Virus record (IMG/VR): IMGVR_UViG_2690316184_000001 | Span: 1-5,706 of that record | Direction: 5' to 3' (one strand) | Length of the DNA: 5,706 nucleotides | Source of the DNA: a virus | Lineage: Duplodnaviria > Heunggongvirae > Uroviricota > Caudoviricetes | Position numbers and translations under genes: made by a program | Shown: one piece after another, positions 1 through 5,706 of the stretch | Position numbering within the stretch: position 1 is the stretch's first letter | Layout: each line of letters opens with the position of its first letter | Notes under the pieces: generated by a model | The model's input: the letters and a program-made list of their open reading frames with translations, nothing else | Told to the model about the DNA's origin: nothing | The model's database searches: none

Positions 1-58
1 AGCGGGCTTGTAATGGGTTAAGTGATAACAGATGTCTGGAAATATAGGGGCAAATCCA
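1..58 (+). mobile_element. Right terminal end of an IS2-like (IS3-family) insertion sequence; the element body lies beyond the left edge of the window
   Basis: Positions 18-58 (TTAAGTGATAACAGATGTCTGGAAATATAGGGGCAAATCCA) match the IS2 right inverted repeat as I recall it. Lambda int homology on the - strand stops exactly at 59, directly abutting the repeat end. Only 58 bp are visible, so identity rests on the terminal repeat alone. Confidence 0.65.
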
Positions 59-208
59 CTGTATAGCTTCAGTGATTGCGATTCGCCTGTCTCGGCCTAA
101 TCCAAACTCTTTACCCGTCCTTGGGTCCCTGTAGCAGTAATATCCATTGTTTCTTATATAAAGGTTAGGGGGTAAATCCCGGCGCTCATGACTTCGCCTT
201 CTTCCCAT
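59..208 (-). pseudogene. int: Integrase Int, 5' fragment only (codons 1-50), truncated by the IS insertion
   Basis: The - strand translation from ATG at 208..206 reads MGRRRSHERRDLPPNLYIRNNGYYCYRDPRTGKEFGLGRDRRIAITEAIQ, the lambda Int N-terminus as I recall it. The start lies 23 bp inside the 3' end of xis, as in lambda. After codon 50 the sequence becomes the IS2-like terminal repeat. Confidence 0.85.
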
Positions 209-404
209 TTCTGATCCTCTTCAAAAGGCTACCTGTTACTGGTCGATTTAAGTCAACCTTTACCGCTGATTCGTGGAACAGATACTCTCTTCCATCCTTA
301 ACCGGAGGAGGGAATATCCTGCACTCGCGTACCCATCGACGAACTGTTTCAAGGCTTCTTGGGCGTCGCTGGCGTGCGTTCCACTCCTGAAGTGTCAAGT
401 ACAT
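186..404 (-). CDS. xis: Excisionase Xis (72 aa)
   Basis: Six-frame ORF 186..404 (-) translates to MYLTLQEWNARQRRPRSLETVRRWVRECRIFPPPVKDGREYLFHESAVKVDLNRPVTG..LLKRIRNGKKAKS, essentially lambda Xis from memory. The classic 23-bp xis/int overlap is present. Confidence 0.95.
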   Translation of the reverse strand: MYLTLQEWNARQRRPRSLETVRRWVRECRIFPPPVKDGREYLFHESAVKVDLNRPVTGSLLKRIRNGKKAKS

Positions 405-431
405 CGCAAAGTCTCCGCAATTACACGCAAG
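390..431 (-). promoter_or_regulatory. pI promoter region with CII activator site (TTGC-N6-TTGC) overlapping the xis start codon
   Basis: The - strand reads TTGCGTGTAATTGCGGAGACTTTGCGATGTACTTGACAC. Direct repeats TTGC (430..427) and TTGC (420..417) are separated by 6 nt, the CII recognition architecture. The xis ATG (404..402) falls in the -10 region, consistent with the known pI transcript that makes Int but not Xis. Confidence 0.65.
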
Positions 432-452
432 AAAAAACCGCCATCAGGCGGC
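432..452 (-). terminator. Intrinsic-terminator-like hairpin on the - strand, immediately upstream of the pI CII site
   Basis: The - strand transcript reads G-CCGCC-UGAU-GGCGG-UUUUUU: a 5-bp all-GC stem, 4-nt loop and U6 tract. The short stem limits confidence. Confidence 0.4.
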
Positions 453-699
453 TTGGTGTTCTTTCAGTTCTTCAATTCGAATATTGGTTACGTCTGCATG
501 TGCTATCTGCGCCCACAGCATCCAGTGGTCATAGCAGTCGCTGATGTTCTCGGCTTCGATAACTCTGTTGAATGGTTCTCCATTCCATTCACCTGTAACT
601 CGGAAGTGCATTTATCATCGCCATAAAACAAAACTCGCCGTAGCGAGTTCAGATAAAAGAAATCCCCGCGAGTGCGAGGATAGTTACTTGTTCATATTA

Positions 700-981
700 T
701 TAATCGTCAATGTATTTTGAGCATTGTGGGCAATCATCGATCCCACAATACGATTCATATGCATCCTTTATTGCGTCGCGGGCTTCAGTAAGAGTATTGA
801 ATAAGTTGCAGCTATTATCTTTTTGATATAGGTAAGTTCCTAATTTATAAGCAGAAGAAGCATCATTTCCGCTGTCTAAAATTACATCGTTATGGATTCT
901 GCACCTTGCAAGAACTCCTGATCCCATAAGGGTCTGCATAGCCCATTGCTCTTGATCTTCACACAAATCATGAATGCTCAT
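700..981 (-). CDS. ea8.5: Ea8.5-like small Cys-rich protein (93 aa from ATG at 981)
   Basis: ORF 700..999 (-); the preferred start is ATG 981..979, preceded by GAGAGGTGTTGAA (SD-like GAGG). The 93-aa length and the 295-bp spacing to xis both match lambda ea8.5 as I recall the reference coordinates. The C-terminus is Cys-rich (CGIDDCPQC), consistent with a small zinc-binding protein. Confidence 0.7.
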   Translation of the reverse strand: MSIHDLCEDQEQWAMQTLMGSGVLARCRIHNDVILDSGNDASSAYKLGTYLYQKDNSCNLFNTLTEARDAIKDAYESYCGIDDCPQCSKYIDD

Positions 982-1080
982 TTCAACACCTCTCTTCACG
1001 TTTCACACACGTTAAGATTAACAGTGTTTTTACATGCTTTGGGAGATTTATTTTATAAAAACTCTTTTAATACAAATAGA

Positions 1081-1100
1081 TATAATAGTTCACTATTATA
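1081..1100. repeat. Perfect inverted repeat TATAATAG-N4-CTATTATA overlapping the stop codon of the DUF550/DUF551 gene, inside an AT-rich intergenic spacer (982..1095)
   Basis: Arms 1081-1088 and 1093-1100 are exact reverse complements. The stem would be all A/T, so it is a weak RNA hairpin; a protein-binding palindrome or a recombination-junction relic is equally possible. Confidence 0.5.
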
Positions 1101-1893
1101 GCTCCTTTAATCGAGGCGGTTCTGGTAGAGGCATCCAGTGGGTTACACCGCCAATTGGCTCATCGTCGTCGTACTCCAATGCGGCTATATAGAACCCGTC
1201 ACGACGAGAATAAGAAATCCCGGACATTACAATGCCATCCGAAACAACAATAATGTCACCCGTTTCTTTCGGCATTCGCTCACTACAGCTTATCCAACCA
1301 TCCGGAGTCACCGGAAGCGAGAACGGCAGCACATCTCTGTGAACAAGTTTTTGCTGTGACAGGTTATCCAGAACTTTCTGTACTGCTGCATCACCGAATA
1401 CACCAAGCGCATCTGCCATAACTCCTACAACCTGATAAGCCTCAGCGCATACCGTGGATAAACCATCCGGAATTACCGGAGAGTTGCCGGGTTCTTTAAT
1501 GTGCAAGCGAGGCTCACCATCTTTTGGTTCAGGCCACTGGCGCTCCATGTTGATCTTCAATTTATCTTCCATAGCAGCGGTAATTTCAGCATCGCTGATG
1601 CCAGCACGGCGCTGTGCATCCCACAACAGGAAATGCATATCAGCCCACTCGCTGAGATCGTCTGGTTCGGCTGCGGCTTCCAGAGCCTCTTTTGAGAGGT
1701 GTTTCAGTGGACCAATGGGGCCAACGCAGCCAAATGTGGAGTCAGACCATTTGGCATGCTCGTGGCGAATCAGTTCGCGTTCCAGTGATGCCAGTGCAAT
1801 TCGTGCCAGTTCCATTTGTTCGCCACGAGTAAGCCCGTTTTCAAGCGGATTTTTAATGAACAATTCAATACGTTCTTTGGTAATAGTGGTCAT
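1096..1893 (-). CDS. Two-domain phage protein: N-terminal MazG-like all-alpha NTP pyrophosphohydrolase (DUF550 type, dATP/dGTP pyrophosphohydrolase family) plus C-terminal DUF551-type domain (265 aa)
   Basis: ORF 1096..1893 (-), ATG 1893..1891 preceded by AAGGACTAACAA (SD AAGGA). The N-terminal half carries the MazG-type acidic motif EALEAAAE...EWADMHFLLWD. The C-terminus ends ...GGVTHWMPLPEPP, the signature I associate with DUF551. Assignment is from motif recall, not a search. Confidence 0.6.
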   Translation of the reverse strand: MTTITKERIELFIKNPLENGLTRGEQMELARIALASLERELIRHEHAKWSDSTFGCVGPIGPLKHLSKEALEAAAEPDDLSEWADMHFLLWDAQRRAGISDAEITAAMEDKLKINMERQWPEPKDGEPRLHIKEPGNSPVIPDGLSTVCAEAYQVVGVMADALGVFGDAAVQKVLDNLSQQKLVHRDVLPFSLPVTPDGWISCSERMPKETGDIIVVSDGIVMSGISYSRRDGFYIAALEYDDDEPIGGVTHWMPLPEPPRLKEL

Positions 1894-1903
1894 TTGTTAG
1901 TCC

Positions 1904-2659
1904 TTAAACTGCTAGTTGCAATTGCATTTCAAAGCGGTCGCGTTGTTCACAATACGCAAGAGAACCAGGGCTATTGTGTGCCTCAATCCGTTCTACCATT
2001 AATGCTGCGCGTGTCTCTTTACTTGCAGGTGCATAAGCCCCAGACCAGGCTTTATCAATACCGATGTTTCGAGCGACGTTCGTACTATCTGCGCTGGCTA
2101 AGGGTAATTTTGTGAATATCAGCGGATTTAACATGCGCAATCCATGTAGTTTCGTAACCGGCTGACCATGCCCATCAACAATGTGACGAATCAGGTCTTT
2201 CATTCTGGCTACCGCAAGAGTTGGGCGCTTTACGTCATAGTCGCCACAACTACCGATAGCCACTCGCGGAAACTCATTGCACAAATGAATAAATCGCGCG
2301 TCACTTTCATTCATGTGCCACACTGGAACGCCAGCTAGTTTTCCGTGAGGCCACTCATTCAGAAGCGCATCATTTTCCTCCTCTCCGCCATCAATAATAT
2401 CCGGGATAATGGCAAAATCGAATCCTGGGTGATTCTTCCAGCGAGCAACAAACTCGTAGTAATCGCTCCAGTCGATTTTGTTTTTGCCAGCTGCTTTCCA
2501 GGCGGTGAATGCACCGTTGTCCAGCGCGAACGACTGACAGTATTCAGCCGCGAGATTGATCTGGCCTGAATGCGCAAAACTGATAAACGCATGTCGCCCT
2601 TTCCATGCTCTCATTGCGCACGTATCAGGAGTAATAGGCCCACCGTGGTAGTGAATCAT
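1904..2659 (-). CDS. tRNA-guanine-transglycosylase-fold protein lacking the Zn subdomain; candidate DpdA-like DNA 7-deazaguanine transglycosylase (251 aa)
   Basis: ORF 1904..2701 (-); the preferred start is ATG 2659..2657, preceded by AAAGGAGAGTGAG (SD AGGAGA), one nt after the upstream gene's stop. Three motifs resemble the TGT catalytic core: ALDNGAF (cf. TGT LTDSGGFQ), GFDFAIIPDII (cf. GSDIVMIFDEC) and ADSTNVARNIG (cf. FDCVMPTRNARNG, nucleophile Asp). There is no C-terminal CxCxxC...H zinc motif. Function is inferred from these motifs only. Confidence 0.5.
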   Translation of the reverse strand: MIHYHGGPITPDTCAMRAWKGRHAFISFAHSGQINLAAEYCQSFALDNGAFTAWKAAGKNKIDWSDYYEFVARWKNHPGFDFAIIPDIIDGGEEENDALLNEWPHGKLAGVPVWHMNESDARFIHLCNEFPRVAIGSCGDYDVKRPTLAVARMKDLIRHIVDGHGQPVTKLHGLRMLNPLIFTKLPLASADSTNVARNIGIDKAWSGAYAPASKETRAALMVERIEAHNSPGSLAYCEQRDRFEMQLQLAV

Positions 2660-2660
2660 C

Positions 2661-3068
2661 TCACTCTCCTTTGATGCGAATGCCAGTAGCGCGGATTGCA
2701 TCGATGACTTCAGAAACTTTGTATGCCATTACCGTTTGGTAATCATCGTGAAAATCTGTTCGATGAAGCATGCTGCTACGTTCCGGGAGCAGTATTTCCC
2801 GCGCTTCCAGTTCTGCAATGCGCTTTTTTGCTGCTTCCAGTTCATCCAGTAATTCCAGCACGGTAGCCGGATTAGCCTTGGCAACAAAATCCCGGACTGG
2901 CTTACAATCAATCTCCGCAATGGGTTGATTCGATGTGTAGCCATGCTGTCTTGTATAACTACCGTGACGAATAACGAAAAAATCACCATTTATTTTTTTA
3001 GCCTGCCACTTATCTTCACCGGCTTTCTCTGCCGCTTCACGCAGTGCCTGAGAGTTAATTTCGCTCAC
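2661..3068 (-). CDS. Ea22-like family protein (135 aa), shorter than the 182-aa lambda Ea22
   Basis: ORF 2661..3068 (-). The ATG (3068..3066) overlaps the orf73 stop (ATGA coupling). The N-terminus MSEINSQALREAAEKA and a coiled-coil-like stretch LELLDELEAAKKRIAELEAR resemble prophage proteins annotated ead/Ea22-like. The gene occupies the position of ea22 in the lambda gene order. Confidence 0.55.
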   Translation of the reverse strand: MSEINSQALREAAEKAGEDKWQAKKINGDFFVIRHGSYTRQHGYTSNQPIAEIDCKPVRDFVAKANPATVLELLDELEAAKKRIAELEAREILLPERSSMLHRTDFHDDYQTVMAYKVSEVIDAIRATGIRIKGE

Positions 3069-3286
3069 TTCGAACCTCTCTGTTTACTGATAAGCTCCAG
3101 ATCCTCCTGGCAACTTGCACAAGTCCGACAACCCTGAACGACCAGGCGTCTTCGTTCATCTATCGGATCGCCACACTCACAACAATGAGTGGCAGATACA
3201 GTCTGGTAGTTCAGACGACGCATTTTTATTGCTGTGTTGCGCTGTAATTCTTCAATTTCTGATGCTGAATCAATGATGTCTGCCAT
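3065..3286 (-). CDS. orf73: TraR/DksA-family C4 zinc-finger protein (73 aa), lambda Orf73-like
   Basis: ORF 3065..3286 (-), MADIIDSASEIEELQRNTAIKMRRLNYQTVSATHCCECGDPIDERRRLVVQGCRTCASCQEDLELISKQRGSK. It has two Cys pairs (C-C-E-C ... C-R-T-C) about 17 residues apart, and the 73-aa size and position match lambda orf73, a known TraR homolog. Confidence 0.75.
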   Translation of the reverse strand: MADIIDSASEIEELQRNTAIKMRRLNYQTVSATHCCECGDPIDERRRLVVQGCRTCASCQEDLELISKQRGSK

Positions 3287-3341
3287 CTTCCATTAATCCC
3301 TGAATTGTTGGTTAATACGCTTGAGGGTGAATGCGAATAAT

Positions 3342-3363
3342 AAAAAAGGAGCCTGTAGCTCCC
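3342..3363 (-). terminator. Intrinsic-terminator-like hairpin between the orf61-region ORF and orf73
   Basis: The - strand transcript reads G-GGAGC-UACAG-GCUCC-UUUUUU-AUUAUU: a 5-6 bp GC-rich stem, 5-nt loop and U6 tract. Confidence 0.5.
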
Positions 3364-3384
3364 TGATGATTTTGCTTTTCATGT

Positions 3385-3666
3385 TCATCGTTCCTTAAAG
3401 ACGCCGTTTAACATGCCGATTGCCAGGCTTAAATGAGTCGGTGTGAATCCCATCAGCGTTACCGTTTCGCGGTGCTTCTTCAGTACGCTACGGCAAATGT
3501 CATCGACGTTTTTATCCGGAAACTGCTGTCTGGCTTTTTTGATTTCAGAATTAGCCTGACGGGCAATGCTGCGAAGGGCGTTTTCCTGCTGAGGTGTCAT
3601 TGAACAAGTCCCATGTCGGCAAGCATAAGCACACAGAATATGAAGCCCGCTGCCAGAAAAATGCAT
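3385..3666 (-). CDS. Small pL-operon protein in the lambda orf61 position; start codon uncertain (ATG 3666 gives 93 aa, ATG 3600 gives 71 aa starting MTPQQENALR...)
   Basis: ORF 3385..3666 (-). The internal ATG at 3600..3598 overlaps the stop of a 27-codon hydrophobic ORF (ATGA), suggesting the shorter form may be the translated one. The frame that lambda annotates as orf61 (by my coordinate recall) hits TGA at 3669..3667 here, so the gene structure may differ from the reference. Confidence 0.55.
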   Translation of the reverse strand: MHFSGSGLHILCAYACRHGTCSMTPQQENALRSIARQANSEIKKARQQFPDKNVDDICRSVLKKHRETVTLMGFTPTHLSLAIGMLNGVFKER

Positions 3667-3676
3667 TCAGTGGTTG

Positions 3677-3868
3677 TCATACCTGGTCTCTCTCATCTGC
3701 TTCTGCTTTCGCCACCATCATTTCCAGCTTTTGTGAAAGGGATGCGGCTAACGTGTGAAATTCTTCGTCTGTTTCTACTGGTATTGGCACAAACCTGACT
3801 CCAATTTGAGCGAGGCTATGTGCCATCTCGATACTCGTTCTTAACTCAACGGGAGATGCTTTGTGCAT
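3677..3868 (-). CDS. orf63: Lambda orf63-like small protein (63 aa)
   Basis: ATG 3868..3866, translation [63 protein letters not shown]. It is 192 bp, the same length as lambda orf63, with a 28-bp overlap with orf60a as in lambda. The frame is open further upstream to ATG 3883, so the start is not certain. Confidence 0.7.
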   Translation of the reverse strand: MHKASPVELRTSIEMAHSLAQIGVRFVPIPVETDEEFHTLAASLSQKLEMMVAKAEADERDQV

Positions 3869-4026
3869 ACAGCCCCCCCCCATTTATTATTTATCTCCTC
3901 AGCCAGCCGCTGTGCTTTCAGGGGATTTCGGATTACAGAAAGGCCGGGAAATACCCAGCCTCGCTTTGTAACGGAGTAGACGAAAGTGATTGCGCCTACC
4001 CGGATATTATCGTGAGGATGCGTCAT
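3841..4026 (-). CDS. orf60a: Lambda orf60a-like small protein (61 aa here; 60 aa in reference lambda by my recollection)
   Basis: ORF 3841..4032 (-); the preferred ATG is 4026..4024, which overlaps the exo stop (ATGA) as in lambda. Translation is [61 protein letters not shown]. Confidence 0.7.
3873..3881. repeat. Homopolymer tract C9 (G9 on the coding strand) inside orf60a, just upstream of the orf63 start
   Basis: Nine consecutive C at 3873-3881, read directly. The tract encodes the W-G-G of orf60a and doubles as a G-rich SD for orf63. Confidence 0.9.
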
Positions 4027-4703
4027 CGCCATTGCTCCCCAAATACAAAACCAATTTCAGCCAGTGCCTCGTCCATTTTTTCGATGAACTCCGGCACCAT
4101 CTCGTCAAAACTCGCCATGTACTTTTCATTCCGCTCAATCACGACATAATGCAGGCCTTCACGCTTCATGCGCGGGTCATAGTTGGCAAAGTACCAGGCA
4201 TCTTTTCGCGTCACCCACATGCTGTACTGCACCTGGGCCATGTAAGCCGATTTTATTGCCTCGAAACCACCGAGCCGGAATTTCATGAAATCCCGGGAGG
4301 TAAACGGGCATTTCAGTTCAAGGCCGTTGCCGTCACTGCATAAACCATCGGGAGAGCAGGCGGTGCGCATATTTTCGTCGCGATAGATGATCGGGGATTC
4401 AGTAATATTCACGCCGGAAGTGAATTCAAACAGGGTTCTGGCGTCGTTCTCGTACTGTTTTCCCCAGGCCAGCGCCTTAGCATTAACTTCCGGAGCCACA
4501 CCGGTGCAAACCTCAGCCAGCAGGGTGTGGAAGTAGGACATTTTCATGTCAGGCCACTTCTTTCCTGAGCGGGGCTTTGCTATCACGTTGTGAACTTCTG
4601 AAGCGGTGATGACGCCGAGCCGTAATTTGTGCCATGCATCATCCCCCTGTTCGACAGCTCTCACGTCGATCCCGGTACGCTGCAGGATAATGTCCGGTGT
4701 CAT
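4023..4703 (-). CDS. exo: Lambda exonuclease (Red alpha, Exo), 226 aa, apparently intact
   Basis: ORF 4023..4703 (-), [65 protein letters not shown]...GFVFGEQWR. This is full-length lambda Exo from memory. The ATG overlaps the bet stop (GCATGA). Confidence 0.97.
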
Positions 4704-4899
4704 GCTGCCACCTTCTGCTCAGTGGCTTTCTGTTTAAGGAATCCAAGAGCTTTCACTGCTTCGGCCTGTGTCAGTTCTGACGATGCGCGAATGTCGCGGC
4801 GAAATATCTGGGAACAGAGCGGCAATAAGTCGTCATCCCATGTTTTATCCAGGGCGATCAGCAGAGTGTTAATCTCCTGCATGGTTTCATCGTTAAGGG
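4700..4899 (-). pseudogene. bet: bet (Red beta) 3' remnant: only the last ~66 codons remain, and no in-frame ATG precedes the internal Met at 4882
   Basis: The - strand frame reads ...[67 protein letters not shown], the Beta C-terminus. Upstream of about 4899 the sequence switches to the gam 5' end, and an in-frame stop lies at 4927..4925. Confidence 0.85.
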
Positions 4900-5045
4900 G
4901 GGTAGTGAATGCTTTTGCTTGATCTCAGTTTCAGTATTAATATCCATTTTTTATAAGCGTCGACGGCCTCACGAAACATCTTTTCATCGCCAATAAAAGT
5001 GGCGATAGTGAATTTAGTCTGGATAGCCATAAGTGTTTGATCCAT
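4893..5045 (-). CDS. kil: Kil (host cell-division inhibitor), 50 aa here with the C-terminus altered by the deletion junction (47 aa in lambda by recollection)
   Basis: ATG 5045..5043 preceded by CAGGAGTCCCAAAAA (SD AGGAG). Translation is MDQTLMAIQTKFTIATFIGDEKMFREAVDAYKKWILILKLRSSKSIHYPP*. There is a 32-bp overlap with the cIII 3' end, as in lambda. The 92-aa six-frame ORF 4893..5171 is this frame extended upstream through cIII in another frame. Confidence 0.8.
   Translation of the reverse strand: MDQTLMAIQTKFTIATFIGDEKMFREAVDAYKKWILILKLRSSKSIHYPP
4903..4947 (-). pseudogene. gam: gam 5' remnant: first 15 codons (MDINTETEIKQKHSL), then out-of-frame fusion to bet 3' sequence (29-codon ORF in total)
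   Basis: ATG 4947..4945; the - strand reads ATG GAT ATT AAT ACT GAA ACT GAG ATC AAG CAA AAG CAT TCA CTA, then CCCCCC TTAACGATGAAACC, which is bet-derived. The gam frame terminates at TGA after 29 codons. Confidence 0.85.
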
Positions 5046-5178
5046 TTTTTGGGACTCCTGGCTGATTAAGTATGTCGATAAGGCGTTTCCATCCGTCACG
5101 TAATTTACGGGTGATTCGTTCAAGTAAAGATTCGGAAGGGCAGCCAGCAACAGGCCACCCTGCAATGGCATATTGCAT
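5014..5178 (-). CDS. cIII: CIII (FtsH inhibitor that stabilises CII), 54 aa
   Basis: ATG 5178..5176 preceded by AAGGAGCACACC (SD AAGGAG, 6-nt spacing). Translation is MQYAIAGWPVAGCPSESLLERITRKLRDGWKRLIDILNQPGVPKNGSNTYGYPD*, lambda CIII from memory. It is absent from the six-frame track because it is shorter than 60 aa. Confidence 0.9.
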   Translation of the reverse strand: MQYAIAGWPVAGCPSESLLERITRKLRDGWKRLIDILNQPGVPKNGSNTYGYPD

Positions 5179-5204
5179 GGTGTGCTCCTTATTTATACAT
5201 AACG

Positions 5205-5227
5205 AAAAACGCCTCGAGTGAAGCGTT
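5205..5227 (-). terminator. Intrinsic-terminator-like hairpin between ea10 and cIII (at the position I would expect lambda tL3; name tentative)
   Basis: The - strand transcript reads AACGCUUC-ACUC-GAGGCGUU-UUUCG: about an 8-bp stem with one G.U pair and a 4-nt loop, with the run of U beginning inside the 3' arm. Confidence 0.4.
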
Positions 5228-5250
5228 ATTGGTATGCGGTAACGCCGCGC

Positions 5251-5619
5251 TCAGGCGGCTTTGATAGTCATATCATCTGGATCAAATATTCCTGATGTAT
5301 CGATATCGGTAATTCTTATTCCTTCGCTACCATCCATTGGAGGCCATCCTTCCTGACCATTTCCATCATTCCAGTCGAACTCACACACAACACCATATGC
5401 ATTTAAGTCGCTTGAAATTGCTATAAGCAGAGCATGTTGCGCCAGCATGATTAATACAGCATTTAATACAGAGCCGTGTTTATTGAGTCGGTATTCAGAG
5501 TCTGACCAGAAATTATTAATCTGGTGAAGTTTTTCCTCTGTCATTACGTCATGATCGATTTCAATTTCTATTGATGCTTTCCAGTCGTAATCAATGATGT
5601 ATTTTTTGATGTTTGACAT
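5251..5619 (-). CDS. ea10: Ea10-like protein (122 aa)
   Basis: ORF 5251..5619 (-), ATG preceded by TATGAGGATATGAATAG (SD GAGGA). The 122-aa length and the 72-bp spacing to cIII both match lambda ea10 by my coordinate recall. Confidence 0.8.
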   Translation of the reverse strand: MSNIKKYIIDYDWKASIEIEIDHDVMTEEKLHQINNFWSDSEYRLNKHGSVLNAVLIMLAQHALLIAISSDLNAYGVVCEFDWNDGNGQEGWPPMDGSEGIRITDIDTSGIFDPDDMTIKAA

Positions 5620-5639
5620 CTATTCATATCCTCATAGAT

Positions 5640-5667
5640 AAAAAATCGCCCTCACACTGGAGGGCAA
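5640..5667 (-). terminator. Strong intrinsic terminator on the - strand upstream of ea10 (lambda tL2-region terminator; name tentative)
   Basis: The - strand transcript reads UU-GCCCUC-CAGUGU-GAGGGC-GA-UUUUUU: a 6-bp GC stem, extendable to 8 bp with U.G and U-A pairs, a 6-nt loop, and U6 directly after the stem. Confidence 0.6.
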
Positions 5668-5706
5668 AGAAGATTTCCAATAATCAGAACAAGTCGGCTC
5701 CTGTTT

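Follow-up and report, generated by a model that had tools for sequence, protein, structure and literature searches.

A lambda-like prophage remnant of Escherichia coli with its integrase gene split by IS2

Genes and features of the locus

The window, the whole stretch of 5,706 nucleotides analysed here, is the complete draft contig LLYE01000024.1 (GCA_001484255.1), reverse-complemented (bases 1-5706). The strain behind LLYE00000000, E. coli ccpm5062 (AY62), was isolated as a commensal from the faeces of a healthy university student (PMC7133007). The map of open reading frames (ORFs) and the comparison with phage records place the prophage genes, which all lie on the minus strand, in the early-left arm of a lambda-like prophage; at the left edge is the end of an insertion sequence (Table 1). 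The mosaic block (about window 687-3026) has no lambda counterpart, and its best phage match is a Stx1a-converting phage. Three terminator-like hairpins with T tails lie on the minus strand between xis and the Ea8.5-family ORF (435-454, 631-650 and 662-681), and window 1-700 holds 5 terminator-like sites compared to 0.5 expected from shuffled sequences.

Both ends of the contig are abrupt. The left edge falls 58 nt inside IS2, a multi-copy repeat, and the contig stops there because short-read assembly breaks at multi-copy repeats that the assembler leaves unresolved; that a window begins with the end of an insertion sequence may merely mark such a boundary. At the right end (window 5650-5706), the break comes slightly before ral and is read through by another assembly with an identical IS2::int junction. 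This break is probably a repeat common to another lambdoid prophage of that genome, with no second insertion sequence involved.

Table 1. Features of the window, with strand and basis or remark
Feature	Position	Strand	Basis or remark
IS2 right (3') end	1..58	+	100% identity to annotated IS2 copies
orfB/InsD, last 15 codons (...RACNGLSDNRCLEI)	3-47, stop 45-47	+	CDS end mapped from annotated IS2
IS2 right inverted repeat (IRR), 41 bp, imperfect, ending ...GGGGCAAATCCA	18..58	+	Mapped from full IS2 copy
Run-off fusion ORF, Int 1-50 plus 19 IRR residues, 69 aa	1..208	-	Deposited as WP_205256744.1
CTGTA, right-hand copy of the 5-bp target-site duplication	59..63	.	Same 5 bp before the IS2 left inverted repeat (IRL) in 12 contigs
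int codons 1-50 (int'), partial arm-type DNA-binding domain	59..208	-	Equals lambda Int 1-50
xis, intact, 72 aa	186..404	-	Pfam Exc; G59S relative to lambda Xis; 23-nt overlap with int start
55-aa ORF	Listed between xis and Ea8.5-family ORF	-	
Ea8.5-family ORF	999..700	-	Uninterrupted in the window
Non-lambda mosaic block	About 687-3026		
dATP/dGTP pyrophosphohydrolase and DUF551 protein	1096-1893		Non-lambda block
251/265-aa protein, no Pfam hit	1904-2701		Non-lambda block
Ea22-like protein	2661-3068		Listed with non-lambda block
TraR/DksA zinc-finger protein	3065-3286		Listed with non-lambda block
exo	4703..4023	-	
bet remnant, about 60-65 C-terminal codons	4700..4896 (60-aa tail 4882..4700)	-	blastn against lambda J02459
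kil	Listed between bet tail and cIII	-	
cIII	5178..5014	-	
ea10	5619..5251	-	

The IS2 end, the breakpoint and the integrase fragments

In over 3,000 E. coli genomes, annotated IS2 copies carry at their 3' end a sequence 100% identical to the first 58 nt of the window. In an annotated 1,331-bp copy of the element, the frameshifted transposase coding sequence ends at the base corresponding to window 47 and the element itself at window 58, and the inverted-repeat arms of a full copy map to window 18-50 together with the less conserved terminal 8 nt. The IRR and IRL of IS2 measure 41 and 42 bp, respectively (PMC3299598); the former lies in the window, and the latter is present at 100% identity in contigs from other samples that carry the opposite junction. 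What a sequence-only reading of the window had called IS2-like is IS2 itself, not a relative, and differs in nothing of kind from the IS2 of E. coli. Its transposase is encoded on the plus strand of the window, opposite to int. IS2 makes its orfA/orfB transposase through a programmed -1 frameshift, and reference copies are 1,331 bp long with a frameshifted coding sequence; of this, only the end of orfB and the start of orfA are visible in this allele.

All DNA matches to int and xis begin at window 59, across 5,426 complete E. coli genomes and 50,697 phage records. In a pairwise alignment, intact int reads ...TTGGC followed by CTGTATAGC, and the window reads ...ATCCA followed by the same CTGTATAGC; the junction between bases 58 and 59 is therefore unambiguous, in agreement with the proposal that int is split after codon 50. 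The IS2/int junction in the window is thus confirmed and cannot be a chance resemblance.

Positions 208 to 59 of the minus strand encode MGRRR...AITEAIQ, identical to residues 1-50 of lambda Int, a protein from which the intact Int of relatives differs at 2 of 356 residues. The sole Pfam match of the fragment is the Arm-DNA-binding domain (residues 1-50). Intact Int has this domain at residues 1-69, a core-binding domain at about 80-171 and the catalytic domain (PF00589) at 179-345, so that the window product has neither the core-binding nor, as had been proposed, the catalytic domain. All six catalytic residues (R212, K235, H308, R311, H333 and Y342) are located on the separated remainder of Int (residues 51-356), which in a 26.5-kb contig with the opposite junction matches the intact Int of VE-V10-F at all 306 residues and which has no start codon or ribosome-binding site of its own. 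Judged by its domain content, a gene split in this way could not supply functional Int in cis, which bears out the view that int is dead. The neighbouring xis is intact, as had been read, with one of its 72 residues differing from lambda Xis.

Followed to the contig edge on the minus strand (208 to 1), Int 1-50 continues into WICPYISRHLLSLNPLQAR, and this run-off product is deposited under the label 'phage integrase Arm DNA-binding domain-containing protein, partial'. If read on into a complete IS2, the fusion would be expected to end at 78 aa (50 Int residues and 28 derived from IS2). This 78-aa form and the 59-aa and 68-aa run-off versions had no exact match in the protein collection, and a scan of window 1-700 for a hybrid promoter reading from the IS2 end into the flank found no sigma-70-like site. 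That the 78-residue fusion or the arm-less Int remainder might be expressed and do something, making the IS2 allele a selected one and not a case of neutral decay, strikes us as extremely doubtful; if it were so, the arm-binding peptide could compete for P and P' arm sites and thereby hinder incoming lambda-type phages from integrating or excising.

Among the deposited 'partial' proteins, dozens of Int N-terminal pieces end at codons 58-65. Codon 50 was considered as a recurrent breakpoint or hotspot and rejected, as the other truncated Int N-terminal proteins of the same cluster, which are contig-edge truncations, all read on through ...AIQANIEL... to codons 58-65 or beyond. Given that codons 58-65 are where lambda-type int diverges from other lambdoid int genes, such proteins look like forks in an assembly graph and not like biological truncations.

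The reciprocal junction and the target-site duplication

As the window is a complete contig, the leftward extension proposed in the sequence-only reading is impossible in this record, but a simple insertion is open to testing by predicting the product of the reciprocal junction and looking it up. The model predicts a left junction of the form ...TTGGC-CTGTA-TAGACTGGCCCCC..., which we then sought. On the int strand, the left end of IS2 reads as in-frame stops followed by ...YWLSGDSGGQS, then IQ, encoded by the last IS2 base and the duplicated TACAG, and then ANIELFSG..., that is, Int from residue 51. Whereas the in-frame stops rule out a form of the Int remainder that runs off a contig edge, candidates with an internal start, tried in its place, were found: the predicted 317-aa product (...SGDSGGQS-IQ-ANIEL...) was retrieved by exact look-up in two forms, a 'partial' integrase annotated by PGAP (WP_400227564.1) and a version with a TTG start. 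The insertion allele is an ordinary one, both int fragments of which were already public as 'partial' integrase proteins.

The left junction reads CTCAATGTTGGC CTGTA TAGACTGGCCCCC... in 12 of the 12 contigs retrieved (at least 12, all from other samples), with one NCBI draft genome, eight Logan runs, two ENA metagenomes and one NCBI metagenome record as sources. These contigs reach 28-127 nt into IS2 at 100% identity, the longest including the orfA start and making the first 12 orfA codons visible. A 26.5-kb member of the set runs from the Int remainder through an exact 15-bp attL core to ybhC, ybhJ and ybhI. IS2 integrates by way of a minicircle and comes to lie between direct repeats (PMC3299598), and CTGTA, present in single copy in intact int, flanks the element on both sides here, with the two junctions coming from different assemblies; the suggestion that window 59-63 is one copy of a 5-bp target-site duplication is thereby confirmed.

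An independent assembly, SQLT01000121.1 (14.4 kb), likewise carries the right junction and is 100% identical to the window over positions 30-5706. The sequence of this junction, GGGGCAAATCCACTGTATAGCTTCAGTG, had no exact match in the genome, metagenome and viral contig collections, and neither it nor the IS2::int allele occurs among the 5,426 complete E. coli genomes. As both junctions and CTGTA occur in separate samples, the 5-bp duplication is genuine and the allele is a real, circulating one, not an assembly artefact. The two junctions never occur in one assembly, with LLYE01 and SQLT01 carrying the right one only and JBIQUY01, the Logan contigs and the ENA contigs the left one only; we therefore infer, for ccpm5062 itself, a full-length 1,331-bp IS2 with both junctions and colinear flanks. 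For this commensal lineage, the allele could be used as a clone-specific marker.

Decay of the remnant and the place of the insertion in it

Relatives that do not carry the insertion reveal the order of decay events. The complete genomes of VE-V10-F, KD602 and GPEC1054 are 100% identical to the window over positions 59-5706 (5,648 bp) and have no IS2, and at least 13 further complete genomes, belonging to the APEC O78 lineage, are 100% identical save for a different IS2 about 730 bp away. Full-length int (356 aa) is found in all three and in the APEC O78-lineage genomes, and the gene is still intact in most strains that carry this remnant.

The deletion in bet-gam, at window 4895/4896, removes lambda positions ~32,222-33,179 (958 bp); the two sides of the junction overlap by 2 bp, gam keeps its first ~17 codons, and RefSeq labels the remnant in relatives 'Bet, missing N-terminus'. 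An identical deletion occurs in at least 19 complete genomes of chicken, duck, pig, dog and human isolates, and other relatives, at 98-99% identity, have both bet and gam intact. The sequence-only reading had offered a heavily used laboratory derivative as one possible origin, which we reject on the basis of the wild faecal source and of the same deletion in these genomes of wild isolates; the remnant itself is likewise carried by poultry, pig, dog and human isolates.

Larger losses are seen beyond the window. In the relatives with intact int, ral is followed on its right directly by a Q fragment, a porin gene and the lysis genes, the deletion from ral into Q having removed pL, N, rex, cI, cro, cII, O and P. 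SQLT01000121.1, which has the same IS2::int junction and the same bet-gam deletion as the window, shows this ral-to-Q deletion as well and the same order (ral, Q fragment, porin, lysis genes), with no N, cI, cro, cII, O or P between ral and the Q fragment. The remnant of VE-V10-F spans ~23 kb from ybhC to ybhB and includes a fusion of a terminase-large fragment with a tail-tip fragment, lom::IS1, truncated tfa and, before ybhB, debris of insertion sequences, and most head and tail genes are absent from the complete genomes with intact int. With int split and bet-gam deleted in the window and with these further losses in its relatives, the element belongs among the grounded, or cryptic, prophages, as had been proposed.

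As relatives with intact int share the large deletions with the same-junction strain, and as the IS2 allele is confined to a subset of strains, the deletions are by parsimony older than the insertion. In lambda, int expression from pI needs CII, and int-xis expression from pL needs N. With pL, N and cII lost, int and xis would have been silent in the remnant even before IS2 arrived, so far as textbook lambda regulation applies to it.

We therefore favour, with a probability of roughly 90%, a single transposition of IS2 into int of an already defective lambda-like remnant at att-lambda, between ybhC and ybhB, in a wild E. coli lineage. The element would have inserted after codon 50 of int and duplicated the 5-bp target CTGTA, separating Int 1-50, which would now be fused to 28 IS2-derived residues, from a remainder (residues 51-356) predicted to lie about 1.3 kb away, next to attL. 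By then the remnant would have been without pL, N, cII, the immunity and replication regions, bet, gam and most morphogenesis genes, so that the hit would have made little biological difference.

The principal alternatives differ in what they make of the contig end and of the order of events. A rearrangement mediated by IS2 in the genome of ccpm5062, either an adjacent deletion or an inversion between two IS2 copies through which the int remainder and attL were lost or moved, would fit a contig that ends within IS2 with its far side outside the assembly, as would the fact that the products of the left junction are not traceable to GCA_001484255.1. We regard it as very unlikely, however, as many samples show the CTGTA duplication together with colinear int-attL-ybhC flanks, the signature of a simple insertion, and as the N-terminal and C-terminal partial proteins are equally represented in UniRef (n = 3 each). 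An assembly artefact, in which a chimeric contig end joins int to an unrelated IS2 read, might be suspected in a short-read draft contig with a junction only 58 nt from its end. The identical junction in the independent SQLT01000121.1, with a different overhang (30 nt), and the reciprocal junction, again with CTGTA, in contigs from several assemblers and unrelated runs reduce this to a practically negligible chance.

Another possibility is that IS2 grounded an otherwise competent prophage by killing int and leaving xis, which is how the sequence-only reading understood the insertion when it described the prophage as locked in place. The int gene is truly split and xis is intact, and mutation of the recombinase gene is a reviewed and accepted route to prophage 'grounding' (PMC6379469). 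Yet relatives with intact int and 100% identity already carry the bet-gam and ral-to-Q deletions, the terminase/tail-tip fusion and lom::IS1, the strain with the same junction has the same ral-to-Q deletion, and the allele is restricted to some of the strains in which these older deletions are found. We hold grounding by IS2 to be highly unlikely, and the part of the earlier account that made the insertion the lock does not stand. The IS2 insertion is instead one further hit on a remnant that was already grounded, in the course of ordinary genome decay.

The int-xis region and its surroundings depart from those of lambda in the interruption of int by IS2, the non-lambda b region (window 687-3026) and the deletion of bet-gam; the stretch from N to most of Q, present in lambda, is deleted in the same-junction strain and in the relatives with intact int. 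IS2 insertions near int and xis of lambda are among the classical IS2 alleles of the 1970s. DLP12, Rac, Qin and the defective Sp prophages of O157 Sakai are likewise decayed lambdoid remnants, fixed in the chromosome, with insertion sequences and deletions. Disruption of integrase genes by insertion sequences is well documented among defective lambdoid prophages; in O157 Sakai, disrupted Int has been reported for Sp3, Sp11 and Sp12 (PMC2669165). Unlike these, the present remnant lies at att-lambda itself and keeps int-xis-attL identical to that of lambda.

The closest parallel is the allele of the APEC O78 lineage, in which the same remnant, at 100% identity, also carries one IS2 in the same orientation (positions 6735-8065 of the retrieved locus). 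There, int is uninterrupted, and the element sits in the Ea8.5-family ORF, flanked by a duplication of GTAAG (window 788-792). This insertion arose independently, so that different lineages have each received an IS2 hit, at sites no more than ~730 bp apart. We also considered the window as a derivative of the APEC O78 allele and rejected this, as its Ea8.5-family ORF is intact and shows no footprint.

The two ends of the remnant are preserved to different degrees. At attL, both core and P' arm match lambda at 100%, whereas an exact attR core was not found in VE-V10-F. Next to ybhB (positions 11578-11794 of the retrieved locus), this genome has an attR with a core carrying one mismatch (ACTTTTTTATACTAA) and a P arm 86% identical to that of lambda. 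Thus, attR is degenerate and not deleted, and the contrast with attL suggests that the two ends of the remnant may differ in ancestry.

Follow-up and report, generated by a model that had tools for sequence, protein, structure and literature searches.

Why are some genes of a defective lambda-like prophage broken while their neighbours stay open? The question is raised by a 5,706-nt stretch of DNA (the window; positions 1 to 5,706 of IMG/VR virus record IMGVR_UViG_2690316184_000001), for which the original prediction was that the excision and recombination genes int, bet and gam had been damaged and the genes that act on the host had been kept for accessory functions. Our favoured answer, to which we assign a probability of about 0.7, is that the window belongs to a young remnant, passed on clonally, of a prophage that died through a few large deletions, and that the contrast between broken and intact genes results incidentally from two accidents.

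In a lambda-like prophage of E. coli, the window covers the stretch from int to ea10 in the leftward early (pL) arm. It is 100% identical to positions 9177-14882 of L012, a contig of assembly GCA_016820375.1 whose gene table spans the entire remnant, and the host lineage is avian/ST23-type E. coli, APEC O78 included. The prophage occupies attB-lambda between the gal and bio operons, with ybhC adjoining int and ybhB-bioA at the opposite end (L001, L002 and L012). Nucleotide identity to lambda is 97-98% across 58% of the window, the gene order int-xis-...-exo-bet-gam-kil-cIII-ea10 is colinear with lambda, and all genes lie on the minus strand (Table 1). Breakpoints and ORFs were compared with those of L003, an apparently complete relative that contains bet, gam, sieB, repressor, cro, cII, O, P, nin, Q, lysis genes, terminase and portal.

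Table 1. Features of the window, listed by position, with the matches on which each assignment rests (fractions are identical residues).
Feature	Position	Strand	Match or remark
IS2 (IS3 family), right terminal 58 bp, ending ...GGGGCAAATCCA	1-58		matches annotated IS2 of APEC O78
Target site duplication CTGTA, 5 bp	59-63		flanks both IS2 ends in L012; single copy in uninterrupted L003 int
int, first 50 codons only (part of arm-binding domain)	59-208	-	ATG at 208; MGRRR...EAIQ, then IS2 sequence
xis (excisionase), intact, 72 aa	186-404	-	72/72 L003, 71/72 lambda
Terminator-like hairpins	435-454, 631-650, 662-681, 3346-3364, 5208-5227	-
orf55 (lambda p35 homologue), intact	444-611	-	55/55 L003, 53/55 lambda; PHROG 676
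ea8.5-family gene, intact, 93 aa	700-981	-	PF20735 E = 9e-16; 93/93 L003
MazG-like dATP/dGTP pyrophosphohydrolase domain + DUF551, 265-aa ORF	1096-1893	-	PF04447 E = 1e-41, PF04448 E = 7e-14; 264/265 L003
TGT-superfamily, DpdA-like protein, 251 aa	1904-2659	-	PHROG 887 E = 3e-101
ead/Ea22-like gene, 135 aa	2661-3068	-	PF13935 E = 3e-17; 134/135 L003
orf73, TraR/DksA-type C4 zinc-finger protein	3065-3286	-	PF01258 E = 4e-9; 73/73 L003
71-aa ORF, partly related to lambda orf61	3385-3600	-	PHROG 303
27-aa hydrophobic ORF (MTTTECIFLAAGFIFCVLMLADMGLVQ)	3597-3680	-	4-bp overlap on each side; called as gene in L009
orf63 (DUF1382), intact	3677-3868	-	PF07131 E = 3e-31; 63/63 L003
orf60a (DUF1317), open	3841-4032	-	PF07026; 9-C homopolymer at 3873-3881
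exo (lambda exonuclease), intact, 226 aa	4023-4703	-	221/226 lambda
bet remnant, 60-aa ORF = Bet residues 202-261 (C-terminal domain)	4700-4882	-	60/60 L003 Bet
kil, 50 aa: all 47 lambda residues + YPP	4893-5045	-	stop codon made by deletion junction
960-bp deletion junction	4894-4897 (break 4895/4896)		TT microhomology; minus strand reads ...CACTACCCCCCTT, then AACGATG
gam remnant, about 17 first codons, out-of-frame fusion to bet sequence	4896-4947	-	fusion ORF MDINTETEIKQKHSLPPLTMKPCRRLTLC, then stop
cIII, 54 aa	5014-5178	-	54/54, identical to lambda
ea10 (DUF2528), intact	5251-5619	-	PF10800 E = 8e-47; 121/122 lambda
Terminator-like hairpin upstream of ea10	5646-5667	-	one of six in the window

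Outside the window, L012 carries further lesions. Compared to L003, L012 and the strains with the same remnant have an 8.7-kb deletion that brings ral up against the middle of Q; sieB, N, nutL/pL, the repressor gene, cro, cII, O, P, ren, the nin genes and half of Q are lost. A second deletion, shared by L012, L001 and L002, fuses the large terminase gene to a fragment of J, so that the head and tail genes are gone. Having lost its replication, late-gene activation and morphogenesis functions, the prophage is cryptic and non-viable, which agrees with the original prediction of a cryptic prophage; an intact, inducible phage, which would have spoken against it, is not what the rest of the contig holds. 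The classical host-beneficial genes (repressor/immunity and sieB) are deleted, whereas lysis genes, Nu1 and the tail fibre gene remain outside the window.

Within the window, int, bet and gam are broken as predicted, and two events account for all of this damage. One is a single 960-bp deletion relative to L003, which takes out gam from codon 18 onwards and the first 197 codons of bet, leaving gam nt 1-53 joined to bet nt 592-786. The ORF of the bet remnant overlaps the start of exo by 4 bp and corresponds to the Bet C-terminal fragments in crystal structures 6m9k and 8tfu. The same junction occurs in at least 21 complete genomes, from poultry, pigs, dogs and humans. A search for the junction pattern among species-representative genomes gave no match; the source contig was located through the 60-aa Bet remnant. 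The other event is the insertion of IS2 into int. The full element in L012 is 1331 bp long, runs from TAGACTGG... to ...CAAATCCA, and has terminal inverted repeats and a 5-bp target site duplication; IS2 copies in relatives are annotated as an IS2-family transposase. Because the remaining 3' part of int is found beyond the 1331-bp IS2 in L012, the insertion is a simple one. With int broken after codon 50, the prophage is predicted to be unable to excise; xis is intact.

From xis through ea10, the remaining 15 ORFs are all open and 97-100% identical to their L003 counterparts, and they include every gene that had been listed as acting on the host (kil, cIII, orf73, ea8.5, ea10, exo and the DpdA-like/MazG-like pair). 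The translational coupling that had been noted among them holds insofar as the 4-bp ATGA-type overlaps are real, but these overlaps are the native lambda arrangement. Kil has 50 residues in the window, compared to 54 in the parent and 47 in lambda. PGAP splits the MazG-like ORF into a pseudogene and a shorter CDS; this is not a lesion, as the same 265-aa ORF is present in the apparently complete L003. Similarly, the C-run of orf60a adds 3 nt in the window and stays in frame.

Some of these products can be assigned with more detail. The MazG-like and DUF551 domains score 141 and 52.8 bits (Pfam cutoffs 23 and 22, respectively), and orf73 scores 54 bits against TIGR02419, which is under the cutoff. 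The DpdA-like protein has no sequence match in Pfam, NCBIfam or PDB beside its PHROG 887 match. It was found to have the TGT-type (beta/alpha)8 barrel fold, and D47-N48-G49, D87 and D191, which are invariant across 24 homologues, are candidate catalytic residues. Its nearest known system is phage DpdA (DNA 7-deazaguanine transglycosylase), in the "DpdA-only" group of Hutinet et al. 2019 (PMC6884629). The DpdA-like/MazG-like pair is also present in the apparently complete relative and in isolated temperate phages, which suggests that it serves the growth of the phage itself.

On the coding strand of the window we found no sigma-70-like promoter. Given the loss of pL, nutL and N and the several terminator-like hairpins along the arm, we infer that native expression of kil, cIII and the rest of the arm has been lost, which would be the simplest reason why a lethal gene such as kil is tolerated intact. 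Some transcription of the arm may still arise from a strong promoter-like site in the Q remnant (GTGACA-18-TATAAT, 11/12), which points towards ral, ea10, cIII and kil.

Had the remnant been domesticated, the host would be keeping it for kil, cIII, orf73, ea8.5, ea10 and the DpdA-like/MazG-like pair, with purifying selection on these genes and decay of the excision and recombination genes. For other defective prophages this is an established idea (PMC6379469; Bobay et al. 2014, cited in PMC6379469), every ORF named is open, a possible promoter lies upstream of ral, and the remnant is found in 21 complete genomes, although this last observation is also compatible with simple clonal inheritance. 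Nevertheless, we consider domestication improbable. The damage had been read as sorted by function, yet about 42% of the parental sequence from int to ea10 belongs to mobility and recombination genes, and the probability that both events would fall in them, computed from parental gene coordinates with two independent events assumed, is about 0.18; with only two events in the window this is not significant, and functional sorting is unsupported. Two genes of the same functional class as the broken ones, xis and exo, are intact, as are the lysis genes and Nu1, and immunity and sieB are deleted. Nor is there a signal of purifying selection, as the lineage has not diverged: L012 and L002 are 99.993% identical over 14,638 bp (1 difference), and about 1 substitution in 14.6 kb among carriers leaves nothing for dN/dS analysis. 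Because the remnant is 99.99% identical between strains, its intact ORFs reflect recency rather than purifying selection; the near-zero divergence removes the evidence for selection and is no proof of neutrality. Together with the loss of promoter and antiterminator (pL, N and nutL), the terminators, and the presence of the DpdA-like/MazG-like pair in the apparently complete relative and isolated phages, this speaks against the claim that the genes were kept for accessory functions.

The relatives tell the same story, in that their lesions do not avoid the "accessory" genes. Among those with the same remnant, IS2 lies inside ea8.5 in L001, L005, L008 and L013, IS1 lies inside lom in L002, and the orf60a C-run is 8 C, a frameshift, in L005 and L013; int is intact in all five. 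Cousin prophages at the same att site (L006, L007, L009 and L010) have lost kil, cIII, ea10 and ral and kept exo through the DpdA-like gene. The IS2/int junction itself was found in no complete E. coli genome, including the 21 with the same gam-bet deletion. The window also matches APEC O78 and 15 other genomes at 100% in three pieces; this is a joining artefact, as those genomes have IS2 in ea8.5 and an intact int. Because the large deletions are common to all lineage members examined and IS2/int occurs only in the source assembly, the insertion is private to one assembly and later than the death of the prophage. This order of events leaves hardly any room for the reverse sequence, in which IS2 would have entered int first and trapped the prophage, with decay afterwards, even though grounding via integrase mutation is a published scenario (PMC6379469).

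In our preferred reading of the window as part of a young, accidentally broken remnant, a few large deletions (8.7-kb ral-Q, terminase-J and 960-bp gam-bet) killed the prophage, and the remnant is inherited clonally. Later, in a single strain, IS2 transposed into int at codon 50 and left a 5-bp target duplication. The arm genes would have stayed intact because the remnant is too young for point mutations, because no further large event struck in the source strain, and because loss of the promoter and antiterminator would have rendered the arm near neutral and an intact kil tolerable. The anatomy, the order of events, the clonality and the lesions of the relatives can be read from the sequences, whereas lack of expression, neutrality and any selective part played by gam loss are inferences.

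The 960-bp deletion is, in addition, probably due in part to a mechanistic bias, because its bet end is a recurrent breakpoint. This endpoint, T591/A592, falls within CCGGTTAACG, where the Bet C-terminal domain begins. It is shared by five junction types, whose left partners are gam nt 53, gam nt 307, antisense P, antisense ninG and antisense Q; every junction has 1-2 nt of T microhomology and retains the Bet C-terminal-domain ORF and exo. A single origin is ruled out by the right-hand 875-nt haplotypes, which differ by 22-30 nt and each match a different intact haplotype; the junctions would go back to at least three, and probably five, independent events. No other internal bet breakpoint was seen in 119 viral contigs, scans for reciprocal junctions or IS insertions at the site gave only SNP or allelic variants, and a literature search for a known hotspot at this site found nothing relevant. 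We tentatively suggest, at a little under even odds, that in lambdoid prophages T591/A592 acts as a hotspot for deletions, site-specific and one-sided. Such a hotspot would imply a defined DNA end or break, and candidate causes are cleavage by a sequence-specific nuclease or in a terminase-like manner, an event linked to a transposase or to IS excision, and strong stalling of replication. An end of this kind would give rise to prophage derivatives without gam/bet time and again. A stall at a hairpin has no specific support: although GCCGGA-N12-TCCGGT has the junction at its 3' base, the 1.9-kb gam-bet-exo region contains 12 hairpins that are at least as stable, none with recurrent breakpoints. 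A blunt HpaI-type cut (GTT^AAC) is weakened as well; the kept part starts with AAC, yet each of the five left partners has T as its last nucleotide, which indicates use of microhomology rather than blunt joining.

Selection could also have acted on this deletion, possibly while the phage was still viable and with the preferred bet site supplying the breakpoint. Loss of Gam (and Red) might have been advantageous, and the deletion thereby enriched, through Spi-minus-like escape from Gam-sensing abortive defences (P2 Old, Gabija) or through removal of a toxic RecBCD inhibitor. Gam-deficient lambda escapes P2 Old (PMC12445682), Gabija is reported to restrict phages encoding RecBCD antagonists (PMC12407980), and two of the junction types (a and b, in 21 and 7 complete genomes) are independent small deletions that remove only gam and bet sequence. 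However, 3139 of the 3319 bet-carrying genomes have full-length bet, so bet loss is not generally favoured. The remaining three types (c, d and e) delete large regions at the cost of the phage's viability and hence are not explicable by phage escape, and selection leaves the nucleotide-exact identity of the endpoints unexplained. We regard positive selection on the gam-bet deletion as possible and rather unlikely; it would be compatible with accidental breakage for the remainder of the window.

As a finding on prophage decay, this is a textbook case, and both the sequence and its pseudogenes are already annotated in public genomes. Its lesson is that a pattern of broken mobility genes and intact host-acting genes in one window is by itself no evidence of domestication; such claims also require knowing how old the remnant is, which lesions sister lineages carry and in what state the promoters are. 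More could hang on the bet breakpoint. Should a defined DNA break or end underlie it, lambdoid prophages would have a natural, sequence-specific way of losing gam, bet and, in some cases, the entire immunity-replication region, and the site would offer a handle on illegitimate recombination in vivo.

Similar to the lambda red-gam deletion (Spi-minus) derivatives, the window has a small deletion that removes gam and bet and spares the neighbouring genes. Unlike these derivatives, it keeps exo and belongs to a prophage whose replication and morphogenesis genes are missing too. The arm as a whole resembles the lambda pL operon from ea10 to int in gene order, orientation, overlaps and attachment site, with identical cIII, all 47 Kil residues, and near-identical Ea10 (121/122), Exo (221/226) and Xis (71/72). 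It differs in that the ea22-ea8.5 segment is replaced by ea22-like, DpdA-like, MazG-like/DUF551 and divergent ea8.5 (38/93) genes, orf61 is replaced by the 71-aa and 27-aa ORFs, gam and bet are deleted, and int is interrupted. As a defective lambdoid remnant with IS insertions, large internal deletions and vertical inheritance, it is like the cryptic ("grounded") E. coli prophages DLP12, Rac and Qin (Ramisetty and Sudhakari 2019, PMC6379469). Those K-12 remnants are old and widely shared, whereas this one is very young, with about 0 substitutions among carriers, so that dN/dS and long-persistence tests of domestication do not apply to it; and, in contrast to the grounded-prophage model, its int lesion is not the grounding event.

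The coding capacity of the window lies entirely on the minus strand, and its genes follow the order of the lambda leftward early operon: ea10, cIII, kil, (gam, bet), exo, orf60a, orf63, small ORFs, orf73, an ea22-like gene, two non-lambda genes, ea8.5, orf55, xis and int. By megablast it is 97–98% identical to lambda across the 58% of the window that the two share, and 99–100% identical to prophages that occupy the lambda attachment site of many E. coli genomes. Via a 60-aa bet-derived ORF we reached the source contig, L012 (JACVWQ010000001.1, assembly GCA_016820375.1), in which positions 9177–14882, reverse strand, match the whole window with zero mismatches. APEC O78 and 15 other best matches, each '100% in 3 pieces', were rejected as the source: their int is intact and an IS2 sits inside ea8.5, and the apparent identity is an artefact that arose because window positions 1–58 matched this other IS2 copy.

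The original prediction described int, bet and gam as broken, which is true, but the damage comes down to two events only, an IS2 insertion and a 960-bp deletion. Window positions 1–58 are the right end of an IS2, and L012 carries the complete 1331-bp element between two int halves, bordered by a 5-bp duplication (CTGTA); the int lesion is a simple IS2 transposition into codon 50. Compared to the intact locus of an apparently complete relative (L003, strain S1-CAM-01-C, 99.2% identical), 960 bp are absent from gam nt 53 to bet nt 592, and the junction reads ...CACTACCCCCCTT/AACGATG..., with TT shared. What is left of gam is 17 codons in an out-of-frame fusion, and what is left of bet is a 60-aa ORF corresponding to Bet 202–261. 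The junction itself makes the kil stop codon (CCT/TAA, window 4893–4897), which trims 4 codons off the parental Kil; the protein is 50 aa here versus 54 in the parent and 47 in lambda, with 47/47 lambda residues kept.

The claim that host-acting genes remain open also holds, as all ORFs other than int, gam and bet are uninterrupted and 97–100% identical to their L003 counterparts. The Pfam assignments of ea8.5, Ead/Ea22, zf-dskA_traR, DUF1382, DUF1317 and DUF2528 hold, and the MazG-like protein combines PF04447 (dATP/dGTP pyrophosphohydrolase, E = 1e-41) with DUF551. Its 265-aa ORF (window 1096–1893), continuous and of equal length in the apparently complete relative, is broken by NCBI annotation into a 'pseudogene' fragment and a shorter CDS of varying length. 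In orf60a, a run of 9 C (window 3873–3881) stands where lambda and L003 have CCCCTCG, and two strains that share the remnant (L005, L013) have 8 C and thus a frameshift; this variation reflects either a hypermutable tract or sequencing error in those two assemblies. Between orf63 and a 71-aa ORF, overlapping each of them by 4 bp, lies a strongly hydrophobic 27-aa ORF (MTTTECIFLAAGFIFCVLMLADMGLVQ, window 3597–3680), which has no family match and is called as a gene by one pipeline only.

The source contig bears out the view that the prophage is cryptic: where an intact, inducible prophage had been the alternative, we found further lesions. An 8.7-kb deletion, found in L012 and likewise in the L001 and L002 loci of other strains, fuses the region just past ral to mid-Q; the corresponding stretch of the intact relative carries sieB, the N region, repressor, cro, cII, O, P, ren and the nin genes. 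The large terminase gene is cut short and joined to a J fragment, and head genes and most tail genes are therefore lost. pL, nutL and N are likewise deleted. Lambda genes beyond tL1 depend on N for antitermination, and a repressorless prophage could not maintain an expressed kil. No sigma-70-like site was found on the coding strand within the window, which has 6 terminator-like hairpins on that strand. Given lambda biology, the intact kil most likely survives through silence, because there is no pL, nutL or N to drive it. A near-consensus sigma-70-like site (GTGACA-18-TATAAT, 11/12) does occur at L012 8688–8717 (+), ~460 bp outside the window's right end. It is antisense within the Q remnant, directed towards ral, ea10, cIII and kil, and terminator-like hairpins intervene between it and the arm genes. 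This predicted promoter could allow some residual transcription across the arm.

Selective retention for accessory functions, the explanation first offered for this pattern, is not supported, and sister and cousin prophages partly contradict it. Using coordinates from the L003 gene table, mobility and recombination genes make up ~42% of the parental int-to-ea10 stretch; the probability that both events fell in them by chance is ~0.18, though two events are too few to carry statistics. The functional split is unclean, with xis and exo intact in the window and the holin, endolysin, Rz, Nu1 and tail-fibre genes intact outside it, and the repressor and sieB, classical host-beneficial genes, are deleted. 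L012 and L002 show ~1 difference in 14,638 bp, and the gam-bet junction is common to 21 complete genomes; the remnant is very young. With zero substitutions, evidence of purifying selection is absent, and intact ORFs are the neutral prediction.

The IS2/int junction is absent from species-representative genomes in our junction scan and from complete genomes, and int is intact in the relatives examined, which instead carry IS2 in ea8.5 (L001, L005, L008, L013) or IS1 in lom (L002). The int lesion is private and late, and within this lineage insertions strike 'accessory' genes at least as often. Four cousins at the same att site (L006, L007, L009, L010) have a ninG-to-bet deletion that removed kil, cIII, ea10 and ral and kept exo through the DpdA-like gene. 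Comparison with related prophages shows lesions reaching 'accessory' genes (ea8.5, lom and orf60a, plus those four in the cousins). In a different lambdoid prophage (L004, GCA_900449145.1), bet, exo, xis and orf73 carry frameshifts, and adjoining host genes (torS-like) are fragmented too, which suggests a poor assembly rather than true decay. Bobay et al. (2014), as cited in a later paper, reportedly described domestication of prophage remnants. That integrase loss 'grounds' a prophage, together with domestication of remnants, is an idea already published in that later paper (PMC6379469). The feature is an ordinary, young, already annotated prophage remnant.

The sole item that might merit more work is a deletion hotspot at bet nt 591/592 that is site-specific and one-sided: every bet-truncated locus is broken at this one bet position, and the opposite side varies. 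The five junction types each keep AACGATGAAACC... from A592 inside CCGGTTAACG, every left partner ends in T, and the T microhomology is 1–2 nt on different haplotype backgrounds (window 4894–4897; also loci L006, L011, L070, L102 and L139–L144).

Junctions that end at bet nt 591/592, by left end and number of complete E. coli genomes
Junction type	Left end	Complete E. coli genomes
a (the window's type)	gam nt 53	21
b	gam nt 307	7
c	antisense ninG	6
d	antisense Q	0
e	antisense P	7

Among 119 viral contigs selected solely for carrying bet nt 592–620, bet is full in 105 and cut by contig ends in 12; the 2 internal truncations are both at nt 591/592. The right-hand haplotypes of types a/b, c and d differ from one another by 22–30 nt, each matching a different intact haplotype exactly or almost exactly, so these events are independent. 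The bet remnant ORF matches the C-terminal fragment of Bet that has been crystallised (6m9k, 8tfu), which is the Exo- and SSB-binding domain. Natural bet alleles (L145–L171) share their sequence as far as ...CCGGTTA and part from bet nt ~592 onward (GTTAGC or GTTAGT, followed by a C-terminal-domain sequence that differs); the hotspot thus falls on a mosaic boundary that separates the N- and C-terminal portions of bet.

A hairpin gains no specific support as the cause: a small one ends exactly at T590, but 12 equal or better hairpins in the region have no recurrent breaks. A blunt GTT^AAC cut matches the position, yet is at odds with the constant T microhomology. Scans found no reciprocal junction or IS insertion at bet nt 591/592. 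The most economical reading is that microhomology joins a defined DNA end or break located here. Lambda without Gam evades P2 Old (PMC12445682), and Gam-sensing defences may enrich for Gam loss, but in 3139/3319 bet-carrying genomes bet is full length.

The DpdA-like/MazG-like pair also occurs in L003 and is therefore normal phage cargo. DpdA-like homologues are found in the viable temperate phages SPN3UB and SfI, and at 35% identity in Salmonella phage 7-11, which belongs to a published group encoding only DpdA that may use host preQ0 (PMC6884629). The DpdA-like label is reasonable at superfamily level, and the 'anti-restriction' role is putative. The family has >7,700 members, every one annotated 'hypothetical', at 65–93% identity across Enterobacterales, Vibrio and Aeromonas. 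For the protein encoded at window 1904–2659, the top structural match, ranked ahead of DpdA itself, is Cap10, the type IV CBASS component that is TGT-like and links a deazaguanine derivative to a protein.

Follow-up and report, generated by a model that had tools for sequence, protein, structure and literature searches.

Does a lone DpdA-like enzyme encoded in the ea22 slot of a lambdoid element mark DNA with host-made 7-deazaguanine, and does the gene that directly follows it act in the same pathway? These questions arise from a 5,706-nt viral sequence (Caudoviricetes; IMG/VR record IMGVR_UViG_2690316184_000001, positions 1 to 5,706), the whole of which we refer to as the window. A preliminary description of the window had proposed that a DpdA-like transglycosylase and a MazG-like dNTP pyrophosphohydrolase form a candidate two-gene module through which the phage decorates its own DNA as an anti-restriction measure.

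The region from 1096 to 3068 contains three genes, all on the minus strand: an Ea22/Ead-like gene (2661..3068; PF13935 at 2.9e-17), the gene for a 251-aa DpdA-like (TGT-fold) protein of the "DpdA-only" phage clade (1904..2659), and the gene for a 265-aa mosaic protein of EaA type (1096..1893; PF04447 at 1.1e-41, PF04448 at 7e-14). The distance between the starts of ea8.5 and Ea22 is 2069 bp here versus 740 bp in lambda, in line with the ~2.1 kb and ~0.74 kb first estimated. Tight packing of the genes, likewise claimed at the outset, was evident when the junctions were read directly; i.e., a single nucleotide lies between the Ea22 stop and the 251-aa ORF (GGAGAG TGA G ATG ATT CAC), with a GGAG Shine-Dalgarno sequence ahead of the ATG at 2659, while a 10-nt intergenic spacer (1894..1903, minus strand) lies between the dpdA stop and the EaA-type gene start (GTT TAA GGACTAACAA ATG ACC). 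A longer, 265-aa reading of the DpdA-like ORF from 2701 was rejected; 251 aa is the correct length because 20 of 20 aligned homologues begin MIHYHGG, and the GGAG stands before 2659. Plus-strand ORFs in the region (e.g., 1454-1900 and 1816-2115) were taken as shadows of the conserved minus-strand genes. This dpdA allele usually has the Ea22-like gene directly upstream, an arrangement seen also in related contigs (L007-L016), BTP1, and Salmonella contigs; L008/L009 and BTP1 share the GGACTAACAA junction downstream.

The 251-aa protein is a strongly conserved phage DpdA-family member of the "DpdA-only" type, with a TGT fold and without a zinc subdomain. It is matched by PHROG 887 ("queuine tRNA-ribosyltransferase") at 2.6e-101, and tblastn places it at 92.4% identity to its BTP1 and SPN3UB counterparts, 67% to that of SfI, 38.5% to MED16 DpdA, and 35% to those of 7-11 and HK106. 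The more distant CAjan DpdA is reached by BLASTP at an E of 7e-9 and by hhalign at 96.2% probability (E 2.7e-9, residues 45-195). In the assembly collection, 4753 indexed blocks contain an identical protein, and the family comprises about 1570 clusters at 50% identity; the gene is thus real and not a chance ORF. The three motifs on which the initial assignment had been built, i.e., DNGAF (47-51), GFDFAIIPDII (79-89), and ADSTNVARN (190-198), are all present, with key residues that are invariant across the family.

Searches aimed at TGT itself returned little. Pfam (E<=0.1) and NCBIfam gave no match to the 251-aa protein, PF01702 (TGT) included, and neither HMM nor phmmer queries built on the protein and its family alignments retrieved anything relevant from PDB sequences. 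With low-diversity profiles, hhalign of the family against E. coli Tgt yielded a probability below 1%, and against an alignment of 80 gamma-proteobacterial TGT sequences 0.2%; in the latter, the sole sensible pairing was that of DNGAF with TDSGGFQ, strand 7 being elsewhere mis-registered against strand 8. However, the DpdAs of MED16, HK106, and 7-11 likewise lack a Pfam match, and the CAjan family profile also finds no TGT among PDB sequences. Pfam and profile tests for TGT are therefore insensitive for short phage DpdAs, and the null result among PDB sequences is a sensitivity limit as opposed to counter-evidence. HHpred has linked MED16 DpdA to the TGT structure 2ASH at 99.2% (Šimoliūnienė et al. 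2021).

Structure prediction agrees with this family assignment. An alignment-based AF2 model of the 251-aa protein (pLDDT 88.5, pTM 0.87) contains eight beta-alpha units, forming a (beta/alpha)8 barrel whose closest resemblance is to TGT-family structures. Of the AlphaFold and Foldseek check originally suggested, the barrel and the comparison with BFVD came out as expected, the named structural matches in BFVD being phage "queuine tRNA-ribosyltransferases"; Foldseek against the PDB, on the other hand, gave generic TIM barrels only. The original identification of the protein as a DpdA-family member with a TGT fold that lacks the zinc subdomain is upheld by PHROG 887, the CAjan alignment, and the AF2 barrel.

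Residues D47, H115, E118, G136, H172, D191, and S192 do not vary among 117 sequences drawn from three clades, CAjan family included, and the AF2 model places D47, D87, H115, H172, and D191 at the C-terminal ends of strands 3, 4, 5, 7, and 8, respectively. D47 (DNGAF; codon at 2519..2521, minus strand) is the predicted general acid/base and, judging by its location where strand 3 ends, the probable equivalent of Asp95 in bDpdA; F51, four residues on, corresponds to bDpdA Phe99. D191 (ADSTN; 2087..2089, minus strand) is the predicted nucleophile, the counterpart of bDpdA Asp256 and Cap10 D248, with H172 (2144-2146, minus strand) as its likely partner in the manner of Cap10 H226. H115 (PVWHMNE; 2315..2317, minus strand) is the predicted DpdA-signature His, matched with bDpdA His181, and aligns with the FHxGE motif of CAjan. 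D87 (IIPDII; 2399..2401, minus strand) may be the base-recognition Asp that corresponds to bDpdA Asp130; it is invariant in its own clade and in the MED16 clade, the invariant Asp of the CAjan clade standing three columns later. The expectation that the putative catalytic Asp residues would be conserved is thus borne out for D47 and D191 in all three clades, and for D87 in two of them. The equivalence of D47/H115/D191/D87 to bDpdA D95/H181/D256/D130 is itself a prediction. No structural Zn site (CxCxxC...H) follows the nucleophile; past D191 there is only one, non-conserved Cys (C237) before the chain stops at residue 251.

This absence had been presented as the general architecture of DpdA enzymes, which it is not: bacterial DpdA keeps its Zn site, and only the short phage DpdAs lack one. 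The bacterial enzyme (bDpdA of the Salmonella Montevideo Dpd system, PDB 7UI4) is 413 aa long, has 14% identity to the 251-aa protein, bears a 128-residue insertion with the structural Zn site, and needs the DpdB ATPase, neither of which is present here; DpdB (ParB-like ATPase) or dpdC-K neighbours and the Ins8 insertion were not found, and PADLOC gave no match. The DpdA1 proteins of CAjan and 9g are nearer, with a homologous core and the D...F, H-x-x-E, K-x-H-G, and D-S-S/T motifs in common with the 251-aa protein. Genetic work on CAjan has proven that guanine is exchanged after replication; however, identity to the 251-aa protein is only 18-23%, and CAjan DpdA (306 aa) has ~50 more N-terminal and ~60 more C-terminal residues. 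Moreover, CAjan dpdA lies beside folE, queD, queE, and queC and modifies about 30% of G, whereas such genes are absent here.

The closest parallel is with the third, "DpdA-only" group of 76 phages, among which are BTP1, SPN3UB, SfI, HK106, SEN1, Athena1, 7-11, and PEAT2 (Hutinet et al. 2019); BTP1, SPN3UB, SfI, HK106, and 7-11 are listed as DpdA-only in the Supplementary Data of that study, MED16 is not. As here, the DpdA-only phage proteins are of similar length and have no Zn site, their phages lack preQ0 synthesis genes, and their hosts possess the full queuosine pathway. FolE, QueD, QueE, and QueC are absent from the window, from the whole prophage to which it belongs, and from related contexts, so the gene belongs in this group. 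The earlier statement that no 7-deazaguanine synthesis gene occurs in the window is accordingly true and extends to the whole prophage, and the view of a lone dpdA dependent on host preQ0 is borne out. The suggestion of novelty did not survive: the 92%-identical BTP1 orthologue and other relatives had already been catalogued as DpdA in 2019 (Hutinet et al. 2019). What sets the E. coli allele apart from the DpdA-only phage alleles is that it is itself undescribed and is housed in a defective prophage.

By sequence, model, and analogy, the 251-aa ORF probably encodes a minimal TGT-fold phage DpdA enzyme of the "DpdA-only" cluster of temperate gamma-proteobacterial phages, with a mechanism that can be drawn from homology. 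The analysis directly shows the fold and family of the protein, its conserved residues, the gene structure, its genomic contexts, and the defective state of the element; from these we infer substrate, product, expression timing, and benefit as follows. In lytic growth, dpdA (here part of the pL operon, in other phages of the nin region) would be transcribed alongside early genes. The enzyme would flip a guanine out of double-stranded DNA; Asp191 would displace the base to form a covalent sugar-enzyme intermediate, with Asp47 as acid/base and the base read by Asp87 and His115. The base then inserted would be preQ0 made by the host (E. coli FolE/QueD/QueE/QueC) or a near derivative of it. The expected outcome would be sparse 7-deazaguanine marks (dPreQ0, possibly ending as dADG) and not bulk replacement.

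Published work on related enzymes is consistent with such a route. When expressed alone in E. coli, 9g DpdA or nt-1 DpdA2 yields 790-1607 dPreQ0 per 10^6 nt, and none in a queD mutant, which argues that the host preQ0 supply is sufficient. Knock-out of CAjan dpdA leads to loss of all dPreQ0. MED16 has dpdA as its sole pathway gene, and its DNA carries 354 dADG per 10^6 nt (Šimoliūnienė et al. 2021); 7-11 DNA carries 50 dADG per 10^6 nt. The DpdA-only relatives that have been tested, MED16 and 7-11, thus contain mainly dADG, at 0.02-0.13% of G. These are also the nearest relatives of the 251-aa protein with analysed DNA (MED16 at 38%, then 7-11 at 35%); in closer members, modification is a prediction. 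Mycobacteriophage Orion, another DpdA-only case, is entirely unmodified. The product originally predicted, i.e., dPreQ0 or a derivative serving against restriction, is not supported by these data: MED16 and 7-11 carry sparse dADG and not bulk dPreQ0, and the restriction enzymes tried on MED16 were not clearly blocked (Šimoliūnienė et al. 2021). In BTP1 lysogens, bstA, pid, and gtrAC are reported to be expressed in lysogeny, and the text of that paper is silent on the dpdA-like gene; within the literature collection searched, no later paper tests DpdA-only genes in temperate phages.

Whether any of this takes place at the present locus is a separate matter. The window is identical to part of a ~23-kb defective lambdoid prophage at attλ (NZ_AP027971.1), which is without pL/N, cI, cro, O, P, and most structural genes; its terminase is truncated, and ral adjoins a truncated Q gene. 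In the window itself, the defective state is marked by a C-terminal remnant of bet (4700..4882, minus strand; annotated "phage recombination protein Bet, incomplete"), gam being absent. Related contigs of the L010/L011/L015 type retain both gam and bet. With N, cI, O, and P missing, the element is unable to modify DNA of its own phage, and the contention that "this phage decorates its DNA" is not supported. Both genes are instead passengers in the defective prophage and, since pL/N, cI, and the replication genes are missing, are here probably silent cargo. A stricter version, in which nothing happens at this locus and both genes are unexpressed leftovers, intact through recent decay or through recombination with incoming lambdoid phages, is to our minds a serious contender, if somewhat short of probable. 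Besides the gene losses and the truncation of bet and terminase, the IS2 insertion in ea8.5 of sister strains speaks for it, and a consensus scan of the coding strand from 600 to 3400 revealed no sigma-70-like promoter. However, many strains carry both ORFs intact and at 100% identity, a consensus scan leaves room for read-through or internal promoters, and genes of cryptic prophages can be functional. Silence at this site concerns the locus and not the protein family, and is thus compatible with the 251-aa protein being a DNA-modifying DpdA.

A different possibility is that the TGT-fold enzyme no longer modifies DNA and instead acts on tRNA or on protein-linked or free 7-deazaguanine, in counter-defence (against type IV CBASS with Cap9/Cap10, or QatABCD) or as a prophage defence gene; we consider this unlikely. 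In its favour, DpdA-only proteins cluster separately by sequence and may, according to the authors who grouped them, have diverged in function (Hutinet et al. 2019), DpdA-only phages carry too little modification for any obvious shielding from restriction, and the neighbours at this locus are accessory and anti-defence-type genes (ral, Ea22, DksA-like). However, the surroundings contain no QueC-like, CD-NTase, or Qat gene, and a PADLOC defence-system search matched nothing. Cap10 (type IV CBASS, PDB 9NTN) has 10% identity to the 251-aa protein and resembles it in fold only. It is encoded in one operon with QueC-like Cap9 and a CD-NTase with an N-terminal Gly-rich tail, and it binds a protein N-terminus; no Cap9 or CD-NTase partner was found here, the neighbours being lambdoid early genes only, again without a PADLOC match. 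Furthermore, Cap10 reads the base with Lys154, while the 251-aa family has the DpdA-type His115 at that position. Sequence-level links are to phage DpdAs only, 7-deazaguanine is present in MED16 and 7-11 DNA although neither phage encodes other pathway genes, and the 251-aa protein is without the Zn subdomain and the C-terminal parts used by TGT with tRNA. A broader form, in which the temperate enterobacterial DpdA-only clade does not serve bulk anti-restriction modification but has been repurposed either for a few site-specific regulatory or self-identity marks or for non-DNA deazaguanine substrates (as in Cap9/Cap10 CBASS or QatABCD), appears doubtful to the same degree.

The remaining proposal concerns the 265-aa protein. 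The call of a MazG-like DUF550 domain followed by DUF551 held for both domains: PF04447 (DUF550, now dATP/dGTP pyrophosphohydrolase) matches residues 42-137 at 141.4 bits, against a cut-off of 23, over profile positions 1-96 of 97, and PF04448 (DUF551) matches residues 199-260 with an E of 7e-14. It did not hold for the placement of DUF550 at the extreme N-terminus, where a separate 38-aa module comes first. On the minus strand, that N-terminal module (bounded by comparison with the L008 and BTP1 variants) occupies 1780-1893, the DUF550 domain 1483-1770 (then a linker), and the DUF551 domain 1114-1299. The acidic EALEAAAE...EWAD motifs are seen in the DUF550 domain, which is a predicted MazG-like dATP/dGTP pyrophosphohydrolase. 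A full-length PF04447 match and the acidic motifs are common to P22 EaA-type proteins and to the DUF5664-DUF550 protein of SH-Ab 15497; dATP/dGTP pyrophosphohydrolase activity has been described for the homologue in that Z-genome phage (Acinetobacter phage SH-Ab 15497), a distant relative. Unlike those DUF550 proteins, the one encoded here is a mosaic in which the domain is preceded by a 38-aa module and followed by DUF551, and it has no PurZ/DatZ context.

The association with dpdA is mere adjacency. A loose association of the two genes is possible because DUF550 follows dpdA both in E. coli and, in a P22-like background, in BTP1, although the DUF550 domains are only 48% identical; the coupling is also tight (10-nt spacer, one strand), and DUF550 enzymes tune purine dNTP pools in Z-genome phages. 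However, in the L008 type, to which 13 of ~29 contigs with an identical DpdA belong, DUF550 is swapped for another domain with the first 38 aa and DUF551 kept, and in a further contig (L007) the DUF550 gene is frameshifted with dpdA intact. Examination of DUF550-free contexts covered homologues of 35-93% identity (E. coli, Salmonella, Hafnia-type, Aeromonas, HK106, MED16, 7-11); the neighbour is absent beside homologues P0001, P0107, P0053, and P0113 and in HK106, MED16, and 7-11. Fragments of the DUF550 gene occur in 2794 E. coli genomes versus 204 with dpdA, and DpdA catalyses a post-replicative base exchange for which no change in dNTP pools is needed. With adjacency not conserved, a two-gene DNA-modification module in which the hydrolase could, for instance, reduce dGTP or supply the pathway is highly improbable. 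We instead propose that the 265-aa gene, a mosaic accessory gene of EaA type, is independent and has in common with dpdA a slot and a recombination junction, and not a pathway. The comparative data lend no support to a new DpdA-dNTPase module, interesting though one would have been.

Recognition of the DpdA family would improve annotation, as the dpdA-like gene is labelled "hypothetical protein" in all 201 of the 201 complete E. coli genomes bearing it (RefSeq). The role of lone DpdAs has been in question since 2019, in particular whether these mark DNA with host preQ0 and what benefit a modification of 0.02-0.1% would bring. Alleles in inducible E. coli lambdoid prophages and in Salmonella phage BTP1 are tractable systems for a lone DpdA, and a lambdoid E. 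coli prophage with the gene would open the 2019 question of DpdA-only repurposing to a direct test.

Sequence comparison places the product of the 251-aa ORF (1904-2659, minus strand) in the phage DpdA family, within the cluster of DpdA-only phages (carrying dpdA but no other 7-deazaguanine pathway gene) catalogued in 2019; this much is already known, with a 92%-identical orthologue named in that catalogue (Hutinet et al. 2019). The protein has no match in Pfam, NCBIfam, or PADLOC, and falls in PHROGs family 887 ("queuine tRNA-ribosyltransferase"; 2.6e-101). Its family is large and tightly conserved: a word-seeded search recovered >7700 proteins, clustering at 50% identity gives ~1570 clusters (201 at E<=1e-30), and mean column identity is 77% across homologues of 65-93% identity. 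Among the phage genomes searched, identity is 92.4% to proteins of BTP1, SPN3UB, and other Salmonella phages, 67% to those of SfI and Vibrio phage Athena1, 38.5% to Pantoea phage MED16 gp38, and 35% to those of HK106 and Salmonella phage 7-11. All of these named relatives except MED16 are listed by accession as DpdA-only phages in Supplementary Data 1 of Hutinet et al. 2019, where this "third group" comprises 76 phages and the gamma-proteobacterial members form a separate cluster whose function was said to need study. A weaker but significant link ties the 251-aa protein to an enzyme proven genetically, the DpdA of phage CAjan (knock-out of which abolishes dPreQ0), at 25% identity over 153 residues by BLASTP (E 7e-9) and 96.2% probability by profile-profile comparison (E 2.7e-9, residues 45-195).

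The gene occurs in 204 of 5426 complete E. coli genomes. In 5 of 218 E. coli places, a dpdA-like gene lies on ~110-kb plasmids (e.g., NZ_CP130669.1 31063-31818) that may be phage-plasmids. Separately, the 1719-bp record OR850331.1 ("Staphylococcus phage SA 1298 Kay"), which encodes a protein 92% identical to the 251-aa protein, is probably mislabelled or a contaminant.

The preliminary description had read three motifs of the protein as those of a TGT-type barrel. An AlphaFold2 model (pLDDT 88.5, pTM 0.87), built from a 117-sequence alignment of the window's own clade and the MED16 and CAjan clades, is a regular eight-stranded β/α barrel (strands 2-6, 23-27, 43-47, 80-84, 113-115, 132-136, 170-173, and 189-192). 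BFVD (viral models) gave 29 matches at E<=1e-3, the named ones being phage "queuine tRNA-ribosyltransferases," but Foldseek against the PDB returned generic barrels only, and bacterial TGT gave no significant match in profile comparisons. The DpdAs of MED16, HK106, and 7-11 likewise have no Pfam match, and the CAjan family profile likewise found nothing among PDB sequences; since known phage DpdAs thus fail the same searches, the negatives for the 251-aa protein mostly reflect low sensitivity. Residues H5, D47, A50, H115, E118, G136, H172, P186, D191, S192, and R217 are invariant in 117/117 sequences; D87 is invariant in the window's and MED16 clades only, the invariant Asp of the CAjan clade lying three alignment columns later.

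Active sites of TIM barrels lie at the C-terminal ends of strands, and D47, D87, H115, H172, and D191 each occupy such an end in the model. By position, we infer a correspondence with residues of bDpdA (the DpdA of the bacterial Dpd restriction-modification system) and of Cap10 (a type IV CBASS protein). D47 (strand 3) would act as the acid/base (bDpdA Asp95), F51, four residues further on and after strand 3, would stack on the base (Phe99), and D87 (strand 4; Asp130) and H115 (strand 5; His181) would recognize it. Similarly, G136-S137 (strand 6; bDpdA glycine loop) would bind the 7-substituent, H172 (strand 7; Cap10 H226) would be the partner of the nucleophile, and D191 (strand 8; bDpdA Asp256, Cap10 D248) would be the nucleophile itself.

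Canonical TGT was rejected as the identity of the protein. Cap10 was set aside as well, as neither a Cap9 nor a CD-NTase partner is present. The bacterial Dpd-system DpdA was rejected in turn, as the 251-aa protein lacks DpdB, the large insertion, and the Zn site; only 60 residues follow D191, with one non-conserved Cys among them. Absence of a Zn subdomain, previously taken as DpdA architecture, is a feature of short phage DpdAs only, as bacterial DpdA keeps its Zn site.

All genes of interest in the window lie on the minus strand and constitute the early-left arm of a lambdoid prophage: xis (186-404), a 55-aa ORF (444-611), ea8.5 (700-999), the 265-aa DUF550/DUF551 ORF (1096-1893), the 251-aa ORF, Ea22-like (2661-3068), a DksA/TraR zinc finger (3065-3286), DUF1382 (3677-3883), exo (4023-4703), a 60-aa Bet remnant (4700-4882), kil and cIII, and DUF2528 (5251-5619). 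The junctions described earlier are exact, at GGAGAG-TGA-G-ATG for Ea22-like/251-aa ORF (ATG at 2659) and TAA-GGACTAACAA-ATG for 251-aa/265-aa ORF (ATG at 1893). The extra DNA is likewise confirmed, with 2069 bp from ea8.5 start to Ea22 start vs 740 bp in lambda. Terminator-like sites number 7 in 600-3400 vs 2.8 expected from shuffles. Hairpins with T-runs on the coding strand include two in tandem just 3′ of ea8.5 (631-681, minus strand) and one between a 93-aa ORF and the DksA-like gene (3346-3364, minus strand).

The neighbouring 265-aa protein is an EaA-type mosaic, comprising in order a 38-aa N-terminal module, a full DUF550 (PF04447, 1.1e-41), a linker, and DUF551 (PF04448). Work on Z-genome phages identifies DUF550 as a MazG-like dATP/dGTP pyrophosphohydrolase. 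RefSeq (PGAP) splits this intact ORF, rendering its first ~40 codons as a separate pseudogene fragment (1780-1893, minus strand; counterparts at 20679-20798 in contig L001 and 28066-28185 in L022) and starting the DUF550 CDS at an internal codon (234 or 206 aa). As a mosaic unit, the 38-aa module also occurs in non-DUF550 proteins.

A two-gene module of DpdA and DUF550, as originally proposed, was not borne out, the pairing not being conserved. In 13 of ~29 contigs with identical DpdA, the downstream ORF has the same 10-nt spacing and keeps the first 38 residues and DUF551 end, with a different middle and no DUF550. In one such contig, L008, this is a 271-aa ORF (6767-7582, plus strand) with an unrelated centre of unknown function, of which only a 54-aa piece was called as a gene. 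In another contig, dpdA is intact and the adjoining DUF550 gene frameshifted. DUF550 was not seen beside the 93%-identical Salmonella allele (where one stretch has no called gene), the 67%-identical E. coli allele, Hafnia-type alleles in nin regions, or the Aeromonas allele, nor in HK106, MED16, or 7-11. BTP1 does have DUF550 after dpdA, in a protein with another N-terminus and no DUF551, at only 48% domain identity. Pieces of the DUF550 gene occur in 2794 complete E. coli genomes vs 204 with dpdA; most DUF550 genes thus lack dpdA. Moreover, DpdA chemistry is post-replicative, needing no dNTP-pool change. These arrangements are most simply read as two accessory genes occupying one slot that is prone to recombination. 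A second phage type (L104 1-270; L008/L009) has the same dpdA allele within a rightward early operon, with DnaT/P replication genes followed by Ea22-dpdA and the small terminase; its Salmonella version has a DNA cytosine methylase gene a few genes upstream.

The window's element is a remnant that can neither replicate nor package DNA, so the prediction of a phage decorating its own DNA cannot hold for it. E. coli VE-V10-F (NZ_AP027971.1) matches the 5706 bases in 28/28 test blocks at one offset, and its element occupies the lambda attachment site, flanked by ybhC and ybhB/bioA. There, ral adjoins a truncated Q on the opposite strand. That element lacks N, cI, cro, O, P, and gam and retains only a truncated bet; its large terminase has been cut and runs into a tail-tip fragment, and its lom is interrupted by IS1. 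In the window, Bet is reduced to its last 60 residues (4700-4882, minus strand), fused directly downstream of kil/cIII (4893-5178), and gam is absent. The Bet/gam deletion and this genomic context together identify a defective prophage at attλ. The same remnant is found in APEC O78 and many other strains with IS2 inside ea8.5; most strains with 100% identical DNA have this insertion (L001 18453-19681), unlike the window (~700-999) and VE-V10-F, where ea8.5 is intact. Intact relatives do exist: BTP1, an active Salmonella phage, and lambdoid prophages (L010, L011, and L015) that have gam and bet along with this Ea22-ORF251-DUF550-ea8.5-xis-int block.

By homology, the enzyme would replace guanine in duplex DNA with a 7-deazaguanine base via a covalent Asp191-deoxyribose intermediate, and the host has to supply that base. 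E. coli is a producer of preQ0, and the full pathway is generally present where DpdA-only phages have their hosts. In E. coli, 9g DpdA or nt-1 DpdA2 expressed on its own places 790-1607 dPreQ0 per 10^6 nt in plasmid DNA, and a queD mutant gives none; host supply is thus sufficient. Phage 7-11 DNA carries 50 dADG per 10^6 nt, that of MED16 (dpdA only) 354 dADG and 3 dPreQ0, and that of Mycobacteriophage Orion no modification; no restriction protection of MED16 is attributable to dADG. From the two tested DpdA-only phages, sparse modification would be expected for the 251-aa enzyme, and the base recovered may be dADG instead of dPreQ0.

The gene is always in early lytic operons, either the pL arm (exo to xis) or the nin region (replication genes to Q), and the accessory genes that the BTP1 lysogen transcriptome paper lists in its text as expressed in lysogeny are bstA, pid, gtrA, and gtrC, with no mention of dpdA; both fit a lytic-cycle function on replicating phage DNA. 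For the DpdA-only clade, a role other than bulk anti-restriction modification seems unlikely.

Follow-up and report, generated by a model that had tools for sequence, protein, structure and literature searches.

Several small, single-helix proteins of the Escherichia coli inner membrane, including YohP (27 aa), KdpF (29 aa), MgtS (31 aa) and AcrZ (49 aa), work by binding to membrane proteins larger than themselves. Small hydrophobic proteins that annotation has missed are a known kind, and overlooked small ORFs are common. Hydrophobic peptides are also found among the type I toxins, such as TisB (29 aa), DinQ (27 aa), ShoB (26 aa) and Ibs (19 aa), which are produced from their own transcription units under the control of antisense RNAs and which usually contain basic residues. 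A third kind of short reading frame is the relay or leader ORF of translational coupling, whose start and stop codons overlap the neighbouring genes (ATGA), which precedes a weak downstream Shine-Dalgarno (SD) sequence, and which normally shows no constraint at the amino-acid level.

Here we describe a 27-codon ORF in a lambda-like phage that has features in common with each of these groups. The window, that is, the whole stretch of 5,706 nucleotides that was analysed (positions 1 to 5,706 of IMG/VR record IMGVR_UViG_2690316184_000001), represents the exo-xis part of the pL operon, with the genes on the minus strand (Table 1). Between positions 3300 and 3960 its identity is 97.6% to lambda (NC_001416) and 99.5% to phage PhiR11_1. 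Our preferred reading, to which we assign a probability of roughly 0.7, is that the small ORF would be a genuine, overlooked gene of the pL early operon, coupled to orf63 or to a methylase gene and encoding a membrane peptide.

Table 1. Reading frames around the small ORF and the pairing signals at the competing start codons. SD strength is given as the duplex energy with the 16S 3' end (anti-SD), for which the background mean is -2.65 kcal/mol.
Feature	Position	Strand	Basis or remark
exo	4703..4023	-	
orf60a	4026..3841	-	
orf63 (DUF1382), gene upstream of the small ORF	3868..3677	-	Pfam PF07131, 3e-31
Small ORF, 27 codons, MTTTECIFLAAGFIFCVLMLADMGLVQ	3680..3597	-	ORF list and sequence
orf61 proper, 71 aa (MTPQQENALR...KER)	3600..3385	-	PGAP and CPT start; L084-type loci; omega ~0.24
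Alternative 93-aa reading of orf61 (MHFSGSG...)	ATG 3666, stop 3385	-	
22-codon N-terminal extension of the 93-aa orf61 (MHFSGSGLHILCAYACRHGTCS)	3601..3666	-	judged spurious
31-codon ORF, 31 aa (MNMKSKIIRELQ...)	3388..3293	-	ATG overlaps orf61 stop (ATGA)
orf73	3286..3065	-	
Start of small ORF	3680	-	purine run GAGAGAGA at 3687..3694 (-), 6 nt before ATG; -5.6 kcal/mol, weak SD-like
Start of 71-aa orf61	3600	-	GGGA, 7 nt; -3.9 kcal/mol, weak
ATG of 93-aa reading	3666	-	13 nt, distance unusable; -3.8 kcal/mol
ATG annotated in lambda	3696	-	14 nt, distance unusable; -4.9 kcal/mol

The preliminary description of this locus had proposed a 27-codon ATG frame that overlaps a gene at either end and has a 16-residue hydrophobic core, and the small ORF was recovered exactly in this form. 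Its ATG (3680-3678) overlaps the TGA of orf63 (3679-3677), giving ATGA at 3680-3677, and its own TGA (3599-3597) overlaps the ATG at 3600-3598 with which orf61 opens, giving a second ATGA at 3600-3597. The same kind of junction had been claimed for other places in the operon; exo/orf60a and bet/exo do have it, but orf73 and the Ea22-like gene meet at a GTGA. An ATGA overlap likewise joins orf61 to the 31-codon ORF.

The hydrophobic core runs from C6 to A21. Among all 16-residue windows in the 178 six-frame stop-to-stop segments of the window it ranks first in hydrophobicity, and when the nucleotides of the small ORF were shuffled, the frame was open and equally hydrophobic in 0.015% of trials (1.5e-4). 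The core has a mean KD value of 2.81 and a Hessa-scale sum of -3.4 kcal/mol, and a 21-residue window that includes Asp22 scores -0.14 kcal/mol. At 16 uninterrupted residues the hydrophobic stretch is short for a transmembrane helix; it extends up to V26, or to 21 residues, if Asp22 is taken in. The peptide contains neither Lys nor Arg, its sole charges being Glu5 and Asp22, and the positively charged flank expected from the positive-inside rule was looked for in the peptide and is absent. It seems somewhat more probable than not that the product is a membrane-embedded peptide with a single predicted hydrophobic helix. Since it has no Lys or Arg it would give no tryptic fragments and be invisible to standard tryptic proteomics, which, if the peptide is made, would account for its absence from proteomics.

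In its size, its one predicted hydrophobic helix, its lack of an enzymatic domain and its omission from annotation, the small ORF product resembles proteins of the YohP, KdpF, MgtS and AcrZ type. It differs from them in having no basic flanks, in lying in a phage early operon and in overlapping both of its neighbours; it has no sequence similarity to any family, and its membrane location is predicted. With the type I toxin peptides it shares length and hydrophobicity, and it is potentially membrane-depolarising. The other hallmarks of these toxins are absent, however, and expression of the small ORF would instead occur via coupling in the pL mRNA. No promoter-like site was found within 3560-3720 on either strand, no antisense promoter or terminator was found inside the small ORF, and no Rfam family matches it. 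The sole promoter-like match in 3200-4100, at 3312-3341 on the plus strand, is at chance level.

Another comparison is the 31-aa ORF of the same operon, which is probably the 'orf2313' identified by ribosome profiling of lambda (PMC8614690). The two ORFs are alike in size, in their ATGA overlap (at 3388 for the 31-aa ORF) and in having long been unannotated in the lambda RefSeq record, although the 31-aa ORF carries annotation in PhiR11_1 and phage 434. The 31-aa ORF has a different sequence, which is only partly hydrophobic, and according to the account in PMC8614690 it has ribosome-profiling support, whereas the 27-aa ORF is known from sequence alone. The 31-aa ORF also holds a terminator-like hairpin, AGGGAGCTACAGGCTCCTT followed by a T-run, at 3346-3364 (minus strand), which matches 't2', a terminator predicted to lie between orf61 and orf73 (Bloch et al. 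2014).

All three frames are open across the 84 bases of the small ORF, so openness is uninformative and the test must be evolutionary. We therefore compared about 200 IMG/VR loci, together with reference records. The loci were collected in two ways, by the 71-aa protein and by a DNA pattern within orf61 that takes no account of the small ORF. For the small ORF itself, the sample comprised 210 loci with 29 haplotypes and 28 distinct variant events; the loci all derive from Escherichia lambdoid phages and are at least 90% identical, so that the diversity is shallow. In the small-ORF frame, the events fall 7, 5 and 16 times on codon positions 1, 2 and 3, and 15 are synonymous and 13 nonsynonymous, against an expected synonymous share of 23.5% (p=5.6e-4, omega ~0.27). 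When the same bases are read in the frame of the 93-aa orf61, the distribution is 16, 7 and 5, with 6 synonymous and 22 nonsynonymous events (expected synonymous 22.2%, p=0.61, omega ~1.05), and in the third frame it is 5, 16 and 7, again with 6 and 22 (expected synonymous 20.5%, p=0.53, omega ~0.95). The pattern-sampled loci alone gave p=3.3e-4 for the small-ORF frame. Calibration on the same loci returned omega values of ~0.24 for the 71-aa orf61 and ~0.7 for orf63.

The more frequent variants show the same picture: of seven polymorphisms that occur in five loci or more, six are synonymous in the small-ORF frame and none in the 93-aa frame. Site 3669 carries three alleles, with G in the majority, T in 65 and A in 42 of 191 loci; in the small-ORF frame these read ACT, ACG and ACA (T, G and A alleles, respectively), all of which encode Thr4, whereas in the annotated orf61 frame of lambda they read TGA, GGA and AGA, that is, stop, Gly and Arg. 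The small ORF is intact in 209 of the 210 loci and one codon shorter in the exception (Q27 to stop, with the junction TAATG). Its 13 nonsynonymous variants are mostly rare and conservative (T3A, E5K, F8L, A21S/V, D22N/G and V26I/A). An indel allele, H76, was set aside as a probable assembly error, since all but one of the annotated genes there are marked as frameshifted. When the 93-aa ORF served as the query of a protein search, most of the matches were near-identical E. coli copies with frameshifts and not true distant relatives.

The preliminary description had left the choice between the small ORF and the overlapping frame to their conservation among related phages, and across the 210 loci it is the small-ORF frame that shows codon-periodic variation and a synonymous excess, with none in the long orf61 frame. 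Judged by this variation, the small ORF is under purifying selection at the amino-acid level, and it is likely a translated gene. Conservation of an untranslated stretch, either as an RNA or DNA element (a structure or binding site) or merely because the loci share a recent ancestor, would be in keeping with the identity of at least 90% among all loci, much of which shared ancestry does explain. Three-base periodicity of the variation is, however, unexpected for an RNA or DNA element. Moreover, the RNA folds worse than its shuffles (z=+2.4) and there is no Rfam match in the region, so that structure fails to explain the constraint, and we attach almost no weight to this explanation.

The overlapping gene, orf61, needs to be considered alongside the small ORF. 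It had been observed that the frame from ATG 3696, the annotated orf61 start in lambda, meets a TGA at 3669-3667 and has AAA as its in-frame codon at 3513-3511, and either a difference from lambda at two positions or an error in the reference call had been offered as the explanation. Alignment with NC_001416 shows that both differences are real (T3669 against G, and a run of six A residues, A6, against A7), and both halves of the alternative apply: the phage differs from lambda at two sites, and the reference orf61 call is, for part of its length, very probably not the translated frame. The A6 run lies at 3540-3535 (minus strand), and the A7 run of lambda in the 30861-30867 region. A6 is present in 185 of 193 loci, and A7 in five, namely two lambda records and three IMG/VR contigs. 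With A7 the frame runs into a TAA, which yields the annotated 61-aa product; with A6 it continues to ...GMLNGVFKER. Given A6 in 185 of 193 relatives against A7 in lambda, the orf61 of lambda is, on this comparison, a frameshifted and truncated allele. Its product has been noted previously as one that 'appears to be truncated', and it models as unstructured (PMC8614690). Directly after the premature stop of lambda lies a 7-aa ORF, MTFAVAY, which may be the 'orf2311' from ribosome profiling.

As annotated, lambda orf61 is a composite of 32 codons that run out of frame through the small-ORF region, 23 codons of the real orf61 and 6 codons after the frameshift, and over the first 32 codons the reference call is very probably not the frame that is translated. 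Neither the start codon nor the frame of the annotated gene (NP_040613) is conserved among relatives: more than 36 loci have AAC at the equivalent of the ATG at 3696, and in 65 a TGA follows this position in frame. The small ORF sits within the annotated gene (30839..31024), at complement(30925..31008), in a different reading frame. Both this lambda product (NP_040613, PHROG 26061) and the 93-aa Orf61 of Stx phages (PHROG 303) are thus read from the same nucleotides as the small ORF in another frame.

If the 93-aa reading were the true orf61, the small ORF would be an untranslated overlapping frame. The longer frame is open in all loci, and many pipelines call it (on ~997 contigs, and for example as vb_24B_7c). 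Against it, its 22-codon extension evolves as neutral sequence, with 16 of the 28 events at first codon positions of that frame, and no SD lies at a usable distance. The published models are also at odds over its N-terminus, with AlphaFold and RoseTTAFold disagreeing on residues 1-23 of the 93-aa protein (PMC8614690). The start of the 71-aa form is the one called by PGAP in E. coli RefSeq genomes and by the curated phage 434 record (CPT), both of which leave a 76-base gap where the small ORF lies. PGAP names the 71-aa protein 'cell division protein ZapA'; the only support found for this was a Pfam ZapA match of 16.1 bits (E=0.014), below the cutoff of 23.8, with no NCBIfam match, and the name looks like an over-annotation. 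Other records name it 'putative membrane protein' or 'putative Xis'.

Because recombination between lambdoid genomes takes place at gene boundaries, the junctions in them are informative. Three types of junction were seen around the small ORF. In about 21 loci (L008-type), a 185-aa Dam-like methyltransferase takes the place of orf63, and identity to the window resumes exactly at the small-ORF ATG, which again overlaps the upstream TGA (ATGA) and is preceded by GGGAGG (-10.3 kcal/mol). In about 11 loci (L084-type), a 250-aa gene stands in place of both orf63 and the small ORF, and orf61 begins with MTIEHNNALRS, 7 bases past the upstream stop and with its own GAGG. Because orf61 is present in these loci where the small ORF is not, it can do without the small ORF, and because it begins at the equivalent of 3600, these comparisons place the true orf61 start at 3600, with a product of 71 aa. 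The replacing gene is itself a mobile mosaic module: a 250-265-aa gene of this kind (MIH[FY]HGGPITPDTCA...) lies in the window at 1904-2701 (minus strand), downstream of the Ea22-like gene, the same gene lies at 1241-1993 in L084, and in other phages it stands where orf63 and the small ORF would be.

The third type is a single locus, L213 (Escherichia sp. E1V33), in which the small ORF is cut by the junction with a DndB-like gene and has lost its start and first ~7 codons. A 14-nt deletion was considered here and rejected, since on realignment the break proved to be a recombination junction within the small ORF. An ATG with an SD before it lies in the orf61 frame of L213 and creates a 93-aa fusion, which speaks for the longer reading of orf61. 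Even here, though, when read in the small-ORF frame the differences in the shared stretch (CTG>CTA, GCA>GCG and A11V) are synonymous or conservative, and in the 93-aa frame they are nonsynonymous; the L213 variant was found in none of the 5,426 complete E. coli genomes. Taking these points together with the start of the L084-type genes, we regard the 93-aa reading as highly improbable.

The start and stop overlaps of the small ORF are retained in both the orf63 and the Dam contexts. All loci have ATGA, GTGA or TAATG at its 3' junction; in ten of them orf61 starts with GTG, and the small-ORF TGA still overlaps it (GTGA). This anatomy fits termination-reinitiation from orf63 through the small ORF to orf61, and it is from the arrangement of the codons that we infer coupling. 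It also resembles that of relay ORFs, which raises the possibility that the small ORF is translated only so that ribosomes leaving orf63 reach the weak start of orf61, with the peptide as a degraded by-product. Such a role would suit a frame that always lies directly upstream of orf61 and overlaps both of its neighbours, an orf61 SD that is weak in the window (-3.9 kcal/mol) and stronger where the small ORF is absent (-5.6 kcal/mol), and the occurrence of orf61 without the small ORF. A relay needs just an open frame, however, and leaves its peptide free to vary, whereas the small ORF avoids changes of amino acid as strongly as orf61 does (omega 0.27 against 0.24). The extreme hydrophobicity is, in addition, very unlikely by chance and is retained by the substitutions seen. 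Because of this amino-acid-level constraint, a relay function alone is disfavoured, and we consider it unlikely.

Under the preferred reading of a coupled gene for a membrane peptide, ribosomes ending orf63, or the Dam-like methylase gene in other mosaics, would terminate at the TGA that overlaps the small-ORF ATG and restart there. They would then make the 27-residue peptide, free of Lys and Arg, and stop at the TGA overlapping the orf61 ATG, and this termination would pass ribosomes on to the 71-aa orf61, whose own SD is weak. The released peptide, one hydrophobic helix with acidic ends, would most likely partition into the inner membrane, where, as a small membrane protein, it may act on a target of the host. 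Our best guess would be modulation of a host inner-membrane protein, or a mild perturbation of the membrane early after induction.

Ribosome profiling of lambda (Liu 2013), as related in PMC8614690, found orf61 to be expressed, and in that account the 7-aa and 31-aa ORFs are the sole additions in the region. As the small ORF lies wholly inside the annotated lambda orf61, its footprints would have been credited to orf61, and reads over 'orf61' cannot separate the two frames. Expression attempts with Orf61 led to insoluble aggregates.

The 101-base region is common in E. coli, being present in 3144 of 5426 complete genomes (4259 copies), and it occurs in 176 phage records. Among GTDB species representatives it is confined to Escherichia, apart from lambda contaminant contigs. 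Low-coverage contigs that match the region were found in assemblies of Shewanella, Bradyrhizobium, Pseudomonas, Paenibacillus, Kitasatospora and others (L214-L227 among them). One of these (L214) carries the A7 allele of lambda, the remaining contigs of this type share the same 214-nt match, and some are ~48 kb long; they are almost certainly contamination with lambda control DNA. The record MW057783, 'Campylobacter phage CJLB-4', matches the window here as closely as lambda does (97.6% identity).

The description of the small ORF as unannotated stands for the lambda RefSeq record, for PGAP-annotated E. coli genomes and for curated phage records (it was absent from the 60 phage records sampled), but the peptide does exist as automatic calls: the exact sequence is a 'hypothetical protein' (UniRef A0A0A2SGE8) on 981 contigs. 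No family for it was found in Pfam, NCBIfam, PHROGs or PADLOC. Matches to MtrF and to PHROG 21538 were discarded as insignificant matches between hydrophobic sequences. The peptide string was found neither in about 8 million full texts nor in the small-gene supplements for Sakai (EHEC).

Other parts of the window also differ from lambda. It is without 958 bp of the lambda sequence (32222-33179), the junction lying at window position 4895/4896, and the deletion takes ~200 N-terminal codons from bet and leaves almost nothing of gam. The remainder of bet is a C-terminal ORF of 60 codons (4882..4700), still ATGA-coupled to exo and with kil directly upstream; PhiR11_1, otherwise the closest relative, has a Bet gene annotated at this place that extends past the compared stretch. 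Upstream of orf63, a G9 homopolymer at 3869-3877 (minus strand) forms the SD region, where lambda has GAGGGG and PhiR11_1 has G8; the length of the G-run differs among relatives. A T in the window upstream of orf63 makes an additional ATG (3883). The cIII thermoregulator (Rfam Lambda_thermo) is found at 5133-5191 (minus strand, 88.5 bits), as expected for a lambda-like pL operon.

The phenotypes that have been attributed to orf61 and the exo-xis region include effects on lysogenisation, effects on host survival and a block of the host cell cycle. The lambda delta-orf61 deletion (30839..31024) takes out the small ORF as a whole together with the final 20 bases of orf63, and the Phi24B delta-orf61 deletion, made on the 93-aa call (vb_24B_7c), removes small-ORF codons 6-27. 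As these published deletions also hit the small ORF, their phenotypes are not assignable to Orf61 alone, and those of the lambda deletion may owe more to the small ORF, the real orf61 being frameshifted there. Expression of degP and htpX is lower in infection with Phi24B delta-exo-xis than with the wild type (PMC10789677), and this envelope-stress signature in the presence of an intact exo-xis region is a weak, indirect hint at a membrane peptide. That the peptide, and not Orf61, causes at least part of the phenotypes credited to 'orf61' and the exo-xis ('bin') region is a speculative suggestion that we hold to be more doubtful than probable by a wide measure; it would apply especially to lambda, with its frameshifted orf61.

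Shiga-toxin phages carry the exo-xis block, and lambda serves as the reference among temperate phages. Should the small ORF prove to be a gene, the lambda map would gain a conserved early gene. The orf61 entry of lambda would then have to show a frameshifted 71-aa gene, of which a 29-codon remnant is left, with a 27-codon gene before it, which would be a useful correction to a reference genome, and the published genetics of orf61 would need to be read again.

Follow-up and report, generated by a model that had tools for sequence, protein, structure and literature searches.

A 960-bp deletion joining the 5' end of gam to the 3' end of bet in a decayed lambda-like prophage of Escherichia coli

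In phage lambda, the genes exo, bet, gam, kil and cIII make up the Red/Gam region (exo-bet-gam-kil-cIII, NC_001416 31348-33463), and red- and gam-minus derivatives of this phage exist. The cryptic lambdoid prophages of E. coli, such as DLP12, Rac and Qin in K-12, decay via successive deletions together with IS insertions. With regard to the proteins, GamS comprises residues 41-138 of the long form of Gam (PMC5218532). The C-terminal domain of Red-beta is a three-helix domain ordered from T195, which suffices for binding to lambda Exo through contacts at L223, I227, F249, L250, Q226, R229, Q252, K253 and E256, and which Red-beta also needs for binding to SSB (Caldwell et al. 2019, PMC6393309).

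To place a related locus among these systems, we analyzed a stretch of 5,706 nucleotides (IMG/VR record IMGVR_UViG_2690316184_000001, positions 1 to 5,706), hereafter the window. Its Red/Gam region is like that of lambda in gene order, orientation and sequence, with an identity of 97.4% on the exo side and 98.6% on the kil side, and with 44 and 11 mismatches to NC_001416 in the two blocks around a deletion junction. As in lambda, Exo is full length, its start overlaps the bet stop, and kil, cIII and ea10 are kept. Unlike lambda, the window lacks 960 bp, carries a substitution that turns the kil stop TAA into TAC, and has non-lambda genes between xis and exo. The closest intact prophage is that of strain S1-CAM-01-C (NZ_CP145718.1). 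It is integrated downstream of ybhC at the attachment site used here, shares the accessory genes and the run of six G, and is 99.2% and 100% identical to the two flanks of the junction. It is the best available model of the ancestor; it also retains sieB and the downstream early genes past ral. Phage 2G7b (LR595866) shows the same 960-bp offset, the same G6 run and a 54-aa Kil. Both S1-CAM-01-C and 2G7b retain the 960 bp, with a Bet of 261 aa, a GamL of 138 aa and a Kil of 54 aa.

BLAST comparison with lambda, phage 2G7b and S1-CAM-01-C divided the window into two collinear blocks, 59-4896 and 4895-5706, and the spacing between both blocks in the alignments was exactly 960 bp in all three references. 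An earlier note on this DNA, made from its letters alone, had proposed that a deletion of about 1 kb (about 960 bp) fused the 5' end of gam to the 3' end of bet, and had suggested a pairwise alignment to lambda bet-gam-kil as a check; this alignment confirmed the proposal and gave exact breakpoints. The junction lies at 4895-4896 (no strand assigned), where the BLAST blocks overlap by 2 bp, an AA microhomology (TT on the minus strand) that is present in both parental flanks. The missing DNA is equivalent to 32222-33181 of lambda (±2 bp), and with it were lost bet codons 1-197, the 5-bp bet-gam spacer and gam codons 18-138; the breaks thus fall at gam codon 17/18 and bet codon 197/198. With the breakpoint marked by a slash, the parental sequence is CATCGTTAA/CCGGAG on the bet side and CAGGGAA/GGGGGG (also written CAGGGAA/GGGGGGTAGTG) on the gam side, and the junction in the window reads GTTTCATCGTTAA/GGGGGGTAGTG. 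Read on the minus strand, 4947-4903 is ATGGATATTAATACTGAAACTGAGATCAAGCAAAAGCATTCACTA, which encodes MDINTETEIKQKHSL, the start of GamL, and represents the first 45 nt of the lambda long gam frame; after 4903 come CCCCCC (4902-4897), TT (4896-4895) and then AAC GAT GAA ACC ATG CAG, that is, bet codons 198 onward. Neither an IS end nor an att-like site nor a longer repeat was present at the 960-bp deletion junction. The collinear flanks, the 2-bp overlap and the lack of IS, att or long repeat are the features of an illegitimate, microhomology-level deletion. Chance is no concern for the junction, because the alignment result is deterministic.

The G6 run (C6 on the coding strand; no strand assigned) directly adjoins the junction at 4897-4902, where the earlier note had placed it as part of a C/G-rich joint. 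The position stands, but the run was not made at the junction: alignment to the intact relatives identified it as ancestral gam/kil sequence, with GGGGGG in intact S1-CAM-01-C and 2G7b and GGGGGT at that place in lambda. Since the intact relatives already have the run, we rejected the idea that it is added or junction-templated sequence.

What remains of gam is a 5' remnant at 4897-4947 (minus strand), which covers codons 1-17 of the GamL frame (MDINTETEIKQKHSLPP); Met41, at which GamS begins, is lost along with the Gam domain in its entirety. The gam-derived stretch is thus 51 nt (17 codons) plus 2 ambiguous nt, rather than the 15 codons (45 nt) that had been read at first. In the same way, the C-terminus of bet is retained as expected, but the 3' remnant at 4700-4894 (minus strand) holds 64 full codons (N198-A261) plus the stop, not about 66. 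The gam, kil and bet frames are all different at the junction, and therefore the fusion gives only a 29-aa peptide in the gam frame, and M202 is the first start in the bet frame. By translation, the out-of-frame ORF made by the fusion spans 4858-4947 (minus strand) with 29 codons, MDINTETEIKQKHSLPPLTMKPCRRLTLC plus stop, and has no Pfam match; the sole ATG-started ORF in the bet remnant encodes 60 aa (M202-A261, 4700-4882). Both ORFs would be by-products of the deletion. That bet is broken here is already known, since RefSeq annotates the remnant as [quoted passage not shown].

The neighboring exo (4023-4703, minus strand) encodes an intact lambda exonuclease of 226 aa (Pfam YqaJ, E=2.9e-29) with five substitutions relative to lambda Exo. 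The bet stop (4702-4700) overlaps the exo ATG in an ATGA at 4703-4700, in agreement with the earlier description of exo as intact and still coupled to the bet stop. On the other side of the junction, kil (4893-5045, minus strand) encodes 50 aa ending in ..SIHYPP (Pfam Lambda_Kil, E=2.5e-20), and the RefSeq kil of E. coli APEC O78 (L001 20294-20446) corresponds to exactly this interval. Upstream of kil in the former pL operon follow cIII (5014-5178, minus strand), intact according to the RefSeq annotation, and ea10 (5251-5619, minus strand), which lies upstream of both kil and cIII.

The length of Kil reflects two successive changes. In the intact relatives, the lambda kil stop TAA is TAC owing to an A-to-C substitution (GGGGGT vs GGGGGG), and therefore their Kil extends to 54 aa (..SIHYPPSLFS), compared with 47 aa in lambda. 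The 960-bp deletion took the later kil stop, and the bet sequence GTTAAC gave a new TAA across the junction (4895-4893), therefore Kil has 50 aa in the window, four residues fewer than in the ancestor and three more than in lambda. It had been proposed that Kil gained three residues (..SIHYPP) because its natural stop lay in the deleted gam DNA; the gain holds relative to lambda, whereas relative to the 54-aa ancestor Kil was shortened, and the lambda TAA was lost through the substitution common to the intact relatives, not through the deletion. A comparison with lambda only sets the breakpoint two codons off and gives the wrong cause for the altered length of Kil, which is a caution for reference-based reading.

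The domains of Bet and Gam were then located with Pfam. The RecT domain covers residues 24-183 of the intact Bet homologue and the Gam domain residues 42-139 of the intact Gam translation, and both fall wholly within the deleted segment, in agreement with the earlier statement that the locus has no Beta and no Gam. Of the lambda Red module, the exonuclease of the YqaJ/lambda Exo family is present (226 aa), the annealing protein with the RecT/Red-beta N-terminal DNA-binding domain is absent (codons 1-197 deleted), and the GamS RecBCD-inhibitor domain is absent, with GamL codons 1-17 alone left. Neither the bet remnant (198-261) nor the gam-frame remnant had any Pfam match, including to RecT. 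Since both domains lie inside the lost 960 bp, the locus is predicted, on its domain content, to be unable to provide annealase or RecBCD-inhibitor activity; the Red pathway would be dead because no annealase remains, and RecBCD would be uninhibited.

The bet remnant does match PDB entries 6m9k and 8tfu, "Recombination protein bet" (E about 1e-38), and all the Exo-contact residues listed above are encoded in it (residues 198-261). Compared with the C-terminal domain that Red-beta has in lambda, the remnant shows a single difference, A255T, which is common to the intact relatives. Unlike the crystallised domain, it is probably not an evolved stand-alone gene, and a start at M202 would drop residues 195-201. 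No Shine-Dalgarno-like sequence was seen before M202.

The prophage context of the junction was drawn from genomes 100% identical over window 59-5706, of which two carriers, APEC O78 and VE-V10-F, were examined. In both strains, as well as in TD225-C4 (NZ_CP035860.1), the prophage lies between ybhC and ybhB/bioA, which is the lambda attachment site. In APEC O78 and VE-V10-F, quuD, the terminase large subunit, the tail-tip protein and Bet are all annotated as incomplete, cI, cro, O and P are missing, as are head and tail-shaft genes, and copies of IS2 or IS1 are inserted, the IS1 within lom. Integration at the attachment site and the loss or truncation of essential lytic genes are both features of a defective lambdoid prophage. 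The lambda homology stops at lambda 34401 after ral and is followed by a 3' fragment of the antiterminator Q gene (quuD); therefore sieB, N and pL are absent, and so are the immunity region and the genes for replication. In APEC O78, this ral/quuD' scar is located at L001 21517/21518, and a further scar at L001 28592/28593 is formed where a truncated large terminase gene (A) abuts a truncated tail-tip gene (J). A porin gene (annotated ompC), bor, lom, the lysis cassette, kil, int, xis and the intact exo are retained. Like the cryptic lambdoid prophages, this element shows several internal deletions, truncated essential genes, IS2/IS1 insertions and a few accessory genes that are kept; unlike DLP12, Rac and Qin, it sits at the lambda attachment site itself and retains int, xis and an intact exo.

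Given this state of the prophage, the exo, kil and cIII genes that remain are probably transcribed barely, or weakly at best, because pL and N are missing, no sigma-70-like site is seen and there are two terminator-like hairpins upstream. Expression driven by pL with N antitermination requires a region outside the window; APEC O78, whose sequence matches window 59-5706 at 100% identity, has neither pL nor N, and we infer the same absence for the genome from which the window came. A consensus scan of the coding strand over window 4000-5706 found no sigma-70-like site, which is a weak negative. The same type of scan detected a terminator-like hairpin with a T run at 5208-5227 (minus strand), between ea10 and cIII and upstream of kil and exo, and another terminator-like hairpin at 5667-5646 on the coding (minus) strand, upstream of kil.

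To define where the junction occurs, a 651-bp query was searched against complete E. coli genomes. Of these 5426 genomes, 21 gave a full-length match at 100% identity, in every case in the chromosome, and the carriers include APEC O78, ACN002 and two O78:H4 APEC strains. Their sources are chickens, ducks, a pig, a dog and humans, with poultry isolates in the majority. The earlier note had also suggested looking for the junction in other genomes and known vectors; apart from these 21 chromosomes, no junction-spanning record was present among phages and none among plasmids, and an exact 30-mer scan of GTDB species-representative genomes gave no match. The junction match in IMG/VR is a single 7.9-kb contig, 99.97% identical to the APEC O78 chromosome, and not a phage. 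The ral-to-quuD' scar occurs in the same 21 genomes as the junction and in TD225-C4.

Taken together, we consider the junction to be an ordinary natural scar of prophage decay, a loss-of-function deletion inherited vertically (probability about 0.93). One illegitimate, microhomology-level deletion of 960 bp would have occurred in a lambda-like prophage resident at the lambda attachment site, in a group of E. coli that includes APEC O78 and related, mostly poultry, isolates, and it would then have been passed on vertically. A single event followed by vertical inheritance is suggested because the carriers have the same site and the same scars (two examined) and because an intact relative occupies the same site; the vertical part in particular is inferred from the shared chromosomal position and scars. 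Prophage decay was one of two origins first offered for this locus, and it is borne out by the 21 natural isolates and the other scars in two carriers, while the second, a deliberate red/gam-minus laboratory construct such as a lambda vector or engineered lysogen, hardly deserves credence. It is true that the left breakpoint lies inside the HpaI site GTTAAC of bet. However, no restriction site was recognised where the deletion ends on the right, a 2-bp microhomology forms the joint, and the 44 and 11 mismatches to NC_001416 mean that the flanks are not lambda. Moreover, the 21 carriers are wild isolates of chicken, duck, pig, dog or human origin, the junction lies within a multiply decayed prophage at the lambda attachment site (two carriers), and phage and plasmid records lack it. 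An assembly or sequencing artefact is just as implausible: nothing specific speaks for it except that the window starts in an IS2 end, a typical site of contig breaks, and the identical junction was recovered in 21 independently assembled complete genomes and one IMG/VR contig. Lambdoid phages are mosaic, and gam homology stops within about 15 bp of this place in about half of the matching E. coli records, so that a naturally short arrangement of the phage lineage, not a deletion, might be imagined. We regard this as very improbable, given that the leftovers are truncated, mutually out-of-frame pieces of bet and gam without a RecT or Gam domain, that the short form appears in no phage record, and that the closest relative, which is integrated at the same attachment site and matches both flanks at 99-100% identity, has the extra 960 bp.

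Slightly more room, though still little, is left for a deletion that was selected rather than neutral. Such an event would have discarded Gam and Beta, preserved kil, cIII and exo, and possibly released a free Red-beta C-terminal mini-protein able to bind Exo or SSB. The remnant 198-261 keeps all the listed Exo-contact residues of a domain sufficient for lambda Exo binding, and the kil stop lies 10 nt before the M202 ATG, which makes termination followed by reinitiation conceivable; moreover, the independent deletion in TD225-C4 likewise ends at the kil 3' end with kil preserved. Against this stand the absence of pL and N, the upstream terminator-like hairpins and the lack of a visible Shine-Dalgarno-like sequence before M202, and exo and the bet remnant are dispensable because TD225-C4 has lost both. 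All 21 copies are identical, and therefore they carry no signal of purifying selection either way. If it is true that selection kept the kil/cIII block, the leftover exo and the Bet C-terminal ORF might be more than debris.

The deletion of TD225-C4 is a separate event of about 5.1 kb that runs from the interior of int to window 4903, with a 2-bp microhomology (TA). Its site, L007 10950-10960 in that genome, is equivalent to window 4902/4903. This deletion ends 7 bp away from the 960-bp junction, across the G6 run, and restores a Kil of lambda length (47 aa). Both deletions near the G6 run thus have 2 bp of microhomology and leave kil with a stop codon. In addition, in about half of 3238 matching E. 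coli records, the gam homology ends at the equivalents of window 4900-4911 (S1-CAM-01-C L004 8799-8810), and beyond that point a different gene, "phage encoded cell division inhibitor", stands in place of kil. Since half of the matching records switch there, the kil stop and the C6 run are also a module boundary of lambdoid prophages. It is conceivable, though rather doubtful, that the C6/G6 run, where the kil stop and the 5' end of gam lie, is a recurrent breakpoint, either as a mechanical homopolymer hotspot or through selection keeping the kil/cIII block; hotspot, selection on kil and coincidence were weighed here on two deletions.

Several further features of the window were recorded. Positions 1-58 are the terminal 58 bp of IS2 (identical to APEC O78 L001 16131-16188), joined to int at about codon 50, and this IS2-int junction (58/59) was found in none of the complete E. 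coli genomes. In APEC O78-type genomes, an IS2 copy is located at window 792 inside an ea8.5-like gene, where the window has no IS2. The IS2-int junction is either a private IS2 insertion of the source strain or the mark of a chimeric contig joined at the border of an IS. The stretch from xis to the orf61/63/60a block (window 700-3070) contains non-lambda accessory genes, all common to the S1-CAM-01-C prophage: an ea8.5-like ORF, two ORFs of 265 aa, of which one is annotated as a dATP/dGTP pyrophosphohydrolase-domain protein and the other as a hypothetical protein of 251 aa, and genes for an Ea22-like protein and a TraR/DksA zinc-finger protein. Nine C in a row stand at 3872-3880, in an orf60a-like (DUF1317) gene, and the alignment to S1-CAM-01-C has a single gap; the gene is 186 nt long in the window-identical genomes and 183 nt in the intact relative, which suggests a possible change of length at the homopolymer run.

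With only 21 of 5426 complete genomes having it, the junction is a candidate PCR or sequence marker for the group of strains that carry it. Along with the ral-to-quuD' scar, IS2 insertions and the larger deletion in TD225-C4, it also forms a small worked example of stepwise prophage decay. TD225-C4 is the one genome with the ral-to-quuD' scar but not the junction, and because its larger deletion covers the junction site, it is uninformative on the order of the decay events. For APEC O78-type strains, the finding would mean that the lambda-like element at their lambda attachment site is unable to supply Red recombination or RecBCD inhibition, which matters to anyone assuming endogenous recombineering functions in these strains.
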